Part shown: piece by piece, positions 1 to 64,000 of the stretch
Layout: each line of letters starts with the position of its first letter
Numbering within the stretch: the first letter of the stretch is position 1
From: Escherichia phage PNJ1809-36
Length of the DNA: 64,000 nt
Direction: 5' to 3' (one strand)
Sequence record: MT944117.1
Program-made: the position numbers and the translations under genes
Notes under the pieces: generated by a model
The model's input: only the letters and a program-made list of their open reading frames with translations
Told to the model about the DNA's origin: nothing
The model's database searches: none

Positions 1-160
1 GGAAGTCGCCGTAGGCTGAATCAATCTTACCTGTAATTGGGTTCTCTCGTGAACGAGGATCGTATTCTAATGTGATATGCGTTACACCAGGTAAAGTAAC
101 AAACTGACAACGGATGTTGACACGTGGTGCAATTGACACGCTAAACAGGCTGTTTGACAT
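1..160 (-). CDS. hypothetical protein, N-terminal part (gene runs off window start)
   Basis: ATG at 158-160 preceded by GGAGG on minus strand; open frame to position 1 (MSNSLFSVSIAPRVNIRCQF...). Confidence 0.4.
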   Translation of the reverse strand, partial: MSNSLFSVSIAPRVNIRCQFVTLPGVTHITLEYDPRSRENPITGKIDSAYGDF

Positions 161-307
161 TTAAACCTCCTCGTAGTAAGGCAAAGCTTTAATCAATTGT
201 TCTGAAGTACCATTCTCTATCCACGTAGCCCCGTTGTCAAGAGAAACATACCCTTTCTTATCGATAAATTTACGGAGACAGCCAGTGAACTTGTTTTTGT
301 AGATCAT
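161..307 (-). CDS. small hypothetical protein (48 aa)
   Basis: ATG at 307 overlaps stop of upstream gene (ATGA); stop abuts SD+ATG of next gene; MIYKNKFTGCLRKFIDKKGY... Confidence 0.4.
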   Translation of the reverse strand: MIYKNKFTGCLRKFIDKKGYVSLDNGATWIENGTSEQLIKALPYYEEV

Positions 308-747
308 TTCTTCTTTCCTTTCTTTAATTTGTTGTGACCTTTACCCTTATAAAGCTTGTGATTACGAGCAGACGGGTTATTTTGGTTCTCCAGTCGGCTA
401 ACAGGTGTATTCCAAAGGTTTCCTGCTACAAAAGATGCTGCCACAAGTTCTTCCAGGTATACAAAATCCAAAGCAGGTATCTTTGTTTCCCTCATCTCGC
501 GTTCTACATTAGACAACACGCCTTCTTCCTTACTATCTTCTTTTTCAATTACAGACCAACCCTCTTCCTGCCAAGCTTCCCCTCTGAACCAAGTTTCCAT
601 GTTATAACCTTGTTCGTCGAGAATAACACCATCTCGCATCTCAAACCATTCGCCACCACAAAAATGGCGGTGCTCAACACGTCTACCTTCCTTCATTGCT
701 TCTTTAGCTTCGAGCCAAGTCAGTTTGATGTTTTGGATGTTTTGCAT
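304..747 (-). CDS. DUF2829-like small protein (Tad2-like candidate) with Lys-rich C-terminal tail
   Basis: ORF 147 aa; SD AAGGAG upstream; N-terminal region WLEAKEAMKEGRRVEHRHF..GEWFEM...ETWF..EAWQEEGWSVIE resembles DUF2829 pattern (recalled, not searched). Confidence 0.45.
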   Translation of the reverse strand: MQNIQNIKLTWLEAKEAMKEGRRVEHRHFCGGEWFEMRDGVILDEQGYNMETWFRGEAWQEEGWSVIEKEDSKEEGVLSNVEREMRETKIPALDFVYLEELVAASFVAGNLWNTPVSRLENQNNPSARNHKLYKGKGHNKLKKGKKK

Positions 748-861
748 TTGTTTTCTCCTTTTGTTTGGTAGGAGTTGATCTTAACAAGATTAAAAAGTAT
801 GTCAATACTTGATCTGAAATTATTTTCAGGTATCATGTATGAACATTAACAAGAGAGGTAG

Positions 862-1155
862 ATGATGAACATTACTTTAGCAACTAAGAATATTTCTGAA
901 ACAATTAACGGTTTTGGTGTTATTGTAGCCTTGCACGGTAACAACGAGAAATGGTTGGCTTCTTTTGAAGAGGATCGTCAACACAATATCATTTTAGACG
1001 CTCCTATAAAAGTTATGCATATCCTTGGTGAAAACAAAGTGCTCACTTCCTCCCGTTCAAAGGAACAAATTACAAACGAATTAGTAAAACTGCTTGACAA
1101 TGTTCTTAACATGTTCGATAATGCACCTATCGACACAAAACGTGTCTTAATGTGA
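862..1155 (+). CDS. hypothetical protein (97 aa)
   Basis: ORF with SD AGAGAGG just upstream. Confidence 0.6.
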   Translation: MMNITLATKNISETINGFGVIVALHGNNEKWLASFEEDRQHNIILDAPIKVMHILGENKVLTSSRSKEQITNELVKLLDNVLNMFDNAPIDTKRVLM

Positions 1156-1167
1156 AAGGAGAATATA

Positions 1168-1659
1168 ATGGCTTACCCTGATTACATTGACGAACGTGCT
1201 ATGGGTTTCTTCCGTAACTTCTTGGTTGGTCGTTCTCACGGAGACAACGGTTCCAGTTATAAAACAAGCTGGGATAGTCAATGTGGCGCTAAGGCTACCA
1301 AAACTTTGAAAATGCCAGGTCGTCCGTTGTGCGCGTATTGTGGTAATGAAGCCTTAGCTCTTCAACCTGGTATTGAACATGGTGATTATACTATTAAAGG
1401 TTACACTTGTGTCTGCAAAGGTGCAATGGACGAGGCGGATTGGGTAAAAGAAAAAGCAGAGATGGAGGAACGCCATAAACGAGAAGTTTATGAAATGGAA
1501 AAACGTATGCCTGTTCCAGATTTGCAAGTTAAGAAAAATATTGTTGCGAAAATGATGGAAAAAGTCCAGAAAGCAGAGACGGAAGAAGACCTAAACCGTG
1601 CACTGGAAAACTTGCGTAATTTTAAAGAAGAAAAAGAGTTGCGCGAGATTATGTGGTAA
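1168..1659 (+). CDS. hypothetical protein, Cys-rich N-terminal region and charged helical C-terminus
   Basis: ORF 163 aa; SD AAAGGAG; CAYCGN...CVCKG cysteine pairs. Confidence 0.65.
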   Translation: MAYPDYIDERAMGFFRNFLVGRSHGDNGSSYKTSWDSQCGAKATKTLKMPGRPLCAYCGNEALALQPGIEHGDYTIKGYTCVCKGAMDEADWVKEKAEMEERHKREVYEMEKRMPVPDLQVKKNIVAKMMEKVQKAETEEDLNRALENLRNFKEEKELREIMW

Positions 1660-1696
1660 GGTATACTATTTCCATCAATTAAGAGAGGAGAACCAA

Positions 1697-1984
1697 ATGT
1701 ATTATTCACAAGATGAAGTAGCAAACATTAAACTGGCAGTGGGCGATCTTATTGTGTCACCTAACTACTATTGGGATAACACAGATTTGGTTGAAGTAGT
1801 AACCTATGTTGGAGTTGAAGGTATTGTGCTCTACACACTAGGTGGAGGTGTTGTTGGGGAAATGGAACGTTATACGACAACGAAGAAACTGGTAAGCTCT
1901 TATCACATGTTTTTACACCAAGGTTCGGAAGAGTATACAGCTTTCTTGTTGAAATTAGATGCAGATCGGGAGAAGGCACGATGA
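1697..1984 (+). CDS. hypothetical protein (95 aa)
   Basis: ATG 1697 after SD AGAGAGGAG; listed ORF 1598 start is an upstream alternative. Confidence 0.6.
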   Translation: MYYSQDEVANIKLAVGDLIVSPNYYWDNTDLVEVVTYVGVEGIVLYTLGGGVVGEMERYTTTKKLVSSYHMFLHQGSEEYTAFLLKLDADREKAR

Positions 1985-2337
1985 AAATTGTACACGATGA
2001 AATTCAAATAGAAGAAAGTGACCTGATGGATTTGGATGCAGCTTTGGGGAAGGTAATCTATGCAGGAATTAAAGCCTTCCGTGAGAAGGCAAACAATAGC
2101 ACGTTTGTCATGATCCCCACTAAACTGATGCGTGTTTTGTATCCAAATAGAAGTGCGCCGTATACAGATGAAGAAGAGGAGACAGGTAGAAGAGAGTGGT
2201 TAAATATTTTAGAAAAGATGGAGAATGCTTTTATTGATAGTGGTAATCCAGAAATCGTGTATGCTGAAGATCAAAGGAAGGCACGGTTAGAGGGCCGTCT
2301 TTTATTCGCTAGTTATTTTGATAATCTTTGGAGCTAA
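1981..2337 (+). CDS. hypothetical protein (118 aa)
   Basis: ORF; ATGA overlap with upstream stop. Confidence 0.6.
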   Translation: MKIVHDEIQIEESDLMDLDAALGKVIYAGIKAFREKANNSTFVMIPTKLMRVLYPNRSAPYTDEEEETGRREWLNILEKMENAFIDSGNPEIVYAEDQRKARLEGRLLFASYFDNLWS

Positions 2338-2339
2338 AT

Positions 2340-2516
2340 ATGTCTGAATTCTTCACAATGGCTTTCTTAGGGATCTATCTGATTATTAGTGCTGTTGGCT
2401 TAATCATGTCTCTAATAGAGGAAATGGGGATTAAGTGGAATTGTGCATTCGGTATAGCTCTTATGCTCACTCCAGTTTGGATTTACATTTGCAAATCGGT
2501 TGAACTAATTGGTTAA
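2340..2516 (+). CDS. small membrane protein (58 aa)
   Basis: internal ATG of listed ORF 2328; hydrophobic helix FLGIYLIISAVGLIMSLI. Confidence 0.5.
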   Translation: MSEFFTMAFLGIYLIISAVGLIMSLIEEMGIKWNCAFGIALMLTPVWIYICKSVELIG

Positions 2517-2526
2517 TGGAGGTAAT

Positions 2527-2865
2527 ATGTTTAGTAAAGAAATGAGAGAGGTAATCGCTACTCTGGTAGTTGATCATGGTGTTGAAGTTGAGCGTCACGT
2601 TTGGAAAGACGAGCCTCCTTTCTTTGATTTGGCATCACGGGCTAAAAGTCACATGTATCTCCTTGAAGATGATAAGGATTTTATTCTGCGTATGCGTTAT
2701 GATCGAGAGTTTAGAATTCCTCTTGACACAGATCCTGATGATGTAGTATTGTGGTTGGCAGAGCATTTCGCATTTAACGCTCTACATGGAAGAAGTTTTG
2801 GTAATGAACGTTGGGATACCATTTGTCGTAAACATAATATTGAACCAGAATACGGGAGTATGTAA
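2527..2865 (+). CDS. hypothetical protein (112 aa)
   Basis: ATG 2527 after SD GGAGG. Confidence 0.6.
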   Translation: MFSKEMREVIATLVVDHGVEVERHVWKDEPPFFDLASRAKSHMYLLEDDKDFILRMRYDREFRIPLDTDPDDVVLWLAEHFAFNALHGRSFGNERWDTICRKHNIEPEYGSM

Positions 2866-3116
2866 TGTTAAGTATCAAACCTAAAATGATTACTGAAGAT
2901 CAAAAAGATTACATTTATAAATGTGGTCGGGTGTGGAAAGAATACACTAAAGGTAATGAAGTTATTGTAGTTACGGAACATGCTATTTCTTTATCAGATC
3001 TTTTTGGTGATTATTTGCAAGTCATTAAAATTGGTATTGACAGAGGTTTGGTGCAGGTGTTAACATTATCCCAAGTTGAAGCAGAACACTTAGACAAAAT
3101 CATTGTCGAGTTCTAA
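2865..3116 (+). CDS. hypothetical protein (83 aa)
   Basis: ORF, start overlaps upstream stop. Confidence 0.55.
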   Translation: MLSIKPKMITEDQKDYIYKCGRVWKEYTKGNEVIVVTEHAISLSDLFGDYLQVIKIGIDRGLVQVLTLSQVEAEHLDKIIVEF

Positions 3117-3129
3117 GAGGAGAAAGAAT

Positions 3130-3294
3130 ATGATCTCTTTAGAATCAATAGCTTTTAAGAAAGGGTATACCGCAGGGTTCAAGTTTGGTATGTTTAATAA
3201 AGTAAATCCATATTGTCCAATGACACACAAAAAGGAATTCGAAGAATGGGAAGATGGATTTTCTAAAGGCTATCAGGCAAAAGGTTGGTTGTAA
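3130..3294 (+). CDS. hypothetical protein (54 aa)
   Basis: ATG 3130 after SD AAGAGGAG. Confidence 0.5.
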   Translation: MISLESIAFKKGYTAGFKFGMFNKVNPYCPMTHKKEFEEWEDGFSKGYQAKGWL

Positions 3295-3303
3295 GGAGAG
3301 AAT

Positions 3304-3468
3304 ATGATTTTAAACTTCATCATCAACTTGTGTTTGACATTGGGATTACTCTGTGCAATAGTATCCCCTCTGGTTGGTGAATATTGTTCTGAACTGGCGA
3401 TGTTTATAGTTCTTGGTGCGGCTATTGCTAATATGTTTATCGCTGCGATTTGTATGTTGTGGGAATAG
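3304..3468 (+). CDS. small membrane peptide (54 aa)
   Basis: SD AAGGAG + ATG 3304; two hydrophobic segments; below 60 aa so absent from ORF track. Confidence 0.45.
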   Translation: MILNFIINLCLTLGLLCAIVSPLVGEYCSELAMFIVLGAAIANMFIAAICMLWE

Positions 3469-3479
3469 GAGGGAAGTTT

Positions 3480-3836
3480 ATGAAAAAACTAATCTTAGCC
3501 ACATTGCTGGCTACCGTAAGCTTCACCACTTACGCTCAAAAATTTGTAGCAGTTAAAACGGATATTGGTAAAGATGTTGTGATCACAGGCAACAAATTTT
3601 ACTATACACCTGGGAATGGTGTTCTAGAAGAGTGCCAAGATGTTGAGGCATATACAGGAAAAGAAGATAACACGGAACGTCCTTTTTATTCGATTATAGC
3701 TACTTGCAAAAATGAAATAGTAGCTATTAAACAATACAAAGATGCCCCTGGAGGAGAGTACTTGTTAGTCAAGAATATTAAGAGTGAAAAAACTGCAAAG
3801 TTTACAGTAATTATTTTAAAAGGAGAAACGTTCTAA
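3480..3836 (+). CDS. secreted small protein with N-terminal signal peptide
   Basis: SD AGGAGGG + ATG 3480; MKKLILATLLATVSFTTYAQ signal-like N-terminus. Confidence 0.65.
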   Translation: MKKLILATLLATVSFTTYAQKFVAVKTDIGKDVVITGNKFYYTPGNGVLEECQDVEAYTGKEDNTERPFYSIIATCKNEIVAIKQYKDAPGGEYLLVKNIKSEKTAKFTVIILKGETF

Positions 3837-4975
3837 TGAAATACACTATTTTTGGAGATGTAGCTGTTGTAAATAAGGAATATGGCGTTGAAGCTAATAA
3901 ACTTCCTGCTGGAGTTTGGGTTGTCAACTGCGATCCGCACGGTAACTACTCTTTAGTGCGTGGCGAAAGTTTCTCTCTTCCGAACACTCTTTATGGGGAA
4001 ACTAAAGATCGCGCCGCACATGTTATTAAAACATTTGCTCGTCGTAGTAAAGAAGGTAAAAATACTGGGGTGTTACTGACAGGGACAAAAGGCAGTGGTA
4101 AGACGATGTTAGCTAAACTGATTAGCATGTCTCTAATGTCCACAGAAGGTTTAGGTATTCCAACCATTTTGGTTACACAGCCTTACACAGATGCTGGATT
4201 CTTAGAATTTATGAGTAAAATTACAGATCGTGCTGTTGTTTTATTTGACGAATTTGATAAAGTGTATGCTAAGAAAGAAGATCAGGAAGCACTGTTGACC
4301 TTGTTGGATGGAACAGGAAGTGGGAATAAACTTTACATCCTCACTAAAAATAGTGGTTATATCTCGGAATATTTTGTAAACCGTCCTAGTCGTATCTACT
4401 ACAGTTTCAATTACGATAAACTGTCTAGTGAAACTATGTTAGATTACTTGGATAAGAACTTGGTAAATAAAAAACACGTAGATAACTTCCAACGTTTATG
4501 GGATGTTAGCACAGAGTTGTCTTTCGATGTTATTCAAGGCATTGTAGAAGAATTGAATTTCTATCCAAAAATGACTTTTAAAGAATGTCTTGAAATGATG
4601 GGTATTTCTTTAGGCAATGATGCTAAATGGAATGTGGTTTCTATTGTAGCTAATGGCAAAACCTTGAAGGTGAATTGGATCAATAACTGGCACGACTTTA
4701 CCCCTACTAAGTTTTTGTCGGGTGCTTGTTCCTTGAACATCTATCTACAAAGCTTGAAAGATGATGAAGTGGAAGCAATGGAAACCAATAGTTATGTTAT
4801 CCTAGACGAAGATGGCGACCCACATATTGATCTATGTGCAACTGCTGATGGTCTAACTTGTGATCTGATTGAAGGTGGTAAGATCCTGGTGATGAGCACT
4901 ACACCAGGAAACACTCTGCGAGTGGTGCTGGAGCCTGTAACGCAGCGATCTACCACACTGGGTAGCGTATTCTGA
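3836..4975 (+). CDS. AAA+ family ATPase
   Basis: Walker A GTKGSGKT, Walker B VVLFDEFD, sensor ILTKN; 379 aa. Confidence 0.75.
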   Translation: MKYTIFGDVAVVNKEYGVEANKLPAGVWVVNCDPHGNYSLVRGESFSLPNTLYGETKDRAAHVIKTFARRSKEGKNTGVLLTGTKGSGKTMLAKLISMSLMSTEGLGIPTILVTQPYTDAGFLEFMSKITDRAVVLFDEFDKVYAKKEDQEALLTLLDGTGSGNKLYILTKNSGYISEYFVNRPSRIYYSFNYDKLSSETMLDYLDKNLVNKKHVDNFQRLWDVSTELSFDVIQGIVEELNFYPKMTFKECLEMMGISLGNDAKWNVVSIVANGKTLKVNWINNWHDFTPTKFLSGACSLNIYLQSLKDDEVEAMETNSYVILDEDGDPHIDLCATADGLTCDLIEGGKILVMSTTPGNTLRVVLEPVTQRSTTLGSVF

Positions 4976-4992
4976 TACAGCACAAATAGCTA

Positions 4993-5016
4993 AACCCGCT
5001 TCGGCGGGTTTTGTTA
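4993..5016 (+). terminator. rho-independent terminator (UUCG tetraloop)
   Basis: AACCCGC-TTCG-GCGGGTT followed by TTTGTT. Confidence 0.7.
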
Positions 5017-5044
5017 TATTGATTTCAGTTTAATAGGAAGAGAA

Positions 5045-6052
5045 TTGTTAGATATGCCAGTAAAGAAGAGTATTGAAACATATATGGAAGAATGTAAGCC
5101 GATAGCTGAGGCTAAAGGGATTACCATTCTCGGCACGTATGGAGAAGATAAAGGTGTGCATACGAAGATGATCAATCGTTGTGAGCATGGTCATGAATGG
5201 AATACTACAACGTTTCACAGTTTTAAAGATGGTCGAGGTTGTCCTAAGTGCGCCTACAGGGAACGTTCGAAAAAGAGAAGCAAAGCTATCACTATTCCAG
5301 ACCAGCAACACATACAAGATTTTATGAAGGTAGGTAAATTTAAGGAAGGCACTATTTTCACCAATACAGGAGAACGTAAAGGGTGTGATATAGTATGGAT
5401 GGTTGAATGTCCTGTTTGCTCTCATGATGAATATGTGGAAGCTGGGGTGTGTGATGGTAAATTCTATGCTACCGGAAGTCATCTTAAACGTGGGTGTCTC
5501 CCTTGCCGCTGTTCTACAAGTTACAAATACACAGAGGATCAGACCACCTATAGAACAAGAAAGGAAGTAGAAAGGAGAGGATATATATGGGTAGGATGGA
5601 TCGGTAAACCTTCAACAATGGGTAAGTTTAAATATGGATGTAAGGAGCACGGGGAACAGATAGGGCGTGCAGATGGTTTGCTACATAAGGGGAGTGGGTG
5701 TCCGCAGTGCGGGGGCCAAAACCAACAACAATGTTACATTAATCATATTTATGATGAAGATGGTATTCTTTGTGCACTGAAGTTTGGTATTGCCAATAGT
5801 AGTGATCGCCGTATCAAAGAACAGAATAGCCGCAATGTGTTTACTATGAGACAAGTTCAAGTGTGGCAGTTCCCCACTGTGAAGCAGTGCAAAAATTCAG
5901 AAAAGTATTGCAAAAAGGTGTTAGACACAGAAGCAGTGAGCAAATATGCTATGCCAGACGGCTACACAGAAACAGTGGAGCTATCTTGTCTGGCATCAAT
6001 ACAAAACATTTATAAACTTTATGGTGGAATATTACAGGAGGAAACATGTTAG
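5045..6052 (+). CDS. T5orf172/GIY-YIG-like domain protein with Cys-rich N-terminal repeats (homing-endonuclease-like)
   Basis: three GCPxC-type repeats; C-terminal KFGIANSSDRRIKEQNS resembles T5orf172 core; start may be TTG 5045 or ATG 5054. Confidence 0.55.
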   Translation: MLDMPVKKSIETYMEECKPIAEAKGITILGTYGEDKGVHTKMINRCEHGHEWNTTTFHSFKDGRGCPKCAYRERSKKRSKAITIPDQQHIQDFMKVGKFKEGTIFTNTGERKGCDIVWMVECPVCSHDEYVEAGVCDGKFYATGSHLKRGCLPCRCSTSYKYTEDQTTYRTRKEVERRGYIWVGWIGKPSTMGKFKYGCKEHGEQIGRADGLLHKGSGCPQCGGQNQQQCYINHIYDEDGILCALKFGIANSSDRRIKEQNSRNVFTMRQVQVWQFPTVKQCKNSEKYCKKVLDTEAVSKYAMPDGYTETVELSCLASIQNIYKLYGGILQEETC

Positions 6053-6411
6053 TTGACGTTCAAATTATGCGCAACGAAAGAATGGACTTCTTTGAAGCAG
6101 TAGAGAAACATCTGATCAGATGGGACTATGAATTTGTTCCTGCTGGATGTGGACCAGTAGAGCATTTAGCGGAAGACGATGATGTATACATGATCATTCG
6201 TCAAGTGTACCAGACAGACCAGTGTGAAGAAACTCCCGAACTGATTTTGTTTGAGTGTAAAGATCTTGCAAAATATTTTGACTATGGCGGAAAAGAGGGT
6301 CATAATCTCTCCAGATACAATAAACGTCTACTTATCTTAGACTACATGCGGAACAACAAACACAAACTCATCGACGCAGACGCAGTTTATGGCTACTGGT
6401 GGATGGATTAA
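6046..6411 (+). CDS. hypothetical protein (121 aa)
   Basis: SD CAGGAGG + ATG 6046. Confidence 0.6.
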   Translation: MLVDVQIMRNERMDFFEAVEKHLIRWDYEFVPAGCGPVEHLAEDDDVYMIIRQVYQTDQCEETPELILFECKDLAKYFDYGGKEGHNLSRYNKRLLILDYMRNNKHKLIDADAVYGYWWMD

Positions 6412-6424
6412 CAAAGGAGAAACT

Positions 6425-6613
6425 ATGGCACGTTTAGCAGATAACCCTGTATTCTACCCCGTTCTTGATCTTTATGATGAATTGACATATGTTGTGGAGC
6501 GGTATAATTACAATGAAGACCTCTTGGAGACAAACCTTAAAGTAGTTCTGATGAAAGCCTATCAGCAAGGGCAACGTGAAATTTTGGAGAGTATGAAAAA
6601 TGCGAATAACTGA
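6425..6613 (+). CDS. hypothetical protein (62 aa)
   Basis: ATG 6425 after SD AAAGGAG. Confidence 0.5.
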   Translation: MARLADNPVFYPVLDLYDELTYVVERYNYNEDLLETNLKVVLMKAYQQGQREILESMKNANN

Positions 6614-7142
6614 TGATTATGTATTCTTCTTTTCACATAAAGATGTTTTTAGTAATTGGTATATTGCACCCTTTACAGAAACCGAACCAAGTTACAATCA
6701 GACATTTAATTGTGTCGAACAATACATGATGTGGCGTAAAGCTTTGCTTTTTAATGATCACAACACTGCACAGGCTATTCTGACTCATAGCTTAAAACGA
6801 GAAGATGAGAAGATACAAGCTTATTACAAACGTATGGGTAGGGCAGTAGCAGGTTTCGATAACAAAATATGGGAAGAGAATCGTGAGCGTATTGTTATGC
6901 GAGGTTTATGCTTGAAGTATGTACAGAATCCAGACTTGTATGCCGATTTACGTCTATATCAATACAAAACATTTGTTGAAGCAAGTCCTTACGATAAGGT
7001 ATACGGAATTGGAATGGGGATGTATGAACCAGGGGTGCTAAACCCTGCCACCTGGAAAGGGCAGAATCTTTTAGGCAAATATCATAACAAACTGATCGAA
7101 ATACTTTTCCCAGACAAAATACCGCAAAGACGATATTTGTGA
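6600..7142 (+). CDS. NADAR-domain (YbiA/DUF1768-like) protein
   Basis: FSNWYIAPF, EQYMMWRKALLF, RMGRAV...W..NRE..VMRG...KY, YGIGMG...G.NLLGK blocks match the YbiA-family pattern. Confidence 0.75.
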   Translation: MRITDDYVFFFSHKDVFSNWYIAPFTETEPSYNQTFNCVEQYMMWRKALLFNDHNTAQAILTHSLKREDEKIQAYYKRMGRAVAGFDNKIWEENRERIVMRGLCLKYVQNPDLYADLRLYQYKTFVEASPYDKVYGIGMGMYEPGVLNPATWKGQNLLGKYHNKLIEILFPDKIPQRRYL

Positions 7143-7383
7143 TATTTTAACTTTTTTCATTTTTAGAACAAAGGTGTCACTTTGTAGCACAGAAATAAGG
7201 CTCCTACAGCACCGTAGAGAGCCTGTTATTTTGTCCTATACAAACCCTTATCTTTTTCAGTTTGCATCACTAGGATTCGATCTAAGTGGGTTCCTGAAGG
7301 TTTACCAATAAGATTAAAGGTTATCTCAAATTCCCACTACCTATTATCTCAAAAATCCCTCAAATTATTTAAACTTTTTAAGA

Positions 7384-7570
7384 ATTTACAAAAGTGAAAG
7401 TTGAAAACCAAAATTTAAAGTTTAGGAAAATTATCTTAAAATGTTAGATACAAAACAAAACTCAAAAGTCAAGGAAAATTTTAAAAATTTTGCGCGCCCA
7501 CAGTATTTAAAGTTTTTTTGCTTTTACAAAAATGAAAGTACAAAAGCAAAATTTAAAGTTTACAAAAATT
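7384..7570. repeat. two copies of a ~48-bp direct repeat (iteron-like)
   Basis: tttacaaaagtgaaagttgaaaaccaaaatttaaagtttaggaaaatt at ~7384 and a near-copy at ~7521. Confidence 0.7.
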
Positions 7571-7583
7571 TATGCAGATGGGA

Positions 7584-7698
7584 ATGAGAAGAGTTCTCAT
7601 ATGGAAATGCAAATGATAATGATTCGCATTTAGGTTTATAAATGAGATTGATTCTTATTTGATAAGGTAAATGATAATCATTCTCATTTAGAGAATGA
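7584..7698. promoter_or_regulatory. cluster of dyad-symmetric operator-like sites, Fur-box-like
   Basis: ATGAGAAgagTTCTCAT (7584-7600), AATGATAATGATTCGCATT (~7612), AATGATAATCATTCTCATT (~7669, 13-nt core identical to Fur box core AATGATAATCATT), CATTCTC-N5-GAGAATG (7679-7697). Confidence 0.4.
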
Positions 7699-7946
7699 CG
7701 CGCAGGGGCGGTGTTTGTCTCGCGCTCCCGTGTCCCCTCGCCATGTAATAAGAATAACAGATCCAGCCAGGAAAGCAAGCGATTATTTTATCTTTACATT
7801 TCTTTACAAATATATAGCGCCCAGCCTACCGGCGATCAACCTTCCAACCAGCGCCCTGGTATGTTAGCCCCGCCTTTACGCCGTGGGGTGGCGCTTCCTC
7901 TTCTGTATGTAAAACAGTATAAGCCCGATCCCTGGGCTTGTCAAGA

Positions 7947-8213
7947 TTATTTTTTGTTTTCTTGCCAGGAAAGGACACCTAACCAAAAATGCATATCGCC
8001 CCGCGCCCCTGGTGGGATCTTGCTTTCCCCGCCGCCACTGCAAGCCCATAAATAACCATCAGCAAACGGATCAAAATGGTCTATCTCTTCCACCTTATGA
8101 TCGCCCAGGTTGAGAACGGTTTCAACCTTTAAGCCCGTTGCGCTTGCTACCTGGTGCACCGTGCCGCCTTGCCAGCCCAATGAGTGCATAAGGTGTAATG
8201 TAGTATTTGTCAT
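7947..8213 (-). CDS. hypothetical protein (88 aa) inside a GC-rich island
   Basis: only clean ORF in 7700-8300; weak SD. Confidence 0.35.
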   Translation of the reverse strand: MTNTTLHLMHSLGWQGGTVHQVASATGLKVETVLNLGDHKVEEIDHFDPFADGYLWACSGGGESKIPPGARGDMHFWLGVLSWQENKK

Positions 8214-8322
8214 GGTGTCGCCCTTTCTTTGTTGTGCGCCCTGGTTGGCGCGGTAGAAAGATGATAGCCCTTTCTTTTATATATAGCAAGCAAAAAGAAA
8301 ATAAAAAAGATTGAAAAAGTGA

Positions 8323-8381
8323 TTGACGTTCGCCAGGTGGCGGCATAATATTTACCACGTAGGGCGGCAATGGTGCCGCTC
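8323..8381 (+). promoter_or_regulatory. early cassette promoter E1 with 5'-proximal stem-loop
   Basis: -35 TTGACG 8323-8328, -10 CATAAT/TAATAT ~8344-8351, stem-loop GGCGGCA-ATGG-TGCCGCT 8362-8379. Confidence 0.65.
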
Positions 8382-8400
8382 ATTATTTGGAGTTAAGATC

Positions 8401-8598
8401 ATGGCAACATTGCACATTGTGGCGAAAGCTGGACAAATCAACGTAATAGTAAACGGTTTTACTGAGTTCAGTCATCCCCAGGATGATCATGAAACGGTTT
8501 TATCTTTCATTGATTCACTGTTAGAAATGGGAGTAATTACAGAAGATCAGCATACTGCAAAATGCAAGCGCGTTAAGCAGATTGCAGGAATAGAATAA
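8401..8598 (+). CDS. hypothetical early protein (65 aa)
   Basis: ATG 8401 after SD GGAG; listed ORF 8323 start lies in promoter. Confidence 0.6.
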   Translation: MATLHIVAKAGQINVIVNGFTEFSHPQDDHETVLSFIDSLLEMGVITEDQHTAKCKRVKQIAGIE

Positions 8599-8603
8599 AA
8601 GTC

Positions 8604-8666
8604 TTGACAACAAGCCACAACCTGATAAGATGTATCACATAGGGCGGCGGAATGGTCCAGCCGCTC
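8604..8666 (+). promoter_or_regulatory. early cassette promoter E2 with 5'-proximal stem-loop
   Basis: -35 TTGACA 8604-8609, TGaTAAGAT ext -10 8623-8631, stem-loop GGCGGCGGA-ATGG-TCCAGCCGC 8642-8666. Confidence 0.65.
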
Positions 8667-8689
8667 ACAACAGAAGAGAGATTATAATC

Positions 8690-8962
8690 ATGGCATCATA
8701 TAGCGCAACAATGATCGTAGCTGGCACAACTGGTAAACCTATGAGCGGTGGCGGATCTTTCGCTAATATCAATATTGACGGGCGTTTATCCCTGGACGCA
8801 GCGATTGCCATTGCACGGGAAACATTTAAGAAAGAATGTAATTTCAACAAGCAAGATTATCTCGGTTTCGCTATTGAAAAAACCGCGCGCTTTGTTGATT
8901 ATAAAAGCCCGAAAATGGTTGATACTACACTAAAAGCGCAAGATGTAGCGTTTTTGCTTTAA
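8690..8962 (+). CDS. hypothetical early protein (90 aa)
   Basis: ATG 8690 after AGAAGAGAG SD-like leader. Confidence 0.6.
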   Translation: MASYSATMIVAGTTGKPMSGGGSFANINIDGRLSLDAAIAIARETFKKECNFNKQDYLGFAIEKTARFVDYKSPKMVDTTLKAQDVAFLL

Positions 8963-8965
8963 GGC

Positions 8966-9020
8966 TTGACATTAACGAATAATTTGTTAATATGTTACAT
9001 AAAGCGGGAATAGTTCCCGC
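8966..9020 (+). promoter_or_regulatory. early cassette promoter E3 with 5'-proximal stem-loop
   Basis: -35 TTGACA 8966-8971, TGtTAATAT 8985-8993, stem-loop GCGGGAA-TAG-TTCCCGC 9004-9020. Confidence 0.65.
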
Positions 9021-9038
9021 TATTTGTAAGGTGGTAGA

Positions 9039-9296
9039 ATGTTTTACATCAAATTAAAAGGTCACGTGATCGCGTTCAAAGATAACGCTTTTTACAGATT
9101 AGCAAAATATGCGTTAATACATCCCCACTATGTTTATATAAGGGGGCGTGATGAAATAAATATCTTTGATCAAACAACATGCGAGAACATCGAGATCCGC
9201 AAGGTTGGCGTACGTGATTATCGTACATCTTTCTACCCTTGCAAGGATTCAGCAAGTCTTTTTAAAGTATGCCAATTGTTGAAAAAAGGTGGTTAA
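9039..9296 (+). CDS. hypothetical early protein (85 aa)
   Basis: ORF; SD GGTGG. Confidence 0.6.
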   Translation: MFYIKLKGHVIAFKDNAFYRLAKYALIHPHYVYIRGRDEINIFDQTTCENIEIRKVGVRDYRTSFYPCKDSASLFKVCQLLKKGG

Positions 9297-9297
9297 T

Positions 9298-9855
9298 ATG
9301 GGCCGCGAATATGTGATCCAGTCTTGGGTAAAACATGAAGCAGATGATCCGCGCATCATTCCCGATCATCTTATCGATGAATCCACGGGATATAGCGGTG
9401 AGCAAATAGGTAACAGATTAGCACGTAGTAACGGCAACGTAAAAGCGCGTTATGTGCGCCCTGGCTGGCTGGCAAATGGTAACGCTGATTTATCCAGTGC
9501 GGAAGATGCGAGCGACGGCGCGAAAGATAATCCTTTGTACAAAGTTGATCCGGCTTTTCGTGTCCTGGATGAATACCCCAGCAAGATAGCGGCGCTTGAT
9601 GAAGCATTAGAAAGTAAGCGCATAACCTGGACCGCTTACAACATGGCAAAAAACGTACTTGATGGTAAATTGATTCAAGCCGAAAGAAAATTAGCCAAAA
9701 TTGCAGCCATAGCCCAGGAGGAAGACGAGGAGACAACGGAAGAGGAAGAGTACGAAGAGATCCCGCCGTTGTTGTGTATTGATGCTTTTCCTGATTATCA
9801 GCCGACAGAGGAAGAAAAAAGGATCGCACTAGAAAACTTTGAAAATAGTCTTTGA
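9298..9855 (+). CDS. hypothetical early protein with acidic C-terminus
   Basis: ATG 9298 after SD AAAGGTGG; listed 9289 start is GTG in same frame. Confidence 0.6.
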   Translation: MGREYVIQSWVKHEADDPRIIPDHLIDESTGYSGEQIGNRLARSNGNVKARYVRPGWLANGNADLSSAEDASDGAKDNPLYKVDPAFRVLDEYPSKIAALDEALESKRITWTAYNMAKNVLDGKLIQAERKLAKIAAIAQEEDEETTEEEEYEEIPPLLCIDAFPDYQPTEEEKRIALENFENSL

Positions 9856-9910
9856 CATATCGCCGCCACTGGTATAATATTTACCACGTAGGGCGGCAAT
9901 GGTGCCGCTC
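9852..9910 (+). promoter_or_regulatory. early cassette promoter E4 with 5'-proximal stem-loop
   Basis: -35 TTGACA 9852-9857, TGgTATAAT 9870-9878, stem-loop GGCGGCA-ATGG-TGCCGCT 9892-9909. Confidence 0.65.
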
Positions 9911-9937
9911 ATAGTGAAATTATGCAAGAGGTTTACA

Positions 9938-10033
9938 ATGATTAATAAAGAAAATAGCTTGACGGTTGGAACGATTAACGCTATCATTTTCGCCGTTCCA
10001 TTTTGGGTTGTAGTAGCGGCTATTATTTTCTAA
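9938..10033 (+). CDS. small hydrophobic peptide (31 aa)
   Basis: first ATG after E4 with SD AAGAGG; single hydrophobic helix. Confidence 0.4.
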   Translation: MINKENSLTVGTINAIIFAVPFWVVVAAIIF

Positions 10034-10041
10034 AAATATTC

Positions 10042-10102
10042 TTGACAACGTTTTTTAATCTGATAAGATGTATCACATAGGGCGGCGGAATACTTCCCCG
10101 CC
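10042..10102 (+). promoter_or_regulatory. early cassette promoter E5 with 5'-proximal stem-loop
   Basis: -35 TTGACA 10042-10047, TGaTAAGAT 10061-10069, stem-loop GGCGGCGGAA-TAC-TTCCCCGCC ~10080-10102. Confidence 0.65.
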
Positions 10103-10123
10103 AAAACAAAAAAGGGTAACACA

Positions 10124-10486
10124 ATGAGCAAGCAAATCAATACTATCATGTTTAATCTGGTATCTTTCCGCGATGATATGAAAAATTTACCACGTGAAAC
10201 GGTTGATATTCATGTTTCAGCTTATCGCGCCCTTATTGATATGTTACCGCTAAAACGTGATCAACATGCCGCTAATATGATGCTTAATGCTATGCTTAAA
10301 AAGATGATTCAAACGGATCTTACTCTGGCGTATGAGTATCAAGGGCGCTTATATGCTACTTACAACAAGGCGGTACCTGGTCTGGGAAGTACCGAAGAGT
10401 TGCACGGCTTAAACTTGGATCAGAACACTTGGGATAGTATGCGCCGCGTTATGGTATGGGCCGAAAGCGGTAAAATTTACGAATAA
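10124..10486 (+). CDS. hypothetical early protein (120 aa)
   Basis: ORF; SD AAAGGG. Confidence 0.65.
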   Translation: MSKQINTIMFNLVSFRDDMKNLPRETVDIHVSAYRALIDMLPLKRDQHAANMMLNAMLKKMIQTDLTLAYEYQGRLYATYNKAVPGLGSTEELHGLNLDQNTWDSMRRVMVWAESGKIYE

Positions 10487-10492
10487 AAACGG

Positions 10493-10552
10493 TTGACACT
10501 GTTTAAAATTCCGGTATAGTTTACCACATAGGGCGGGAAGTGGTTTCCCGCC
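10493..10552 (+). promoter_or_regulatory. early cassette promoter E6 with 5'-proximal stem-loop
   Basis: -35 TTGACA 10493-10498, -10 TATAGT 10515-10520, stem-loop GGCGGGAA-GTGGT-TTCCCGCC 10532-10552. Confidence 0.65.
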
Positions 10553-10574
10553 AACAATGAAAAAGGTTATCATC

Positions 10575-10940
10575 ATGGCTATTAATATTAATGTTTCCTC
10601 TTATGCTACCCTGGCTAACACGGCTAAAATTGAATTATCCAGCATTGAGGCGGTGCATATTAGCGCCCGTCGCTGGTTTCAACAGTCCTACGGTAACACA
10701 TATTTTTCTTTAATGGTTGACGTTGAGATCGGCGGTAAACTGATCGAGGTGGTTAACGTTCCGTTTCAATATGGCTATGGTGATCATTTTGATACCGTCG
10801 CCCTGGAAGAATTTAGCAAGGTTATCAACCTTGAGGGCAAGGAATTTTCACGCGGCGCGTATCTTTCCCGTTTTTGCCGTGACAATGGGATCACTGTATA
10901 CAGTCATGCAAGCGATGTTAAACGTAAAAAAGATCTATAA
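10575..10940 (+). CDS. hypothetical early protein (121 aa)
   Basis: ATG 10575 with SD AAAAGG; listed 10557 start abuts the hairpin with no SD. Confidence 0.6.
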   Translation: MAININVSSYATLANTAKIELSSIEAVHISARRWFQQSYGNTYFSLMVDVEIGGKLIEVVNVPFQYGYGDHFDTVALEEFSKVINLEGKEFSRGAYLSRFCRDNGITVYSHASDVKRKKDL

Positions 10941-10946
10941 AAAGCA

Positions 10947-11005
10947 TTGACAGCACGAATAAAAAGAGTAAACTGTATTACATAGAGAGCGGGAACACTT
11001 CCCGC
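10947..11005 (+). promoter_or_regulatory. early cassette promoter E7 with 5'-proximal stem-loop
   Basis: -35 TTGACA 10947-10952, -10 TAAACT 10969-10974, stem-loop GCGGGAA-CAC-TTCCCGC 10989-11005. Confidence 0.65.
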
Positions 11006-11029
11006 CTCACTGAAAAAGAGAGAAAAATC

Positions 11030-11269
11030 ATGGCTAAATCTAAAATGTACAACGGTCACAAAAACAAAACTCATTGGAATGTAAGCCTGTGGATTAATAA
11101 CGATGAGGGATTGTATCGGTTTGCATTGGGATTGATCAATGAGTGCGGTAATAAAGATCAGGCGGCTGATTTAATGTGCTACCGTTTGAAACAGGATGGA
11201 ATCACTACAACGCCAGACGGCTTTAAGTATAGTAAAACTGCAATCCGCGCCGCTATGGTTGGAATGTAA
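11030..11269 (+). CDS. hypothetical early protein (79 aa)
   Basis: ORF; SD AAGAGAG. Confidence 0.6.
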   Translation: MAKSKMYNGHKNKTHWNVSLWINNDEGLYRFALGLINECGNKDQAADLMCYRLKQDGITTTPDGFKYSKTAIRAAMVGM

Positions 11270-11282
11270 AGGAGACATAAAA

Positions 11283-11363
11283 ATGAAACATCGTTCGACC
11301 TATCTCACAAAACGTTTTAGCTTAGATCATAAATTGGGCTATTACGGAAGAAATAGAAAATAA
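11283..11363 (+). CDS. small basic peptide (26 aa)
   Basis: SD AAAGGAG + ATG 11283. Confidence 0.3.
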   Translation: MKHRSTYLTKRFSLDHKLGYYGRNRK

Positions 11364-11364
11364 T

Positions 11365-11424
11365 TTGACAACGTTTAAAATTAGTGTAAGATGTATCACA
11401 TAGGGCGGGAAGTGGTTTCCCGCC
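11365..11424 (+). promoter_or_regulatory. early cassette promoter E8 with 5'-proximal stem-loop
   Basis: -35 TTGACA 11365-11370, -10 TAAGAT 11387-11392, stem-loop GGCGGGAA-GTGGT-TTCCCGCC 11404-11424. Confidence 0.65.
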
Positions 11425-11446
11425 AACAACAGAGAGATTAAAGATT

Positions 11447-11674
11447 ATGGCTATCAATATTGTTCGTGTATCCGGCACCGTTGGCAGTTCCCAGGTTGTA
11501 GCAGTTGTAACAAACAAAAAGATTAATGATGTATGTGAGATCTTGAATAAGTGGGCTATTGCTAATTTTGGAGAATATGCGAGCGTCGAGTACATCGAAT
11601 CCTACCAGGTGCCAACCATCAGCCTAACCGATCTCAACGTTGATCGCCTGTTATGCCTGGATGAATTAATCTGA
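11447..11674 (+). CDS. hypothetical early protein (75 aa)
   Basis: ORF; leader AACAGAGAGATTAAAG. Confidence 0.6.
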   Translation: MAINIVRVSGTVGSSQVVAVVTNKKINDVCEILNKWAIANFGEYASVEYIESYQVPTISLTDLNVDRLLCLDELI

Positions 11675-11683
11675 AAAAGATTG

Positions 11684-11740
11684 TTGACACGGGAAAGAAA
11701 AAGAGTAAACTGTATTACGTAGGGCGGCAATGGTGCCGCT
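11684..11740 (+). promoter_or_regulatory. early cassette promoter E9 with 5'-proximal stem-loop
   Basis: -35 TTGACA 11684-11689, -10 TAAACT 11706-11711, stem-loop GGCGGCA-ATGG-TGCCGCT 11723-11740. Confidence 0.65.
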
Positions 11741-11764
11741 CACAACAGAAGAGAGATTATCACG

Positions 11765-11980
11765 ATGGCTAATATCCGCACACTGTTAAAAAATGCAAGT
11801 CAAGTTTTATTTTCAGATGACGAGTATTTCAATAAAGACATTACGGGCGTAAAAAGTCTTAAAGATGTAAAGGATGTAATAGGTATTCGCGGATCTTTAC
11901 GTAAGGGCGATTACTACGGTAACAAGGTGCAATATAAACTGTCAAAAGATTATGATTTTACTTTGACAATTATCAACTAA
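11765..11980 (+). CDS. hypothetical early protein (71 aa)
   Basis: ORF; leader CACAACAGAAGAGAGATTAT. Confidence 0.6.
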   Translation: MANIRTLLKNASQVLFSDDEYFNKDITGVKSLKDVKDVIGIRGSLRKGDYYGNKVQYKLSKDYDFTLTIIN

Positions 11981-11991
11981 GGGATCACAAA

Positions 11992-12150
11992 ATGAAAACT
12001 TGCCAATGTGGTAAAAAGTCTATCTCTGGTTTAAAACGTGGCGTTGCTCTTTGTCAATACCACTATAACGCTCAAACGTGGGGTAAGCAGTGGGCGGATC
12101 AGGTGGAAGAGGCAAAGAAAGAAAATATAAAAGTAGTTGCAAAGAAATAA
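11992..12150 (+). CDS. small Cys-containing protein (52 aa), possible zinc ribbon
   Basis: SD AAGGGA + ATG 11992; CQCG...LCQYHY. Confidence 0.4.
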   Translation: MKTCQCGKKSISGLKRGVALCQYHYNAQTWGKQWADQVEEAKKENIKVVAKK

Positions 12151-12198
12151 AAATAGAGTAAACTGTATTACATCAAGGCGGCGGAATGGTCCACCGCC
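12137..12198 (+). promoter_or_regulatory. early cassette promoter E10 with 5'-proximal stem-loop
   Basis: -35 TTGCAA 12137-12142, -10 TAAACT 12159-12164, two-helix stem-loop GGCGG-c-GGA-ATGG-TCC-a-CCGCC 12177-12198. Confidence 0.55.
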
Positions 12199-12222
12199 TA
12201 ACAAAGAGAAGAGGAAAATATC

Positions 12223-12390
12223 ATGATCACTTTCGCTACCCGTGAAGCCGCTCGCAACGTTGCACGTAAAGTTAACGCCGCCAACTTGGGCGCTACGCTT
12301 AAAGCCCCTGTAAAAGATGAATCAGGAAAATGGATCTTACCTGGTCTGCGTCATGCTGACAAGTTAGGTACTTTAAGCCTTAAAAAATAA
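12223..12390 (+). CDS. hypothetical early protein (55 aa)
   Basis: ATG 12223 after AGAGAAGAGG leader; N-terminus MITFA shared with next gene. Confidence 0.5.
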   Translation: MITFATREAARNVARKVNAANLGATLKAPVKDESGKWILPGLRHADKLGTLSLKK

Positions 12391-12393
12391 TCG

Positions 12394-12430
12394 TTGACTT
12401 TTCGTTATAGCGCCTTATAATGGGCGCTAT
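12394..12430 (+). promoter_or_regulatory. promoter E11 with perfect 8-bp inverted repeat flanking the -10
   Basis: -35 TTGACT 12394-12399, -10 TATAAT 12416-12421, IR ATAGCGCC (12406-12413) / GGCGCTAT (12423-12430). Confidence 0.6.
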
Positions 12431-12464
12431 AGAGAAGAGAAACCACTATTAACAAGGAAACATC

Positions 12465-12686
12465 ATGATTACTTTTGCTATTGTCGCCGTTGTTGCTGGT
12501 CAGGTTTACGTAAACGAGACATTTACTACAGAAGACAAGGCCGCAGGAGATATAACCGCCGTTTACAATGAGTGCAAGGCAGTAGAAAGGATGTTATCGC
12601 CTTGTATGCTAATGAGTGAACGTCAGGATGGGATAACAGTATTTACTAACATTGAAACAGGGTACCAAATGGTAGTAACAAAATAA
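12465..12686 (+). CDS. hypothetical early protein (73 aa)
   Basis: ORF; SD AAGGAAAC. Confidence 0.6.
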   Translation: MITFAIVAVVAGQVYVNETFTTEDKAAGDITAVYNECKAVERMLSPCMLMSERQDGITVFTNIETGYQMVVTK

Positions 12687-12689
12687 AGC

Positions 12690-12746
12690 TTGACACGTAT
12701 TTAATTTTCAGTAAACTGTTACACGTAGGGCGGGAATAGTTCCCGC
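12690..12746 (+). promoter_or_regulatory. early cassette promoter E12 with 5'-proximal stem-loop
   Basis: -35 TTGACA 12690-12695, -10 TAAACT 12712-12717, stem-loop GCGGGAA-TAG-TTCCCGC 12730-12746. Confidence 0.65.
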
Positions 12747-12764
12747 TAAAAAGAGAGAAAGACC

Positions 12765-13118
12765 ATGAAAGCACAAAATGCAATTAAAGAGTACATCCTT
12801 GCCGCTATCGATTTTAATGATTATGGTATTACAACCGAAAAAGAGAAGATCGCGGAATTGATGCGCCGTTTTAATTCCGAGTACTGGTACCCTGATAACC
12901 AATCACGTTTTAATTATAGTATTGTTAAAGCACTTGCATCATGGTTACAAGGTTTGCCATCAGATATTAATATCGCTTTCGAATATTGGGAAATTGATCG
13001 CTTGTTAACATCCTGGGGATACATTAAAGAGAATAGCAGCGATGATAAAATCCAACGAGAAAGGGAAAATTATTGGCTTTATATTGCAGGCGTGATCCTT
13101 GCTTGCTCTTATGAATGA
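12765..13118 (+). CDS. hypothetical early protein (117 aa)
   Basis: ORF; leader AAAGAGAGAAAGACC. Confidence 0.65.
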   Translation: MKAQNAIKEYILAAIDFNDYGITTEKEKIAELMRRFNSEYWYPDNQSRFNYSIVKALASWLQGLPSDINIAFEYWEIDRLLTSWGYIKENSSDDKIQRERENYWLYIAGVILACSYE

Positions 13119-13124
13119 TAAACC

Positions 13125-13178
13125 TTGACAATTTTACAAAACAGTTTAAATTAATAATATAGCGGCAATGGTGCCGCT
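13125..13178 (+). promoter_or_regulatory. early cassette promoter E13 with 5'-proximal stem-loop
   Basis: -35 TTGACA 13125-13130, -10 TAAATT ~13148-13153, stem-loop AGCGGCA-ATGG-TGCCGCT 13161-13178. Confidence 0.55.
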
Positions 13179-13197
13179 CATATAAAGAGGAAACAAA

Positions 13198-13344
13198 ATG
13201 AATACATCTAATCGCGCAGAAAAAATTCAATCTTCCAAGATCCGCAAGGCCTGGAATGAGGAAGTGATCCGCAAAGGCGACAAGCGCAATAAAACAAAGC
13301 GCGGGAAGAGTGACAAATATAATTGGATGGATTTAGAGAATTAA
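13198..13344 (+). CDS. small basic protein (48 aa), Lys/Arg-rich
   Basis: SD AAAGAGG + ATG 13198; KIRKAWNEEVIRKGDKRNKTKRGK. Confidence 0.45.
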   Translation: MNTSNRAEKIQSSKIRKAWNEEVIRKGDKRNKTKRGKSDKYNWMDLEN

Positions 13345-13352
13345 CATAACAA

Positions 13353-13378
13353 GGGCGCACCAAGCGCCCTTTCTTTTT
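13353..13378 (+). terminator. rho-independent terminator
   Basis: GGGCGC-ACCAA-GCGCCC followed by TTTCTTTTT; identical copy at 18808. Confidence 0.75.
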
Positions 13379-13399
13379 ACATGTAGAGGATAAACAAAA

Positions 13400-13585
13400 A
13401 TGACTTTAAACGAGCTTAAAACAGCCTATAACGCAACATTAAAAATAGCCGTGCGTTACCGTGACGAATACGGTTTTATTGCGCAGGGCGTGATCCTGGG
13501 CTTTTCTGACGATGGTTTGATCTATGTTGATGCACATCACAACAAGGTTAAACTTGAAAACGTCATTAGCATAAAATATCTTTAA
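13400..13585 (+). CDS. hypothetical early protein (61 aa)
   Basis: ORF; SD GAGGA. Confidence 0.55.
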   Translation: MTLNELKTAYNATLKIAVRYRDEYGFIAQGVILGFSDDGLIYVDAHHNKVKLENVISIKYL

Positions 13586-13591
13586 AAGTGG

Positions 13592-13650
13592 TTGACACCA
13601 TAACCGGACCTGTTAAACTGTATTACATCAGGCGGGGAATAGTTCCCCAC
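13592..13650 (+). promoter_or_regulatory. early cassette promoter E14 with 5'-proximal stem-loop
   Basis: -35 TTGACA 13592-13597, TGtTAAACT 13611-13619, stem-loop GGGGAA-TAG-TTCCCC 13634-13648. Confidence 0.65.
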
Positions 13651-13670
13651 CATACAAAAAGGTAAATATT

Positions 13671-13877
13671 ATGATCACCGCAAAACAAGAAAAAATCATT
13701 ATCGACGTTGCAGCCGTTGCCGCTATTGCTATTATCGGTACCTACTATGACACCGCGCGTCCTTCCTCCTTGCATGAGATCGCCGCCGTTGCATCAGTTG
13801 GCGTGCTGTTTTACGTTGGTAAACGTTATTTATCACCAATGATTAACAAGCTGACACCGTGGAAAAATAAAGGTTGA
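13671..13877 (+). CDS. small membrane protein (68 aa)
   Basis: ORF; two hydrophobic segments (VAAVAAIAIIGTYY, IAAVASVGVLFYVG). Confidence 0.6.
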   Translation: MITAKQEKIIIDVAAVAAIAIIGTYYDTARPSSLHEIAAVASVGVLFYVGKRYLSPMINKLTPWKNKG

Positions 13878-13929
13878 TCCTGTTTTATATTGTGTTATAG
13901 TTATCGTGTAGGGCGGCAATGGTGCCGCG
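13874..13929 (+). promoter_or_regulatory. early cassette promoter E15 with 5'-proximal stem-loop
   Basis: -35 TTGATC 13874-13879, TGtTATAGT 13893-13901, stem-loop GGCGGCA-ATGG-TGCCGC 13912-13929. Confidence 0.6.
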
Positions 13930-13948
13930 CCCCTTTGAGGATGCAATC

Positions 13949-14233
13949 ATGAGTAAAGCTAACACCGTGCTAATGTTTTCCCTGATTAATGATCCCGCTT
14001 ACTTGTCCAACATGACGCAGGAGGGTAACACATTAACGGCAACATTCACCAATAAGCTTGACCGAGTGATCATCATCTCACTGAAAACAGTTAGTAAAGG
14101 CTTTTACTCGTTAGCTTATCATTGGATCACTGATACCGATGAGACAAGCCAGGACTATAGCGCCCCTTTCCCTGAATCAATGGCACGGGAGATCATCGCC
14201 GCCGTTGTAAATGATGGTTTGTTTACTGCATAA
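13949..14233 (+). CDS. hypothetical early protein (94 aa)
   Basis: ATG 13949 after SD GAGGA; listed 13919 start lies within the hairpin. Confidence 0.6.
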   Translation: MSKANTVLMFSLINDPAYLSNMTQEGNTLTATFTNKLDRVIIISLKTVSKGFYSLAYHWITDTDETSQDYSAPFPESMAREIIAAVVNDGLFTA

Positions 14234-14251
14234 AATAATTTAGAAAAAGGC

Positions 14252-14308
14252 TTGCAATCATTTTGAGATAGTGTATATTTAATTCATAGGGCGGCGGGAA
14301 TAGTTCCC
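14252..14308 (+). promoter_or_regulatory. early cassette promoter E16 with short 5'-proximal stem-loop
   Basis: -35 TTGCAA 14252-14257, -10 TATATT 14274-14279, stem-loop GGGAA-TAG-TTCCC 14296-14308. Confidence 0.5.
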
Positions 14309-14331
14309 AAAGCAAACGAGAGGATTACACG

Positions 14332-14451
14332 ATGAGCAAGTACACAGTAGAATACACGGTAGAGAATCCGGTAGTATCCGAAGGTAAAAAGATGACATTT
14401 GCCATCAGTATAATCGCTTTCGTTGTCACTATCTTATCAATCATCTTATAA
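14332..14451 (+). CDS. small membrane peptide (39 aa)
   Basis: SD GAGAGGA + ATG 14332; C-terminal hydrophobic helix. Confidence 0.4.
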   Translation: MSKYTVEYTVENPVVSEGKKMTFAISIIAFVVTILSIIL

Positions 14452-14461
14452 GGTGCACACC

Positions 14462-14623
14462 ATGAAAATAACAGACATTATCAAAGAGATCGCCCTTGCC
14501 GCTGGCGTTGAAGTCGAGGAAGTGATCGCGCTCAATCTTACAGAAAACGATCTGCGCAACTATGAAGCGGAAAGCGTGAAAGCAAGCGGCGCGGTCCTGG
14601 TATATGATCCGGCTAACAAGTAA
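14462..14623 (+). CDS. hypothetical early protein (53 aa)
   Basis: ATG 14462 after SD AAGGTG; listed ORF 14423 start is upstream alternative. Confidence 0.5.
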   Translation: MKITDIIKEIALAAGVEVEEVIALNLTENDLRNYEAESVKASGAVLVYDPANK

Positions 14624-14632
14624 GGGGATAAC

Positions 14633-14743
14633 ATGAATCCGAAAGATATGCAAGCATGGAAAGGGTACGACGATCTAAGCGCCTTGCGCAATAAGTCAAG
14701 CCGTAACCTTAGACGGTTGGAAGCAAAGAAAAAGAAAAAATAG
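14633..14743 (+). CDS. small basic peptide (36 aa)
   Basis: SD AAGGGGA + ATG 14633; Lys-rich C-terminus. Confidence 0.35.
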   Translation: MNPKDMQAWKGYDDLSALRNKSSRNLRRLEAKKKKK

Positions 14744-14744
14744 T

Positions 14745-14801
14745 TTGACAAGTCCGCGTAGTCTGATAATATGTATCTTGTAGCGCGGCAATGGTGCCGC
14801 T
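14745..14801 (+). promoter_or_regulatory. early cassette promoter E17 with 5'-proximal stem-loop
   Basis: -35 TTGACA 14745-14750, TGaTAATAT 14764-14772, stem-loop GCGGCA-ATGG-TGCCGC 14785-14800. Confidence 0.65.
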
Positions 14802-14821
14802 CACAAGAAGAGAGAAAAATC

Positions 14822-15106
14822 ATGAAAATTACAAAAAGCCTAACTAATTATGCAGCACGTCGCGGATTATGCTTAACCGTTGAAAACTTAGGGAAAGAAG
14901 ACTTTTTGTGTTTTTGGGAGCTTGAGAATGATTGCGAGTGGATGTTTTCTTATTCTATCTGCGAAGATCAAAACGGTTGTTTGTTAACCTGGCGCGGTAA
15001 TATCTATTTACCGGAAGAAATTAAAGAAGAGTTACCAGGTACGATCATGACAGAGAGACAGCTTAAGGAAGTGATCAATTTTGTAGGGCAAAACATTAAA
15101 AAATAA
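14822..15106 (+). CDS. hypothetical early protein (94 aa)
   Basis: ATG 14822 after leader CACAAGAAGAGAGAAAAATC. Confidence 0.6.
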   Translation: MKITKSLTNYAARRGLCLTVENLGKEDFLCFWELENDCEWMFSYSICEDQNGCLLTWRGNIYLPEEIKEELPGTIMTERQLKEVINFVGQNIKK

Positions 15107-15107
15107 T

Positions 15108-15169
15108 TTGACAGTAGGCAAACAACGTAGTAAAGTTTATTACATAGAGCGGCGGAATGGTCCACCGCT
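15108..15169 (+). promoter_or_regulatory. early cassette promoter E18 with 5'-proximal stem-loop
   Basis: -35 TTGACA 15108-15113, -10 TAAAGT 15131-15136, two-helix stem-loop GCGG-c-GGA-ATGG-TCC-a-CCGC 15148-15169. Confidence 0.6.
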
Positions 15170-15191
15170 CACAACAGAAGAGAAACAAATC

Positions 15192-15362
15192 ATGATCCCG
15201 ACTATGTTTTATGTATCGCGCAAAGGTCACAATATTTTTTGGTCTGAAGATTTAAATGAAGCTATGACGTTTGCCCGTGATCGTGTTGCTATCGGTGGCG
15301 TTAACATCACCGTAACCGATGAAAATGGCATTGAATACTATAACGGCGACGATGAAGAATAA
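15192..15362 (+). CDS. hypothetical early protein (56 aa)
   Basis: ATG 15192 after conserved leader CACAACAGAAGAGAAACAAATC. Confidence 0.5.
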   Translation: MIPTMFYVSRKGHNIFWSEDLNEAMTFARDRVAIGGVNITVTDENGIEYYNGDDEE

Positions 15363-15369
15363 TTAATGA

Positions 15370-15390
15370 GGCGGGGGAGTATTCCCCGCC
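15370..15390 (+). ncRNA. promoter-less intercistronic GC stem-loop (same family as cassette hairpins)
   Basis: GGCGGGGGA-GTA-TTCCCCGCC, no T-run, no upstream -35/-10. Confidence 0.45.
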
Positions 15391-15409
15391 GTCAATAAAG
15401 AGGTAAATC

Positions 15410-15679
15410 ATGAAAATATCATTAGACGTTGCAATCAAGGCCATCGAATCTGGTTACATCCTGGTAAAAGATGATAAGGCTAAAATAGTGCATCATGTTA
15501 ACAAGGAAACAGGTGAAAGCATGATCACATATAAAGCCGCCTACTTTCTCCAATCAGTAGCAGATCCGCGCGTACAACGCCAGGTTACGGCGGCTATTGC
15601 TAAAAAATTATGTGCTTTACAGGGTACAAGTTTTAACGAGATCGCCCCGTGTTTTGAGTGGTCAAGCTTGAAAAAATAA
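15410..15679 (+). CDS. hypothetical early protein (89 aa)
   Basis: ORF; SD AAAGAGG. Confidence 0.6.
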   Translation: MKISLDVAIKAIESGYILVKDDKAKIVHHVNKETGESMITYKAAYFLQSVADPRVQRQVTAAIAKKLCALQGTSFNEIAPCFEWSSLKK

Positions 15680-15680
15680 T

Positions 15681-15742
15681 TTGACAACAATTATAAATCG
15701 GGTAGAATGTATTTCGTAGGGCGGGGCAATAAGGCAACGCCC
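15681..15742 (+). promoter_or_regulatory. early cassette promoter E19 with degenerate 5'-proximal stem-loop
   Basis: -35 TTGACA 15681-15686, -10 TAGAAT 15703-15708, GGGCG...CGCCC 15719-15742. Confidence 0.55.
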
Positions 15743-15760
15743 ATTAATGAGGGTAGAATC

Positions 15761-15865
15761 ATGTTAGAGAAAATTTTCACGGTCGTAGTAGTGGGCCTGG
15801 CGTTATCGGTTGGAGTGGTTGCGACTATGGCTAACATGATCCTATCTTCCCACGGTATCGGCTAA
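15761..15865 (+). CDS. small membrane peptide (34 aa)
   Basis: SD GAGGG + ATG 15761; hydrophobic helix. Confidence 0.4.
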   Translation: MLEKIFTVVVVGLALSVGVVATMANMILSSHGIG

Positions 15866-15879
15866 AAGAGAGACACAAC

Positions 15880-16266
15880 ATGAAAACAGAAATCATTATT
15901 GAAATCATCAACGGCTATAAAGAAGCCTTTATTTTTGCTGAATCAGCAAGGGATCATGAAGGTAATTTTATTGATAACTTAGACGATTATGATTTTTCTC
16001 CTAGCGCGGACGAACGGATCGCCCAGGATGTAACAGCCTTTATTAATGCTAATCTTGCCGCTATCTCTGAGGCAATGAGCGACGGCGCAACAGCCAACCA
16101 GATCGGGAATGATTTACATTTTACCCGTAACAGTCACGGCGTAGGCTTTTGGGATCGCCCTGAAATATACACCACTAACACAGCCAACCGCCTAACCAAT
16201 GCAGCTAAGTTTATGCCGAACGTGTCGGCTTACATTGGTGAAGATAATTTGATTTATATTGAATAA
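15880..16266 (+). CDS. hypothetical early protein (128 aa)
   Basis: ORF; SD AAAAGAGAG. Confidence 0.65.
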   Translation: MKTEIIIEIINGYKEAFIFAESARDHEGNFIDNLDDYDFSPSADERIAQDVTAFINANLAAISEAMSDGATANQIGNDLHFTRNSHGVGFWDRPEIYTTNTANRLTNAAKFMPNVSAYIGEDNLIYIE

Positions 16267-16272
16267 AAAGTA

Positions 16273-16329
16273 TTGACACAGATCGCCAGTGTGCTAATAT
16301 TTACCACGTAGGGCGGCAATGGTGCCGCC
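16273..16329 (+). promoter_or_regulatory. early cassette promoter E20 with 5'-proximal stem-loop
   Basis: -35 TTGACA 16273-16278, TGcTAATAT 16292-16300, perfect stem-loop GGCGGCA-ATGG-TGCCGCC 16312-16329. Confidence 0.65.
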
Positions 16330-16347
16330 GATAATGAGGAAAGTAAA

Positions 16348-16647
16348 ATGGAAACTATCGCTATTGTTACCGTAGAAAAACTGGTTGTTGGTGATGTATT
16401 CGCGTTAATGGTGCCTAACAGCAGCAAGCTGGGCGCTTATGAAGTAATGGATCATAAAAATGAATCATTTGGCGACGGTTGCACAATGGCGGTAAAATCC
16501 TTAAAGGATGGAATCATCCGTCAAGCTAATTGGCACAAAGGGAATCAAGTCGGATTAATATCAGCTAATTTCTTGCCAGAAGAGCAAACGTTAGACCAAC
16601 TATCAGGCGGTAAGACGTTAGCCGAACTACTGGAAACAGCGATCTAA
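16348..16647 (+). CDS. hypothetical early protein (99 aa)
   Basis: ORF; SD GAGGAAAG. Confidence 0.65.
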   Translation: METIAIVTVEKLVVGDVFALMVPNSSKLGAYEVMDHKNESFGDGCTMAVKSLKDGIIRQANWHKGNQVGLISANFLPEEQTLDQLSGGKTLAELLETAI

Positions 16648-16655
16648 TCAACAAA

Positions 16656-16669
16656 GGGCGGCAACGCCC
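16656..16669 (+). ncRNA. promoter-less intercistronic GNRA-tetraloop hairpin
   Basis: GGGCG-GCAA-CGCCC, no T-run. Confidence 0.4.
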
Positions 16670-16690
16670 CACATCAGAAAGGAAAAGATT

Positions 16691-16927
16691 ATGAGTATTG
16701 CAACAGTATTAACCGCCGTTAAAACCGCTGAATCATCCGGCTTGCATGTTGAGCTTATAGATCAACCAGGTGGCGATCTCCTTGTCCAGGTTTACCCGCC
16801 GAAAGTAGGAGATGATTATTATTGGTGCTATTCTGATACGTTCGAACAAGTAGACACGAAAGCGATCACGGCTTTTATTTTAAAAGCTGTTGAAGAAAAT
16901 AACTTTCATTATAACATCAATCAATAA
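16691..16927 (+). CDS. hypothetical early protein (78 aa)
   Basis: ORF; SD AAAGGAAAAG. Confidence 0.6.
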   Translation: MSIATVLTAVKTAESSGLHVELIDQPGGDLLVQVYPPKVGDDYYWCYSDTFEQVDTKAITAFILKAVEENNFHYNINQ

Positions 16928-16936
16928 ACTTTAAGC

Positions 16937-16952
16937 AGGGCGGTAACGCCCT
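16937..16952 (+). ncRNA. promoter-less intercistronic GNRA-tetraloop hairpin
   Basis: AGGGCG-GTAA-CGCCCT, no T-run. Confidence 0.4.
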
Positions 16953-16982
16953 ATTAAACGCAATAGGAAGAGGATAGAAAGC

Positions 16983-17273
16983 ATGAAAAAGATGATCGCA
17001 GTAGTTGCCCTGGTTGTTGGTATTAACGCGCCTGCAATGGCTAATGATTTGCCTGAATCCATCACGTTAACCGATATCAACGCGGTAAACCGGATCGGTG
17101 TTAATTATCGCCTATGCCTTGCCGCTAAAACTTTCCAGGACGGCACGACAGAATACCACGGATTCGAGGGTATCCGCTGCGGTGAGCTTGCACGCGACCT
17201 TAAGGAAGATCCAGACCTTGAGGCCATACCGATGACCGTAAACGGTAAAGCTTACGTAAACCGCCAACAATGA
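16983..17273 (+). CDS. secreted/periplasmic small protein with signal peptide
   Basis: MKKMIAVVALVVGINAPAMA signal-like N-terminus; SD GGAAGAGG. Confidence 0.65.
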   Translation: MKKMIAVVALVVGINAPAMANDLPESITLTDINAVNRIGVNYRLCLAAKTFQDGTTEYHGFEGIRCGELARDLKEDPDLEAIPMTVNGKAYVNRQQ

Positions 17274-17284
17274 GAAAGGTAATC

Positions 17285-17404
17285 ATGACAATGGGGATCA
17301 TAGTAGCAACGCTGGCGCTGATCCCCTTCCTGGTTGAATATGTGCTGATTAGTGTTGTCCTGGTAGTCAGTGACTTATTGGAAACGGTTGGCACCTGGTT
17401 TTAA
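17285..17404 (+). CDS. small membrane peptide (39 aa)
   Basis: SD GAGAAAGG + ATG 17285; hydrophobic throughout. Confidence 0.4.
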   Translation: MTMGIIVATLALIPFLVEYVLISVVLVVSDLLETVGTWF

Positions 17405-17416
17405 GGAGTAATAAAA

Positions 17417-17608
17417 ATGAATGCAGAACAAGTTAGAAAGGTATTAGCAGCGTTGCGGTATCACAACCATAGCAAGGTAAAGAATGATCCTGATTATGTG
17501 GATTCAAGCCTGGAAGAAGACACATTGCAAGCTATAAGCCATATGCAAGAATTGTTTAAGCGTATGACAGAGAAAAACAGATCTGATTATATAGGTGACG
17601 AGATCTAA
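17417..17608 (+). CDS. hypothetical early protein (63 aa)
   Basis: ORF; SD AAGGAG. Confidence 0.6.
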   Translation: MNAEQVRKVLAALRYHNHSKVKNDPDYVDSSLEEDTLQAISHMQELFKRMTEKNRSDYIGDEI

Positions 17609-17620
17609 TCCTTACAAAAA

Positions 17621-17646
17621 CAGGGCTTGCTTTTGTCCTGTTTTTT
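17621..17646 (+). terminator. putative rho-independent terminator
   Basis: CAGGGC-loop-GTCCTG (one G-U) followed by TTTTTT. Confidence 0.45.
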
Positions 17647-17785
17647 GTTATACTTATTGAACGGGCGGCACCTGGTAGCAGGGGAAGATAATCACCGGAC
17701 GACCCCGCTATATATTGATAGCTAACATCTATCAAACAACAAAACATCAAAGAAATAAACTATCAAATCTTTACAATGCTACCTA

Positions 17786-17846
17786 TTGACACCGGATCAC
17801 GCTTACATTATTATTTATCACGTAGGGCGAGCAATACAGCAAGCCC
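17786..17846 (+). promoter_or_regulatory. early cassette promoter E21 with degenerate 5' stem-loop
   Basis: -35 TTGACA 17786-17791, -10 TATTAT 17809-17814, conserved TTATCACGTAGGGCG initial sequence. Confidence 0.55.
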
Positions 17847-17863
17847 ACAAAGAGGAAAATAAA

Positions 17864-18232
17864 ATGAGCAAATCAGCAATTAAAGCACTTGAAAAAGCAC
17901 AAGAAGTGATCGCAACGTCAACCACTGGCGCAAAGGTTAATCTCGTTGGTTATCTGACAGATGAAACTATCCGTAAAAATTGGCGTAATGCTGATTTACT
18001 GGCTTGCTTATTGATTAATAGTGTCGCTAATGCTTTCCAGTGTGAAACAGCCGAGAGCCTGGAGGCAAACTTGTTCGACAGTATGGATCAAGCCATTGAA
18101 ACCTATATTCAATCAAATTTAGATAGCTGGAACAATAAAACATGGCCCGACAACTTACGCGATACAACTGATCAACTGATCCGCCTTGCCGTGATGGTTG
18201 AACGCGATAACGTTCACAACCGCACAAAGTAA
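17864..18232 (+). CDS. hypothetical early protein (122 aa)
   Basis: ATG 17864 after SD AAAGAGGAAAA. Confidence 0.65.
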   Translation: MSKSAIKALEKAQEVIATSTTGAKVNLVGYLTDETIRKNWRNADLLACLLINSVANAFQCETAESLEANLFDSMDQAIETYIQSNLDSWNNKTWPDNLRDTTDQLIRLAVMVERDNVHNRTK

Positions 18233-18243
18233 GATTATACAAG

Positions 18244-18263
18244 GGGCGCACTAAGCGCCCTTT
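18244..18263 (+). terminator. putative terminator hairpin (short T-tract)
   Basis: GGGCGC-ACTAA-GCGCCC followed by TTT. Confidence 0.4.
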
Positions 18264-18290
18264 AACGTAAAGAAATGTAAATAATGCGCT

Positions 18291-18327
18291 ATCCCCTATT
18301 GACAGGGGATCGGCGTTATATTATATT
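18291..18327 (+). promoter_or_regulatory. promoter E22 with 7-bp inverted repeat straddling the -35
   Basis: IR ATCCCCT (18291-18297) / AGGGGAT (18305-18311) around TTGACA 18299-18304; -10 TATATT 18322-18327. Confidence 0.55.
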
Positions 18328-18372
18328 TAACTCACTGGCAGCAAACAACGAAACGAAACAAAGGACAACACC

Positions 18373-18792
18373 ATGAACATTAAATCAAATAATCCAGCTT
18401 ACTCCTTCGATAACGCTTTTTGTCACGGTAGCGCCGCCAAAGGCTTCGAAATCGATGGTAAATTGGTTATCGTGAACGTTGACGGGGAAGAGGTTGCAGT
18501 ATATCCGGTAAACGATGTTAAAAGCCGTTTACAATGCCGCATGGATGTTACCGCATATCAGCTTGATCCGGTCCGTGTAGTTGCCCTGGTATTAGAGGAA
18601 GAGATCAAAGCAATGCATCATAGTAATAAGTTTATTGGTGACGCGCAGGATAATATGAACGTTTGCCGCCATAAAGTTAATGAAGCCTTGAAAGAATGCG
18701 GTTTTAAGGATCTGATGATTAAACGTGATGAAAAATTCCGCTTTCGTAATGACCTGGCAAACCGGATCTACTCAATCTATGAAGCGTTATAA
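18373..18792 (+). CDS. hypothetical protein (139 aa)
   Basis: ORF; SD AAAGGA. Confidence 0.65.
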   Translation: MNIKSNNPAYSFDNAFCHGSAAKGFEIDGKLVIVNVDGEEVAVYPVNDVKSRLQCRMDVTAYQLDPVRVVALVLEEEIKAMHHSNKFIGDAQDNMNVCRHKVNEALKECGFKDLMIKRDEKFRFRNDLANRIYSIYEAL

Positions 18793-18807
18793 TTGACAAC
18801 AAAACAA

Positions 18808-18833
18808 GGGCGCACCAAGCGCCCTTTCTTTTT
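18808..18833 (+). terminator. rho-independent terminator closing the early array
   Basis: GGGCGC-ACCAA-GCGCCC followed by TTTCTTTTT. Confidence 0.75.
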
Positions 18834-20366
18834 GCCCGAATAATGTTGATAGATTCCGCCTATGAAAAACCGACACAGAACAAAACTGAATAGATCGCGG
18901 TATCGAGCTAATCAACCATTAAACGAATAACCATACCTCCCAGGGTAACAGGTTGTTAGAGAGCCATTTAGAGCGGTTAAAATCGATCAACAACCAACAA
19001 CAAACCATCAAAAACACCCTTTTACCTCCTTTCTAGTGCAATGATAACCATTATCATCTATCCATGTTTATCTATGCAATATAAGTGCATAACTATAATG
19101 TTGATAATAGTTCGCAACAACTAACTAACCAACAACCTAAAACAATAAGCAAACTAATCATAATCAAAGGAATAATAGCAAGATGATTGATAACGACAAA
19201 CAATCAAACCATGATGAATACTAAGCAAGATAACGATAACACGACAAAACAACCAACTAACGAACAATAACAAACGAAACCATTAAAATAACAACTATTA
19301 GCAAAATAGTGCCTGAATGAAATCATTACAAAACGAATCATTCACAGGATCATCATTAGCACGCTATGCCGGACACATAGCGAGCTAATAATAAGCCAAC
19401 TACACCCCAACAATCATAACCATCGGTGATGGTTATTTCTTGTTACTGCGTAGCTTGCAATAATTGCAAGCGTAATGACGCTTACACTTATTGCGCTGGC
19501 TTATTATTAGCATTATATGTAATTACCAAGATCATAACATTAGCGCAATAACAATAATCATTGTGGTAATTACAAGATGAAATAATCGCTATCGCTCAAA
19601 GATTATTAGCAAGATGAATAATTGCACGTAGCAACATGAGCGAATAGCGACAGGTTGCATAGTGTGCACATAGATGTACACGCAGTGTATAAACATACAG
19701 GAAAATAAAGGCTAATCTTTTGGGGGCGAATACTATCGCGTAGCGATATGTTGAGCATCTTCTCTTAAACGTAAATAAAATCAGAAAATTCTTGATTTAT
19801 TTTAATTTTTATGTTAATAAACGTTTAAATAATAATCATTCTCATATGAATAATAGTCTGCTTGTCATGAGCGGGATTAGTTGACAATGTTCCGTCATAT
19901 GATGAGGTTGCCAAACCATTGATAAATAAGTGTTTGTGTGATTTATAATCAAGCGGCCCACCTTGTCGCTATGTTGGCATGAGCCTTGCATAAGTCATTG
20001 AATACGAATGATAATTATTCTCATTCGCATGATATTTGGGAATTGTCGCTGCGTGGACCTGACGGCCCGAAAATTCGCGTTAAGCACTTCTTACGTATGT
20101 GCCATGATTTTTGCCATATGATATTGATTCTACTAGATATTCTTGCCATGATTGCCATGAAACAGGGTGTCCCGAAATAATCTCTCCCTGTAGATATTTT
20201 GGGTTACTTTTTATACAAGAGTGGGGTGTCAAAAATAATTGGTATATATGGGATAATTGATAGGAATCCCCTATGATAATTCGATTGTAATTCCCTAAGA
20301 TTGATCGTATGATGTTGGTGATTGATGATTGCCATGAAAGATGGCTAACGATGAGAGGAGATTATC
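18834..20366. other. gene-free 1.5-kb region, strand-skewed A+C-rich (CAA/AAC-rich, G/T-poor on plus strand)
   Basis: no credible ORF; long tracts such as aaccaacaacaaaccatcaaaaacaccc and acaaaacaaccaactaacgaacaataacaaacg. Confidence 0.7.
20100..20337. repeat. five copies of TTGCCATGA-type motif including a perfect tandem pair
   Basis: TGCCATGA at ~20100, TTGCCATATGA ~20111, TTGCCATGATTGCCATGA 20143-20160, TTGCCATGA 20329-20337. Confidence 0.6.
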
Positions 20367-20741
20367 ATGCAAGAGAGTAAAAATGTTCCGTTGAGTAGTG
20401 CAACATTGCTTCGCTTCTATAAAGCATGGATTGCCAACTATCCTGCAATGAATCGCACAACGAGTGGCTTATGTGGTTGTCTGGTAGATTATGTAGATGA
20501 TTTTGTTGGTGAGACAACTAGAGAAGAAGATAGAAGATGGCGTGATCATTTGTTGGACCGTTTGAAATATGAAATGAGGAAACAATTTACATGTGCAGGG
20601 CTGGACTACAATCTTCCGTTCAATGCAGATTGCATGGATTACCTTTCAGAGTGTATAAACTTGGCGTGTCATACCAACACGTTACGTCTTCAATGGGTGA
20701 AAGACAGAATCGAAGATGCAAATAATGCTTGCATTGAATAA
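20367..20741 (+). CDS. paralog family member 1 (GLC...PF...WVKDR family)
   Basis: SD GAGAGGAG; FYKAWIANYP..SGLCGCL...LPFN...LRLQWVKDRIED. Confidence 0.65.
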   Translation: MQESKNVPLSSATLLRFYKAWIANYPAMNRTTSGLCGCLVDYVDDFVGETTREEDRRWRDHLLDRLKYEMRKQFTCAGLDYNLPFNADCMDYLSECINLACHTNTLRLQWVKDRIEDANNACIE

Positions 20742-20812
20742 AAATGTCTGTATGATGGTTTGCATGAGAGGTGCGATATCGCGCATAACAAACAGCTAAT
20801 GAGGAGATTGGA

Positions 20813-21025
20813 ATGCATAGCATGAAACGCATGAAAATTCGTATTGAGAATGATGGTGGTTATAAAGGATTGGCACATGCAAAATTTCCACTTGTGCTGG
20901 AAGCTACGGTGGAATACAGTGGGCTTGCTCATGTGCGATTCTCGAAGATGATGGAAGTGCAGGAGTGGTTTTGGGACGAGATAGATGCACGAGAAGGGGG
21001 AAGATTATGTTTTCTTTCCTCATGA
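20813..21025 (+). CDS. hypothetical protein (70 aa)
   Basis: SD GAGGAG + ATG. Confidence 0.6.
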   Translation: MHSMKRMKIRIENDGGYKGLAHAKFPLVLEATVEYSGLAHVRFSKMMEVQEWFWDEIDAREGGRLCFLSS

Positions 21026-21056
21026 ATATGAAATCGTTTATTAAAGGTTGTGTGCA

Positions 21057-21296
21057 ATGATCACACCACAACAGAATGAAGCAGCAATGGATCTTCTTGA
21101 TAGTTTGTATTTCGATAATTGGTACTCTGAATGTGAATGGATGAATATGCAAACTCTGAAAGAGAAGACAGAAGCGTTGATTACCGTAGATCAATTTCTT
21201 GCAGAGACGGAAAGAATGAATTATGATATGGCATCTCGCGCACGACGCGTTTCCATTTTCAATAAAATGTTAGCATTATGGGGAGGTAGAAAATGA
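21057..21296 (+). CDS. hypothetical protein (79 aa)
   Basis: first ATG in listed ORF 21048 (TTG start). Confidence 0.55.
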   Translation: MITPQQNEAAMDLLDSLYFDNWYSECEWMNMQTLKEKTEALITVDQFLAETERMNYDMASRARRVSIFNKMLALWGGRK

Positions 21297-21754
21297 GACA
21301 ATTCACTATACTGGCAGCTTATGTGCAATGTGTTCACGATTATGTTAGTGCTCATACAGGTTTGCTGGAAGTTAATAGTAAAATTGAAGGCAATATGGGT
21401 ACTGTCTATGTGCAACATACTTTATCTAACGTGCCGTATAAAGTGTTCACTGTTGTAGCTGCCGATTACAATCGTGTAGATGTGCGTTTCTTGGATCATA
21501 ATTTTCGTAACGCACTAGATAATATCGAAGATTATCTTCCCGTGAAACCTTTGTCATTTCCACCGAGTCGTGCAAATAATGTAGTGACAAACCTTAATGA
21601 AAGGAATGTGGCTATGCACAAAAAAGTCCGTCAACTGAAAACGCTGATGGAAATGCAAGAAGAGATTGAAAAAGAACTGAAAGAAGATTTTGGTATGCTT
21701 CCAAAAGACGCTTTGAAATGGTATGATGAACTAGGAGGAGAAAGTTATGAATAA
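21293..21754 (+). CDS. hypothetical protein (153 aa)
   Basis: SD GGGGAGG; ATGA overlap. Confidence 0.65.
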   Translation: MRQFTILAAYVQCVHDYVSAHTGLLEVNSKIEGNMGTVYVQHTLSNVPYKVFTVVAADYNRVDVRFLDHNFRNALDNIEDYLPVKPLSFPPSRANNVVTNLNERNVAMHKKVRQLKTLMEMQEEIEKELKEDFGMLPKDALKWYDELGGESYE

Positions 21755-21777
21755 AGAGACTACTGTATATTTAGTGA

Positions 21778-21921
21778 CTAAGAACACCCCAGGTTGGAAT
21801 CAGTGCTCAACACCTCGAAAAAATTCTCTCCAATGATAGCAGCAATACTGTTATCAAAGGTAGAATATAGTCGCATATAATCTTCATCCTGGAAACGGTA
21901 GACATGACCTTCTTTAAACAT
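21778..21921 (-). CDS. small antisense-oriented hypothetical protein (47 aa)
   Basis: internal ATG of listed ORF with strong SD AAGGAG 6 nt upstream. Confidence 0.45.
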   Translation of the reverse strand: MFKEGHVYRFQDEDYMRLYSTFDNSIAAIIGENFFEVLSTDSNLGCS

Positions 21922-22035
21922 TGTATGCTCCTTCTTGTTCAAGAGTGAAAGGAATGATTTCACCATAGCTGTATCGCATAGCATCAACTTCTGCTTCTGC
22001 ACGTTGTGCTAGTTCTAGTGTTGCACAGATTTTAT

Positions 22036-22389
22036 ATGGGGTTGTTGAGCACTGATGCAAATGGTAATATCTTGTCAATTGTTGTGATAGGGAGAGACGG
22101 TATTATCACTGCTAGTGATGGGGATCGTTACATAATCAATTCTGCTCATATAGATTATTTTGTTGACGGTGGTATTCGTGGTGGTCGTGGAAAACCCCAA
22201 GAAGAACCTGTTGATACAACAAAAGAAGAGTGGTATGTTGTAATGACTGATGACACCTGTATTTCTGGATTTGAAAGTTATGAAGAAGCTTTGAAAGAAG
22301 CAGCAGAGCATAAAATGGCTAATCCTACAGAAGAGGTTGAAGTTTATAAACGTTTGGTTGTTGCTACCATCGGCGTATCTTTTGTTTAA
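22036..22389 (+). CDS. hypothetical protein (117 aa)
   Basis: first ATG in listed ORF 22006; no clear SD, start uncertain. Confidence 0.45.
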   Translation: MGLLSTDANGNILSIVVIGRDGIITASDGDRYIINSAHIDYFVDGGIRGGRGKPQEEPVDTTKEEWYVVMTDDTCISGFESYEEALKEAAEHKMANPTEEVEVYKRLVVATIGVSFV

Positions 22390-22401
22390 AAGGGGAATGT
22401 T

Positions 22402-22839
22402 ATGTTTAAAGTTAATGCTGTTTACTGTTTCAAAACTAAAGCTGCCCGTGAAGCTTTCTCTATGATCTCTGATGAAAATTTCAAAATGGCAGCTTTGATT
22501 GAAGGGTCTTGTTTCCGCGTCGAAGATGTTAGTGAATCAGGCTCTGTTTGCTCATTGACTTTATTGGACAGCGGGGATATTATTGAAGCTGGACAGTATC
22601 CGTTCAGAAGTTGGGGGATATTGTTAGCTCGCGGAGAGCGTAACTTTTTTATGTGCGTGTCTGCGGGGGAAGTTGTGAAAGAAACTAAGGATGTTTCTGT
22701 TTACAATTCTGAATTTATAAGTTATAGTGAGTATCAACATCTGGAAGGCATTGTTGGTCACTTGTTATCTCTGATTAATATTGAATGTGACTTGCCTGAA
22801 TCATTGAAAGAAGAGTTGAAAGCATTAGATCTGCTATAA
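22402..22839 (+). CDS. hypothetical protein (145 aa)
   Basis: SD AAAGGGGA. Confidence 0.65.
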   Translation: MFKVNAVYCFKTKAAREAFSMISDENFKMAALIEGSCFRVEDVSESGSVCSLTLLDSGDIIEAGQYPFRSWGILLARGERNFFMCVSAGEVVKETKDVSVYNSEFISYSEYQHLEGIVGHLLSLINIECDLPESLKEELKALDLL

Positions 22840-22866
22840 TGTTTCACACAACGAAAGGAGAATAAG

Positions 22867-23166
22867 ATGAATCTGACTGAACAGTTACGCCGTATTGCAA
22901 AAGAAGCTTCCTTCAACTTCCCTGTTGAAGAAGTGATCGAGACATGTTTTGCTGAAGCACGAGCGGGAAACTCTTCAAGAAATTTCACGCCATCTGATTT
23001 TGGTTTGGATAATTCTCCTACTCACCCAGGGGAAATCTACAATCAGGTGAAATGGATGGATGAAGCAGTAGCAATTCTTCGTGAGCGTGGGCTTATTGTT
23101 TATAAAGAAATGGATCTGAACGGGGCATACGAGTGGATCACTATTGATTGGTCGGAGGTGAAATAA
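22867..23166 (+). CDS. hypothetical protein (99 aa)
   Basis: SD AAAGGAGA. Confidence 0.65.
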   Translation: MNLTEQLRRIAKEASFNFPVEEVIETCFAEARAGNSSRNFTPSDFGLDNSPTHPGEIYNQVKWMDEAVAILRERGLIVYKEMDLNGAYEWITIDWSEVK

Positions 23167-23375
23167 TGGTTACTATCACGTTGACAGTTACACAAGAGCA
23201 AGCAGAAGAATTACGTGATGCACTGGCATATATGGGACGCGCTTATTATATGCCTCACAAATCTCAAGATGTTTTTGCTACAGCCGTTGAGAAAGCTTTA
23301 AACAAATACCGAGAAACTCATGCCGTTCCTAAAGTATCAGCGGAAGAGTTTGGCACTTGGCACGAAGTTCACTGA
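23166..23375 (+). CDS. hypothetical protein (69 aa)
   Basis: ATG 23166 after GGAGGTG. Confidence 0.55.
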   Translation: MVTITLTVTQEQAEELRDALAYMGRAYYMPHKSQDVFATAVEKALNKYRETHAVPKVSAEEFGTWHEVH

Positions 23376-23385
23376 GGAGGTTTCG

Positions 23386-23619
23386 ATGAAAGGTAACAAG
23401 ATGAAAGTTAATCAAGTGCCGAGCGCATACACTTTGTGGCTTGCGCGAGCGTTACACCAGACGATCAAAAACCCTAAGAAGCCAATGAAGAGCGGGAAGA
23501 AGTTTATGTCTAAGGGCAAAACAACCTTTGGCTTCACTCGTATGTCTGTTAAGATGAAAAGACTGGGGTACAAGCCAAACTACGCTCGTTACCCTTCTGA
23601 ATACAACTGGTTTGACTAA
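23386..23619 (+). CDS. small basic protein (77 aa)
   Basis: ATG 23386 after GAGGAGG; Lys-rich. Confidence 0.55.
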   Translation: MKGNKMKVNQVPSAYTLWLARALHQTIKNPKKPMKSGKKFMSKGKTTFGFTRMSVKMKRLGYKPNYARYPSEYNWFD

Positions 23620-23631
23620 AAGGAGAAAGCA

Positions 23632-24105
23632 ATGGCAGGTTTGAAACTGGAGATGTTGACAAAGCAAGAATTTGTTCCCGAACACGGTGAAACTTACATT
23701 GCTTTCTTGATTAGTGATTTTTATGGGGATTTAGAGTATGTTGAACTGGAGTGTGAGTTTCACTACCAAATGATTGACGCAGAAACTGGTTATTGTTTGG
23801 GTACGTCTGCGGTGTATAATGGTGATAATGGCATTCCTTTTCATACCCCAATGAGGTACGAAGCGAAAAGCCGATTCAAACTTCTCACAGAAGAAGAAAA
23901 AGAGACATATAAATATCACGAAGAGGAGGATCAACGCTTCTGGTGGGAGAAAACTTGGTTCCTGTCTGATCGCCGTAATCTTCAGATTCACCCAGAAGAA
24001 CTGGATGAAATGTCCATCGGGATTATGAAGAAGAAAGACTTCATGTACCAGGTGAGAGAAGCTAATAAGTTCCGTGTTGCAACTAAAGAGGAGAACAAAA
24101 CATGA
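23632..24105 (+). CDS. hypothetical protein (157 aa)
   Basis: SD AAAGGAGAAAG. Confidence 0.65.
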   Translation: MAGLKLEMLTKQEFVPEHGETYIAFLISDFYGDLEYVELECEFHYQMIDAETGYCLGTSAVYNGDNGIPFHTPMRYEAKSRFKLLTEEEKETYKYHEEEDQRFWWEKTWFLSDRRNLQIHPEELDEMSIGIMKKKDFMYQVREANKFRVATKEENKT

Positions 24106-24320
24106 AAACATTTATTCGCGTAAAACATGATCCAAACAGCAGTTACCCATACGCGTATGTTGAACGTCATGAAGGAGCCTATTACACCATAAAACGTAAA
24201 GTCCCAACTGATACAGGGTTTAACTTTGATGTTATTGCGCTGGATGATCAAGGTGTTGATAATCTGGTGAATGCATTACTCGCATTGAAGGAAGTACGAT
24301 ATGAAAATCAGACTAATTGA
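24102..24320 (+). CDS. hypothetical protein (72 aa)
   Basis: SD AGAGGAG; ATGA overlap. Confidence 0.6.
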   Translation: MKTFIRVKHDPNSSYPYAYVERHEGAYYTIKRKVPTDTGFNFDVIALDDQGVDNLVNALLALKEVRYENQTN

Positions 24321-24492
24321 AAAGGGTGATACCATCTTCGAAACCCGTAAAGGTGAAATCACAGAGATTCCAGAAGAAAGATCAACAATCCTTGTCGATG
24401 GTGTTTTGAAATATTGCTGTAGTGTCTATAAATCTTACGAGAAGGATCAGTATGGCGATCCAGAAATCTGGTTTGTAGGAGATGTGTATTAA
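24301..24492 (+). CDS. hypothetical protein (63 aa)
   Basis: ORF overlapping upstream gene end. Confidence 0.5.
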   Translation: MKIRLIEKGDTIFETRKGEITEIPEERSTILVDGVLKYCCSVYKSYEKDQYGDPEIWFVGDVY

Positions 24493-24501
24493 GGGGGTAA
24501 A

Positions 24502-24861
24502 ATGAGCGGAGAATTTCGTAAAGTAAAAGATATCTCCTTGTTTGAAGGAGATGTTGTTAGGATGAACGGAAGATTGTTAAAATTTCACCAGTTGATGCAT
24601 CCAAGCACAACACGTAACGTGATGGTCATCTTCCAGGATGCTTTTGCTGCCAGCGATTACACTCCATATTCAGCAGAAACTGAAGTATATTTTGAAGGAT
24701 ATGTTGATCGACCACTTGCAAAAGAGATGTGGGACAAGTATCATATAAACATTACAGATTCACGGGGTGTCTTCTGGAACTACCCTAGTGAAGGTAAAGT
24801 GGCTTTCGATTCTTGTGATCGTTTAGCCGAAGAGATTGCCGAATGGCGCGATACTCACTAA
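24502..24861 (+). CDS. hypothetical protein (119 aa)
   Basis: SD AAGGGGG. Confidence 0.65.
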   Translation: MSGEFRKVKDISLFEGDVVRMNGRLLKFHQLMHPSTTRNVMVIFQDAFAASDYTPYSAETEVYFEGYVDRPLAKEMWDKYHINITDSRGVFWNYPSEGKVAFDSCDRLAEEIAEWRDTH

Positions 24862-24876
24862 AACAGGAGAAAGATT

Positions 24877-25053
24877 ATGGCTACTTTTCAACAACTGAAA
24901 GATGTTTCACGTTTAGTAAGAAAAATCCGAGAAGCAGACGCTGCTGTGCGGAATGCATTAACGCCAGCAGAGCGTGAAGATCTTGAAGAGGAGGTGAAAA
25001 CAGCCGAGAATGCTTTTGCTGCGTATCTTTCAACACTGTACACAGGAGGTTAA
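24877..25053 (+). CDS. hypothetical protein (58 aa)
   Basis: SD ACAGGAGAAAG + ATG; stop abuts next ATG. Confidence 0.5.
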   Translation: MATFQQLKDVSRLVRKIREADAAVRNALTPAEREDLEEEVKTAENAFAAYLSTLYTGG

Positions 25054-25368
25054 ATGTCAGAAGAACTAAAAGAATTTTATCAGGCATATCATAACTGGCT
25101 GTTAGCTGGCGCTCCAGATAATAATCCTTTCTGGCACGATAAAGGATTATGTAGTTGCCTCTACCTTTGGACTGGTGGTTACGATGATCTAAATTATGAA
25201 ATGCAAATGCAATTTCGAGAAGCAGGGTTGTCTGAAGAATACCCGTTTGATGACGGAGACTGGTTTAAATATGATTTTGCACAAAGAAACGGGCTATTGC
25301 ATTTGAATGCTGCCCGTATAAAATGGGTAAAAGATCATGCTACACAGGAGGATGTGCAATGCCAATAG
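25054..25368 (+). CDS. paralog family member 2 (GLC...PF...WVKDR family)
   Basis: SD CAGGAGG; FYQAYHNWLLAGAP..KGLCSCL...YPFD...ARIKWVKDH. Confidence 0.7.
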   Translation: MSEELKEFYQAYHNWLLAGAPDNNPFWHDKGLCSCLYLWTGGYDDLNYEMQMQFREAGLSEEYPFDDGDWFKYDFAQRNGLLHLNAARIKWVKDHATQEDVQCQ

Positions 25369-25559
25369 TGTTTAGTTTCTTGGTAATTGTTATGGTTGTT
25401 CTTTTCGCGGCATGGCTTTGGGATTTTGACCCAGGAGCAGCGCAGCAAAGAGCTACAGACTGGAAAGAACAGTGTATTGTGCTCAAACATGAACGAAATG
25501 CGGAGAAATTTCTTGACCTGGAGTGTGATCGCCTTGTAAGATACAAGCAAGATAAATAA
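25359..25559 (+). CDS. small membrane protein (66 aa)
   Basis: ATG 25359 after CAGGAGG; N-terminal hydrophobic helix. Confidence 0.55.
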   Translation: MPIVFSFLVIVMVVLFAAWLWDFDPGAAQQRATDWKEQCIVLKHERNAEKFLDLECDRLVRYKQDK

Positions 25560-25573
25560 CCTTGAGGTGCAAA

Positions 25574-25762
25574 ATGGTAATTGAGATTAAACTTGAATAT
25601 GCTGGGGCTGTTGCCCTGATCGCACAAATGTTGGGAGCAAAGATTGAAGAAGTGTATATCAATGCCTGGAGTGTAGAGATTGATGTTCCTATGGATAACA
25701 TTGCTAATCGCTTGCTGGTGGCAGAGTGTGAACGCACCAACATAATCTACAAAGGAGCATAA
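25574..25762 (+). CDS. hypothetical protein (62 aa)
   Basis: ATG 25574 after GAGGTG. Confidence 0.5.
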   Translation: MVIEIKLEYAGAVALIAQMLGAKIEEVYINAWSVEIDVPMDNIANRLLVAECERTNIIYKGA

Positions 25763-25763
25763 T

Positions 25764-25985
25764 ATGAAAATCAGAGTTTGTGATGTATTGGGTTATGTTG
25801 GTTTTAAGAATGTTCAGATTCCTTTTGTTGTTGAAGCACATCTTGTTAGCGATGATATGACAACATTCTTTGTTACGATAGAAGAAATGTCCAAAGTTGA
25901 GGGATGGGAGTGGTTTGAAGAAGATGTTTGGGAAGGTTGTGATTACGTATTTTTCTCTGATGAAGTGAATGTTCTTTCGGAGTAG
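25764..25985 (+). CDS. hypothetical protein (73 aa)
   Basis: SD AAAGGAG. Confidence 0.6.
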   Translation: MKIRVCDVLGYVGFKNVQIPFVVEAHLVSDDMTTFFVTIEEMSKVEGWEWFEEDVWEGCDYVFFSDEVNVLSE

Positions 25986-25987
25986 GT

Positions 25988-26194
25988 ATGTCTTGTTTTA
26001 CAAAAGCAGTATCCATATGTAAGAAACAGTATGAAAGTGATTACGGGATATTTAATATTCCAGCGGATCATACGGAGTATTGTTCATGTGGTGGCAGAAT
26101 GAAGAAAACAGTGATTTATGCGGATAATGAAGATGAACTTGTTCCGGTTATGGTTTGCAAAGCTTGTCATTCTGTTAAAACATTAAAAGCGTAA
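25988..26194 (+). CDS. small zinc-ribbon-like protein (68 aa)
   Basis: CSCGG...CKAC cysteine pairs; SD GGAG. Confidence 0.55.
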   Translation: MSCFTKAVSICKKQYESDYGIFNIPADHTEYCSCGGRMKKTVIYADNEDELVPVMVCKACHSVKTLKA

Positions 26195-26289
26195 GGAGTC
26201 GGGACACCCGACGATTGGAGCTAAAAATTTTGCGTACAACCCTTTCCGCCCAACAGGGGCGCGTCGGGTAAATAAAGAGGAGAGTTTAT
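26195..26289 (+). ncRNA. GC-rich structured intergenic element with alternative helices
   Basis: GTCGGG-ACA-CCCGAC (26198-26212); CCCGACG (26207-26213) can instead pair CGTCGGG (26262-26268); CCGCCC/GGGCG hairpin ~26246-26261. Confidence 0.35.
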
Positions 26290-26688
26290 ATGAAAAAGAT
26301 CATCGTAGGTTTATTGTTACTCATTGCATCACTCGGAACAGCAAATGCGTCTCAAGTTTATGAGTGTGTGTCAGATGTGGTTGTTAAAAATCTGAAAGGT
26401 GAAGTGATTTCTGGTCCTAAGAAAATGGCTTCTGTTGTCATTAATAAAGATAACTCCTTTATCCTTAAAAATTCAGGTGGTGCTTTGATGAGTGGCATTC
26501 TGCAATACACAGGAGAAAAAAGTAAAGATGGTAGTGCTATGTATGGTTCACAACAGTTTATTGGCACTACTGAAGTTGTGATGATGCGCACAGAGTATCG
26601 AGACACTTTAGCTTGGTTTGCATTTCTAAAAAATGATAAAACAATAACGAATGTTCTTACTCTAGAAGCTGATTGTACGCAACGATAA
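26290..26688 (+). CDS. secreted protein with signal peptide (132 aa)
   Basis: MKKIIVGLLLLIASLGTANA signal-like N-terminus; SD AAGAGGAG. Confidence 0.7.
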   Translation: MKKIIVGLLLLIASLGTANASQVYECVSDVVVKNLKGEVISGPKKMASVVINKDNSFILKNSGGALMSGILQYTGEKSKDGSAMYGSQQFIGTTEVVMMRTEYRDTLAWFAFLKNDKTITNVLTLEADCTQR

Positions 26689-26697
26689 GGGGGATTT

Positions 26698-27153
26698 ATG
26701 ACTAAAATGAGACATTACGCTGTAAACTGCAACGATGCTTGGCGTTTGTGTCCTGATGATCCGACAGAAGGTACATTTGTAAGATATGAGGATTATAAAG
26801 AGTTATCGGATGCTGTAATCGCATTGTTAACTGATATCCGTTCACGTTATCCAGGACAAGATTTCACTTGCCCTCACATCAAACTTCTTGCTTGCCTGGT
26901 AGAAGGTGAGAAAGAAGTGGAAGATGGCTTCAAGCGTGTAGAGTATCAAGGTGAAACTTTAGATGTTCCTGAATTTGTTAATTATATTGCAACAGATTCA
27001 AGTGGCGAGCGTTATGGTTACACTCATAAACCGGAGATTCCAGATTTCGCTTATGCGTGGCGTATTCCTTATGAAGTTTTTAATGTTGCAGATTGCTGGT
27101 ATTTAGGAGAAGGAAACAACCTTAATTGGCGTGATTCCTTGGTTCAGGTTTAA
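26698..27153 (+). CDS. hypothetical protein (151 aa)
   Basis: SD AAGGGGG. Confidence 0.65.
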   Translation: MTKMRHYAVNCNDAWRLCPDDPTEGTFVRYEDYKELSDAVIALLTDIRSRYPGQDFTCPHIKLLACLVEGEKEVEDGFKRVEYQGETLDVPEFVNYIATDSSGERYGYTHKPEIPDFAYAWRIPYEVFNVADCWYLGEGNNLNWRDSLVQV

Positions 27154-27157
27154 CAAT

Positions 27158-27421
27158 ATGAAAGAGACATTGCCAGCAGCATACCGTTTGAATGATGAAC
27201 GTATTTGGGAGTGGACCGACGTTTCTTGTTTTTACCCTGAAATAGTTCAATATTGGCGAGCAAAAGGGTGTGTTGTAGTTATCAACCCATGTGGACCAGT
27301 GGATGAAGATTGCTTGTATCTCGATGGAAAGTGGCACAGTTATTGTCGCTGGCCTTTTGAGTGGATGTGTAAAGAAGATCTCCCAGAGGGTTGGGAGTAT
27401 CCAAAAGCAAATAGGAGATAA
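27158..27421 (+). CDS. hypothetical protein (87 aa)
   Basis: first ATG within listed ORF 27131. Confidence 0.5.
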   Translation: MKETLPAAYRLNDERIWEWTDVSCFYPEIVQYWRAKGCVVVINPCGPVDEDCLYLDGKWHSYCRWPFEWMCKEDLPEGWEYPKANRR

Positions 27422-27422
27422 T

Positions 27423-27785
27423 ATGTCTGAAGATTTTGTTGAAGTGTTTGTCAAAGACGAAGAAACTGGTTTAGGCACAGGTTTCATTTGTGAAGAAACC
27501 TTTAAACGTGAACAAGAAAAAGCTATTCTTATGCGAAACTATGATCACGCATTAGAACAATGGAAAAATGCAGAACAAAAATGCAAAAACCTTTATGCAG
27601 AAAATAGAAAACTACAAGATCAAATGGAGTTGTTAGCTATCAGTTTACGATCTCTCATTTTGGCTGTAGAAGATGGTTTTAAAAATCCAGATGGTTTTCC
27701 TGTGAGCGATATTGAACATGATTTGTATCTTGCTCGTGGTGCTTACTTCTATGTTAAACAGAAGTCTGTAGAAGGAGAGAAGTGA
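27423..27785 (+). CDS. hypothetical protein (120 aa), coiled-coil-like
   Basis: ATG 27423 after SD AATAGGAGA; listed 27291 start overlaps upstream gene. Confidence 0.6.
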   Translation: MSEDFVEVFVKDEETGLGTGFICEETFKREQEKAILMRNYDHALEQWKNAEQKCKNLYAENRKLQDQMELLAISLRSLILAVEDGFKNPDGFPVSDIEHDLYLARGAYFYVKQKSVEGEK

Positions 27786-27982
27786 TGGAAGAAAAACTGG
27801 AACGTATTATCGAGTTAGCCATGTCTATTGGCTACGACGATTGTTTTCTCCAAACTATTGGAGAAACAGAGAACGATTACGACTCTTGGGTGAAAGAGTT
27901 GGAAGAACTTAAAACTTCCTTGATTGCTGACTTTGCTGAAGCAGAGGATAAAGCAGATCGTTACAACTATCTGTGTCGATAA
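27782..27982 (+). CDS. hypothetical acidic protein (66 aa)
   Basis: SD GAAGGAGAG; ATGA overlap. Confidence 0.6.
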   Translation: MMEEKLERIIELAMSIGYDDCFLQTIGETENDYDSWVKELEELKTSLIADFAEAEDKADRYNYLCR

Positions 27983-27985
27983 GCC

Positions 27986-28013
27986 TTGACATTTATTTTA
28001 TGTATGGTATACA
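27986..28013 (+). promoter_or_regulatory. sigma70-type promoter
   Basis: TTGACA 27986-27991, 16-nt spacer, TGgTATACA 28005-28013. Confidence 0.6.
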
Positions 28014-28044
28014 TACATTATCAACGTGAGCAAGGTGGTGTAAT

Positions 28045-28317
28045 ATGAATAAAGATCGGTTTCTTTCTTTAGTCGCGGAAGCTCCTTTTGATGTTCTTGG
28101 GGTGAGATTATGGAAAGACAGAAACTATGGGTTAGATGTTCAAACATACTCTCTTTGGTTGGTTGGGGAGCACAGTTTAGATGAAAGCTTGTGCATGGGT
28201 AGGGATTCTCGTTCCCTCTGTTTAAAGTTCAGAAGCTTAGAACGCGCAAACAAAGAGCAAGAAAAACTAACGAGGTGGCTAAATGAAAACAAGCGCAAGG
28301 TTGATGGAGTTTTATAA
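28045..28317 (+). CDS. hypothetical protein (90 aa)
   Basis: SD AAGGTGG. Confidence 0.6.
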   Translation: MNKDRFLSLVAEAPFDVLGVRLWKDRNYGLDVQTYSLWLVGEHSLDESLCMGRDSRSLCLKFRSLERANKEQEKLTRWLNENKRKVDGVL

Positions 28318-28609
28318 AATTTATTTAGCATGGATTGATGTTGGTGCTCCTGATGGTAAACCTTTTCGGCGGGATTGCGGTTTGTGTGCCAACTTATTCG
28401 ACTATGTGCACGCGGATGGCTACAATCCCCTTATAACAACCTTGTCAGATGAAATGCACGCACAGTTTTACCACAAAGGGTTGAGTCAAGAATTACCCTT
28501 CAATGAGAACTACGATGCATATGTCTTAGAATCAGATGCAGAGGTATGTCACCTGAATGTGGACAGGATTAATTGGGTAAGAGATCGTATTGCAGAGGAG
28601 GATGAATAA
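28283..28609 (+). CDS. paralog family member 3 (GLC...PF...WVKDR family)
   Basis: FYKIYLAWIDVGAP..CGLCANL...LPFN...DRINWVRDR; start 28283 or 28304. Confidence 0.65.
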   Translation: MKTSARLMEFYKIYLAWIDVGAPDGKPFRRDCGLCANLFDYVHADGYNPLITTLSDEMHAQFYHKGLSQELPFNENYDAYVLESDAEVCHLNVDRINWVRDRIAEEDE

Positions 28610-28836
28610 TGTCGGATTATAACTGGTATGAACTTGAGGCTGTTTGTCAGTTTTATGACTCAATAGTTCTGCGTGATCCAATCTGTCAAGAATTGAGTCG
28701 CCGTGCAAGTGCATTGGCAATCCGTGTTAAAATAAACGGTTGGAACGCAGATTTGGAAAAAGAGTTGGAATTTCTCTTAGAAAACACGCGGGTCTTCCGC
28801 AAAGTGTTCCCTGAATGGTTTGAGATGGAAGAATGA
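28609..28836 (+). CDS. hypothetical protein (75 aa)
   Basis: SD GAGGAGG; ATGA overlap. Confidence 0.6.
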   Translation: MSDYNWYELEAVCQFYDSIVLRDPICQELSRRASALAIRVKINGWNADLEKELEFLLENTRVFRKVFPEWFEMEE

Positions 28837-29051
28837 TCATGTGGATTGTGCGTCTTAAGTATGATGGCAAGTTTCCGTGGGAGAAAGATGTTTGTGCTTG
28901 TGATTCGGCAGCACATGCCAAAGCAGCGGGTCAGGCAGTAGTTGACATGTATAACAACACTTCCGTTGATCCAGAAATGGCAGGTGTTACAATGAGCATG
29001 TTCACTTACTATTCTTTTGAGGTTTACTATCATGAAGGAGAGTGGAAATGA
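28833..29051 (+). CDS. hypothetical protein (72 aa)
   Basis: ORF; ATGA overlap both ends. Confidence 0.55.
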   Translation: MIMWIVRLKYDGKFPWEKDVCACDSAAHAKAAGQAVVDMYNNTSVDPEMAGVTMSMFTYYSFEVYYHEGEWK

Positions 29052-29368
29052 GCGAAGAACTATTAACATTTTACCGCACGTATTTGGCATGGTTGGAAGC
29101 TGGTGCTCCTGAAGGCGAACCGTTCACCCGTTGCACAGGTTTGTGCTCGAACCTCTATCATTTTTACGATATGGGTGAAAGCGAACGATACGAACCCGTA
29201 CTGGATGAAATGCATGAGCAGTTCTACCGCAAAGGTTTGGTTATGGTGTTGCCTTTCAACAGTAATTTTGGAAAGTACACCTTAGAAGCGGAAAAAAGCC
29301 GCTGTCACTTGAATGTGGATCGTGTGAACTGGGTAAAAGAACGTGTAGCAGAAGAAATAATTGGTTGA
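29048..29368 (+). CDS. paralog family member 4 (GLC...PF...WVKDR family)
   Basis: ATG 29048 after AAGGAGAG; FYRTYLAWLEAGAP..TGLCSNL...LPFN...DRVNWVKER. Confidence 0.7.
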   Translation: MSEELLTFYRTYLAWLEAGAPEGEPFTRCTGLCSNLYHFYDMGESERYEPVLDEMHEQFYRKGLVMVLPFNSNFGKYTLEAEKSRCHLNVDRVNWVKERVAEEIIG

Positions 29369-29422
29369 CAGAGGGATCTGTCTTTGTCATAATCATCTCA
29401 TCGAAACAGAGAGGAGAGAATC

Positions 29423-29836
29423 ATGAAAAAGTTTATTTGCACCCGTTCCACTAACAGTGATATCCTTGTAGGTAAGGTTATCAAAGGAGAACTCTTCCAT
29501 GCAAACGGTAAGAAATATATTCTGCTGAAAGATTCTTTCAACGGGGAATATCCGCGCTGCACTTTCTTCAATTACAACACTCCATTTGCTTTAGAAGGAG
29601 ATGCTTGGGACTGGGCTGAACTCAATCCTTGTTGTGAGGAAGAAGAATCTATGTTCTTAGGTTTAAACGTTTACCGTGTAGATTACACCATGTGCGGAGC
29701 GGAACATTCTGTTCGCGTAGAAGCCGAATCCAAGCTACAAGCACCTTTCAAGGCGGGATTGCCTTTGGGTCATTGTTTGGCAAACATTGAAGATGTTGTG
29801 ATCCAAAGAGTTGTTTTAGAGAAAGGGGCTATTTGA
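29423..29836 (+). CDS. hypothetical protein (137 aa)
   Basis: SD AGAGGAGAG. Confidence 0.65.
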   Translation: MKKFICTRSTNSDILVGKVIKGELFHANGKKYILLKDSFNGEYPRCTFFNYNTPFALEGDAWDWAELNPCCEEEESMFLGLNVYRVDYTMCGAEHSVRVEAESKLQAPFKAGLPLGHCLANIEDVVIQRVVLEKGAI

Positions 29837-29889
29837 CAGAAAACGGTACAATATTTAAAATATAAAGATTAACCACAAAAGGAGAGAAA

Positions 29890-30189
29890 ATGCAAGTTGA
29901 AGACCTGATCCAGATTCTGAATAGAGCCAAAGAGAAGGGTGCTATCAAAGACTGGAAACGTGAAACGAGTGAAGACCTATCTCACTGTTGCCGAGAATTT
30001 TACATCGAAGGTATTGCTGACGATCATTATACTATCGAATGGTATATCAACTTAATGACCCTTAAGCACGGTTCATTTGAGATTTGGTTTGATGACATTG
30101 ATGTAAATGGTTTTCATCCTGGCTATAAAATCGCTATGCAGTTATCTTATCGTAGAGAAGTTGTAGCACATTTGGGTTTACATAACTAA
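29890..30189 (+). CDS. hypothetical protein (99 aa)
   Basis: SD AAAAGGAGAG. Confidence 0.65.
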   Translation: MQVEDLIQILNRAKEKGAIKDWKRETSEDLSHCCREFYIEGIADDHYTIEWYINLMTLKHGSFEIWFDDIDVNGFHPGYKIAMQLSYRREVVAHLGLHN

Positions 30190-30199
30190 GGAGAAAAGA

Positions 30200-30523
30200 A
30201 TGCAAGCAGTTGTTAACGAAGCTATTATGAACTTATCCTTCTTGTTAGCTGGTTTAGGAGGTGTTCTCATAGGTTTGGGTCTTATCTGGTGTATTCGTCG
30301 ATTAATCGGGTACCGACAAAAAGGTGTTTCATGTTTTGTATCTTACAATTTTACAACTGCTTACAGCAATGAAGTTGGATCTGGTAATGCTCAAGCATTT
30401 TTACCAACATATCCTCCTACGGTGGAAGATATTCGAAACTTGGAAGTACAACTTATGGGACTAGGTGATAACTATACATCTCTAGTTATTCAAAATATTT
30501 TTCGACTAAAACAGGGGGCGTGA
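30200..30523 (+). CDS. membrane protein (107 aa)
   Basis: SD AAGGAG; N-terminal hydrophobic helix LAGLGGVLIGLGLIWCI. Confidence 0.6.
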   Translation: MQAVVNEAIMNLSFLLAGLGGVLIGLGLIWCIRRLIGYRQKGVSCFVSYNFTTAYSNEVGSGNAQAFLPTYPPTVEDIRNLEVQLMGLGDNYTSLVIQNIFRLKQGA

Positions 30524-30736
30524 ATGAAGGTACATTACCCTCATCCCTTTGATCCTAAAAACAAAGCCGTAATTCTTCGTCAGTGGCAACGGGTTTGTCG
30601 TACTAAATGTCCAATCAATAGCCCACACAATGTAGACAAGGACTATCTTGGTACATTTGTTGAATACACTTACATAGACAAAAACAAGCGTAAACAACAT
30701 GTCGAGGAATACTGCTTAAGAGTAGAATGGCTGTAA
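30524..30736 (+). CDS. hypothetical protein (70 aa)
   Basis: SD AGGGGG; ATGA overlap. Confidence 0.55.
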   Translation: MKVHYPHPFDPKNKAVILRQWQRVCRTKCPINSPHNVDKDYLGTFVEYTYIDKNKRKQHVEEYCLRVEWL

Positions 30737-30748
30737 ATAATAAATACC

Positions 30749-30777
30749 TTGACAAGTGTTTATTCGTTTTGTAAAGT
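30749..30777 (+). promoter_or_regulatory. sigma70-type promoter upstream of recombinase gene
   Basis: TTGACA 30749-30754, 17-nt spacer, TAAAGT 30772-30777. Confidence 0.55.
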
Positions 30778-30806
30778 GGGAATACAGCAATGGTTTAGGA
30801 GTGGTT

Positions 30807-31478
30807 ATGAAAAAGTTTGTTGTTTACAGTCGTCTTTCTAAACAGAAAAAAGGTGAGGCACAATATGGTATGGAGAGCCAAGAGAATGATATCCGTTACT
30901 TCTTAGACTCTGTGCCTGATGCGGAAGTTATTGGTCAATTTTCTGAATACTATTCGGGTAAGGGCGATTGGAAGCAACGTAAGGAACTGGTTAAAGCGGT
31001 TGAAATGTGTAAAGCTACCGGAGCAACTTTATTGGTAGCTAAAGTTGACCGCTTGGGTCGTAACAACGCCTCTGTAGCAACTCTTCTAGAGATGATCGAT
31101 GTTAAGATAGCCATCATGCCAGACGCAGATAAAATGGTTATACAGCTTCTGTCTGTTCTGGCTGAACAAGAAGTTAGAGGTATTGCTGATCGTATTAAAA
31201 AGGGTCTTGCTGTAGCAAAAAGCAAAGGTGTTTTATTAGGCAGTGCTAATCCTAAAACTGCCGCTGCACGTAGAAAAGGGAAAATGGAATACAACTCTGT
31301 TAAAGCAGACGCTTTTGCAGAGACATTCCGTGAACGCTTGGAGATCCTTAGAGATTTAAATACACCTTACAAAACTATTGCTGAAAAATTCAATAGTAAG
31401 AAAATAGCAACAGCACGTGGTGGTAAATGGGATGCTAAAACTGTTTCTCGTTTGTGTGCCAGACTGAACATTAAATAG
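30807..31478 (+). CDS. serine recombinase (resolvase/invertase family)
   Basis: VVYSRLSKQ (catalytic Ser region), LLVAKVDRLGRN, QLLSVLAEQEVRGIADRIKKGL match resolvase catalytic domain; C-terminal HTH-like tail; ATG 30807 after GGAGTGG. Confidence 0.8.
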   Translation: MKKFVVYSRLSKQKKGEAQYGMESQENDIRYFLDSVPDAEVIGQFSEYYSGKGDWKQRKELVKAVEMCKATGATLLVAKVDRLGRNNASVATLLEMIDVKIAIMPDADKMVIQLLSVLAEQEVRGIADRIKKGLAVAKSKGVLLGSANPKTAAARRKGKMEYNSVKADAFAETFRERLEILRDLNTPYKTIAEKFNSKKIATARGGKWDAKTVSRLCARLNIK

Positions 31479-31486
31479 GAGAGGAT

Positions 31487-31909
31487 ATGAAACAAGAAAA
31501 TGAATCTGTAGATCACTTAATCATGCTGTCAGCCCTTTTTGCCGGATGGGACGTATTTTTTGAAAATTTGTTCAATTCTTCTACAGATGGTTCCGATTTT
31601 ATGCGCCAGTTTAAACGACGAACTGTTGAGGACTATGCTTTCTATTCAGGTCGGATTGAAAAAGGTTACGAAGATACAAATACAACACTCACCATTAAAG
31701 TTTTAGATGTGATGTTTAGTGTTATAGATGCTATCGACGAAAGTCTTCCGATCCTAGACAATTGTAATACGAAAGCCTATGTTTACAAAATAGCTCGTGC
31801 TTATGTGTCTGCAAACAGTTGTCTTCTTTCCACCCAGATTGCCGTGAACAATCTTGCCAACTTGTTTGATGAAGGAGAAACTTTTTATGACAATCGATTT
31901 GAAGTGTAA
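31487..31909 (+). CDS. hypothetical protein (140 aa)
   Basis: SD AATAGGAGAGG. Confidence 0.65.
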   Translation: MKQENESVDHLIMLSALFAGWDVFFENLFNSSTDGSDFMRQFKRRTVEDYAFYSGRIEKGYEDTNTTLTIKVLDVMFSVIDAIDESLPILDNCNTKAYVYKIARAYVSANSCLLSTQIAVNNLANLFDEGETFYDNRFEV

Positions 31910-32252
31910 GAGGATTCTTTTAGATTTCTATAATAATTGGTTAGAACACCTCCGTCTCTTTCCAAGAGAAAGTGGTTACGCTGATGTTGGCTTATGCCGA
32001 GGTCTGCGTATGTATATAAGTGATGAATTTCGGGCAGAGCATTCTTTAGCATATTCTGTTTATGGTATGCAATTAGCCAGTTTTGAAAACGCTGGCTTAG
32101 ATACAACTTTCCCATTTAACACAGCAAAATCTTTTGATCAAGAGTGTAAGGAAAAACGTTGCATGTTTAATGAAAAACGTGTACAGTGGGTTAAGGATCG
32201 AGTTAAACAACTGGAACAAGAGTTGGATTTCTTCTATGATGAGGCAGAATAA
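31887..32252 (+). CDS. paralog family member 5 (GLC...PF...WVKDR family)
   Basis: ATG 31887 after GAAGGAGAAA; FYNNWLEHL..VGLCRGL...FPFN...KRVQWVKDR. Confidence 0.6.
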   Translation: MTIDLKCKRILLDFYNNWLEHLRLFPRESGYADVGLCRGLRMYISDEFRAEHSLAYSVYGMQLASFENAGLDTTFPFNTAKSFDQECKEKRCMFNEKRVQWVKDRVKQLEQELDFFYDEAE

Positions 32253-32524
32253 TGGATAGACAAACCTTAAAAACAATGGCAGATGCCACTAATTCCCCGT
32301 ACTTTGAAAAAGTAAGTAAATTGGTAGCTCAAGCCGCAGAGGAAGGATATTATAACATAAACATCCATAACCCAAGTCTTATACTAGAAATGCCAAGTGA
32401 TAAGAAGATACAAGAGAGTATCTGTGAAGGTATTGTTAGTTACTGGCGCGAGCGTGGGTGTGGTGCAAACATGGCTTTAGACAGTGCAAACATTGTAAGA
32501 TATATAAATATTTCTTGGGGGTGA
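32252..32524 (+). CDS. hypothetical protein (90 aa)
   Basis: SD GAGGCAG. Confidence 0.6.
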   Translation: MDRQTLKTMADATNSPYFEKVSKLVAQAAEEGYYNINIHNPSLILEMPSDKKIQESICEGIVSYWRERGCGANMALDSANIVRYINISWG

Positions 32525-32528
32525 TTTT

Positions 32529-33140
32529 ATGATTCAATGCACTCATATCCAAATTACTTGGAGAGATGAACTTTACCATTTGGGACAATTTACTGTAGGG
32601 GAAACATACCCTGTCATTAAACATAATCCTAACATCGCAAACTTTGATAGGATGGTTCTTGTTGAGGACGATCTGGGTCAAACTTATTCTTTAGATCTAA
32701 AATATCCGTTTTCTTACGGCTACGATTGGATCGTTACTTTTGAAGACGTGGAGGAAAATAAAACAATGAACGAAAAAAATTCTTGGTATTATCGTTGTGA
32801 ACTGCCGCCAGTAGGTGAAAAGGTTATCTTTGTTCCTGATTTGGAAAGATATTCTTGGGACAGTTCTTATTCTATTCCTAAAGAAGGCACCGAAGTTGAA
32901 GTTATTGCACATCGCACAACTTCGCATGGTAACGATGTAGCAGTTGTTTTCTGGGATGATGAAGGCGCTGCTTGTGCAGGTGGCTTTGTTGCAGGTAATT
33001 TTGAACCCCTGCCAGATCCTTTGAAGGAGGCAATTTTAGGCGTAGCTTCTTTTGGACTCTCTTACACATCTGCACAAGAGATCGTAGAAGGTATTTTAAA
33101 CGGTACCGTTCCAAACGAAATTTTTAAACAGATTAAATAA
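32529..33140 (+). CDS. hypothetical protein (203 aa)
   Basis: SD GGGGGTG. Confidence 0.65.
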   Translation: MIQCTHIQITWRDELYHLGQFTVGETYPVIKHNPNIANFDRMVLVEDDLGQTYSLDLKYPFSYGYDWIVTFEDVEENKTMNEKNSWYYRCELPPVGEKVIFVPDLERYSWDSSYSIPKEGTEVEVIAHRTTSHGNDVAVVFWDDEGAACAGGFVAGNFEPLPDPLKEAILGVASFGLSYTSAQEIVEGILNGTVPNEIFKQIK

Positions 33141-33147
33141 TAGTTGC

Positions 33148-33175
33148 ACCCCGTTCTGCGGGGTGTTATTGTATA
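33148..33175 (+). terminator. putative rho-independent terminator
   Basis: CACCCCG-TTCTG-CGGGGTG followed by TTATTGTAT. Confidence 0.55.
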
Positions 33176-33191
33176 TGTAAAGGAGGCGCTA

Positions 33192-33530
33192 ATGTATTAC
33201 ACTGAAGACTACATATTGTATAACTTTTTTAAAGGTTGGTTGAAATGGGCGGAACAAGCTCCTGTCGGAGATTGTGTTTTTCCTTGGGATTCTCGTCAAG
33301 GCTTGTGTCGTTGTTTGGAAGATTGGCTTATAACCACAAACTACAATTCAGAAACTAAGAAATCTACATCAAACAGATTAAAAATGTTGTTTGAAGAAGA
33401 TGGTTTAGATCCAATTTATCCTTTCGGTGAGGAAAGTTTCCACAATGGTCTTTTCCTTGGCACTCAACATTATGATAAAGATCGTGTAGATTGGGTAAAA
33501 GAAAAGGTAGCACAGTATGAATGGGGTTAA
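33192..33530 (+). CDS. paralog family member 6 (GLC...PF...WVKDR family)
   Basis: ATG 33192 after AGGAGG; FFKGWLKWAEQAP..QGLCRCL...YPFG...DRVDWVKEK. Confidence 0.65.
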   Translation: MYYTEDYILYNFFKGWLKWAEQAPVGDCVFPWDSRQGLCRCLEDWLITTNYNSETKKSTSNRLKMLFEEDGLDPIYPFGEESFHNGLFLGTQHYDKDRVDWVKEKVAQYEWG

Positions 33531-33720
33531 GAATTATCACCGCTGGTTAGAAAGCTATCTTAAGAAATGTGAACTTGGTGTTCCAGGTTATACTTACGAC
33601 ACGGACGAGATCCTTGATGAAATGGAAGTTTGGTTTAAAGAGCCTCGTGAACTATTGGAAAACATTCTAATGGCTTGGGATGGTACGGCACAAAGCATTG
33701 AAGGAGGTAGAAATGAGTAA
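33517..33720 (+). CDS. hypothetical protein (67 aa)
   Basis: ORF overlapping upstream gene end. Confidence 0.5.
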   Translation: MNGVKNYHRWLESYLKKCELGVPGYTYDTDEILDEMEVWFKEPRELLENILMAWDGTAQSIEGGRNE

Positions 33721-33847
33721 GAAATTGTTTAATATTCGTGAGAATCGTGATGGATCGTTCTCTGTAGTCAATGAGTTTAATGTTTCGGTTGGGACTTTTA
33801 TTACTAAACGTCAAGCAGAACAAGTAAGAGATACTTTAAACAAGTAA
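33713..33847 (+). CDS. small hypothetical protein (44 aa)
   Basis: strong SD GAAGGAGG + ATG 33713. Confidence 0.45.
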   Translation: MSKKLFNIRENRDGSFSVVNEFNVSVGTFITKRQAEQVRDTLNK

Positions 33848-33864
33848 ATTTTTAAGGGGGACTT

Positions 33865-34284
33865 ATGTTAGGTAAGATCAAAGCTTTTTTCAAACGTATT
33901 GTTGAAGGAAGTCCAACAGAAGGTGCATTAGGAAGATCTCTAACAGGAGAACCGCTTGCCATAATTTCTATCAGTCGGTATGGTGGATATTCAATTAAAC
34001 AAACACCTTTAGGTATAGAAGGTAGTATGCTTTCTTGGACAATATCTCAAGTTGGTGATAACAGGCTTGCAGCTATAGCATTGCTTCGTGGGGAGTATGA
34101 CTATTGTTTATCAGCGCCTTGTAAAAAGCATCTCATAGAGCACATTAGAGACAGAGTAGAAAGAGAAGGCGGATACTTCTTCGAAACTAAGAGAAACGAA
34201 CAAGGAACTCTTGACTTCACTAAGGTTTACTGGGACAATCATACTCGTCAAACTGTTGAACAACTTCTGGAGGAAAGATGTTAA
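33865..34284 (+). CDS. hypothetical protein (139 aa)
   Basis: SD AAGGGGG. Confidence 0.65.
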   Translation: MLGKIKAFFKRIVEGSPTEGALGRSLTGEPLAIISISRYGGYSIKQTPLGIEGSMLSWTISQVGDNRLAAIALLRGEYDYCLSAPCKKHLIEHIRDRVEREGGYFFETKRNEQGTLDFTKVYWDNHTRQTVEQLLEERC

Positions 34285-34487
34285 AAGCTTTTGCTGTATA
34301 CTCTACTGTAGGATTCTTTTATTGGATTATAGTTGTTGTTGGATGTTGGTTGGGTTCTTCTGTTGTGATGGGAGAATGGTTAACATACAATGTATTTGAA
34401 TGGGATGTAGTTTGTAGATCATTACTTGTTATATGGACTGCTATTGTTTGTTGGATAACTGTTAGTCTAACATTAGATCTATATTGA
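34278..34487 (+). CDS. small membrane protein (69 aa)
   Basis: two hydrophobic helices; start overlaps upstream stop. Confidence 0.5.
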   Translation: MLKAFAVYSTVGFFYWIIVVVGCWLGSSVVMGEWLTYNVFEWDVVCRSLLVIWTAIVCWITVSLTLDLY

Positions 34488-34496
34488 TTAATAGAT

Positions 34497-34573
34497 GGTA
34501 GATAGATGATCATAGTTTATCTACCTTCACTTACGTTTCATACCTCACTATCGTGAGTAACATGAAACATTAT
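34497..34573. repeat. nested inverted repeats in 360-bp intergenic gap
   Basis: GGTAGATA-N13-TATCTACC (34497-34525) and GTTTCAT-N15-ATGAAAC (~34545-34573). Confidence 0.5.
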
Positions 34574-34847
34574 TATATAGAAATCTACTACTCGCTATCG
34601 CTCGTAAACATATGTTTAGGGTACCATATTTTTTTGAAAAAGTCAATGCTGATTCACCTATCAATTATCTGTTTAAGATAAATCTTACCTATCAATCTAA
34701 CTCTTAACTAGTATTGCACCTATAGTAAGACTATTCCTATAGTTATTAACCCTCTTCTTCTGTAGAATGTAATTAGATCCTTGACAAACTCACAAAGCTT
34801 GTGTTACATTGTGTCTCACAAGTGAATAATACTGAACAGGAGGAAGA

Positions 34848-35063
34848 ATGAGTTCCAATTTTCTATACAAAGCAAAAGATTCACGAGATGGAGAGAACCA
34901 TTGGTGGTTGATCACAGAAGATGGTGTTATCATCCTACCGTGGGACGGAGAGACGAAAGTTCAAATACTAGAGAAAGTAAAAGGTGTTAGTTTTAATATT
35001 AGTCATGATATAACAACTTTCAAAGCTTTTGCTATGAATCCTAGTCTTGTTGCTGAATGGTAA
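34848..35063 (+). CDS. hypothetical protein (71 aa)
   Basis: SD ACAGGAGGAAG; possible TTGACA promoter ~34781. Confidence 0.6.
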   Translation: MSSNFLYKAKDSRDGENHWWLITEDGVIILPWDGETKVQILEKVKGVSFNISHDITTFKAFAMNPSLVAEW

Positions 35064-35076
35064 TCCAGGAGAAGAT

Positions 35077-35295
35077 ATGACTAAAATGTATGCAGCCGTT
35101 GATAAGCTGGATGGGTCTGATTCTGTTTTTATTTTGAATAAAATGGGTGTCTTAGTTTATGCCCGAACTTCTCAAAACATAGAGCACCAAGTGGAAGCAG
35201 CGCAAATTTTAGAGCAAATAACCCCTCCATACCTATATTCAAATGTTGAGCGTTTTAACGATGCACTTGGTCTGACATTAATAGCGGAGTGGTAA
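35077..35295 (+). CDS. hypothetical protein (72 aa)
   Basis: ATG 35077 after CAGGAGAAG. Confidence 0.55.
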   Translation: MTKMYAAVDKLDGSDSVFILNKMGVLVYARTSQNIEHQVEAAQILEQITPPYLYSNVERFNDALGLTLIAEW

Positions 35296-35297
35296 TA

Positions 35298-35495
35298 ATG
35301 GCGAAAATGTTAGCAATTGATGATGTTGTAACAATTACTACGTCCATACCTTGTCCTCCTATGCCTTGCCCCTATTGTGGTGGTTCAGGGTATGTTATGG
35401 CGGATGTAGGTCAAATCTACGAGTGTAATCCGTGCAAAACCACGGGTTATATCCAAATAGAATCAGAGGAGAAACACTATGAGCCAAAACGCTAA
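35298..35495 (+). CDS. small Cys-rich protein (65 aa)
   Basis: CPPMPCPYCGG...CNPC; ATG 35298. Confidence 0.55.
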   Translation: MAKMLAIDDVVTITTSIPCPPMPCPYCGGSGYVMADVGQIYECNPCKTTGYIQIESEEKHYEPKR

Positions 35496-35928
35496 AGAAA
35501 AAGAAGTAATCACGGTAATCCGTCAGATGGAAGGTGCCGAAAACAATGCTTTTGTTACTAAGATTCTTCTTAATATCTTTGAAGATGTTATTTTAAACAA
35601 TCCTGGTCATAAAGATTATCAGTATGATGTTATGATGGGTGCTTTGCTTGAGATTAACAAAAACACTTTTGCTGAATATGAGCAACACATGCTTTTACCA
35701 GAGGAAGATCAGGATTATTTGTTATCTGGTGCTTTAAGTGCACAAGAAAATTTCTACCACGTTCTTAATATGGCTTATGCAGATGAACTTGCTGTCTCCC
35801 TTGAAGAGCGGATTCAAATGGTTCGTGACGTAATGAATGAACAAATCCAAGAAGTTGAAGATCTGGTAGCAGAGCCTTTAGCAGAAATTCGTGCAGCTAT
35901 TGAAAAACAAAAAGGAACTCAATCATGA
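35479..35928 (+). CDS. hypothetical protein (149 aa)
   Basis: SD CAGAGGAGAAA. Confidence 0.65.
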   Translation: MSQNAKEKEVITVIRQMEGAENNAFVTKILLNIFEDVILNNPGHKDYQYDVMMGALLEINKNTFAEYEQHMLLPEEDQDYLLSGALSAQENFYHVLNMAYADELAVSLEERIQMVRDVMNEQIQEVEDLVAEPLAEIRAAIEKQKGTQS

Positions 35929-36092
35929 TGCAAGTAGGTGATGTGGTTTGTCTTAAAGGTGCAAACAAACAAATGACAGTAATAGAAAGTTATGGTGAAT
36001 CTTGTAAAGTAACTTGGTTTGATGAAAACGGCGAGTTGCAACACGCTATATTCGATCAAAAAGCTTTGAGGAAGGTTGAAGAAAAAGAATGA
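35925..36092 (+). CDS. small protein (55 aa), DUF2158-like
   Basis: VGDVVCLKGANKQMTV motif; ATGA overlaps on both sides. Confidence 0.45.
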   Translation: MMQVGDVVCLKGANKQMTVIESYGESCKVTWFDENGELQHAIFDQKALRKVEEKE

Positions 36093-36352
36093 GCCATCCG
36101 TCAATATTTTTCTGTTTTGTAGATCTTGAAAACGAGTCTTTAATCGTTGATAGTGAGGGTTACTTCACTTATTGGGAATCCGAGCACGAAACTATAAGTG
36201 TAGTGAAAGAAATTATGCAAACCAATCCAAACCTACCAGCACATAAGTACGGTATTGCAAAAGTGTTTGTTACTAAAACAGAGTACACAAAAGAGCGAAG
36301 CACTTTGTACCATAATATTGAAGTGATTCACTATTTCAAAGATGTTATTTAG
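36089..36352 (+). CDS. hypothetical protein (87 aa)
   Basis: ORF; ATGA overlap. Confidence 0.6.
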   Translation: MSHPSIFFCFVDLENESLIVDSEGYFTYWESEHETISVVKEIMQTNPNLPAHKYGIAKVFVTKTEYTKERSTLYHNIEVIHYFKDVI

Positions 36353-36360
36353 GAGGTTAT

Positions 36361-36969
36361 ATGGAAGAGAAGATTTGGGATGGTAAAGATCCTTTAGAAG
36401 TTGGACACGTAGCACGTGTCAAAAAATCTACTACAGGTCCTGGTTTTTCTGGTTTGTATCATATACCAGAAGAAGGTCAGCACGTTACAATTTTGGCTCG
36501 TGACAAACAAAACGGAGCAACGCCTGTGTGGATTGTTCGCTGGTATGACAAAGATCTTAACATTTGCTTGTCACCTATTATGGCTCATTTGCTGGAAGCC
36601 CCTTGCTCTGAAGAAGCTCTAATTTTTGTTTCGGCTTTTCAGAAAGCCACAGGTTTAACATTAGATGCAAAAGATGTGCAAAAAGCATTTGACATTATTC
36701 AGGAAGACAACGATACTACATCTAACGACGAACTGGTTGAAGTTACAATCTTATCTTCAGCAGATATCCGAGAGATTGATAATTGTGATTTTCCAATCAC
36801 ATTTAAAATGTCGCAGAAAGACATGCAGTCATCTGGAAGTTGTTTTGGTATACCTCGTTGGTTTTTTGATTCTATCAAAAATTCTACTACAGAGGGATCA
36901 GACTATGATCAAGATGACATGCTTTGGTTCTTAAAAAACCGAGAGATTGTTCTCTCACCACTTAAATAA
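36361..36969 (+). CDS. hypothetical protein (202 aa)
   Basis: SD AGGAGG. Confidence 0.7.
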   Translation: MEEKIWDGKDPLEVGHVARVKKSTTGPGFSGLYHIPEEGQHVTILARDKQNGATPVWIVRWYDKDLNICLSPIMAHLLEAPCSEEALIFVSAFQKATGLTLDAKDVQKAFDIIQEDNDTTSNDELVEVTILSSADIREIDNCDFPITFKMSQKDMQSSGSCFGIPRWFFDSIKNSTTEGSDYDQDDMLWFLKNREIVLSPLK

Positions 36970-36978
36970 GGAGAAATA

Positions 36979-37080
36979 ATGGTTTCATTTATCGTAGGTG
37001 TAGTTGTAGGCTATCTGATTAACAAATATCAAGACGTTATCACGGCAAAAGTAAAAGACATTTTAGACTCATCTAAATAA
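36979..37080 (+). CDS. small membrane peptide (33 aa)
   Basis: SD AAGGAGAAA + ATG 36979. Confidence 0.4.
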   Translation: MVSFIVGVVVGYLINKYQDVITAKVKDILDSSK

Positions 37081-37132
37081 TCTATCAAAGCTGCATCTTC
37101 AATAGGTGCAGCCTTTTAAAAGGAGATATGGC

Positions 37133-37306
37133 ATGACTAAACGCACTGATTTTAAATGTATGCATTGTGGGAAATCTTTTGGGGATCATCAAGCTCGCAC
37201 ATTCAACTGTCCACGTAAAGGTCGCGGAAATTTTAAAGGTTTTAATCCCGCACATGTTTATTCTCCAGATTACGATAAGCCAGAAGAAGAAAAATTTGTT
37301 ATTTAA
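37133..37306 (+). CDS. small zinc-ribbon-like protein (57 aa)
   Basis: CMHCG...CPRKG; SD AAAGGAG. Confidence 0.5.
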   Translation: MTKRTDFKCMHCGKSFGDHQARTFNCPRKGRGNFKGFNPAHVYSPDYDKPEEEKFVI

Positions 37307-37318
37307 TAAGGAGGTCAT

Positions 37319-37600
37319 ATGGAACTCGTTCAAGAATTGTATAATGCTTTAGGAGCAAAAGGAAAAGATTGGCCCGAACATGCGCTTATTGCTATAAGAG
37401 ACTCCGATGGTGAGATTAAGTTTTCAAGCGTAAGTAAAGAGCACATCGTAGAAACAAAACTGGGTATTTACATGCGTGGAACTTATTGCTTATTCAACAC
37501 CAGAATGGTAGAAGCTCCTGTTATTGAAAATGGGACAAAAGATTGCCCCACAATCGTAACAAAAGCTGAATATGAGAAGTTTTTCTACGCTAAGGCTTGA
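37319..37600 (+). CDS. hypothetical protein (93 aa)
   Basis: SD AAGGAGG. Confidence 0.65.
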   Translation: MELVQELYNALGAKGKDWPEHALIAIRDSDGEIKFSSVSKEHIVETKLGIYMRGTYCLFNTRMVEAPVIENGTKDCPTIVTKAEYEKFFYAKA

Positions 37601-37644
37601 CACAGGAACAATACTATAGGATAGTGATCCTATCGTAGCAATAG

Positions 37645-37667
37645 AACCCGCTTCGGCGGGTTTTTTC
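37645..37667 (+). terminator. rho-independent terminator (UUCG tetraloop)
   Basis: AACCCGC-TTCG-GCGGGTT followed by TTTTTT; same stem as 4993. Confidence 0.75.
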
Positions 37668-37691
37668 ATATCTGTAGCAATAGGAGGTCGT

Positions 37692-37922
37692 GTGTTAAAT
37701 AAAATCGAAGAAGGTTGTATGGCATTTTTGGTAGATAACCCGTTTCCCTTTATGGTTAAGGTCCATGTAGGAGAGTATTTAGGTTATGACGAATGGGATT
37801 GTAGTATCAATAGTGAAATGCACCACTACCAACCAACAATACTTAAGACGGATCAAATGGCGCGTATTACAGTAGAGGATGAATTGATCATCGAGTTATA
37901 CGAGAGAGCACTGCACAAGTAA
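37692..37922 (+). CDS. hypothetical protein (76 aa), GTG start
   Basis: AGGAGG 4 nt upstream of GTG 37692. Confidence 0.55.
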   Translation: MLNKIEEGCMAFLVDNPFPFMVKVHVGEYLGYDEWDCSINSEMHHYQPTILKTDQMARITVEDELIIELYERALHK

Positions 37923-37965
37923 GCTAGAACCCACCTAAATCGAACAGAGACGCTCTAAAATAGAA

Positions 37966-37995
37966 AAGGCACCCACTTGGGTGCCTTTGTTTTAT
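37966..37995. terminator. bidirectional terminator at convergence of plus and minus blocks
   Basis: GGCACCCA-CTT-TGGGTGCC flanked by A-run upstream and T-run downstream. Confidence 0.7.
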
Positions 37996-38264
37996 TCTTC
38001 GTTAGATTGCGTCTCAGACGCGTTAAATTCGGTTTCAGTACAACTTGCTAGGTAACTTATATTTTGCATCACTACAACTACAGGTGTTTGAAGTTTATCT
38101 TCTAGCCCCGCAGCCACTTGAGCCAAGGCATTATCAATATTTGATTTCCTAACGCCTGTTCCATGTCCTGTTGCCAAGTAAAGATTACCTTCCCCTTTTT
38201 GTGTAGCATTAGCAAAGTAGTAAACGTAATGTGCAAGGTAGTAATCACGGATTTCTTCAGTCAT
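37992..38264 (-). CDS. hypothetical protein (90 aa)
   Basis: ORF; last gene of minus-strand block. Confidence 0.6.
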   Translation of the reverse strand: MTEEIRDYYLAHYVYYFANATQKGEGNLYLATGHGTGVRKSNIDNALAQVAAGLEDKLQTPVVVVMQNISYLASCTETEFNASETQSNEE

Positions 38265-38281
38265 TTTATTCTCCTAATAAG

Positions 38282-38300
38282 AAAGGGGCCGAAGCCCCTT
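38282..38300 (-). terminator. UUCG-tetraloop hairpin (partial terminator or mRNA stabiliser)
   Basis: minus strand GGGGC-TTCG-GCCCC followed by TTTCTTATT. Confidence 0.5.
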
Positions 38301-38307
38301 GAGTGGT

Positions 38308-39108
38308 TTATTTGTTTAAGTGGTCTTCGACCATTTTAATGAAACCTTCATTGCTGAAGGCTGTTGCAGCTTTTTCTCGGTAAACAAAAACTCCACGATC
38401 TTCATAGAGAAGTGTTTCTTCGTAATTAACTCCAGGGTTAACTACAACCATTTTTGTCCCGATATTAAGAGCAGGAAAAAGCTCCCAGTTAAAATTGATA
38501 ACTTGATTAGAGCAACCCACTACAATCACCATATCTTGAGCCGTCAAGCCGTCTAAGATGTGGTACATATCGTTATACAATGGGGCAGTCTCCCCAAAGA
38601 ACACTACATTGGGCTTCACATACTTGTAATCATCCACATCGATAGCAGCATAGCCAACATCTTTGATGATTCTATTGTCTACGATCACTTCAGGCAGGAA
38701 GCCGTGAACATGTAGAACATCTTCATGAACAACACCCGCTTGTTCCAGAAGATCATCTACGTTTGTCGTGATGTTGATAACACGATCACAGCCGTACTCT
38801 TGAAACCATTCCGCGATCTGGTAATGCGCAGCGTTAGGAGACACACTATCCATCTCTACGCGACGTTTATTGTAGAAGTCATGAGTTTTACGGTAGAGGT
38901 TGTATCCCTCTGCATCTAATCCACCAACAGCGCCAGGAACACACTGTTCTTGCTGGTAGCCAGCACGGAAATTGAAAATGTCACACACTTCAGAAAGGTC
39001 GTATTCATCCCACAAAGCTTTACCACTTTCTGTGTCAGTGCGGAAAGTACGAATACCGCTATCGGCGCTTAAGCCAGCGCCGCTAATCACTATTAATCGT
39101 CTTGGCAT
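38308..39108 (-). CDS. Sir2-family (sirtuin-like) NAD-dependent protein
   Basis: GAGLSADSGIRTFR, TTNVDDL, HVHG, VVFFGE, GCS motifs; no CxxC zinc-ribbon pairs; SD GAGGAGG. Confidence 0.8.
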   Translation of the reverse strand: MPRRLIVISGAGLSADSGIRTFRTDTESGKALWDEYDLSEVCDIFNFRAGYQQEQCVPGAVGGLDAEGYNLYRKTHDFYNKRRVEMDSVSPNAAHYQIAEWFQEYGCDRVINITTNVDDLLEQAGVVHEDVLHVHGFLPEVIVDNRIIKDVGYAAIDVDDYKYVKPNVVFFGETAPLYNDMYHILDGLTAQDMVIVVGCSNQVINFNWELFPALNIGTKMVVVNPGVNYEETLLYEDRGVFVYREKAATAFSNEGFIKMVEDHLNK

Positions 39109-39578
39109 TCTTCCTCCTCAAATGGATCATAAGAATCGTACTCGTAAGTATCATCTTCTGAAAATTCTACTTCGAAATAAATATCAAACTCTGCAAACAG
39201 ACGTAGGATGTTAGACATGCTGTAATAATTATCGCAGGCAGATTCAGCTTCATAGTAAACATAAAGCAAATGGTTAGCCTTATCATCTTCCAAATATTTC
39301 CCGTCTGCATACGCATAGTCTGCATATGCTTTACCTGCATCTTCCACAAGAGAACGATCAAGCAGAGTAGGAAATGGTTTCTCTTTTTCTTTTAGTTTGC
39401 TCACCAACCAATGTGCAATATCATTCCATTCTGCATCCATACCACTAAAGCAACTTGCTTCTTCTCCAAAAGAAGCTTCTCCTAAATCGCCACTAATACG
39501 AACAACATTAGATGAACTATAGCCACACGTTTCACAATCAGAGTAACTATTATGCACATTGACATTTACTTGAAACAT
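39093..39578 (-). CDS. hypothetical acidic protein (161 aa)
   Basis: SD AGGAGGG; Asp/Glu/Tyr-rich; overlaps Sir2-like start by 16 nt. Confidence 0.65.
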   Translation of the reverse strand: MFQVNVNVHNSYSDCETCGYSSSNVVRISGDLGEASFGEEASCFSGMDAEWNDIAHWLVSKLKEKEKPFPTLLDRSLVEDAGKAYADYAYADGKYLEDDKANHLLYVYYEAESACDNYYSMSNILRLFAEFDIYFEVEFSEDDTYEYDSYDPFEEEECQDD

Positions 39579-39596
39579 ATTCCCTCCTATAAAAGA

Positions 39597-39627
39597 AAAG
39601 CCCCCTGAAACAGGAGGCTTTGTTCAG
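39597..39627 (-). terminator. putative terminator hairpin
   Basis: minus strand GCCTCCTG-TTTC-CAGGGGGC followed by TTTTCTTTT. Confidence 0.45.
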
Positions 39628-39636
39628 ATATCTGCA

Positions 39637-40290
39637 CTATACCAGACTTTGAAGGTATTTGTCAAGTGCTTCTTGATCACCTTGACAAACATAGCAACGG
39701 AAGTCTTGAGCAGAAGGTTCTTTGTCCTCGTCCCAATCCCAATAGACAGTACCTTTATAGCGTGAGCCTGGGAACTCGAAGTATGCCACATGAGTAATAT
39801 GGTGTGGGCCACCCCAAAACTCTGTAAAAGTAAATTGAGGATACGCTGCTTTAACTGTATTTTCAAACCAAGTTTTACGATCTAATGCTTCGTTTATAAA
39901 ATAAGCATGGCGTTCCATTTCATCCCACGTTTTCCAGACACTTCTCTCATCAGGAGAAAAGACAAGCCATTCTGGAAGGTAGAGAGTGTCATAGTAATCA
40001 TCATATTCGATCTCGGAGACGCACGAAGCTGACTCCTCCAGTTTTGAGTAATCAAAAGCAGAATATACCCACCAACCATCTTCCAGTAACGCTTTGATAG
40101 GGACGAAGCCTTTATCAGCATATTGATCGAATTGTTTGACACGGTGGCTTGTGCAGTCTTCAAACTCACATTCTAAACGATATGCACCTTTTCGACGAGC
40201 CTCAAGACCGTGTGCACTGAAAATAACAACACTTCCTTCACCATCATTACGATCTACTTGATAAGCAACTACTTGTTTTGAATTTGACAT
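39637..40290 (-). CDS. hypothetical protein (217 aa)
   Basis: SD AAGGAG; TAATG overlap with upstream gene. Confidence 0.7.
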   Translation of the reverse strand: MSNSKQVVAYQVDRNDGEGSVVIFSAHGLEARRKGAYRLECEFEDCTSHRVKQFDQYADKGFVPIKALLEDGWWVYSAFDYSKLEESASCVSEIEYDDYYDTLYLPEWLVFSPDERSVWKTWDEMERHAYFINEALDRKTWFENTVKAAYPQFTFTEFWGGPHHITHVAYFEFPGSRYKGTVYWDWDEDKEPSAQDFRCYVCQGDQEALDKYLQSLV

Positions 40291-40973
40291 TATTTCTCCT
40301 TATCTAGAAGATTGTTAGACAAAAACACTGCACGAGCAAAACCACGTGCGGTTAAGGATCTAAGTTGTTTTGTTTTTGCACTAGCTCCACCTAAGCTTTT
40401 CCAACCCCAGAAGCAGCCTATATGATCTACTGGTTTCTTCACTGGTTGAACAAAACCATTGCCGTGCCAAATACAAGTTTTCTTTGTATACCCATCACGG
40501 GTAGGCATTTTAGGATGAAAGCTTCCTTCCTCTTCAAACAAATACCCACCATACTCATAAGGATCAAAGTAAAAATCGGGTTTACGCCATAAGGTTGAAA
40601 GTTTACCTACTGGGTTCTCAATCATCCAAGGAACATTATATTTGTTACCCAAAGATTCCACTACACGAATATTAGCTAAAGCTTCATCTAGTTCCTCTGT
40701 GCTACGTTCGTGTTTGCTACCACTACCTGCTAACATAGTGCAAGGTGGAAATCCAAAAATAATATCGGGTTTAGGTATCCCATGATCTTCAGGGTTGAAT
40801 GTAGAATCTATCCAGGCATTCACATAGGTTATGTTTGGGTGCTCCATCCTAACCTCGTATTTACCGTGATCCCCTTCATCAGCGTTTACACAAAAACACT
40901 TGTGACCTGCTTCGGCATAACGTAACACCATAATCCCAGATCCGTCAAACATAGACAAAACTGTTTTACTCAT
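40290..40973 (-). CDS. minimal C5-cytosine methyltransferase-like protein
   Basis: motif I SMFDGSG, motif IV GFPPC, motif VI ENPVG in canonical order and spacing; only 227 aa; ATG 40973 after GGAGGGG. Confidence 0.55.
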   Translation of the reverse strand: MSKTVLSMFDGSGIMVLRYAEAGHKCFCVNADEGDHGKYEVRMEHPNITYVNAWIDSTFNPEDHGIPKPDIIFGFPPCTMLAGSGSKHERSTEELDEALANIRVVESLGNKYNVPWMIENPVGKLSTLWRKPDFYFDPYEYGGYLFEEEGSFHPKMPTRDGYTKKTCIWHGNGFVQPVKKPVDHIGCFWGWKSLGGASAKTKQLRSLTARGFARAVFLSNNLLDKEK

Positions 40974-41361
40974 TACCCCTCCATTCAAGACAAGCCATAA
41001 CTTTACGCCAATCACTTTCTGTAAGAAAAATCTCGTTTGCTTTCTTCCACAAATCTAAATCGTGAAGGGTTGGAATACGATATGTTAGTTCACAGAATCT
41101 ATGCTCTTCTTCTGTAATATAACCAAAATGCAGAGCCACATCGTGAAACCAACACCAACCATGCATCTCTCGAACAACATGGTCATGCTGAGACATTGTT
41201 TTATGCCGTAAACCTAACCAACAAGGAACAGATACTTTAGTAGTCTTTAATCTGTGATCAACAGTATTAGAGTATTCAATAATAGCTGTCAGTTTCAATC
41301 GTGCTTTTTCTAAATCCTCATGGGTCACTTTGAAATAACTTTCTGAAAGATATCCACACAT
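40966..41361 (-). CDS. hypothetical protein (131 aa)
   Basis: ATG 41361 after AAGGAGG; listed 41379 start is TTG. Confidence 0.6.
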   Translation of the reverse strand: MCGYLSESYFKVTHEDLEKARLKLTAIIEYSNTVDHRLKTTKVSVPCWLGLRHKTMSQHDHVVREMHGWCWFHDVALHFGYITEEEHRFCELTYRIPTLHDLDLWKKANEIFLTESDWRKVMACLEWRGNE

Positions 41362-41362
41362 A

Positions 41363-42304
41363 TTAATAACCTCCTTCAAAACGCTTAACTACATGTTGAT
41401 TAGCTTTAAAACGTTCAACATAGTCGTTTTCGCCCATGTTTTCATATAGCTTAGTAACAACATAAAAGTTTTCCCAAGCATATTCCCTAAACCAACCACT
41501 AGTGATGGATGTGCAGACTTTAGATAAAGCCATTATAAAACTTTGCTTAGGGGTTGGACCTCCGATCTCTTCACCGAAAGGAATTTGTGAACGTTCCAAA
41601 GCCAAAACACACGCTTCTTCATAAACACCTAACAGGCGCACATGTTTTGGTTGAGCAAAAAACTTTTCTTTGCTGGTCATAACTTCACTTCCATCTTTCA
41701 TATAAGATTTATATGCTGGAGCATCCATTAACGCGATTGCTTCATGGATAGAATCATGATCATAAACATACGGAACCTCGTCACCTTTAAAGAAGTCTTT
41801 ACTTTTTACGTTTAAGTTCGGATGAGAGTAAGTGTATGTTTCTTTCTCACGTAACTCATAAATACTCTTAAGATTTTCTGGGATCTTTGCGCCCAGTGAC
41901 CGCATGAAATGAATATCTTTCATAGTTTTAAAGAAGTGAGGACTATCCTTTTTAAAACGATGACTCATTTTAAGAAGGTAGAGCACATCTAAAGGAGCAA
42001 CAACATGTCCAGCGTAAGTTCGACGAACATCATCAGAATCTTCACAATAACTAATCAAAGCTTCTGTGCTATCTCCTTGAGAAGCAATATCATATTCCAA
42101 ATGTGCACCAGCTATCATTTTGACGTGGCCTTTGTTCCCTTTACGTTCTACAAGTTCAACAAACTCGTCTTGAGAGAACATTTTTGATAATTCTTCCCAC
42201 TCTTGTTCTGTACACAGGTAATCTAAATCTACACAAGGGCGATACAAGTCTTTTCCCATGTCCATAGCATGAATTTGTAATGCACGGCTACCAATTAACA
42301 CCAT
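41363..42304 (-). CDS. hypothetical protein (313 aa), possible nucleotidyltransferase-like N-terminus
   Basis: SD AGAGGAG; IGSRAL...VDLDY resembles a GS...DxD NTase motif with atypical spacing. Confidence 0.7.
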   Translation of the reverse strand: MVLIGSRALQIHAMDMGKDLYRPCVDLDYLCTEQEWEELSKMFSQDEFVELVERKGNKGHVKMIAGAHLEYDIASQGDSTEALISYCEDSDDVRRTYAGHVVAPLDVLYLLKMSHRFKKDSPHFFKTMKDIHFMRSLGAKIPENLKSIYELREKETYTYSHPNLNVKSKDFFKGDEVPYVYDHDSIHEAIALMDAPAYKSYMKDGSEVMTSKEKFFAQPKHVRLLGVYEEACVLALERSQIPFGEEIGGPTPKQSFIMALSKVCTSITSGWFREYAWENFYVVTKLYENMGENDYVERFKANQHVVKRFEGGY

Positions 42305-42334
42305 AATATTTCTCCTCTATTGGTTGATAGGTTA

Positions 42335-42363
42335 AGTTTATCAAGCTTCCAGATTCCTGTCAA
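42335..42363 (-). promoter_or_regulatory. sigma70-type promoter on minus strand
   Basis: minus strand TTGACA (42358-42363), 17-nt spacer, TAAACT (42335-42340). Confidence 0.6.
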
Positions 42364-42388
42364 TAAAAAACCCGCCGAAGCGGGTTAT
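42364..42388 (-). terminator. rho-independent terminator (UUCG tetraloop)
   Basis: minus strand AACCCGC-TTCG-GCGGGTT followed by TTTTTTATT. Confidence 0.7.
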
Positions 42389-42394
42389 TATTTA

Positions 42395-42667
42395 CTAACA
42401 CATTGAGGAAGAAGAGATCCAAACACCTCTTGTGGTTAAACCATTTTCATCCAACTCTACACCATAATCTTCACAAATGAAATCAATATAGTGATCTGCG
42501 GCTGGCGTTCCTGTAGGGTAATAAGTTTCTCCGTTACCGTAGTCACCTATCCAAGCTTGTTCCTGAAACTGTTCACAGAGTTCTTCAATTTCCTTACGAA
42601 ACTTTCTTTGTGCTTGTTCCATCTCTTTAACTTTCTTTTTTATCAGCAGTTCGCCTTCAGACTCCAC
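42395..42667 (-). CDS. hypothetical protein (90 aa), GTG start
   Basis: AAGGAG 5 nt upstream of GTG. Confidence 0.6.
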   Translation of the reverse strand: MESEGELLIKKKVKEMEQAQRKFRKEIEELCEQFQEQAWIGDYGNGETYYPTGTPAADHYIDFICEDYGVELDENGLTTRGVWISSSSMC

Positions 42668-42676
42668 AATCTCTCC

Positions 42677-42895
42677 TTAACAGCTACTACTGTGCCAAAC
42701 GCCTTGAGAATTAACGACGAAACCATCATCACCTTCACCATAACAAGAAGAGGATTGCCAATCTTCAAAACAGATTGCGTCATCTTCTAAGCTAAGACCA
42801 AAACCAGCATCTTCGGCTTCTTTTGTAAGTTCGTCCACTAAAGCCATAATAGCTTGGGCTTTTTCAGTTAATTCTTCAATGTTACGATAACTCAT
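42677..42895 (-). CDS. hypothetical acidic protein (72 aa)
   Basis: ATG 42895 after GAGGAG; TAATG overlap. Confidence 0.55.
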   Translation of the reverse strand: MSYRNIEELTEKAQAIMALVDELTKEAEDAGFGLSLEDDAICFEDWQSSSCYGEGDDGFVVNSQGVWHSSSC

Positions 42896-43164
42896 TAGTA
42901 TTTCTCCTCTGGTTGGAAAACGGAACGACAGGCCCACATAGAAGCTTCTTTCAACTTAGTCTTTGCTATTGAAATTTGGTCAAGGCGGGTGGATATATTG
43001 GTAGACTCTTCCAAATCTTCACAATCATCCAGTTCAGCCCACAATTCAGACATTAGAGCATCAAAGATTAATCCTAATCGAACTTCAGCATCTTTAATAG
43101 CATTCACTTTACCAATTTTGTCATCGGTATGCGGTTTATAACCTTTGATATCTTCGATTCCCAC
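42895..43164 (-). CDS. hypothetical protein (89 aa), GTG start
   Basis: AGGAGG 4 nt upstream of GTG 43164; listed 43203 TTG start lacks SD. Confidence 0.5.
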   Translation of the reverse strand: MGIEDIKGYKPHTDDKIGKVNAIKDAEVRLGLIFDALMSELWAELDDCEDLEESTNISTRLDQISIAKTKLKEASMWACRSVFQPEEKY

Positions 43165-43175
43165 TTTACCTCCTA

Positions 43176-43373
43176 TTAACAACTTAAAGAAGATGGATGC
43201 CAATTTGTTCCAGTATTCTCATTTTCATCTTCTGGATCATAATAACCACCCATCCCATATTCAGGAGAGAAACTGAAACCTTCACCAGTCTCGTCTGCTA
43301 ACTGTTCTGCTTCCGCTAAAGCCTCATAAGCTGCTTTTACGGCTTCTTCTACTGTTTTAAACTTGGTCGTCAT
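43176..43373 (-). CDS. hypothetical acidic protein (65 aa)
   Basis: SD GGAGAGGAG. Confidence 0.6.
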   Translation of the reverse strand: MTTKFKTVEEAVKAAYEALAEAEQLADETGEGFSFSPEYGMGGYYDPEDENENTGTNWHPSSLSC

Positions 43374-43647
43374 AAAATTTCTCCTCTCCTAAAGACATGT
43401 TGACATGAAATGCGCGGTATGTAAATTCGTTGTCCGTTGTGTTAGAATAAAACTCAAATTGAACAACACCGTCTTGAGAAGACAAATACATGCCAATTTG
43501 AACTGTTCCTTCTGGTACCAGGTAAGCATACTCTGGACGTAGTGTTACATTGTAAAAATAAAGTTCCCCAACACCCATTTCATCCCAAGCTTCCCAAGCG
43601 GTAACGAAGTTACTTTCAAAACTTGTTACTGATCCGAACTCTGCCAT
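43357..43647 (-). CDS. hypothetical protein (96 aa)
   Basis: SD GAGGAGG. Confidence 0.65.
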   Translation of the reverse strand: MAEFGSVTSFESNFVTAWEAWDEMGVGELYFYNVTLRPEYAYLVPEGTVQIGMYLSSQDGVVQFEFYSNTTDNEFTYRAFHVNMSLGEEKFYDDQV

Positions 43648-44138
43648 AAAACCTCCTCAATCTTGTAGTTTGACTCCATCTCCAACACATTTCCACGAAC
43701 ATCTCTCCGAAGAAAGGCATAAGCTTTATTAGGTATTGTAGACTCATATTTAACCATATCTGGCACAGCAAAAGATACTACTACTCCTGCTGGGCTTCTG
43801 TCAAGAGCCTTATTAATATTTCTAAGGATATCGTTAGCCAAGATTTCTGCCAATTCTCCAAGAACAGTTTCGGTTATATCTTTATATCCCATTAAATATT
43901 TGTTGATATCTTTCATCTCTGTATTGTTCAGAGTATAGTCTAAAGGATAAAAATTCAAAGAGGAGTCACTTTTATGTGTCCACATGAAATGCACCCGATC
44001 CGAGCAGAATCGTAACCCTCTACGAAGAATATCTTCTACAACAGGGAGAATTTCTTTTGTCACATCATTAACCATGTTGTAATCTAAGATTTCTGCCAAG
44101 TTTGTTCTTTGTTCACCACGTTTACGTCTAGGAATCAC
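43626..44138 (-). CDS. hypothetical protein (170 aa)
   Basis: ORF; start codon uncertain (GTG 44138 or ATG 44075). Confidence 0.55.
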   Translation of the reverse strand: MIPRRKRGEQRTNLAEILDYNMVNDVTKEILPVVEDILRRGLRFCSDRVHFMWTHKSDSSLNFYPLDYTLNNTEMKDINKYLMGYKDITETVLGELAEILANDILRNINKALDRSPAGVVVSFAVPDMVKYESTIPNKAYAFLRRDVRGNVLEMESNYKIEEVLWQSSDQ

Positions 44139-44709
44139 TTGTTATTGCCCTCATTACCAAAGGTCGTAGAAAATCGTAAATCTCTTGTTTTGTTTTCCCA
44201 CGAATGTTTAAACAAGGAACATTATTGGCTTTAGCTATCTTCCAAGCCGTAGCTGTTCCACCTTTTGCATCTCCATGTTTATCAGTATTAGCACAAGCCA
44301 ACAAGAAACATGATGGAGCAGGATTCTCCAAATCTCTGCCTAACACTTGATGCACATTACGTTGGTGCAATTTTCTAGCACCCTGCTTAAGCTTTTCATA
44401 AGCTGGGTGAACATCTTTGATCCATTGCACAGAGATAGCATAGTTCATTGTATCTGGTTTTGCAAGAACAATAACATCACCTGGAATCTGATTACCTTTG
44501 AAATTTTCCCAAGGAACATAAATTTCCTTGTTAGTAGGATTTTCAGACTCTTGGACACCTGTTTCAAAAGCAGAATCACTACCCTCTGCCTTACCAGACC
44601 GTAATTTAAACCCAAGGTTTGAAAGCCATTTCCCTATGCCTACCATCAAAGCCCACTCTTCTTCAGATATGTCCCTACTTCCAACTCCCGTATAGAACAG
44701 TTCTGCCAT
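44128..44709 (-). CDS. Rossmann-fold protein, SLOG/DprA-like (tentative)
   Basis: YTGVGSR and SGKAEGSDSAFETG motifs; ATG 44709 after GAGGTGA. Confidence 0.4.
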   Translation of the reverse strand: MAELFYTGVGSRDISEEEWALMVGIGKWLSNLGFKLRSGKAEGSDSAFETGVQESENPTNKEIYVPWENFKGNQIPGDVIVLAKPDTMNYAISVQWIKDVHPAYEKLKQGARKLHQRNVHQVLGRDLENPAPSCFLLACANTDKHGDAKGGTATAWKIAKANNVPCLNIRGKTKQEIYDFLRPLVMRAITSDS

Positions 44710-44716
44710 AATCACC

Positions 44717-45025
44717 TCAACAAGTAATTTCAAAAGGTGTATAGGGTTCCGTATTTCTCATAATCCAAGGACTGCTAGGATTGCTCGGATCATAAGGACC
44801 AAAAGGTTTTATGGTAGGTTGTGTTTCTTTCTTCTGAATCTCTTCAAAAATACGACGAAGTTCAGAATATTCTTGATCCACCATAAGATTCGGTGCATCT
44901 GATTCTACAGTTTGCAGGTTATCTTCCTTAAGAACAATCTCACGAACAAGATTAACATCTTCTGTTTCTAAGATAACTTCTTTACGGATATTACCTACAC
45001 TTTGAATAATTGTAATTTTATACAT
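44717..45025 (-). CDS. hypothetical protein (102 aa)
   Basis: SD GAGGAGG. Confidence 0.65.
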   Translation of the reverse strand: MYKITIIQSVGNIRKEVILETEDVNLVREIVLKEDNLQTVESDAPNLMVDQEYSELRRIFEEIQKKETQPTIKPFGPYDPSNPSSPWIMRNTEPYTPFEITC

Positions 45026-45768
45026 TAATCCTCCTCAAGAGTTGAATAAAATTGAAGACCACCATCCATATCGAAATAAGCAAATGTTAAGTTATTATTG
45101 AACACAGATCCAGTATCCATATAAACACGATTCGCATTGATAATAGGTGTTTTTACATAAGAGTGTCCATGAAACACATAATCCACACCCATCACAACAG
45201 GAAGTTTCATTCCCTCTTTAGCACAGTCTACCATATCTCTGTCCCACATAAGTGCTTCAGCAAAACGGTTTTCCTGTGTTTTTGTCATCTTCGAAATGTA
45301 TTCTGGAAGATCTGTTACAGGGAGATATTCCAAAGAAGATGGATACCCACCATGAATAAACGCAAGTTTCATGCCTCTGTAGTTAACAATGAGAACAACA
45401 GGTAAATCTTCTGTCATCATTGCTAAGGCTGTAGCTCCTTCTTCACCACATTCTTCAAATACCGTATATCCTCCATTTTGATACCAACACTCGTAGTAGC
45501 TACGATCTCCTTCCAGCATACCTTTAATCATCATGTCTTCATGATTGCCACGAATAGCGTAGCGATTGTGTTTACGAGTAAATTCTAAAACACAACGAAA
45601 GTTTTGCTTTCCACGATCAGTAAGATCTCCTAAAGATACAACCACATCTGTATCTCGGATACCTAACTTTGCCTTTCCTTTTTCATACAGATTATAACAA
45701 CCATGTAGATCTCCAATTATAAAAAGATCTTGATCGCTTTTAACAGTAATTTCTCTATGTATGATCAC
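45025..45768 (-). CDS. PPP-family metallophosphatase (Ser/Thr protein phosphatase-like)
   Basis: GDLHGCY, GDLTDRG, RGNHE motifs; GTG start after GAGGAGG. Confidence 0.8.
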   Translation of the reverse strand: MIIHREITVKSDQDLFIIGDLHGCYNLYEKGKAKLGIRDTDVVVSLGDLTDRGKQNFRCVLEFTRKHNRYAIRGNHEDMMIKGMLEGDRSYYECWYQNGGYTVFEECGEEGATALAMMTEDLPVVLIVNYRGMKLAFIHGGYPSSLEYLPVTDLPEYISKMTKTQENRFAEALMWDRDMVDCAKEGMKLPVVMGVDYVFHGHSYVKTPIINANRVYMDTGSVFNNNLTFAYFDMDGGLQFYSTLEED

Positions 45769-46094
45769 TTATCCTCCTCAAAATCTAAGAAAATAAAAAT
45801 ATTCACCTTTCCTTCAATCTCTTGTTCTAAAACAAGATCGGCAAATTCTGCATAAGCTTTCTCTTCAACTTTTTCAATATGCTCTGCGGCATCTTTAAAA
45901 GGCGTATCCCCATCCACCTTTACTAATAAGAAAAGAGATCGCATTTCTACGCTTTTACTGTTACGAGGAAGGAAATCTACAGCTTCAACAATTCTCCAAC
46001 CCAAATAGCCAGGGGTTTTATGAATCTCTCCTAAATACTTTTCTAATATTTTACGACCCTCGTCGATAAGGGCTTGTTCTGTAGTAATTTCCAT
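45765..46094 (-). CDS. hypothetical protein (109 aa)
   Basis: SD GAGGAGGAAGG. Confidence 0.65.
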   Translation of the reverse strand: MEITTEQALIDEGRKILEKYLGEIHKTPGYLGWRIVEAVDFLPRNSKSVEMRSLFLLVKVDGDTPFKDAAEHIEKVEEKAYAEFADLVLEQEIEGKVNIFIFLDFEEDK

Positions 46095-46104
46095 TCCTTC
46101 CTCC

Positions 46105-46677
46105 TCAAATTATTAACGAAACCGCATGACTAAATCTTGGTTCAGATATAACCTCTGCTACAGTAACATATGTATCGTGCAGCCAAAAAGATTCTACTCT
46201 ACAAACACAAATACCGTTGATAATGAAATCTACACAGGCTTTATTATTTTCGCACACTTGTTGACTATAAACAACCCCTAAAGAGTCATAAAGTGATCTC
46301 ACTGTTGCTACCATTTCATCTGTTTCGTCTTCCTGTGAAACAAAGAAAACGAATACAGACAAGTTATTAGCGAAAGTATTGCTATTCTCTACCTCAACCG
46401 ACTTACAAGGTAAAAAGGAGTAATATTTACCATTAGGTATCAATTTCGCCTCAACCTGGTTAAGTATGCTTTGAGATGGTTTTGTTACATAAAAAAGATT
46501 TTCTGTTGGGTTTTCAACATTACTCCTTACTATGCAACGAGTGGGGTTCGAAGAATCAAAAACATGATCGAAATCGACACACACAGGTAAGTTAACAACT
46601 TTAAACTTTTTGCTAAGAATGCTTACTGCTGTAAAAATCAAACCAGCATTTATTTTGCCAGTGAAAGTTGAACGCAT
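46105..46677 (-). CDS. hypothetical protein (190 aa)
   Basis: ATG 46677 after GAGGAG; listed 46695 start has no SD. Confidence 0.6.
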   Translation of the reverse strand: MRSTFTGKINAGLIFTAVSILSKKFKVVNLPVCVDFDHVFDSSNPTRCIVRSNVENPTENLFYVTKPSQSILNQVEAKLIPNGKYYSFLPCKSVEVENSNTFANNLSVFVFFVSQEDETDEMVATVRSLYDSLGVVYSQQVCENNKACVDFIINGICVCRVESFWLHDTYVTVAEVISEPRFSHAVSLII

Positions 46678-46691
46678 AACTACTCCTCGGA

Positions 46692-46886
46692 TCATTCTAC
46701 CAAAGAGAATTCCGCCTCTTCCAGGTAGATTACAGACCTTGTTGCATGATATTTAACGCTCCAGAAATTACCTTCGCGCCGTAAAAGTATCTCATTCACA
46801 TCAAGATTGCTTAGAAAAACCATATAACTTAAAGCTTGTTGACGCGTTGAGAATTGTTTCTCTAAAAGTTCTTCTCCGCTCTGCAT
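46692..46886 (-). CDS. hypothetical protein (64 aa)
   Basis: SD AAGGAGGG. Confidence 0.6.
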   Translation of the reverse strand: MQSGEELLEKQFSTRQQALSYMVFLSNLDVNEILLRREGNFWSVKYHATRSVIYLEEAEFSLVE

Positions 46887-46931
46887 AATCCCTCCTTAAA
46901 ATACTCCCTCCGAAAAGGGAGTATAAGTATA

Positions 46932-47135
46932 TCACGTAGTTGTTATGTTGTCTTCTTGGATTCTAGAATCCACTTCTGCAAACATATCTTCTGCACTGTA
47001 ATTATTTCCAGTCCAGCGTGATAAAAGGATAGCACCAATCTCTTTTGCATGAGATTCGGACTCCGCATAAACGTTAGTCCCAGTGTCACCTTTTTTCTTT
47101 TCATGTGCATAAATGCAGTAATAATTGTAAGCCAT
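46932..47135 (-). CDS. hypothetical protein (67 aa)
   Basis: TAATG overlap with upstream gene. Confidence 0.55.
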   Translation of the reverse strand: MAYNYYCIYAHEKKKGDTGTNVYAESESHAKEIGAILLSRWTGNNYSAEDMFAEVDSRIQEDNITTT

Positions 47136-47371
47136 TAGTCTTCCCAGTCATTGCCCTCGGTAGAGTGAACCAAAGCTCGCACGATACCGCCGTAATCTAC
47201 TGCCTGATTTGCAGCATGTTCGGCATAAACTTCAATGGCTTTTTTGAAGAAAAGAGCAGTAGCTGCTTCAATATTATCCATTTCGCCATCTACGTCAGTA
47301 GAAAGTGAAAGGTTGAGGCTTTCATCTACTTCATCAAAATCAATAGCCACTGTCATAATTAGTTTACCCAT
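47135..47371 (-). CDS. hypothetical acidic protein (78 aa)
   Basis: SD AAGGAG. Confidence 0.65.
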   Translation of the reverse strand: MGKLIMTVAIDFDEVDESLNLSLSTDVDGEMDNIEAATALFFKKAIEVYAEHAANQAVDYGGIVRALVHSTEGNDWED

Positions 47372-47383
47372 AGTTCACACTCC

Positions 47384-47893
47384 TTAAACAAAATAAAATG
47401 GTTGAGAGAGGCCCAAACGATTCTTTGGGTCGTATACATACCAAGCGTATGCTGTCTTATCTGTTCCACCTGCAACAAACGAAGGCCGTTCTGAAAGGAC
47501 TATAAGGTTTGTTGGTGGATTCTTTTGATGGAACTCTCGTCGTTTCTTTGACTCCAAGAAGCCCAACCGAAGAAGATAAATACAAACATCCGCCTCTTTT
47601 AAGCTCTTTTCCAAGAACTCCATTGCTAACTTAAATGGAGGATTTGTGATTATAATATCGGGACGATTTTCCCATTTATGACTAAAATAATCTTTACCTT
47701 CTTCAAGTTCGCAATATTCTGAACCTTCAGGAAAATGGCGATAAATCGCTTCAGCTTCACCTCTACAAGGTTCTGCAAAAACCCAACCTTCTTCCTTTAG
47801 ATTTTTGAAATCTATAACACTAAACAAACTATTGATTGCTTTTTGCGGTGTCGGATAATAATCGCTCGTTGGGCGATCATAATCTAATGCCAT
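47384..47893 (-). CDS. small amino-methyltransferase-like protein (NPPF motif), candidate phage Dam-type N6-adenine MTase
   Basis: DYYPTP near N-terminus and IIITNPPF catalytic-like motif; SD AGAGGAG. Confidence 0.5.
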   Translation of the reverse strand: MALDYDRPTSDYYPTPQKAINSLFSVIDFKNLKEEGWVFAEPCRGEAEAIYRHFPEGSEYCELEEGKDYFSHKWENRPDIIITNPPFKLAMEFLEKSLKEADVCIYLLRLGFLESKKRREFHQKNPPTNLIVLSERPSFVAGGTDKTAYAWYVYDPKNRLGLSQPFYFV

Positions 47894-48311
47894 CTAAAAT
47901 CTCCTCTTTTGTAATATTATCCAACTCTTTAAAGGATGAAATCTCGTTTAATAATCCTATTTGATCAGCCTCTAGAGGATAAGTGTTTTTATCTGTTTTT
48001 CTAGACAGAATATCTTCAACAAACTTATCAATAGCCAAAGAAGAATCATAAAATTTTAAAAGTTGGTAATCCATAGGAGATATTTTGTCATCTCTTAGAA
48101 ATATTTCTAACATGTTTTCAGTAGTATCGTGGTTTAGTGTATGTTCACCAAAAATATTAACTTCGTAAACATCTTTGCCAAACCAACGTTTCTTCTTTTC
48201 AACAGTATAGGTTTTTGCCACCAGACCATCTAAACAGTTTCTTGCCCTCTTACATGTTTGACGGTAAGAGTGGATAGCGCCTTCAACAAACTTAGCAGGA
48301 ACTTGTAACAT
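47877..48311 (-). CDS. hypothetical protein (144 aa)
   Basis: SD ATAGGAG. Confidence 0.65.
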   Translation of the reverse strand: MLQVPAKFVEGAIHSYRQTCKRARNCLDGLVAKTYTVEKKKRWFGKDVYEVNIFGEHTLNHDTTENMLEIFLRDDKISPMDYQLLKFYDSSLAIDKFVEDILSRKTDKNTYPLEADQIGLLNEISSFKELDNITKEEILDGIRL

Positions 48312-48329
48312 TATTAATCTCCTATGTTT

Positions 48330-48352
48330 AAGAAATGCCCCCGAAGGGGCAG
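48330..48352 (-). terminator. UUCG-tetraloop hairpin (partial terminator)
   Basis: minus strand GCCCC-TTCG-GGGGC followed by ATTTCTT. Confidence 0.5.
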
Positions 48353-48356
48353 TTTG

Positions 48357-49049
48357 TTAAATAGCGGTTCCTTCGAAATCCGCCACATTTACGAGATTAA
48401 TATTTTCAGATTTAGAAGTCAAGTTGTTTTCTGCAACAGATTTTTCTTCAGTATCCGCCTCGTTACCTGCCACGTTACGAGGTTCTTCTTCACCGTAGGG
48501 ATTACCGAATTTCAAAAGATTGATCAATTCTTCTTTGGAGAAGTTTTCTAAATCATCGTCTGTTAATTCAATAATCTCGTCTTGTTCTTCAATAAATGTT
48601 TCACCACCAGAAAAAGCATCTCGCTTTTTAGCTACTTCCATAGCTTGTTCTGGTGTTGCCCCTGCGTCAAGAGCAGCTAAAGCAAAGTCTGACCCACTTC
48701 CTACTGCATAATATTCTTCATCAATCGGATATGCACGTGTTGGGTTGTTACCTTCGTGCAAGAAAATACGTCCGTCTGGATGAACAACAAGTGCAATAAA
48801 CTCTTCATCTTCTTTATCTGGATCAGAGTGAATCATCAAACCAGGGACAGCATCACGTGCTGCTTCGCACTGTAGATTTTGTTCAAACCATTGAAAGAAA
48901 GAAAGCACGGAGGTCAGACGACCAGCACCACCTACAAGGTAATCTCCAATTTTTCGGACCTTTTTGAAATTAATAGAATCTACACGTCCACCAAAAGTTA
49001 CCTTACCGTCACTCAAAATCTTATTTTTGGTTGCAATAATTGTCGTCAC
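48357..49049 (-). CDS. HslV-like Ntn-hydrolase peptidase with acidic C-terminal extension
   Basis: MTTII N-terminus (Thr after Met), GGRVDS...KKVRKIGDYLVGGAG, AVGSGS; C-terminal 90 aa Glu/Asp-rich; GTG start after GAGGAGG. Confidence 0.7.
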   Translation of the reverse strand: MTTIIATKNKILSDGKVTFGGRVDSINFKKVRKIGDYLVGGAGRLTSVLSFFQWFEQNLQCEAARDAVPGLMIHSDPDKEDEEFIALVVHPDGRIFLHEGNNPTRAYPIDEEYYAVGSGSDFALAALDAGATPEQAMEVAKKRDAFSGGETFIEEQDEIIELTDDDLENFSKEELINLLKFGNPYGEEEPRNVAGNEADTEEKSVAENNLTSKSENINLVNVADFEGTAI

Positions 49050-49549
49050 TATTCTTCCTCCTCTGTTAATGTTTTAAGAACCGCTTTCCCGCCATTCACA
49101 TATTTGCAGATGTATTCTATCGCACGTAGTGTCTCTTTGTCAACAAAAATTTGATCAGACGTTGCGAGCGGGTTATTAAGAAGATCACTGCAATCACGAA
49201 CAAGCAGTGCTTTCTTATTAAACAAATTACTTAAGAACAGTAACTTCGCCTCTTCTTCTGTTATGTGCAGAAGGCTAGGATCGGAGCCAGCTATTCCTAT
49301 TATACAATCAAACAAGCTTTCTTTACTATCAGAAAGTTCTTGAAAATGGTTTAAAAGCCAATCTTCTCCTAGACACCAACATTTAAACATTTCCAGTTTA
49401 TCTCGGAGGGTCATATTCTCTAAAGTAAGAGCAATCTCTTTTTCAATATGGTTTACACAAATTTGACGAAATTCGTTAGGTTTTACGAGTCCCGTTTGAT
49501 AGCACTCATCTATACCGCTTCTTCCGATAGCTATTGTTGCTACACCCAT
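49049..49549 (-). CDS. hypothetical protein (166 aa)
   Basis: ATG 49549 after AAGGAGG. Confidence 0.65.
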   Translation of the reverse strand: MGVATIAIGRSGIDECYQTGLVKPNEFRQICVNHIEKEIALTLENMTLRDKLEMFKCWCLGEDWLLNHFQELSDSKESLFDCIIGIAGSDPSLLHITEEEAKLLFLSNLFNKKALLVRDCSDLLNNPLATSDQIFVDKETLRAIEYICKYVNGGKAVLKTLTEEEE

Positions 49550-49584
49550 CAATCCTCCTTATAAATGGCTTCCCTGCCATGTCA

Positions 49585-50343
49585 TTAAATAAACACTTCA
49601 GTAATCAGTTTAGACAAACGTCCACGTTTATTATCGTCCGTTGTCAGTTCAACGTATCCAATAAAATCTACAATTGGCTCACGAACACCTTCTTCATTTT
49701 CTGGATATAAAAGTTCCAAAATTTGATGCAGACCATTGCTACGTTTTTTAATTGCATATGTCTGGCGAACATCGCCTAATACAATAACATGCGTATTAAT
49801 ACCTGCACGTTCAATAAGAAGTTTAAGTGTTTCTGTTGACATAAGTTGTGCTTCGTCAATAATGACGATTGTATTATCCAGGGTGGCCCCCAACAAATAG
49901 TTAGGAATATTCAATTCGATCTTACCTGATCCAATATCGTTTTCCAATTTGTTGGCTGTCATGAATTGCTGGAAAATACGTTTTGTAGATTCATAGTGTG
50001 CTGCTAGTTTATCTGTTTTATCTCCAGACAAGAAACCAATCTGGTCATCTCCGACTTCAGTAGGGTTCTTGATAAAAAGTAGTTTACGGAAGTCTCCTGA
50101 ACGAAGCATCTGCAAAGCTTTCCATAAAGCAACAGAGGTTTTACCAGTCCCTGCCGGAGCATTTACAACAGTCAGATCATTCCAAATCATGCTTTGAACA
50201 ATCTTATTTTGGTCCCCTTCAGGCATAAATTCATCTAAACGGTAATCGTCATTACCTACCGCTTTTGCTGCATAACGGCTTTCAATCTTTGCTGAATTAG
50301 CCAGTTTCTGCCGTTGTGTTTTAGCTGCGGTTTTATTTCCCAT
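49585..50343 (-). CDS. phoH: PhoH-like ATPase
   Basis: Walker A APAGTGKT; PhoH-like body; ATG 50343 after AAGGAG. Confidence 0.85.
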   Translation of the reverse strand: MGNKTAAKTQRQKLANSAKIESRYAAKAVGNDDYRLDEFMPEGDQNKIVQSMIWNDLTVVNAPAGTGKTSVALWKALQMLRSGDFRKLLFIKNPTEVGDDQIGFLSGDKTDKLAAHYESTKRIFQQFMTANKLENDIGSGKIELNIPNYLLGATLDNTIVIIDEAQLMSTETLKLLIERAGINTHVIVLGDVRQTYAIKKRSNGLHQILELLYPENEEGVREPIVDFIGYVELTTDDNKRGRLSKLITEVFI

Positions 50344-50360
50344 AGTAGCACTCCTTTTAG

Positions 50361-50378
50361 AAGGGGCCGAAGCCCCTT
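50361..50378 (-). other. intercistronic UUCG-tetraloop hairpin without T-run
   Basis: minus strand GGGGC-TTCG-GCCCC between lysozyme stop and phoH SD. Confidence 0.5.
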
Positions 50379-50380
50379 TA

Positions 50381-50881
50381 TTAGTTGTAAGCATCTAAAG
50401 TTCCAGAAGTCAGAACTTTAATTACTCGTTCAGCACGGTTTGGCGTCTGGCTATACCATCGGCTTTTACGCATGTTTTTACCTGCTTGAGTATAATATGC
50501 ATTGCTGATTAAAGTCAAGCTATTTTGAAACCCTTCAGCACCTTTTAACCCCAACTGGAAAACCATGTTGATTATTCCCAATTTACGAGTATCACTAACC
50601 TTATCATAGATTGGTGATAAGATAGCACTGTTTTTTATGTCTCTCTTCACTTTTGCAACATCGTCAGCAAAGATTTGACGGGCTTCTTTTTCTGTGATAA
50701 CTCCATTAGTCTTACGACCAAGAAGATTATCTAAGATTTGAATAGCCTTTGCTTTATCTTTTATTTTAGTCAGAAGGTGTCCTATGCCGACTGTCCAATA
50801 ACCAAGATGGTCTTGATAAACAGTAAGCTTCAGTCCTTCATCGACTCGTAGCATATCAAACTCATCTACTACTTTAGCCAT
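50381..50881 (-). CDS. T4-type lysozyme (endolysin, muramidase)
   Basis: MLRVDEGLKLTVYQDHLGYWTVGIGHLL closely parallels T4 lysozyme N-terminus incl. catalytic Glu/Asp/Thr region. Confidence 0.9.
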   Translation of the reverse strand: MAKVVDEFDMLRVDEGLKLTVYQDHLGYWTVGIGHLLTKIKDKAKAIQILDNLLGRKTNGVITEKEARQIFADDVAKVKRDIKNSAILSPIYDKVSDTRKLGIINMVFQLGLKGAEGFQNSLTLISNAYYTQAGKNMRKSRWYSQTPNRAERVIKVLTSGTLDAYN

Positions 50882-50888
50882 TTACTTC

Positions 50889-51038
50889 CTATTCGTCGTC
50901 TCCTACTCCGTGATCCAACTCGTTAAACAACAGATGTTCTGGAGAAGTTTCACGTTTTGGTTTCGTTTTCTTTATGTTGGACTTCAGCTCATTTGCCAAA
51001 GCACGAGAAAAGATCTTACGTTTCTGTTTACTTTTCAT
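50889..51038 (-). CDS. small hypothetical protein (49 aa), basic N-term and acidic C-term
   Basis: ORF between glutaredoxin and lysozyme genes, stop 4 nt before lysozyme SD. Confidence 0.4.
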   Translation of the reverse strand: MKSKQKRKIFSRALANELKSNIKKTKPKRETSPEHLLFNELDHGVGDDE

Positions 51039-51043
51039 AATTG

Positions 51044-51304
51044 TTACTCCGCAATTTGAGCCATGAGATCACGCAGTTCGGTAAAACCGCCTACGTATGT
51101 TACCTCCCCGTTCACTTCGGACAGAATTTGTGGAAATGTGCGTGGAGGAACTCCGGTAAGATCAACAACTGTTTTAGTCATTGATTCTAAATCATAGTCT
51201 TGATCAAGACTTAAATATTCAAACTGTTTATTGCGCATGGTTAATAGTTGTTTTGACATTTCACAAAATTGACAGTTAGGTTTACCAAAAATTACAAATT
51301 CCAT
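51044..51304 (-). CDS. glutaredoxin/NrdH-like redoxin
   Basis: 86 aa with CQFC (CxxC) active site near N-terminus; adjacent to nrd genes. Confidence 0.7.
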   Translation of the reverse strand: MEFVIFGKPNCQFCEMSKQLLTMRNKQFEYLSLDQDYDLESMTKTVVDLTGVPPRTFPQILSEVNGEVTYVGGFTELRDLMAQIAE

Positions 51305-52146
51305 TACCTCTCCTTATTAAGTAATACTGCTAAAGACTGTTCAATACCTTTATTTAAATCTGATTTTGTAAGATAGTGACTGGTTACTAGTTGTGACTTC
51401 ACCGGACGTGCTGCTGGAGCATTATAGGTTGAAGCTGATACCGCCGATATCTTAACAGGTTCTGGCATCTGTGTCAAGATCTTTTCCGCAAACTCCGCCC
51501 AAGAAATAAGATGGCTTCCTGCAAAATGGTAAGTCTTAACAGACCTTGACCAACCTGTTTTTAATACTTCAAAAATAGCTTCTGCTAAATCTGGAGCATA
51601 TGTTGGACAAGAGAACTGATCAGCAACAATAATAAAATCACGTTGTCCATCATTATAGCGAGACAACATGGTTTTTAGAAAGTTATTTCCAAATTCGCTA
51701 TATACCGAGGCTGTTCGAATAATATATGCATTTGGGTTAACTCCTCGCACCATTTTTTCACCAAGTTCTTTCGTATACCCATAATTGTTTATTGGGTTAG
51801 GTGTAGTATCTTCAAAAATAGGATGAGAATAATTAAAAATATAGTCTGTAGAAATATGCACAAAATCAATTTTAAGTTTGCTGCACACTGCCGCAATATT
51901 TGCAGGTCCATACGCATTAACAGCCAAAGCAGTAGCAAAATCATGTTCTGCTTTATCTACAGCCGTATAAGCGGCGCAATTAATAACACCATCTACATAA
52001 TCTTCAATAATAGCGTTTCGCACAGCTTCAAAATTTGTAATATCTACACGTTCTTTAGGATAAATTAAAGATACATTTGAAGGAGCCACTTTACGTAAAG
52101 CTTGTCCCAGTTGTCCATTACCGCCCAATACCAGATATGTTAGCAT
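51304..52146 (-). CDS. rmlD: dTDP-4-dehydrorhamnose reductase
   Basis: N-terminal GGNGQLG Rossmann motif; 280 aa; operon with rmlC/A/B. Confidence 0.85.
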   Translation of the reverse strand: MLTYLVLGGNGQLGQALRKVAPSNVSLIYPKERVDITNFEAVRNAIIEDYVDGVINCAAYTAVDKAEHDFATALAVNAYGPANIAAVCSKLKIDFVHISTDYIFNYSHPIFEDTTPNPINNYGYTKELGEKMVRGVNPNAYIIRTASVYSEFGNNFLKTMLSRYNDGQRDFIIVADQFSCPTYAPDLAEAIFEVLKTGWSRSVKTYHFAGSHLISWAEFAEKILTQMPEPVKISAVSASTYNAPAARPVKSQLVTSHYLTKSDLNKGIEQSLAVLLNKER

Positions 52147-52706
52147 ACACCCTCGCTACGTAACTGTTGAAAAGATTTAGCCATTGCATCTTTTGTTGAT
52201 AGAATAGGTTTAAAACCTTCGTCAAAAATCATATCGAAGCCCCAATCGATCCCTATATCAGGATCATCCCAACGTAAACTTTGTTCACTAGAAGGGTCGT
52301 ATGGAGTTGTGCATTTGTATTCAAAGATAGCATCCATACTCAAAACTATAAAACCATGAGCCAAACCAGGCGGAAGCCAAAACTGCGTATGGTGTCGTGC
52401 ACGAAGAACAACACCGTCCCAAGCACCGTAAGTTGGACTATCTTTACGTAAATCTACAGCGAAATCCAATACTTCCCCACTTACACAACGAACTAGCTTA
52501 CCTTGCGGGTTATTTGTTTGAAAGTGCATTCCTCGCAAAACACCGAAGTTTGATTTAGACATGTTATCTTGAACGAAAGTTTGTCTACCAATAATATCTT
52601 CGTATTTTTGTTCATTATATGTTTCTAGAAAGAAACCACGATCATCTTTATAAACGTCTGGTTTGATAATTACCGCACCTTCAATTTTTGTTTTTTCTAC
52701 TTTCAT
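52140..52706 (-). CDS. rmlC: dTDP-4-dehydrorhamnose 3,5-epimerase
   Basis: RGMHFQ motif region; ATG 52706 forms ATGA overlap with rmlA stop. Confidence 0.85.
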
Positions 52707-53581
52707 TTTCTCTCCGCTAATTTGAGTAGGTATTGCCCGTACTCTGTTTTCTTCAGTGAGTTTCCATGATACACCAAAGTCTCTAAAGAAATCCACCCTT
52801 TTTTGAAAGCAATTTCTTCCAGGCACGCAATCTTCAATCCTTGACAGTTCTCAATAGTCTGCACGAATTGACCGGCTTCCATCAGACTGGCGTGTGTTCC
52901 TGTGTCAAGCCAAGTAAATCCTCGTCCGAGAACTTCCACTTGTAACTTCCTGTCTTCTAGGTAGCTGCGATTGATATCAGTGATCTCCAGTTCTCCACGC
53001 GCGGAAGGGGTTACTTCTAATGCACGTTGAATAACAGAGTTATCATAGAAATACAAACCTGTGACAGCATAATCTGATTTAGGATTTTCAGGTTTCTCTT
53101 CAATAGAAATAGCTTGACGATTACTCCCAAATTCAACCACACCGAATCGTTCAGGATCTTTCACCAAATACCCGAAAATACAAGCTCCGCCCCAAACATC
53201 TACCATCTCACTGGCGTTAATCAGTAGTTTACCAAAGCTTTGTCCGAAGAATAGGTTGTCACCTAAAATAAGAGCAACAGAGTCTTCTCCGATAAAATCT
53301 TTACCTATGATGAAAGCTTCCGCAAGACCTCGTGGCTCGGATTGGATTGCGTAAGTGAGTTTTATCCCAAACATAGACCCATCTCCGAGAAGATACTCAA
53401 AGTCTTCCTGATCACCTGGTGTGGTGATGATTAAAATATCCTTAATGTCAGCCAACATCAATACCGATAAAGGGTAGTAGATCATGGGTTTGTCATACAC
53501 AGGGAGCAATTGCTTGCTCACACTGCGTGTTACCGGATGAAGGCGGGTTCCACTTCCTCCCGCCAAAATAATACCTTTCAT
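52703..53581 (-). CDS. rmlA: glucose-1-phosphate thymidylyltransferase
   Basis: [19 protein letters not shown]-terminus; SD AAGGAGGG. Confidence 0.9.
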
Positions 53582-53589
53582 AACCCTCC

Positions 53590-54582
53590 TTAAATTTTCT
53601 CACTCCACCATTGAGGGTTGTTTAAGTACCATTCAATCGTTGAGTAGAGATCTTGTTCAAATGTAGAGTTTGCACTCCAGCCCAGTTCAGACTCTATCTT
53701 AGAAGGATTGATTTCATAACGCAAGTCATGTCCTTTACGATCTTCAACAAAAGTTATCAAGTTGGAAGAAGGGTAGGTTACTGCTTCTGGATGTACAGTA
53801 TCCATATAGTCACAAACCATATAGATGATCTCCATATTGGTTTTGGGATTACGTGTTCCAACATTATACGTTTGACCTGGTTCTCCACCTGTTGCCACTT
53901 GAAGAATAGCTCGCGCATGATCCTCAACAAAAAGCCAGTCTCGCACCTGGTCGCCTTTACCATACACCGGAATCTCTTTATTCGTCAAGATACTTGTGAT
54001 GATTTTTGGGATCAGCTTTTCTGGATGTTGATAAGGCCCAAAGTTATTGGAGCAGTTGGTTATCACAACAGGCAAATCGTAGGTGCGGTGCCAAGCTTTC
54101 ACAAGATGGTCAGATGCCGCCTTAGACGCACTGTATGGGCTTGAAGGGGCATAAGCTGTCTCTTCGGTAAAAGGAACGCCAGAGTCTGCCATATCGCCGT
54201 ACACTTCGTCTGTGGAGACGTGTACGAACATCTTCAGTTTATTTTTTGGGAGGAGCCTTGCAGCTTCCAATAAATTGTATGTACCAATAATATTGGAGTC
54301 AATGAAAACTCGTGGATTCTTGATAGAATTATCCACATGACTCTCTGCCGCTAAGTGAATGATGAAATCGGGATTGCACTCTACTACTAAACTTTTGACC
54401 TGGGTTTCGTTTGCCAAATCTGTCATGCTTAGTTTAATGTGAGTGATATCGCCTACATTCTCAATATCTGCTGCATAGCCCATCTTATCAACGACAAAAA
54501 CTTCGTTATTAGGATCTTGACAAAGAGAGCGCACCACGGCACTCCCAATAAAACCAAGACCACCTGTTACCAGATAGCGCAT
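53590..54582 (-). CDS. rmlB: dTDP-glucose 4,6-dehydratase
   Basis: [17 protein letters not shown] Rossmann N-terminus; SDR dehydratase length; SD AAGGAG. Confidence 0.9.
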
Positions 54583-54591
54583 CAGTTCTCC

Positions 54592-54918
54592 TTACCAGAC
54601 ATGTTGAGAAATAATAGTTTCCGTTTTAATGTTATATTTTTCAAGTAGTTTTGCATAGGCTTCTTTTGCATTCTCATTCAATTGCTCAAGATCTACAGCT
54701 ATGCTTCCTTCTCCGCCTTCTAAATCAAGGCCATATATGCAATAAGACTCATCCGCATCGTAGAAAGGAGAGATGCGGCTTAAGTCAAGACCTTCTTGTA
54801 AGAACCAGTTAAAATCTCCGTCAAATTCTTCTTCAATTCTAGGGTCTTCTCCTACAGCCTCTTCCCACTTATTAAAAGGTGCACCCTGTAACATACGCCA
54901 TTCGATATCAATACCCAT
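54592..54918 (-). CDS. hypothetical acidic protein (108 aa)
   Basis: ORF; overlaps upstream small gene. Confidence 0.6.
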   Translation of the reverse strand: MGIDIEWRMLQGAPFNKWEEAVGEDPRIEEEFDGDFNWFLQEGLDLSRISPFYDADESYCIYGLDLEGGEGSIAVDLEQLNENAKEAYAKLLEKYNIKTETIISQHVW

Positions 54919-55072
54919 TTTTCATCTCCTCCTCTTCTTGAGCAGCTTTAATAATTGCTTCATAAATATCGTAAGCAATGCCTCCACAACATCTAGCTTC
55001 GAAAGCTATTGCTTCTGCAATGTGATCTGTTAATTCTCGTGGAATGCGGACATATTCTTTTTCACTCTCCAT
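54908..55072 (-). CDS. small hypothetical protein (54 aa)
   Basis: SD GGAGG + ATG 55072. Confidence 0.4.
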   Translation of the reverse strand: MESEKEYVRIPRELTDHIAEAIAFEARCCGGIAYDIYEAIIKAAQEEEEMKNGY

Positions 55073-55214
55073 CTTCTACCTCCAACCCTTCTTTTTCAAA
55101 GATTACTACTCGTCCCTCACCATGACAATTCAGGCAAGGAAATGTTACCATAATTTCCACTTCCATCTGTCCAGTCCCACCGCACACAGGACAAAAAATA
55201 AGTTTTTCAGCCAT
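55062..55214 (-). CDS. small zinc-ribbon protein (50 aa)
   Basis: CPVCGG...CLNCHG; TAATG overlap with upstream stop. Confidence 0.45.
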   Translation of the reverse strand: MAEKLIFCPVCGGTGQMEVEIMVTFPCLNCHGEGRVVIFEKEGLEVEDGE

Positions 55215-55423
55215 TATTCCTCCTTAATTATTTCAAACTTGGCAACACCATTTACAATAATATGACCACAAGACATAACTCCTAGCCAAGGATCGCCGTT
55301 TTTCTTCAGGCGTTTACCGAATACATCACAAAAACCATTCTTCATTTCGGAGGCTTCATAAGAAGCCCCTTTGTCAAAAACGTCTTTGAATGTGTCGATT
55401 ATACCAACACATCTCAAAATCAT
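55214..55423 (-). CDS. hypothetical protein (69 aa)
   Basis: TAATG overlap with nrdB stop. Confidence 0.55.
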   Translation of the reverse strand: MILRCVGIIDTFKDVFDKGASYEASEMKNGFCDVFGKRLKKNGDPWLGVMSCGHIIVNGVAKFEIIKEE

Positions 55424-56508
55424 TAGAAGTCAAGCTCCTCATCATCAGAGAGATCTTTGTTAGCTGAATTCAATTTGTAATTAGTTAACTGAATCTCTTG
55501 GGCTGCTGACTGAATCAAATCAGGATTCAACCATTTTTCCATCCAAGCTAAAGGACTATGTTTAGGTGCTTTAAACTTGGCTTTCATTTTCAATCGACGA
55601 TAAATAGGAGCAGCATTGAAATAAACCCACTGTTTAGACAATTCAGCGTTAAGACCTACAATAAAACGACCTTCACTAAACAGGTAGTCACACCACTGTT
55701 CCTCTTGTTCAACAACAGTGTCGAGGATCAAAGTCAACTCTTCAATATTGTCTTCGTAAATTTTACGCCAAATTGGGTCATGCATCAATGCATCAATTAC
55801 AGCATAATCCATCTTAACATGCAAGATTTCATCTAGCATAATTTTCTGGATCAGTTTACAAGCCCCAACAAACAGTTGTTGTTCTGCCATAGCAAAAGTA
55901 GCAGAGAAGGAAGATATAAACTGAATACCTTCTAATCCAATCAGGGCTACCATCCCTTTAAGAATCAGCAGTCGAAGTTCATCGTTAGCTTCAATCAATC
56001 CTAGAGCATACTTATGACCAGCTTCTTCCAACTGACCCATGATATCAGCAATGATACCCATACGATTGAAAATTTTATCATTAATCATAATCTGATTGAT
56101 GACTTCAATTGGATCTGGAGTACATTGACGGATTATTTCAGAATACGTTAACGCATGGAGAACTTCCATTTCACTCTGCTTCATCATCATAGCACAGGCT
56201 TCATTGTTACTCAAGAATGGAGAGAACAAAGTGATGATTGATTTTGCAAGAGAATCATTTTCCCATTGGAACGATAAGTTTTTAATCATAACATCATAGT
56301 TGTTTTTAGAACAAGCTACGAAATCTTTACGTGTCTGATCCAGATTAACTTCGTTTTCATCCCAATCTTGTGCTTTTTGAAGTTTGTAGAGTTTGTGCAT
56401 TTCAGGGTAAGTCACGTTGATAGAATCAAAAATCCCCAACTGTTCCCCCATGAAAACTGGATATTTACCTGTTTTGTAAGTCTCGTTATGTAAATTAATT
56501 GCTGCCAT
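55423..56508 (-). CDS. nrdB: ribonucleotide reductase class Ia beta subunit
   Basis: 361 aa; NrdB-like ferritin-fold protein next to nrdA; SD GGAGG. Confidence 0.9.
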   Translation of the reverse strand: MAAINLHNETYKTGKYPVFMGEQLGIFDSINVTYPEMHKLYKLQKAQDWDENEVNLDQTRKDFVACSKNNYDVMIKNLSFQWENDSLAKSIITLFSPFLSNNEACAMMMKQSEMEVLHALTYSEIIRQCTPDPIEVINQIMINDKIFNRMGIIADIMGQLEEAGHKYALGLIEANDELRLLILKGMVALIGLEGIQFISSFSATFAMAEQQLFVGACKLIQKIMLDEILHVKMDYAVIDALMHDPIWRKIYEDNIEELTLILDTVVEQEEQWCDYLFSEGRFIVGLNAELSKQWVYFNAAPIYRRLKMKAKFKAPKHSPLAWMEKWLNPDLIQSAAQEIQLTNYKLNSANKDLSDDEELDF

Positions 56509-56833
56509 TTAAATCCTCCACTATTTCACAAAAACCTCTTAAGCTTAAAATATCTTCTTCCTCAAAATCATTGCTCCGGTAGAAAGCTTCCAGTGCTTCC
56601 CATACGCTTCTACCAAGTATAACAGTCACTGTTTCTTCACTTCTTGCCCTTGTTATTGCGTAAGCCGTGGCTTCTGGATAAAAAGATTCCCAAATCTGCA
56701 TGTTAGCTATTTCAAGACCGCCAAGATAATGGTGACACCAAGTAGGGGTAAAATCTTCAGGGCGAATCAACAGAGGCTTAAACCCAGGTCGGTAGATTGG
56801 GGTTACTCCAGGTAAAACTATAAGTGTGCTCAT
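56495..56833 (-). CDS. hypothetical protein (112 aa) between nrdA and nrdB
   Basis: internal ATG of listed ORF (avoids overlap with nrdA and terminator hairpin). Confidence 0.5.
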   Translation of the reverse strand: MSTLIVLPGVTPIYRPGFKPLLIRPEDFTPTWCHHYLGGLEIANMQIWESFYPEATAYAITRARSEETVTVILGRSVWEALEAFYRSNDFEEEDILSLRGFCEIVEDLNGSN

Positions 56834-56846
56834 AATCCTCCTCAAT

Positions 56847-56872
56847 AAAAAGGGGCTGAAGCCCCTAGTTTC
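56847..56872 (-). terminator. hairpin terminator/attenuator after nrdA
   Basis: minus strand GGGGC-TTCA-GCCCC followed by TTTTTATT. Confidence 0.55.
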
Positions 56873-56873
56873 A

Positions 56874-59114
56874 TCACATTTTGCAAGCTTCACAACCACC
56901 ATCAGAATCTTCTTGTGCTAAAGAGTCTGCTGATTTTGTTCTACTGTTAAGGTAATACAATGACTTGCCACCCAGTCTAGCAAAATTCAGAATAAACTGC
57001 ATCTCAGCTTTCACTGATAAACGTCCACCTACCAATTTAGAATAATCTAGCCAAGAATCACAAGAAATTCCTTGGTCCGTAAACTTGGTAAAGATACCAT
57101 ACATTTCTGCAAGATCTTTAGCCGGAGTGTCCCAGGCAGACTGGTAGAACATTTTCAGTTTTTCATAGTCTGGAACAATAAATAATACACTACCTTTCTG
57201 ACTTTGTTTATACATAATAGTATCACGAACAGGATACAGAGAGTTAGTAGTATTGCTTACCAAACTGCTGGACTCATTAGGTGCAATAGCAGCCAAGACA
57301 CTGTTACGGATACCACCTTGTTCAATGATTTCAGCACGTAAGCCTTCCCAGTCCATTTTAAGATCAAAATTACCGATACTATCTACTGTTTTAGCATAAG
57401 TGTCAATTGGTAGCCAACCTTGAGGCCATTTGGTCTTATCGATCCATTCTGCATTACCTTTTTCCTTAGCCAGACGCAGAGAGGCTTTTGCCAACCAAAA
57501 GTAATGACGTTCTGCAAGTTCATGCATTAATTTTTTAGCATAAGCGTCTGAATAATTTACAAAATTACTTGCCAAATAATGCGCTAAGTTTGTAATGCCT
57601 ACACCAATAGATCTACGTGCTTTAGCAGTTATTTCGTTATGTTTAAATGGATAATCCATTGTTTCAATAACGTTGTCAATTGTCAATACAGTGTAGTATG
57701 CAACATCCTCATATTCTTCAGGTAAGACACGACCAGCAACAATAGAAGATAAGAAGCATAAAGCCAATTCTTGATTTTCTGTATTCTCACCAGTAAAGAG
57801 ATCCGGCATACTGTGGAAAGCTTTAGTTGGTAAGAAGATCTCTTGACACAGGTTTGATTGATACACCGTATCCAGGAAAGGTGTATGGTTGTTAACGTTG
57901 TCAGCAAAGAACATGTAAATACGTCCTGTTTCTGCACGTTGAACAATAATCTCTGTCAGAAGATCACGAGCCTTAACAAATTTTTTCTTAATGCGACGAC
58001 GGCTTACTTTGTCATAAACTGCATCAAACTCTTCTTCACTTTTATACAAAGCTTCATAAAGTTCAGGAGCATCATCACAACTAACTAACATCCAATCTTC
58101 GTTTTTTGCTGCTCGACGCAAGAACGAACGGTTAACAACAATAGAATAATCCAGTTTGTCTACTCGTTTATCTATAGGTGTTGTTGGATTCTTCAGTCGA
58201 ATCAGATCGTCGAAGTCTGGTTCAAGTATGGTAAAGGTAACTGTAGCACTACCTCCACGGCTTGCTTGCTTCGAAGCTCCAACACTATCTTCCATCCATT
58301 TCAGATACGGAAGAAGACCACCATGAATAATACGATTATTCTTAACACCTTGACCTGTGGCACGAGTTTGAAGATTAACACCAATACCTGCGTTATTCAA
58401 CGTATACTCATGAGCTAAGTAATTAGCAATGGCTAAAGACTCTGCCGTATCGTCTGCACGGAACAAACAACAAGACGCACTTCCTTTGATTGGAGTTCGT
58501 AGAGTTGTCAGATACGGCGATGGCAGATTAATCTTAAGATCGCTAACATAAGTATAAAGTTTTTTAATATCTTCTATACGGCGTTCTTTTGGTTGGATCT
58601 CCATAACCTTCATTGCGATACCAATGAAAAGAAACTGTGGAGACTCATGCACCACATCGTTTACTGCATCTCGAATAAGATATTTATCTACCATCTGACG
58701 TAAAACAGAATAACCATAAGTTAGATTTTTATTATGCTTTACAATCTTACCGATTTCTTTGATCTCTTCATCAGTATAATCCATTTTAGCCCAATGTCCA
58801 CGTTCTACCATATCATGATAAAAGGTATTCAGTGAAGGGATACTGTGGTATCCCCCATGAGCCTGTTTGTAAATCATACCCAGAAGAAGTCTTCCTGCCA
58901 TATCACTGTAAGCTTGTGTTTTCTTGTCAATACACGCTGCAATCATTGCTTTATGCAGATCACGTGTAGACACACCGTCATAACACCGCTTCACAGCTTC
59001 TAATTCAATTTCAGACCAGTTTAGTTTACCTGCTGCAAATTCAGACCACTTGCGAAGTTTTTCTGGATTAAACTCCTCTGTCTTACCGTTAGATTTAGTT
59101 ACAAAACGAATCAA
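56874..59114 (-). CDS. nrdA: ribonucleotide reductase class Ia alpha subunit
   Basis: 746 aa; ATP-cone N-terminus similar to T4 NrdA; C-terminal Cys pair CEACKM; TTG start after GGAGGAG. Confidence 0.95.
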   Translation of the reverse strand: MIRFVTKSNGKTEEFNPEKLRKWSEFAAGKLNWSEIELEAVKRCYDGVSTRDLHKAMIAACIDKKTQAYSDMAGRLLLGMIYKQAHGGYHSIPSLNTFYHDMVERGHWAKMDYTDEEIKEIGKIVKHNKNLTYGYSVLRQMVDKYLIRDAVNDVVHESPQFLFIGIAMKVMEIQPKERRIEDIKKLYTYVSDLKINLPSPYLTTLRTPIKGSASCCLFRADDTAESLAIANYLAHEYTLNNAGIGVNLQTRATGQGVKNNRIIHGGLLPYLKWMEDSVGASKQASRGGSATVTFTILEPDFDDLIRLKNPTTPIDKRVDKLDYSIVVNRSFLRRAAKNEDWMLVSCDDAPELYEALYKSEEEFDAVYDKVSRRRIKKKFVKARDLLTEIIVQRAETGRIYMFFADNVNNHTPFLDTVYQSNLCQEIFLPTKAFHSMPDLFTGENTENQELALCFLSSIVAGRVLPEEYEDVAYYTVLTIDNVIETMDYPFKHNEITAKARRSIGVGITNLAHYLASNFVNYSDAYAKKLMHELAERHYFWLAKASLRLAKEKGNAEWIDKTKWPQGWLPIDTYAKTVDSIGNFDLKMDWEGLRAEIIEQGGIRNSVLAAIAPNESSSLVSNTTNSLYPVRDTIMYKQSQKGSVLFIVPDYEKLKMFYQSAWDTPAKDLAEMYGIFTKFTDQGISCDSWLDYSKLVGGRLSVKAEMQFILNFARLGGKSLYYLNSRTKSADSLAQEDSDGGCEACKM

Positions 59115-59130
59115 CTTCTCCTCCCTATTA

Positions 59131-59373
59131 TTAATGCATATTCAAAACATCTACATCATAACCGAACTTCATTTCATTAAAAAGTCCATTAGCATATAGA
59201 AAACCTTCAAAATGAGTTATGTCATCAAACCCTTTTGCTTTTGCTCGACGGTCTGCTTCTTGTCTTTTAGGAGATAAACGTTTTGAAGTGTCTAGAATTA
59301 CAGTTACATTACAACCAACAGTTTCATCAAAATAGACTTCGATTTCACAGCCTTCATATTTATTATCAGTCAT
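59131..59373 (-). CDS. hypothetical protein (80 aa)
   Basis: ORF; ATG 59373 preferred over 59385. Confidence 0.55.
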   Translation of the reverse strand: MTDNKYEGCEIEVYFDETVGCNVTVILDTSKRLSPKRQEADRRAKAKGFDDITHFEGFLYANGLFNEMKFGYDVDVLNMH

Positions 59374-59381
59374 TGTCCCTC

Positions 59382-59792
59382 TCATTGATTAGTATCATCT
59401 GCTTTCGCAGGATCATAAGAGTTACCGAAATCATCCATCTTAATATGTGACGCACCCCAACCTGTAAATTCTTCATCACCAAAATGAAAAATATCATTTT
59501 CTTGATAGATTCGTTTAAAACCACAATTAGGTGAAACAGGGAAAGTGAAAAGCGTTGTATTTGAAAACACTACTCGCTTATCGTTATTGCTTCGGATATT
59601 CACATTACGCTCAACAGAATAGTGTGAATCTTCAGCCATACCCAGCATTACAAGCGACGCTCTAATAACAGCATTTTGTTTCTCGTGTGGGATATTGCCA
59701 TTGTGTTTATTTGATTCTAGTTTCCAGATAGGGGTAGACATTACAGTAGACATGCTTACGGTAGCCCAAGTTGTAGTATTTACTAATGACAT
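59382..59792 (-). CDS. hypothetical protein (136 aa)
   Basis: ATG 59792 after AAGGAG; listed 59825 start falls in upstream hairpin. Confidence 0.6.
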   Translation of the reverse strand: MSLVNTTTWATVSMSTVMSTPIWKLESNKHNGNIPHEKQNAVIRASLVMLGMAEDSHYSVERNVNIRSNNDKRVVFSNTTLFTFPVSPNCGFKRIYQENDIFHFGDEEFTGWGASHIKMDDFGNSYDPAKADDTNQ

Positions 59793-59813
59793 ATTTTCTC
59801 CTTCATTTTGAAT

Positions 59814-59874
59814 GGGAGGACTCACCTCCTCCCAGTATTGTGCTATATTATACTAAAACTAATACTAAAGTCAA
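59814..59874 (-). promoter_or_regulatory. sigma70-type promoter with 5'-UTR hairpin (minus strand)
   Basis: minus strand TTGACT (59869-59874), 16-nt spacer, TATAAT (59847-59852), then GGGAGGA-loop-TCCTCCC hairpin 59814-59833. Confidence 0.6.
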
Positions 59875-59890
59875 TAACTATTTAAACAGA

Positions 59891-60889
59891 TCACCATTTA
59901 GTATGATTTGTTAAAAGTTGACGATGTTGAATCCAGCCTTTGAAATTGCCAGACCAAAACTTACCATTACGATCTACATGGGTAATACCTGGTTCCCAAG
60001 AGTTAAAATCCCAAGGAGCATTGATAAACAAATCTTCAAAACAGTTCTCTCCATATTGTTCGCATGTTTCTTGAATTGGAGTGGCTTGATGTTCAAACGG
60101 AGAAGCATGAACCTTGCGCCCAGTCAGCAAACGACCATAGATATCTAAAGCTTTATCTTTAGTTGCATTTAAACGACGATAGCTAACCTGTGCACAACAT
60201 GAAGCTGAAATAGCTTTAGCTTCTTCCAAAGTAAGCACAACAACTTCTCCAGATTCATCTTGAACGTAGTATCCACCAAAAACAAAATGATCGTCACCTT
60301 CTGTGCCAATATTATCGTAGAAATGGTCTACATAAGGTGTGTGCCATTGCCCTGGTTTCAGCACTTCTGGTGTAGATCCTTCATACTCTTTGTGCATCTC
60401 TTTAGCCAAAGCTTCGATAGTAGGATCGGCTTCTTTGTCATCACGTAGCCACCAGAAATTTTCATATTCTGTTGCTGTCAGAACTGTTTTAATTCGTTGG
60501 AAAGGTTCCAGAAGACGGTTTGCAACTTGTTTGTGGTACCCTGCCAAAGAGAATTCTTCTGCAAAACGTGCTGCACTAAGCGCGGCAAGATCCCACCACT
60601 CTTGAGCAGTATAACCTGCATCAATAAGAGCGTCATGATCAACACCTTTATCCTGCATACCAGGTTGGTTAGCCCCAAAACGATAAGGACGAGCAGGTTG
60701 ATTTCGCACCATTTCAATCAGTGTTTTAACAGGTATAGCACGGCTAGAAGCAGCATTACGACTGAACAGGCGGTGAGTCATCAATTCTGAATGAATAATA
60801 CGTGGATATTCTAGTTCAAAAGTTACAATCTCTTTTCCGTCTTCAGTGATGGAATGCGCAATAATACTAGCCGAAATCTGTTTTGTCAT
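59891..60889 (-). CDS. thyX: flavin-dependent thymidylate synthase-like protein (ThyX family, divergent)
   Basis: THRLFSRNAASSRAIP resembles the ThyX RHR-x7-S signature with Thr for first Arg; 332 aa, longer than typical ThyX. Confidence 0.7.
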   Translation of the reverse strand: MTKQISASIIAHSITEDGKEIVTFELEYPRIIHSELMTHRLFSRNAASSRAIPVKTLIEMVRNQPARPYRFGANQPGMQDKGVDHDALIDAGYTAQEWWDLAALSAARFAEEFSLAGYHKQVANRLLEPFQRIKTVLTATEYENFWWLRDDKEADPTIEALAKEMHKEYEGSTPEVLKPGQWHTPYVDHFYDNIGTEGDDHFVFGGYYVQDESGEVVVLTLEEAKAISASCCAQVSYRRLNATKDKALDIYGRLLTGRKVHASPFEHQATPIQETCEQYGENCFEDLFINAPWDFNSWEPGITHVDRNGKFWSGNFKGWIQHRQLLTNHTKW

Positions 60890-60898
60890 TTTTTCTCC

Positions 60899-61507
60899 TT
60901 AGTTTTTAAAATTGTTCAAAGTGTTAAAAACATCCAAACATGTTAGCCACTGATCTTCTAAACCTGTGATCACAACATTTGGTTTTTTCTTTAGTTCTTC
61001 TAGATGGTTATCTTTATAAGGCGTATTAAAATATATTTTAACCACTTCATCTGGAAAATATAGTAGGTTATCAGCCCTGTCATCTATTGCTATATCACAA
61101 GGCAATAAGTATTTTTCTTTCGTAGCAAAAAAGCCGTTACCAGATCCTTTGCTAAAATCAATCGTATCTAACGTTCTTAAAACATGCTTATGTTTAGAAC
61201 TTAAGTGACCACCTTTTGTCACACTTGCGATCAAAAGATTGCTACCTTTCCTTGAAACATACTTTAAGAAATCTGGCATACCTGGAACAAAACCCATTGT
61301 ATCATAGAGATGAGGATTATCCAGAAATCCGTAAGGATCTATATTGAACTCCTCCCTGAAACCAGGAAAGTAGTTGGTAAGATCATAGTCTGCATTTTTT
61401 GTGAATGTGTCTATCTTAACACCAAGTCCACTAATCTTATTCAACCATTCTAACCAAGCAACATCTAATGGAGCCACAACTAAATCCCAATCACATACTA
61501 TCTGCAT
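60899..61507 (-). CDS. HAD-family 5'-deoxyribonucleotidase (T5 Dmp-like)
   Basis: N-terminal IVCDWDLV (DxD), later SVTKGG and AIDDRADN. Confidence 0.65.
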   Translation of the reverse strand: MQIVCDWDLVVAPLDVAWLEWLNKISGLGVKIDTFTKNADYDLTNYFPGFREEFNIDPYGFLDNPHLYDTMGFVPGMPDFLKYVSRKGSNLLIASVTKGGHLSSKHKHVLRTLDTIDFSKGSGNGFFATKEKYLLPCDIAIDDRADNLLYFPDEVVKIYFNTPYKDNHLEELKKKPNVVITGLEDQWLTCLDVFNTLNNFKN

Positions 61508-61526
61508 AAAACCTCCTCTCTCTTTT

Positions 61527-61554
61527 AGTATAGTTATCTTATACTAACTTTCAA
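61527..61554 (-). promoter_or_regulatory. putative sigma70-type promoter for nucleotidase-thyX unit
   Basis: minus strand TTGAAA-N16-TATACT; overlaps 3' end of HNH ORF. Confidence 0.45.
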
Positions 61555-62119
61555 TTTCCTGCAATAGGATTTTGACTATTTGTTTGCGGCGTTTCGCTAC
61601 TGTGCTTTCAGGTTCTATTTTACGCTTCTTCAACCAAGCTTTATCTTTCTTAGCTCTACACAAAGCTATTGCTTCTTTTTCAGCTTTCGCTTCTTCAAAA
61701 GATATACCTTGTTTATCTGCATAAGCAAGAATAGAGTTGCACAATTTACAAACCATTCGCAAATCTTCTTCTTTCACATAGATCAAACGGAAAACAAAAA
61801 GGGGAATATCCTCAAAACATTGAAGTTGTTTTGCTGCGTGAATATGATCCACTTGGAAGTCTTTCATTCCTCCTCTGTGTCCACATATTTCGCACTCACA
61901 ATTCCAAACTTGTTTTGGTTTTCCAGTTTTCTTGTCTATCATCACATTGCCGTCTTTATCTACACGATCAACTTTAAAACGCCTTGCATTGATAACCTTA
62001 ATTTTATTAGGGTGTCTCATCCATGCTTTTCTAAAACATCCCCTAAGATAAGTATAAAATTCAGCTTGTGTTTTCCAGGGTGTTCCTTCACCCCACATTA
62101 TTTTTGGTTCACCTGCCAA
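61544..62119 (-). CDS. HNH homing endonuclease
   Basis: CECEICGH...FQVDHIHA...CKLCN (HNH-type His/Cys/Asn motif); basic C-terminus. Confidence 0.7.
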   Translation of the reverse strand: MAGEPKIMWGEGTPWKTQAEFYTYLRGCFRKAWMRHPNKIKVINARRFKVDRVDKDGNVMIDKKTGKPKQVWNCECEICGHRGGMKDFQVDHIHAAKQLQCFEDIPLFVFRLIYVKEEDLRMVCKLCNSILAYADKQGISFEEAKAEKEAIALCRAKKDKAWLKKRKIEPESTVAKRRKQIVKILLQEIES

Positions 62120-62164
62120 TATTGCTCACCTTTTTAGCTGTATATTCCCCTGGTGGGATATTGT

Positions 62165-62198
62165 GTTTAAAAAACAAAAGGCGGTCTAACCCCGCCTT
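62165..62198 (-). terminator. rho-independent terminator upstream of HNH gene
   Basis: minus strand AAGGCGG-loop-CCGCCTT followed by TTTTGTTTTTT. Confidence 0.6.
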
Positions 62199-62286
62199 GC
62201 ACATTGTTTCTGGAATAGTCAAAGTTAGTAAAAGTTTATCACCTTTTCGGTTGAATATTTTATAAACTTCTCCTGCTCCATATTGT

Positions 62287-62688
62287 TTAGTATTGCTCGC
62301 CACTAATACGTTCCTTAAGTTGTTTAATAGCTTCGATTGCATCTACATAAGAAGAGTTATACATGTGTTTCAGTGCTACTCGTACTAAAGGATCTTTTGT
62401 GAAGAAATCAATAAGAAGCATAGCTTGATCATGTTTAGCTGCATTTGTCATAGATGGATAATTTTCACGAACCATATACGTGCTATTTTGCATAAGGGTT
62501 CTTTCTAGTTCAATACAATGAATAGCTTTATCTAGGTTAATCTGACGTTCACCTTTAATACGTGTTGCGTATTTTGCCAATTTGCAAAAACAAGGTGTGC
62601 CACCAACCAAATAAGCTAGTTCAATAGGTTGCATTGCCATTTTTGTGTAGTGATCACCGTCAACCTGATTATCAAAAGCATTAGACAT
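62287..62688 (-). CDS. hypothetical protein, DUF3310-like (tentative)
   Basis: 133 aa; N-terminal VDGDHY motif; next to nucleotide-metabolism genes. Confidence 0.35.
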   Translation of the reverse strand: MSNAFDNQVDGDHYTKMAMQPIELAYLVGGTPCFCKLAKYATRIKGERQINLDKAIHCIELERTLMQNSTYMVRENYPSMTNAAKHDQAMLLIDFFTKDPLVRVALKHMYNSSYVDAIEAIKQLKERISGEQY

Positions 62689-62908
62689 AATTTTCCTCCT
62701 GAATTCCTACTGCACCTTCTTCTGGGTAGTCTGCATAATAAGCTACCCTACCTTGATAGATAACATCACCATCATTATTGTAGATTGCTGTATCTTCTTG
62801 AATTGTTATTTCAACATCAAGTAAATCTGGGTCTTTCTCGATGGTATAGTTCAAACCTAACATTTCAAACAGTTCGAAAATTTCGTTACCTGTTAATGTA
62901 ATGCTCAT
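62681..62908 (-). CDS. hypothetical protein (75 aa)
   Basis: ATG 62908 after AAAAGGAGG; listed 62944 GTG start lies in promoter. Confidence 0.6.
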   Translation of the reverse strand: MSITLTGNEIFELFEMLGLNYTIEKDPDLLDVEITIQEDTAIYNNDGDVIYQGRVAYYADYPEEGAVGIQEENYV

Positions 62909-62935
62909 ATTTCCTCCTTTTATTGTGGTTAGCAG

Positions 62936-62964
62936 AGTATACACTAATATAAAATTTTTGTCAA
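62936..62964 (-). promoter_or_regulatory. sigma70-type promoter (minus strand)
   Basis: minus strand TTGACA (62959-62964), 17-nt spacer, TATACT (62936-62941). Confidence 0.7.
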
Positions 62965-62990
62965 TAAAAAAGGGAGCAATAAGCTCCCTG
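62963..62990 (-). terminator. rho-independent terminator after exonuclease gene
   Basis: minus strand AGGGAGC-TTATT-GCTCCCT followed by TTTTTTATT. Confidence 0.7.
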
Positions 62991-62994
62991 ATTA

Positions 62995-63954
62995 TTAGAT
63001 TCCAATAATAGTTGCTGCTCGTTTATCCTTGGATCTGGTGTTTGCTCTACTACGTGACAAACCGCCGCAAGATTCACAACGAATGATATCGAAAGAACTT
63101 ACCGCAGTGTGGTATTGTTTACCAGTAACAACGTGAACGTGATCACTGCCACAACGAGAACAACGGACCTTCTCATCTGGGTAATAAGCGGATAAGTTAG
63201 GATGCTGTGGAATCCACGGAAGGATTTTCATATACAAATCACGGAGTGAAACAACATCACCATCATTGTAAATCTGCATACGTTCAAAAGCATCACGATC
63301 ACCTTCACAACATGCTTTCCATAAAGGGAATCCCTCGTTATCCAGTTTTTCACTTTCTGTTTCGAAATATGCTCCCATTTCTTTAAGGGAGTTGGAAGGA
63401 AGTGCAAATTGTTTCTTAGCTGCCTTCAATGTATCAACAACTACATAATTAGAAGGAGGAGCCATATCGTGATATGCAAATCGTTGGTTAATGTATGCAC
63501 GGTCAAACTTATACCCGTTGTGTGCCACAACTACATCTGCCTCATTCAGAAGGTTCCAAAGATCTTGGCAAAGCTCCCAATCATCTGTATGATCAATATC
63601 AAAAAGAGGATAAGAAGACAAGTTCTTACCTTCCACTTCACCAGTATACAGGTCAGCAGAAGAGTAAGATAACAAATAACCCCTACGAATTACTTGATCT
63701 GGAGAAATGAAGGCTTTGAATCGACGGAAAGTATATGCAATCTCTGGTGCAGTTTCAACATCAATAATTTTAATAACGGGTTGTTTCTTTTTAACTGGCT
63801 CTTGTTTACTTGCTCCAAATCGTGCAAGGAAATCGTTCACTGTGCTTTTTCTTGTTGGACTACCTAAAACAATTGCTGCAATATTACGAGAAGACATACC
63901 CTCTGCACTCATACTAAGGATATCTGCTTTCTGCTCTTCTGTTAATCTGCTCAC
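62995..63954 (-). CDS. DnaQ-like 3'-5' exonuclease (DEDD family) with N-terminal HTH and C-terminal Cys pairs
   Basis: IDVETAPE (Exo I), VVAHNGYKFD (Exo II), YNDGD (Exo III-like); N-terminal HTH-like segment; CSRCG...CESCGG. Confidence 0.65.
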   Translation of the reverse strand: MSRLTEEQKADILSMSAEGMSSRNIAAIVLGSPTRKSTVNDFLARFGASKQEPVKKKQPVIKIIDVETAPEIAYTFRRFKAFISPDQVIRRGYLLSYSSADLYTGEVEGKNLSSYPLFDIDHTDDWELCQDLWNLLNEADVVVAHNGYKFDRAYINQRFAYHDMAPPSNYVVVDTLKAAKKQFALPSNSLKEMGAYFETESEKLDNEGFPLWKACCEGDRDAFERMQIYNDGDVVSLRDLYMKILPWIPQHPNLSAYYPDEKVRCSRCGSDHVHVVTGKQYHTAVSSFDIIRCESCGGLSRSRANTRSKDKRAATIIGI

Positions 63955-64000
63955 TCTGCCTCCTGTTGTGAGATGTATGACTGAAGCATACTCTCAAATG

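What the first reader, a model, noticed from the sequence alone, without database searches (positions are those of the whole stretch)
5045..6052. T5orf172/GIY-YIG-like protein with three Cys-rich N-terminal repeats
The C-terminal segment resembles the T5orf172 core, while the N-terminal 230 aa contain three repeats of a GCPxC-type module. This combination looks like a DNA-binding zinc-finger array fused to a GIY-YIG-like nuclease domain, possibly a second homing-type endonuclease in the early region.
Basis: inference. Interest (0 to 1): 0.4.

Follow-up and report, generated by a model that had tools for sequence, protein, structure and literature searches.

The report
Zinc-finger homing-type endonuclease gene in phage
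This is a real gene of a phAPEC8-like E. coli phage that joins three zinc-finger DNA-binding modules to a GIY-YIG-type DNA-cutting domain and varies between related phages like a selfish 'homing endonuclease' gene; this gene type was described in 2021-2023, so the case is ordinary.

Summary

- **The gene:** window 5045-6052 (+) is one ORF of 335 aa. The likely start is the ATG at 5054, giving 332 aa.
- **N-terminal part:** it carries three CapR-homology zinc modules (Pfam PF21817, 83 bits, 3 stretches).
- **Locus behaviour:** the gene sits between an ATPase gene's terminator and the next gene's RBS. It is cleanly absent from phiWec188/190 but present in the 95-100% identical phiWec181. In other relatives it is replaced by alleles of 39-77% identity with 3-5 repeats, while the flanks stay 97-100% identical.

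This matches the "CapR/Zn-finger + T5orf172" free-standing homing endonuclease class of Netter 2021 and Barth 2023. Nuclease activity and homing were not tested. It is a new member of a known kind, of low interest.

The parts
3836..4975 (+). Upstream ATPase gene (379 aa). It is the conserved anchor: a homologue of the endonuclease sits directly downstream of it in Phapecoctavirus and in Justusliebigvirus.
   Evidence: ORF list; annotated 'ATPase' in Mt1B1_P17, ZCKP1, phAPEC8 and alia. Its last ~340 bp are 94-96% identical to ZCKP1 and tuntematon, against 98-100% further upstream.
4992..5011 (+). Intrinsic-terminator-like hairpin (AAACCCGC-TTCG-GCGGGTTT plus a T-rich tail) between the ATPase stop codon and the endonuclease gene.
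   Evidence: Consensus scan; RNA fold z-score -2.9. Other alleles and the empty site carry a different hairpin (GCCCCGCAAGGGGC) at the same place.
5035..5042 (+). Shine-Dalgarno-like AGGAAGAG, 11 nt upstream of the ATG at 5054.
   Evidence: Read directly from the sequence; it sits in an open loop of the predicted RNA fold.
5045..6052 (+). Endonuclease ORF: 335 aa from the TTG at 5045, or probably 332 aa from the ATG at 5054. The stop codon TAG is at 6050-6052.
   Evidence: PHROG 681 'endonuclease' E 1.3e-64; orthologues are annotated 'endonuclease' or 'putative homing endonuclease'.
5093..5254 (+). Zinc module 1 (aa 17-70), CapR-like/DUF4379-like. Candidate ligands are C46, H48, C66 and C69.
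   Evidence: Pfam CapR 35 bits and DUF4379 23 bits; C46, C66 and C69 are 96-100% conserved; helix-plus-strand module at pLDDT >90.
5318..5515 (+). Zinc module 2 (aa 92-157), a canonical CapR homology domain. Candidate ligands are C122, C125, C154 and C156 (CxxC...CxC).
   Evidence: Pfam CapR 53.4 bits, E 2.9e-14; ligand conservation; the motif is as described for CapR in PMC8096241.
5552..5713 (+). Zinc module 3 (aa 170-223), a divergent CapR/DUF723-like module. Candidate ligands are C199, H202, C219 and C222.
   Evidence: Pfam CapR 20.6 bits, E 5e-4, below cutoff when scanned alone but counted as the third stretch in the whole protein; these residues are conserved in every homologue that aligns there.
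5729..6043 (+). GIY-YIG-superfamily (T5orf172-like) nuclease domain, aa 229-333. Invariant residues are Y231, K246, G248, R256, E286, D305, G306, E309 and T310.
6046..6411 (+). Downstream 121-aa gene. Its ATG overlaps the endonuclease stop codon (ATGTTAG), and its RBS (GGAGGAAA) lies inside the last codons of the endonuclease gene.
   Evidence: In the empty site of phiWec188 the same RBS and ATG follow the ATPase terminator directly.

Best explanation
The gene encodes a modular, sequence-specific DNA endonuclease of the free-standing homing-endonuclease type. Three tandem CapR-type zinc modules (aa ~17-223) are expected to read an extended DNA target. The C-terminal T5orf172-like GIY-YIG domain (aa ~229-333) is expected to cut nearby DNA using the invariant Arg256 and Glu286, together with Tyr231 and the DGYTET motif. 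The gene lies in the intergenic gap between the ATPase terminator and the RBS of the next gene, so it disrupts neither neighbour. The likely mechanism applies to mixed infections. The enzyme would cut the locus of a related phage that lacks the gene or carries a different allele. Recombinational repair from the cutter's genome would then copy the gene, and a variable stretch of flank, into the cut genome.

Shown here: the domain architecture, the fold, the residue conservation, the presence/absence polymorphism, and allele replacement with sharp boundaries.

Inferred: zinc and DNA binding, cleavage, the target site, and homing itself.
For: - **DNA-binding array:** CapR domain matched three times at 83 bits. 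CapR is an experimentally shown DNA-binding protein; mutating its four conserved cysteines (proposed zinc ligands) was tested by EMSA and linked to DNA binding (PMC8096241).
- **Active site:** Y, K-x-G, R, E and DG-TET are invariant across the alignments (34 and 49 sequences). A T5orf172 protein, ICP1 Odn, is a proven nuclease that needs the Glu aligned to I-TevI E75 (PMC8263062).
- **Mobility signature:** phiWec181 (gene present) and phiWec188 (gene absent) are 95-100% identical over more than 2 kb on each side of a clean ~1 kb indel. The contiguous empty junction is also found in phiWec190 and EP57, and apparently in four Klebsiella phage records (three phages), while about 67 records are occupied. 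The window is 98-100% identical to ZCKP1, tuntematon and phAPEC8 in the flanks but 40-85% identical inside the gene.
- **Repeat variation:** repeat number ranges from 1 to 6 across the family and from 3 to 5 at this same locus.
- **Precedent:** the architecture and this behaviour match the published class (PMC10448857).
Against: - There is no biochemical or genetic evidence for cleavage or homing of this protein.
- The window protein alone does not reach Pfam's T5orf172 cutoff.
- Sequence-only comparisons with PDB GIY-YIG proteins and with I-TevI are not significant, and Foldseek against the PDB found nothing significant.
- The gene occupies the same site in roughly 90% of sequenced relatives, and in a second genus. 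That also fits a retained, useful function rather than pure selfishness.
- No target site could be identified.
- No promoter was found between the terminator and the gene, so how it is expressed is unknown.
Confidence: 0.68

Rival explanations
1. It is a domesticated or neofunctionalised nuclease that serves the phage rather than itself. The zinc-finger array would direct the GIY-YIG domain against competitors, for example by excluding co-infecting relatives' markers, attacking a phage satellite as ICP1 Odn does, or cutting host DNA. An arms race would then drive the allele diversity.
For: - The gene is present at the same position in about 90% of relatives and in a second genus.
- The catalytic residues are invariant.
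- Allelic divergence is extreme and concentrated in the DNA-binding repeats.
- There is precedent in Odn and in RepA_N-T5orf172 genes of Mt1B1_P17, Inny and Muut (PMC8263062; PMC10448857).
Against: - Nothing related was found by DNA search in 5,426 complete E. coli genomes, by protein search in plasmids, or by a scan for the zinc-finger region's protein in one genome per bacterial species. So no satellite or host counterpart of the DNA-binding modules was found.
- The DNA-binding part is the generic CapR type typical of homing endonuclease genes, not a captured RepA_N domain.
- Clean empty sites exist in apparently viable phages, so the gene is dispensable.
- It matches no model in the PADLOC library of bacterial anti-phage defence proteins.
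Confidence: 0.2
2. It is mainly a DNA-binding regulator. The CapR-type modules would bind a promoter or operator, as PLE CapR does at the ICP1 capsid promoter or I-TevI does at its own promoter. The GIY-YIG-like domain would be inactive or secondary.
For: - CapR itself is a repressor derived from this kind of endonuclease (PMC8096241).
Against: - The full set of residues at GIY-YIG core positions (Y231, R256, E286, DGYTET) is invariant across homologues 27-99% identical over the full length. That is not expected for a dead domain.
- Presence/absence and allele turnover are unlike a core regulator.
Confidence: 0.08
3. It is an artefact: a chance ORF, or chance cysteine motifs with no functional protein.
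For: None beyond the TTG start listed for the ORF and the absence of a recognisable sigma-70-type promoter.
Against: - Pfam CapR E 1.5e-23 and PHROG 681 E 1e-64.
- 67 homologues in the first search, and 1,453 representative clusters for the C-terminal domain.
- AlphaFold pLDDT of 93-94.
- Intact orthologues in dozens of phage genomes.
Confidence: 0.01

Closest known systems
ICP1 'CapR-domain + T5orf172' putative homing endonucleases (Gp165, Gp174, Gp121, Gp53, Gp130; Netter 2021 PMC8096241; Barth 2023 PMC10448857)
   Same: The architecture is the same: one to several N-terminal CapR-type zinc modules followed by a C-terminal T5orf172-type GIY-YIG domain. tblastn links the CapR regions at 34-35% identity. 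ICP1 Gp165 has four CapR stretches, and its T5orf172 score is also below cutoff (18.2 bits). They share the free-standing position, variable repeat number and location at boundaries of genetic exchange.
   Different: The host and phage lineage differ (E. coli Stephanstirmvirinae rather than Vibrio ICP1). The nuclease domains are too diverged for BLAST, and hhalign against Gp165 gives only E 0.008, although it does align the same motifs. Repeats 1 and 3 here use a Cys3-His pattern rather than CxxC...CxC. This protein's accessions were not found in the supplementary files of Barth 2023 that are held as text; Mt1B1_P17 appears there only as a genome record.
PLE CapR (Vibrio cholerae phage satellite repressor of the ICP1 capsid operon)
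   Same: It has the same DNA-binding domain family (Pfam PF21817). Repeat 2 carries the CxxC...CxC motif whose cysteines were mutated to test CapR's DNA binding.
   Different: CapR is a 15.5 kDa single-domain repressor with no nuclease domain. The window protein has three modules plus an apparently intact GIY-YIG domain.
ICP1 Odn (Gp88) and the RepA_N-T5orf172 nucleases of coliphages Inny, Muut and Mt1B1_P17
   Same: They carry a T5orf172-type nuclease domain, which for Odn is a proven DNA endonuclease dependent on the Glu equivalent to I-TevI E75. Another Mt1B1_P17 protein with this fold appears among the BFVD hits (A0A7G8L1C8, E 2.5e-7).
   Different: Their DNA-binding domain is RepA_N, captured from a satellite, and they are interpreted as anti-satellite weapons. 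The window protein has CapR-type zinc modules, and no chromosomal counterpart was found.
T4 I-TevI and the Seg family (canonical GIY-YIG homing endonucleases)
   Different: The domain order is reversed: in I-TevI the nuclease is N-terminal. The GIY and YIG motifs are replaced by Y-I-N and K-F-G, and sequence similarity is undetectable. The DNA-binding part here is a tandem zinc-module array rather than a zinc finger, minor-groove helix and HTH.
SLX1 / HIGLE structure-specific GIY-YIG nucleases
   Different: They are eukaryotic structure-specific repair nucleases with 13-15% identity, different partner domains (RING/PHD, Slx4) and a different biology. The match establishes the fold, not orthology.

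Membership tests
CapR homology domain (Pfam PF21817) | Score above Pfam's curated gathering threshold (24.2 bits) | tested here: met
   The whole protein scores 83.2 bits, E 1.5e-23, with 3 stretches. Scanned alone, repeat 1 scores 35.0, repeat 2 scores 53.4 and repeat 3 scores 20.6, the last below cutoff on its own.
CapR homology domain (Pfam PF21817) | Two cysteine pairs, CxxC ... CxC, spaced ~24-26 aa apart (Netter 2021) | tested here: met
   Repeat 2 has C122-x2-C125 ... C154-x-C156, with a 28-aa spacer, conserved in 94-98% of homologues. Repeats 1 and 3 carry a variant, C-x(1-2)-H ... C-x2-C, so the motif is met strictly by only one of the three modules.
CapR homology domain (Pfam PF21817) | Zinc-dependent sequence-specific DNA binding | not testable with these tools
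   Needs EMSA or metal analysis. It is known only for PLE CapR.
T5orf172 (Pfam PF10544), GIY-YIG clan | Score above Pfam's curated threshold (20 bits) for this protein | tested here: not met
   The score is 14.1-16.3 bits (E 0.014-0.07) and MUG113 scores 15 bits. I therefore file the domain as 'GIY-YIG superfamily, T5orf172-like', not as a strict Pfam T5orf172 member.
T5orf172 (Pfam PF10544), GIY-YIG clan | Family-level profile similarity to T5orf172/MUG113 | tested here: met
   24 of 34 homologous C-terminal domains hit T5orf172 (best E 5.4e-6) and 19 of 34 hit MUG113. Homologue P0014 scores 21.7 bits, above the cutoff of 20. A BFVD hit is annotated 'Bacteriophage T5 Orf172 DNA-binding domain' (E 7.9e-5). 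The published ICP1 member Gp165 also scores only 18.2 bits.
GIY-YIG nuclease superfamily | The beta-beta-alpha-beta-alpha(-alpha) GIY-YIG fold | tested here: met
GIY-YIG nuclease superfamily | Conserved catalytic Arg in helix 1 and Glu in the helix after strand 3, plus Tyr in strand 1 | tested here: met
   Y231, R256 and E286 are invariant in 34 and 49 sequences. Their secondary-structure positions correspond to I-TevI Y6, R27 and E75. This mapping is by topology and is an inference, because a sequence alignment to I-TevI is not significant.
GIY-YIG nuclease superfamily | Metal-dependent DNA cleavage | not testable with these tools
   Needs an in vitro nuclease assay. It has been shown for the T5orf172 protein Odn.
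Free-standing homing endonuclease gene | Presence/absence polymorphism at one site in otherwise near-identical genomes | tested here: met
   phiWec181 (present) and phiWec188/190 (absent) have flanks 95-100% identical and a clean ~1 kb indel.
Free-standing homing endonuclease gene | Intergenic position that leaves neighbouring genes intact | tested here: met
   The gene lies between the ATPase terminator and the RBS/ATG of the next gene. The same RBS and ATG are intact in the empty site.
Free-standing homing endonuclease gene | Cleavage of the endonuclease-less allele and super-Mendelian inheritance with flank co-conversion | not testable with these tools
   There are only indirect hints. Exchange boundaries coincide with the gene, and identity is slightly lower (94-96%) in the last ~340 bp of the ATPase gene when alleles differ.

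The most novel reading that the evidence does not exclude
The site downstream of the ATPase gene in Stephanstirmvirinae may be a long-lived diversification hotspot. There a GIY-YIG nuclease with a reprogrammable zinc-module array (3-5 repeats at this locus, alleles down to 39% identity in 98-100% identical backbones) would act as an inter-phage competition weapon. It would cut rival alleles or rival phages (marker exclusion), or an unknown satellite, rather than acting as a simple selfish homing gene. Successive zinc modules might then define a modular DNA-recognition code.
Probability: 0.12. Interest if true: 0.45.

Novelty: new member of a known kind. Interest (0 to 1): 0.18.

Why it matters
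Mostly it matters for annotation.

- **Annotation gap:** this gene and its many orthologues are labelled 'hypothetical protein', 'endonuclease' or 'CapR homology domain-containing protein'. Their nuclease domain is missed by Pfam thresholds. They can now be described as zinc-module plus T5orf172-like GIY-YIG homing-type endonucleases.
- **Extending a published pattern:** the case extends the class first described in Vibrio phage ICP1 to phAPEC8-like and phi92-like coliphages, which are being used as therapeutic and biocontrol candidates. It is also a clean natural example (phiWec181 against phiWec188/190) of the 'nuclease genes at boundaries of genetic exchange' pattern.
- **Experimental use:** the occupied/empty phage pair is a ready-made system for the first direct test of homing by a T5orf172-class enzyme.
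- **Possible application:** the variable zinc-module arrays could be of interest for programmable DNA recognition, if a recognition code exists.

None of this would surprise a specialist.

Tried and rejected
- **PDB by sequence:** phmmer with the whole protein found only noise. A profile of the C-terminal domain also found only noise (TUP1, eL13).
- **Profile-profile comparisons:** hhalign of the family profile against I-TevI 1-97 was not significant (E 0.063 over 16 columns). I had recalled that sequence from memory and verified it against 1MK0/1LN0. As a result the catalytic mapping rests on topology. hhalign against ICP1 Gp165 was weak (E 0.008, probability 5%), though it aligned K-x-G, R, E and the D/W-T-E motifs.
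- **Internal repeats:** jackhmmer seeded with repeat 2 did not recover repeats 1 and 3. The repeats are therefore old and divergent, not a recent duplication.
- **Unavailable resource:** the AFDB50 fold library was not available.
- **Defence and host searches:** PADLOC gave no hit. The gene's DNA was not found in 5,426 complete E. coli genomes. No protein match was found in plasmids. The zinc-module array was not found in one genome per bacterial species. I therefore rejected a close host or satellite counterpart.
- **Within the window:** there is no paralogue. There is no sigma-70-like promoter between the terminator and the gene, and the RBS is not sequestered.
- **A separate insert:** I considered whether the extra 1.9 kb at 52.7-54.6 kb was another mobile nuclease. 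It encodes RmlA/RmlB-like enzymes instead.
- **Supplementary tables:** the orthologue's accessions were not found in the supplementary files of Barth 2023 that are held as text.

Full report
**1. What is there**

Window 5045-6052 (+) is a single ORF of 335 aa counted from a TTG. An ATG at 5054 lies 11 nt downstream of an AGGAAGAG Shine-Dalgarno-like sequence, whereas the TTG is only 2 nt from it. The real product is therefore probably 332 aa. Public copies exist with both starts: P0001 has 332 aa, and Mt1B1_P17 QNJ49213 and UniProt A0A7S9SMD5 have 335 aa.

The window is a phAPEC8-like Escherichia myovirus (Phapecoctavirus, Stephanstirmvirinae). It is 97% identical to Mt1B1_P17 across this region and collinear with it over the window, apart from a few indels. 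A 335-aa protein of phage PNJ1809-36 is 100% identical over the 114 C-terminal residues that were compared. Orthologues are annotated 'hypothetical protein', 'endonuclease' (RefSeq) or 'putative homing endonuclease'.

**2. The N-terminal repeats**

Pfam's CapR homology domain (PF21817) matches three times, at 83.2 bits and E 1.5e-23 for the whole protein. Scanned separately, the modules score as follows:

| Module | Residues | CapR score | Other weak hits |
|---|---|---|---|
| 1 | 17-70 | 35 bits | DUF4379 |
| 2 | 92-157 | 53 bits | none |
| 3 | 170-223 | 20.6 bits (below cutoff alone) | DUF723 |

A full-length AlphaFold model is confident (pLDDT 93.4). It shows three similar helix-plus-strand modules followed by a separate C-terminal domain. 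The pTM of 0.58 fits beads on a string.

Conservation across 49 homologues points to the likely zinc ligands:
- **Module 2:** C122, C125, C154 and C156, which is the CxxC...CxC pattern described for CapR.
- **Modules 1 and 3:** C-x(1-2)-H-G ... G-C-P-x-C, that is C46/H48/C66/C69 and C199/H202/C219/C222.

The modules are old and divergent. A jackhmmer search seeded with module 2 does not recover modules 1 or 3.

**3. The C-terminal domain**

This was the weak point of the claim. On its own the window protein scores only 14-16 bits on T5orf172 (cutoff 20) and 15 bits on MUG113. None of the 67 homologues carries a precomputed T5orf172 assignment.

I aligned 34 non-redundant C-terminal domains (alignment A1). 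Y, K-x-G, R, E, DG and ET are invariant. These correspond to Y231, K246, G248, R256, E286, D305, G306, E309 and T310 in 335-aa numbering, and the full-length alignment confirms them.

- **Pfam at family level:** scanned one by one, 24 of 34 members hit T5orf172 (best E 5e-6), 19 hit MUG113 and one hits GIY-YIG. A 58%-identical homologue passes the curated cutoff at 21.7 bits. The published ICP1 member Gp165 itself reaches only 18.2 bits. Sub-threshold scores are therefore typical of this class.
- **Structure:** the AlphaFold model of the domain (pLDDT 93.8) has the strand-strand-helix-strand-helix...helix order of GIY-YIG domains.
- **Foldseek against BFVD:** 56 hits at E<=1e-3. They include proteins annotated 'GIY-YIG domain-containing' (K64-1, TM 0.82), 'Homing endonuclease' (phage UB, TM 0.84) and 'Bacteriophage T5 Orf172 DNA-binding domain-containing'.
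- **Methods that did not see the relationship:** sequence-only searches of the PDB, Foldseek against the PDB, and hhalign against I-TevI alone.

By topology, Y231, R256 and E286 occupy the positions of I-TevI Y6, R27 and E75, and G306-Y307 occupies that of I-TevI G88-Y89. This mapping is an inference.

The domain family is large. It has 1,453 representative clusters at E<=1e-3, and in nearly all of the listed hits the domain is C-terminal to N-terminal regions of variable length.

**4. Genomic behaviour**

The gene lies between a terminator-like hairpin that follows the ATPase gene (4992-5011) and the next gene. That gene's ATG overlaps the endonuclease stop codon (ATGTTAG), and its RBS is encoded by the endonuclease's last codons.

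- **Empty site:** in phiWec188 the ATPase terminator is followed directly by that same RBS and ATG. Its relative phiWec181 is 95-100% identical for more than 2 kb on each side but carries a 337-aa homologue there.
- **How common the empty site is:** the contiguous empty junction also occurs in phiWec190 and EP57, and apparently in four Klebsiella phage records (three phages). About 67 records are split by an insert.
- **Allele replacement:** the window is 98-100% identical in both flanks to ZCKP1, tuntematon and phAPEC8. Identity falls to 40-60% inside the gene for ZCKP1 (a 486-aa allele with 5 repeats, 39% aa identity), and to 60-85% for tuntematon and phAPEC8. The boundaries lie at the gene's ends.
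- **Where the divergence sits:** the zinc-module region diverges more than the 3' part of the nuclease domain.
- **Flank effect:** the last ~340 bp of the ATPase gene are slightly less identical (94-96%) when alleles differ. This fits variable co-conversion tracts but does not prove them.
- **Repeat number:** it ranges from 1 to 6 in the family, with protein lengths stepping by about 70 aa.
- **A second genus:** in Justusliebigvirus alia, a 465-aa, 5-repeat homologue also sits directly after the ATPase gene, although the downstream genes differ.

**5. Mechanism**

The most likely reading is a free-standing homing-type endonuclease. The zinc-module array would bind an extended site. The tethered GIY-YIG domain would cut a rival genome that lacks the gene or has a different allele. 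Repair from the cutter's genome would then copy the gene and some flanking sequence.

The architecture, fold, residue conservation and population pattern are shown here. Binding, cleavage, target and homing are inferred.

Experimental precedents are CapR's DNA binding and the test of its conserved cysteines (PMC8096241) and the nuclease activity of the T5orf172 protein Odn, which E180A abolishes (PMC8263062).

Rivals:
- **A domesticated competition or anti-satellite nuclease.** Its near-fixation at this site favours this reading. Against it, I found no host, plasmid or bacterial counterpart, it matched no PADLOC model, and viable phages lack the gene.
- **A pure regulator.** The invariant catalytic residues and the gene's dispensability argue against it.

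**6. Comparison with what is known**

Barth et al. 2023 describe this exact architecture: T5orf172 homing endonuclease genes whose DNA-binding part is a repeated CapR, DUF723 or DUF4379 zinc-finger domain. They found at least one of these domains in 200 of 229 such genes, with intragenic repeat recombination and location at boundaries of genetic exchange. Netter et al. 2021 defined the CapR domain and its link to these genes.

The window gene is thus a member of a published class. It is probably uncatalogued, because its nuclease domain falls below the Pfam thresholds used for such surveys. Its accessions are absent from the supplementary files of that survey that are held as text, where Mt1B1_P17 appears only as a genome record.

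**7. Verdict**

This is a new member of a known kind, with low interest (0.18). The most useful by-product is the natural occupied/empty pair, phiWec181 against phiWec188/190, as a test system for homing by this enzyme class.

Noticed in passing
window 52703-54582 (minus strand): About 1.9 kb has no counterpart in the closest relative Mt1B1_P17. It encodes two ORFs that look like RmlA (glucose-1-phosphate thymidylyltransferase, 292 aa) and RmlB (dTDP-glucose 4,6-dehydratase, 330 aa), next to an RmlC-like epimerase (52140-52826). This suggests a more complete dTDP-sugar pathway in this phage. I assigned these by eye from the translations and did not test them against profiles.
   Followed up: partly
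window 61547-62098 (minus strand): This is an orthologue (99.5% aa identity) of Mt1B1_P17 gp253, annotated 'HNH endonuclease'. It is a second, unrelated candidate mobile nuclease in the window, near the DNA polymerase exonuclease and nrd genes.
   Followed up: partly
window ~2836-3035 and ~6436-6635: Two short patches are only 59-84% identical to Mt1B1_P17, ZCKP1, tuntematon and phAPEC8, while the surrounding sequence is 98-100% identical. The second patch falls in the 74-aa ORF at 6389-6613. These are small mosaic or hypervariable segments of unknown meaning.
   Followed up: no
window ~56520-56833: A gap of about 315 bp appears in the collinear mapping onto Mt1B1_P17, meaning an extra or strongly diverged segment in the window. 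I did not examine it.
   Followed up: no
L012 (Justusliebigvirus alia) 2703-4652, compared with window 5045-7142: In the phi92-like genus the homologous endonuclease (465 aa, 5 CapR repeats) is followed directly by the YbiA-like gene (the equivalent of window 6600-7142). The 121-aa and 74-aa genes at window 6046-6613 are missing there, so the endonuclease marks one edge of a variable segment.
   Followed up: partly
Mt1B1_P17 protein A0A7G8L1C8 (not in this window): A second Mt1B1_P17 protein (328 aa) has the same nuclease fold (BFVD E 2.5e-7, 31% identity). It may be the RepA_N-T5orf172 'odn-like' gene discussed by Barth 2023. No paralogue of the target protein was found among the window's ORFs of at least 80 aa.
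   Followed up: partly
window 4992-5011 compared with L001/L003/L004 ~2645-2670: The terminator hairpin after the ATPase gene differs in sequence between allele groups: AAACCCGC...GCGGGTTT in the window and Mt1B1_P17, and GCCCCGCAAGGGGC in phiWec181/188 and ZCKP1. In the window lineage the exchanged unit therefore includes the terminator as well as the gene.
   Followed up: partly

Follow-up and report, generated by a model that had tools for sequence, protein, structure and literature searches.

Genomic context of a NADAR gene in a phAPEC8-like phage

What could a single NADAR-domain gene contribute to a lytic phage of Escherichia coli? The question is raised by an open reading frame at positions 6600-7142 of a 64,000-nucleotide stretch of Escherichia phage PNJ1809-36 (record MT944117.1; hereafter the window, meaning that whole stretch), for which the initial annotation had proposed either counter-defence against DarTG-like systems, through removal of ADP-ribose from guanine, or the processing of NAD metabolites. 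Between 5 and 9 kb, it shares 96.7% identity with Escherichia phage Mt1B1_P17 and ~90% with phAPEC8, and, judged by sequence, the window is that of a phAPEC8-like Phapecoctavirus of the subfamily Stephanstirmvirinae. The gene belongs to a plus-strand block, extending from ~0.9 to 37.6 kb, in which most ORFs are small, and its surroundings comprise the following features:

3836-4975, plus strand: AAA ATPase (Pfam)
5045-6052, plus strand: CapR-homology/treble-clef zinc-finger 'endonuclease' (Pfam)
6586-6591, plus strand: Shine-Dalgarno-like GGAGAG, 8 nt 5' of the NADAR ATG (called from the sequence)
6600-7142, plus strand: NADAR-domain coding sequence, 180 aa, ATG start, stop codon included; candidate AdfN-type ADP-ribosyl-guanine glycohydrolase
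7198-7233, plus strand: intrinsic-terminator-like hairpin, then UGUUAUUUU (a U-run in the transcript), 56 nt past the NADAR stop
30756-31478, plus strand: resolvase (Pfam)

The small ORF upstream has its stop codon at 6611-6613, so that the NADAR start overlaps this ORF by 14 nt, which suggests coupled translation of the two genes, and the MRITD N-terminus encoded from the NADAR start is kept in all orthologs, those of the sister genus included. Beyond the other end of the gene, the RNA hairpin at 7198-7233 folds with −20.8 kcal/mol (z −5.2), and terminators are annotated at the equivalent position in phAPEC8 and ASO2A; the NADAR gene is therefore the last of its transcription unit. Host-type promoters are annotated in the corresponding phAPEC8 block and, taken with the layout, make early expression of the gene plausible.

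A Pfam scan of the near neighbours and of 20 further plus-strand ORFs of ≥125 aa between 1 and 37 kb returned only four matches (the AAA ATPase, the CapR/zinc-finger endonuclease-like protein, the NADAR protein and the resolvase), and the small ORFs near the NADAR gene carry no known domain. No ART or DarT domain was found in the neighbours scanned (~2.5-9.9 kb), and no macrodomain, Nudix, NAD-salvage, ART or riboflavin gene was found by Pfam in the near neighbours and the 20 further ORFs, or by PHROG and PADLOC in the near neighbours. The NADAR gene is thus an orphan among the scanned ORFs, and a multi-gene ADP-ribose module in this part of the genome is unsupported, since no partner ADP-ribose or NAD gene was found among them. 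Scans of the whole window for tRNA genes and Rfam families gave zero matches, so the NADAR gene has no RNA-repair context nearby.

Relatives of the protein are encoded in 718 phage records (tblastn), about 70 of which, at ≥80% identity, are phAPEC8-like phages; the phAPEC8 ortholog itself, G377_gp010, has 93.9% amino-acid identity and is listed as a hypothetical protein. Among the homologs, several go under the name 'ribA/ribD-fused uncharacterized protein', and four records (MT496970, PQ571307, OR352953 and OR525700) carry the label 'GTP cyclohydrolase II', which is wrong: in the window protein, Pfam at E ≤1 finds a NADAR domain only. The cyclohydrolase name is a carry-over from RibA-NADAR fusion proteins. 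Recent capture of the gene from the E. coli chromosome was also considered and set aside, as none of 5,426 complete E. coli genomes showed similarity to it at the DNA level.

The protein is a NADAR superfamily member under purifying selection

Profile, fold and active site all place the 180-aa protein in the NADAR superfamily. It matches Pfam PF08719 (NADAR) with an E-value of 4.2e-36 and 125.1 bits, against a gathering cut-off of 35.1 bits, over positions 3-154 of the 163 in the profile and from residue 11 of 180 onwards. A further match was to phrog_1017 (E 9.5e-51). Structurally, an AlphaFold2 model built from an alignment of 54 homologs had a mean pLDDT of 95.4 and a pTM of 0.89, and Foldseek returned only two significant matches in the PDB, the NADAR of Phytophthora nicotianae (PnNADAR, 8BAU; TM 0.78) and E. 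coli YbiA (2B3W; TM 0.69). The former was also the best solved-structure match by sequence (phmmer against the PDB, E 9.7e-15, ~28% identity), and YbiA was weak in the same search (E 0.44). The conserved NADAR/YbiA blocks noted in the initial annotation are thus confirmed by sequence, by a Pfam match over nearly the whole profile and by fold, with the catalytic residues intact. Among six Phapecoctavirus alleles, pairwise dN/dS (Nei-Gojobori) was 0.00-0.18 with dS up to 0.58, all catalytic residues were unchanged, and the amino-acid changes within the genus were concentrated in residues 51-90. Together, the reading frame, the profile matches, the fold and the dN/dS values indicate that this is a real gene under purifying selection and not a chance ORF.

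Two defence-related models were also scored, PADLOC reporting a strong match to PDC-M42C, a candidate defence system component (121 bits), and the NCBIfam anti-phage NADAR model DS32_2 reaching 14 bits against a cut-off of 240; neither score alters the functional reading of the protein.

The protein also matches the NCBIfam model TIGR02464, 'riboflavin biosynthesis intermediates N-glycosidase', with 113 bits against a cut-off of 73.7. This match, the 'ribA/ribD-fused' names of homologs and an argument from context by Iyer et al. 2022 all suggest a small-molecule enzyme, either a YbiA-like N-glycosidase of riboflavin intermediates or a hydrolase of ADP-ribose-derived signals or toxic metabolites produced by NAD-consuming defences. 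TIGR02464, however, is a domain-level model that also captures non-YbiA NADARs, and the resemblance to YbiA, a riboflavin-intermediate N-glycosidase, goes little beyond this shared match and the NADAR fold: the two proteins are 27% identical over 119 aa (E 2e-6), and YbiA is encoded, together with dinG and ybiB, in a chromosomal operon under LexA control and gave no in vivo protection against DarT1 (PMC11125620). A close relationship to YbiA was rejected on this distance, on the phmmer values given above and because no riboflavin domain occurs in the protein or the scanned neighbours; neither GTP cyclohydrolase nor riboflavin domains were detected by Pfam in the protein, its neighbours or the larger ORFs scanned. 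Moreover, the counterpart of the window protein in the sister genus (below) is classed among the non-YbiA bacterial NADARs, riboflavin damage control has no evident use to a lytic phage, and the prediction of Iyer et al. is older than the DNA ADP-ribosylation experiments. We therefore regard a small-molecule role as improbable, and the NAD-metabolite alternative offered in the initial annotation has less support than the counter-defence role.

Conservation of the active site

In PnNADAR, the residues that bind ADP-ribose or on which its removal from guanine depends are E43, K50, R93, E125, D130 and W133, the first two having E88 and K95 as counterparts in DarG1 of E. coli C7 (Schuller et al., Mol Cell 2023, PMC11543638). 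In the phmmer alignment to 8BAU, these align with E40, K47, R95, E127, D132 and Y135 of the window protein, in which Tyr135 replaces the Trp. The PnNADAR residues stand at 8BAU chain indices 45, 52, 95, 127, 132 and 135, a constant offset of +2, as a two-residue tag on the crystallised protein would give. The corresponding codons in the window are:

6717-6719, plus strand: Glu40 codon GAA (PnNADAR E43, C7 E88, T4 AdfN E36); distal-ribose contact, catalytic (PMC11543638, PMC11825919)
6738-6740, plus strand: Lys47 codon AAA (PnNADAR K50, C7 K95, T4 K43); phosphate coordination
6882-6884, plus strand: Arg95 codon (PnNADAR R93); ADP-ribose contact, from the 8BAU alignment and PMC11543638
6978-6995, plus strand: VEASPYD motif with Glu127 and Asp132 (PnNADAR E125 and D130); Tyr135 follows the motif

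Across the alignment of 54 homologs, E40, K47, V126, E127, S129, P130 and D132 are invariant, and Glu40 stays so when YbiA and T4 30.3 are added to the alignment. Lys47 lies seven residues past Glu40, in the E-x6-K spacing of all tested NADARs, and mutation of the equivalent pair in T4 AdfN (E36/K43) impairs counter-defence (PMC11825919). Within the superfamily, T4-type phage NADARs have His at the position of the E125-type Glu and the BC4488 subfamily has Asp, and in DarT1-associated NADARs a nearby Asp (D171 in C7) takes over the function of this Glu (PMC11543638); Glu127 thus sets the window protein apart from the T4-type and BC4488 NADARs.

The same invariance bears on whether the protein acts as an enzyme at all. 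It might instead block a toxin by binding, as an antitoxin mimic, or be a functionless relic, and Johannesman et al. do distinguish their enzymes from a further NADAR-type phage protein for which enzymatic activity is dispensable (PMC11825919). Catalytic and ligand-binding residues that are invariant across the clade and a dN/dS well below 1 argue against either possibility, and in two-hybrid assays neither DarG1 nor AdfN-T4 formed a stable association with DarT1 (PMC11825919). Both are, in our view, extremely unlikely.

An ortholog taken to be the anti-DarT1 factor AdfN-Bas60

Functionally, the most informative comparison is with the phage NADARs described by Johannesman, Awasthi, Carlson and LeRoux (Nat Commun 2025, PMC11825919). 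T4 gp30.3 (AdfN) strips ADP-ribose from DNA, and both T4 and T2 depend on AdfN for growth in hosts that carry DarTG1. In uninfected E. coli, DarT1 is neutralised by two unrelated phage NADARs, AdfN-Bas32 and AdfN-Bas60, each of which also lets RB69, T5 and Bas25 form plaques again on such hosts. All tested phage NADARs were without effect on the thymine-modifying DarTG2. AdfN-Bas60, which these authors class among the non-YbiA bacterial NADARs, was assayed by ectopic expression only and was not deleted from its own phage. Removal of ADP-ribose from DNA guanine has thus been shown for T4 gp30.3 and, by way of cell-based rescue, for AdfN-Bas60 and AdfN-Bas32; in vitro, hydrolysis of guanine-linked ADP-ribose (G-ADPr) on DNA has been seen with each of the four NADAR families assayed to date (PMC11125620, PMC12945103).

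Bas60-62 are phi92-like phages, PaulScherrer and EmilieFrey among them, with JohannJBalmer as the third BASEL record that has a NADAR gene; the phi92-like group is the genus Justusliebigvirus, the sister genus of Phapecoctavirus. Since tblastn finds a single NADAR match in the PaulScherrer record, bas60_0111 (QXV83846.1), we take this protein to be AdfN-Bas60. The window protein is 58% identical to it over 172 aa (E 1e-68), and the flanks are shared as well, with 64% identity for the AAA ATPase, 56% for the endonuclease-like protein and 95% for the downstream minus-strand 88-aa ORF. On this identity and these common flanks, the window gene is the positional ortholog of bas60_0111.

The two loci share their subfamily, Stephanstirmvirinae, and their layout, the NADAR gene lying in PaulScherrer and Bas61/Bas62, as in the window, between the ATPase and CapR-type endonuclease-like genes on one side and the minus-strand 88-aa ORF on the other. 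The proteins are of similar length (180 aa in the window, 183 aa in PaulScherrer) and have in common the N-terminus MRITD.YVFFFS and the E-x6-K and VEASPYD motifs. They differ in 42% of their residues, in the C-terminal tail and in a 6-residue insertion before the catalytic Glu that the window protein lacks, and in Phapecoctavirus the endonuclease-like gene is separated from the NADAR gene by two additional small ORFs, one of 121 aa and one of 62-74 aa according to the start chosen. By orthology and orphan status, the window protein would fall in the AdfN functional class, its activity being predicted.

Comparison with other NADAR types

Evolutionarily, the window protein is distinct from AdfN-T4 (gp30.3; the 'phage NADAR' of de Souza and Aravind and of Schuller et al.), which counters DarTG1 by removing ADP-ribose from DNA guanine. 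Both are orphan NADARs of virulent coliphages with the E-x6-K pair, whereas BLASTP finds no significant similarity between them (E 4.6) and the T4-type protein has His where the window protein has Glu127; a T4-type identity was rejected on these two grounds, and the two lineages were probably acquired independently. AdfN-T4 is, furthermore, fully active only in a T-even context, a need that AdfN-Bas60 does not have (PMC11825919).

With general stand-alone NADARs (PnNADAR, the E. coli sigma70-linked NADAR and SCO5665 of S. coelicolor), the window protein shares the ADP-ribose contacts, the E125-type Glu included, but these are cellular proteins with unknown or housekeeping roles and ours is encoded by a lytic phage. 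With DarG1, the antitoxin associated with DarT1, it would share the chemistry and the substrate, G-ADPr on DNA, both being predicted; it has the superfamily Glu in place of the DarG1-specific Asp. Identity with a DarG1 antitoxin was likewise rejected, as a DarT1 neighbour is absent and so is the N-terminal extension (DarG1 features: PMC11825919), the NADAR domain starting at residue 1-11.

Predicted role in infection

We posit that the gene probably encodes a stand-alone NADAR ADP-ribosylglycohydrolase of a virulent phAPEC8-like myovirus that acts as an AdfN-type anti-DarTG1 factor. During infection of DarTG1-carrying E. coli, DarT1 would move ADP-ribose from NAD+ to the guanine N2 of phage DNA and so block phage replication. 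The phage NADAR is expected to hold the ADP-ribose through Glu40, Lys47, Arg95, Asp132 and Tyr135 and to hydrolyse the N-glycosidic bond between ribose and guanine at the E40/K47/E127 site, with Glu40 and Glu127, such that free ADP-ribose would be released, the base restored and replication continued. The protein would, in other words, work like the DarG1 antitoxin without a partner toxin.

We infer that the 58%-identical window allele has the same activity as the ortholog, acts in natural infection and is produced early. Our confidence is discounted because the evidence for AdfN-Bas60 was obtained in trans only, because in vitro activity is not always protective (outside the right context, neither E. 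coli YbiA nor T4 gp30.3 saved cells from DarT1, despite their activity in vitro; PMC11125620) and because the amino-acid changes cluster in residues 51-90. Given that clustering and the 42% difference from AdfN-Bas60, specificity could differ between the two alleles. Literature searches found no experimental work on a Phapecoctavirus NADAR allele.

The counter-defence role suggested in the initial annotation accordingly holds for DarTG1, by way of the syntenic 58% ortholog that we take to be AdfN-Bas60, and does not extend to DarTG-like systems in general: as every phage NADAR tested failed against DarTG2, the expected target is the guanine-modifying DarTG1. Nor is the idea new, having already been published for the Stephanstirmvirinae clade; the principle that orphan phage NADARs reverse DarT1 appeared in 2024-2025, for a protein from a phage of the same subfamily, and our analysis therefore opens no new question.

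A broader target range has to be weighed against this assignment. The protein might erase ADP-ribose from nucleic-acid bases more generally, with other ART toxins as its main targets and DarTG1 reversal as one of several activities, or as a secondary one; those toxins could be pierisin/ScARP-like, YarT-like or still unknown defence ARTs that modify guanine or cytosine in RNA or DNA. The retained Glu127 (E125-type), a phmmer match far closer to PnNADAR (E 9.7e-15) than to YbiA (E 0.44) and the distance from gp30.3 (BLASTP E 4.6) are all consistent with this. Members of the general NADAR and YbiA families remove C-ADPr in addition to G-ADPr, from DNA and RNA, unlike the T4-type and DarG1 NADARs (PMC12945103), and G-ADPr on RNA is reversed by all tested NADARs (PMC11833690). 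Johannesman et al. themselves propose that factors of this kind may also counteract further defences based on ADP-ribosylation (PMC11825919). On the other hand, the literature examined contains no phage defence that ADP-ribosylates cytosine or RNA guanine, and anti-DarTG1 activity is the only phenotype shown for the ortholog (PMC11825919). We consider main targets other than DarTG1 unlikely, and this reading in any case overlaps with an anti-DarTG1 function instead of excluding it.

The anti-DarTG1 assignment gives a likely function to a gene that is mostly annotated as 'hypothetical protein' or wrongly as 'GTP cyclohydrolase II' and is kept in ~70 sequenced phAPEC8-like phages, several of which have been used or proposed for phage therapy. 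The assignment predicts that phAPEC8-like phages plate on DarTG1-carrying E. coli, and the window gene offers a second, diverged AdfN-Bas60 allele for comparisons of specificity.

Plasmid relatives and the downstream region

The nearest non-phage relatives of the protein, at 40-45% identity, are encoded on 94 plasmids, mostly of Burkholderia and Pseudomonas, 25 of which are typed as conjugative. One plasmid relative lies directly 3' of a gene for an LPD1 polyvalent protein, and others, on MOBH plasmids, adjoin a DNA-repair exonuclease gene; the plasmids with the Burkholderia copies are conjugative and of the MOBH type. A conserved ART partner was not found in the gene context of the bacterial relatives. 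This distribution is a hint that mobile elements in general use genes of this clade against defences. [quoted passage not shown] If it were true, the differences in residues 51-90 could reflect adaptation of an interface with substrates or inhibitors.

Downstream of the NADAR gene, a 660-bp block (7669-8330) is 92.7% identical in DNA to PaulScherrer, whereas the flanking genes reach just 68-72%; it houses the minus-strand 88-aa ORF. A search of this conserved, GC-rich block for structured RNA gave only one chance miRNA match in Rfam (E ≤1) and folding z-scores of ~0 on both strands, so that outside the 88-aa ORF no Rfam family or unusual folding energy accounts for the conservation. Between the terminator and this block lies a stretch of 25% GC with direct repeats of 72 nt and 29 nt (7361-7691).

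NADAR identity and plasmid relatives of the phage protein

Functionally, the product of window 6600-7142 has NADAR as its sole domain, and GTP cyclohydrolase II, the identity that several phage entries of GenBank and RefSeq (MT496970/NC_052662, PQ571307, OR352953, OR525700, and NC_073039) give to its orthologs or relatives, was therefore rejected for this protein; the label is a propagated misannotation. Against PADLOC-DB, the phage NADAR matched PDC-M42C (121 bits, E-value 1e-35), which PADLOC lists as part of a candidate anti-phage defence system. Judging from this sequence match, close bacterial relatives of the phage counter-defence NADAR may themselves sit within a candidate defence system, which is possibly an unrecognised ART-NADAR toxin-antitoxin pair.

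Relatives were also found on mobile elements, with 94 plasmids carrying NADARs of 40-45% identity to the phage protein (25 of the 94 being of conjugative type). Besides loci L006-L008, the plasmid NADAR loci include the following (coordinates on the plasmid records).

6980-7933, locus L020, P. syringae plasmid NZ_MK621013
7001-7486, locus L021, B. contaminans MOBH conjugative plasmid NZ_CP090639

One plasmid NADAR, of 317 aa, lies directly 3' of the gene for a 1052-aa LPD1 polyvalent protein, while others neighbour a Gp3-like protein and a DNA-repair exonuclease. Together, the identity of these plasmid proteins to the phage NADAR and the neighbours they keep suggest that the clade may serve plasmids, besides phages, against ADP-ribosylating defences.

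Among the NADAR alleles of Phapecoctavirus, amino-acid differences gather in residues 51-90 and the remainder of the protein is nearly invariant. These residues, which comprise helices 2-3 and a loop ~10 residues longer than that of YbiA, may form a specificity or interaction surface.

Genomic context of the NADAR gene

Upstream lies a gene annotated as an endonuclease.

5045-6052, "endonuclease", phrog_681, matching CapR-homology domains and carrying a treble-clef zinc finger

Among the related phages compared, this endonuclease-like gene always adjoins or is close to the NADAR gene, and its product ranges in size from 329 aa (VEcB) through 335 aa (the window) and 394 aa (phAPEC8) to 467 aa (PaulScherrer, a phage of the sister genus Justusliebigvirus), N-terminal repeat units having been gained or lost.

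Downstream of NADAR, the intergenic stretch at 7300-7700 is AT-rich (25% GC) and contains several repeats, including a 29-nt unit present in three copies as well as the following.

7361-7432 and 7499-7570, 72-nt direct repeat, two copies with 82% identity between them
7583-7691, three units with a 29-nt period
7639-7690, 22-nt inverted repeat

In the tuntematon record, "repeat_region" features are annotated under the matched 4-kb stretch. The intergenic stretch may serve as an origin or as an array of binding sites.

Further downstream is a conserved block that encloses a small ORF.

7669-8330, conserved block, ~660 bp
7947-8213, minus strand, 88-aa ORF, phrog_19316, 95% amino-acid identity

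The block shares 92.7% DNA identity with PaulScherrer, whereas its flanking genes share 68-72%, and its GC content is 47-55%, as compared to ~38% in the surrounding genome region. Besides the 88-aa ORF, ~390 bp of the block carry no annotated gene; an Rfam search of the block gave no match, and RNA folding returned z-scores of ~0 on either strand. Such extreme conservation could stem from a recent exchange, or the block could hold a regulatory element or specify an RNA.

At a larger scale, a long one-directional block spans this part of the window.

860-37600, plus strand, one-directional block of mostly small ORFs

A Pfam scan of ~30 of its ORFs (the near neighbours of NADAR plus 20 ORFs of at least 125 aa) returned matches for only four: an AAA ATPase, the CapR endonuclease-like protein, NADAR itself, and a resolvase. 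More anti-defence genes could lie within this large uncharacterised region.
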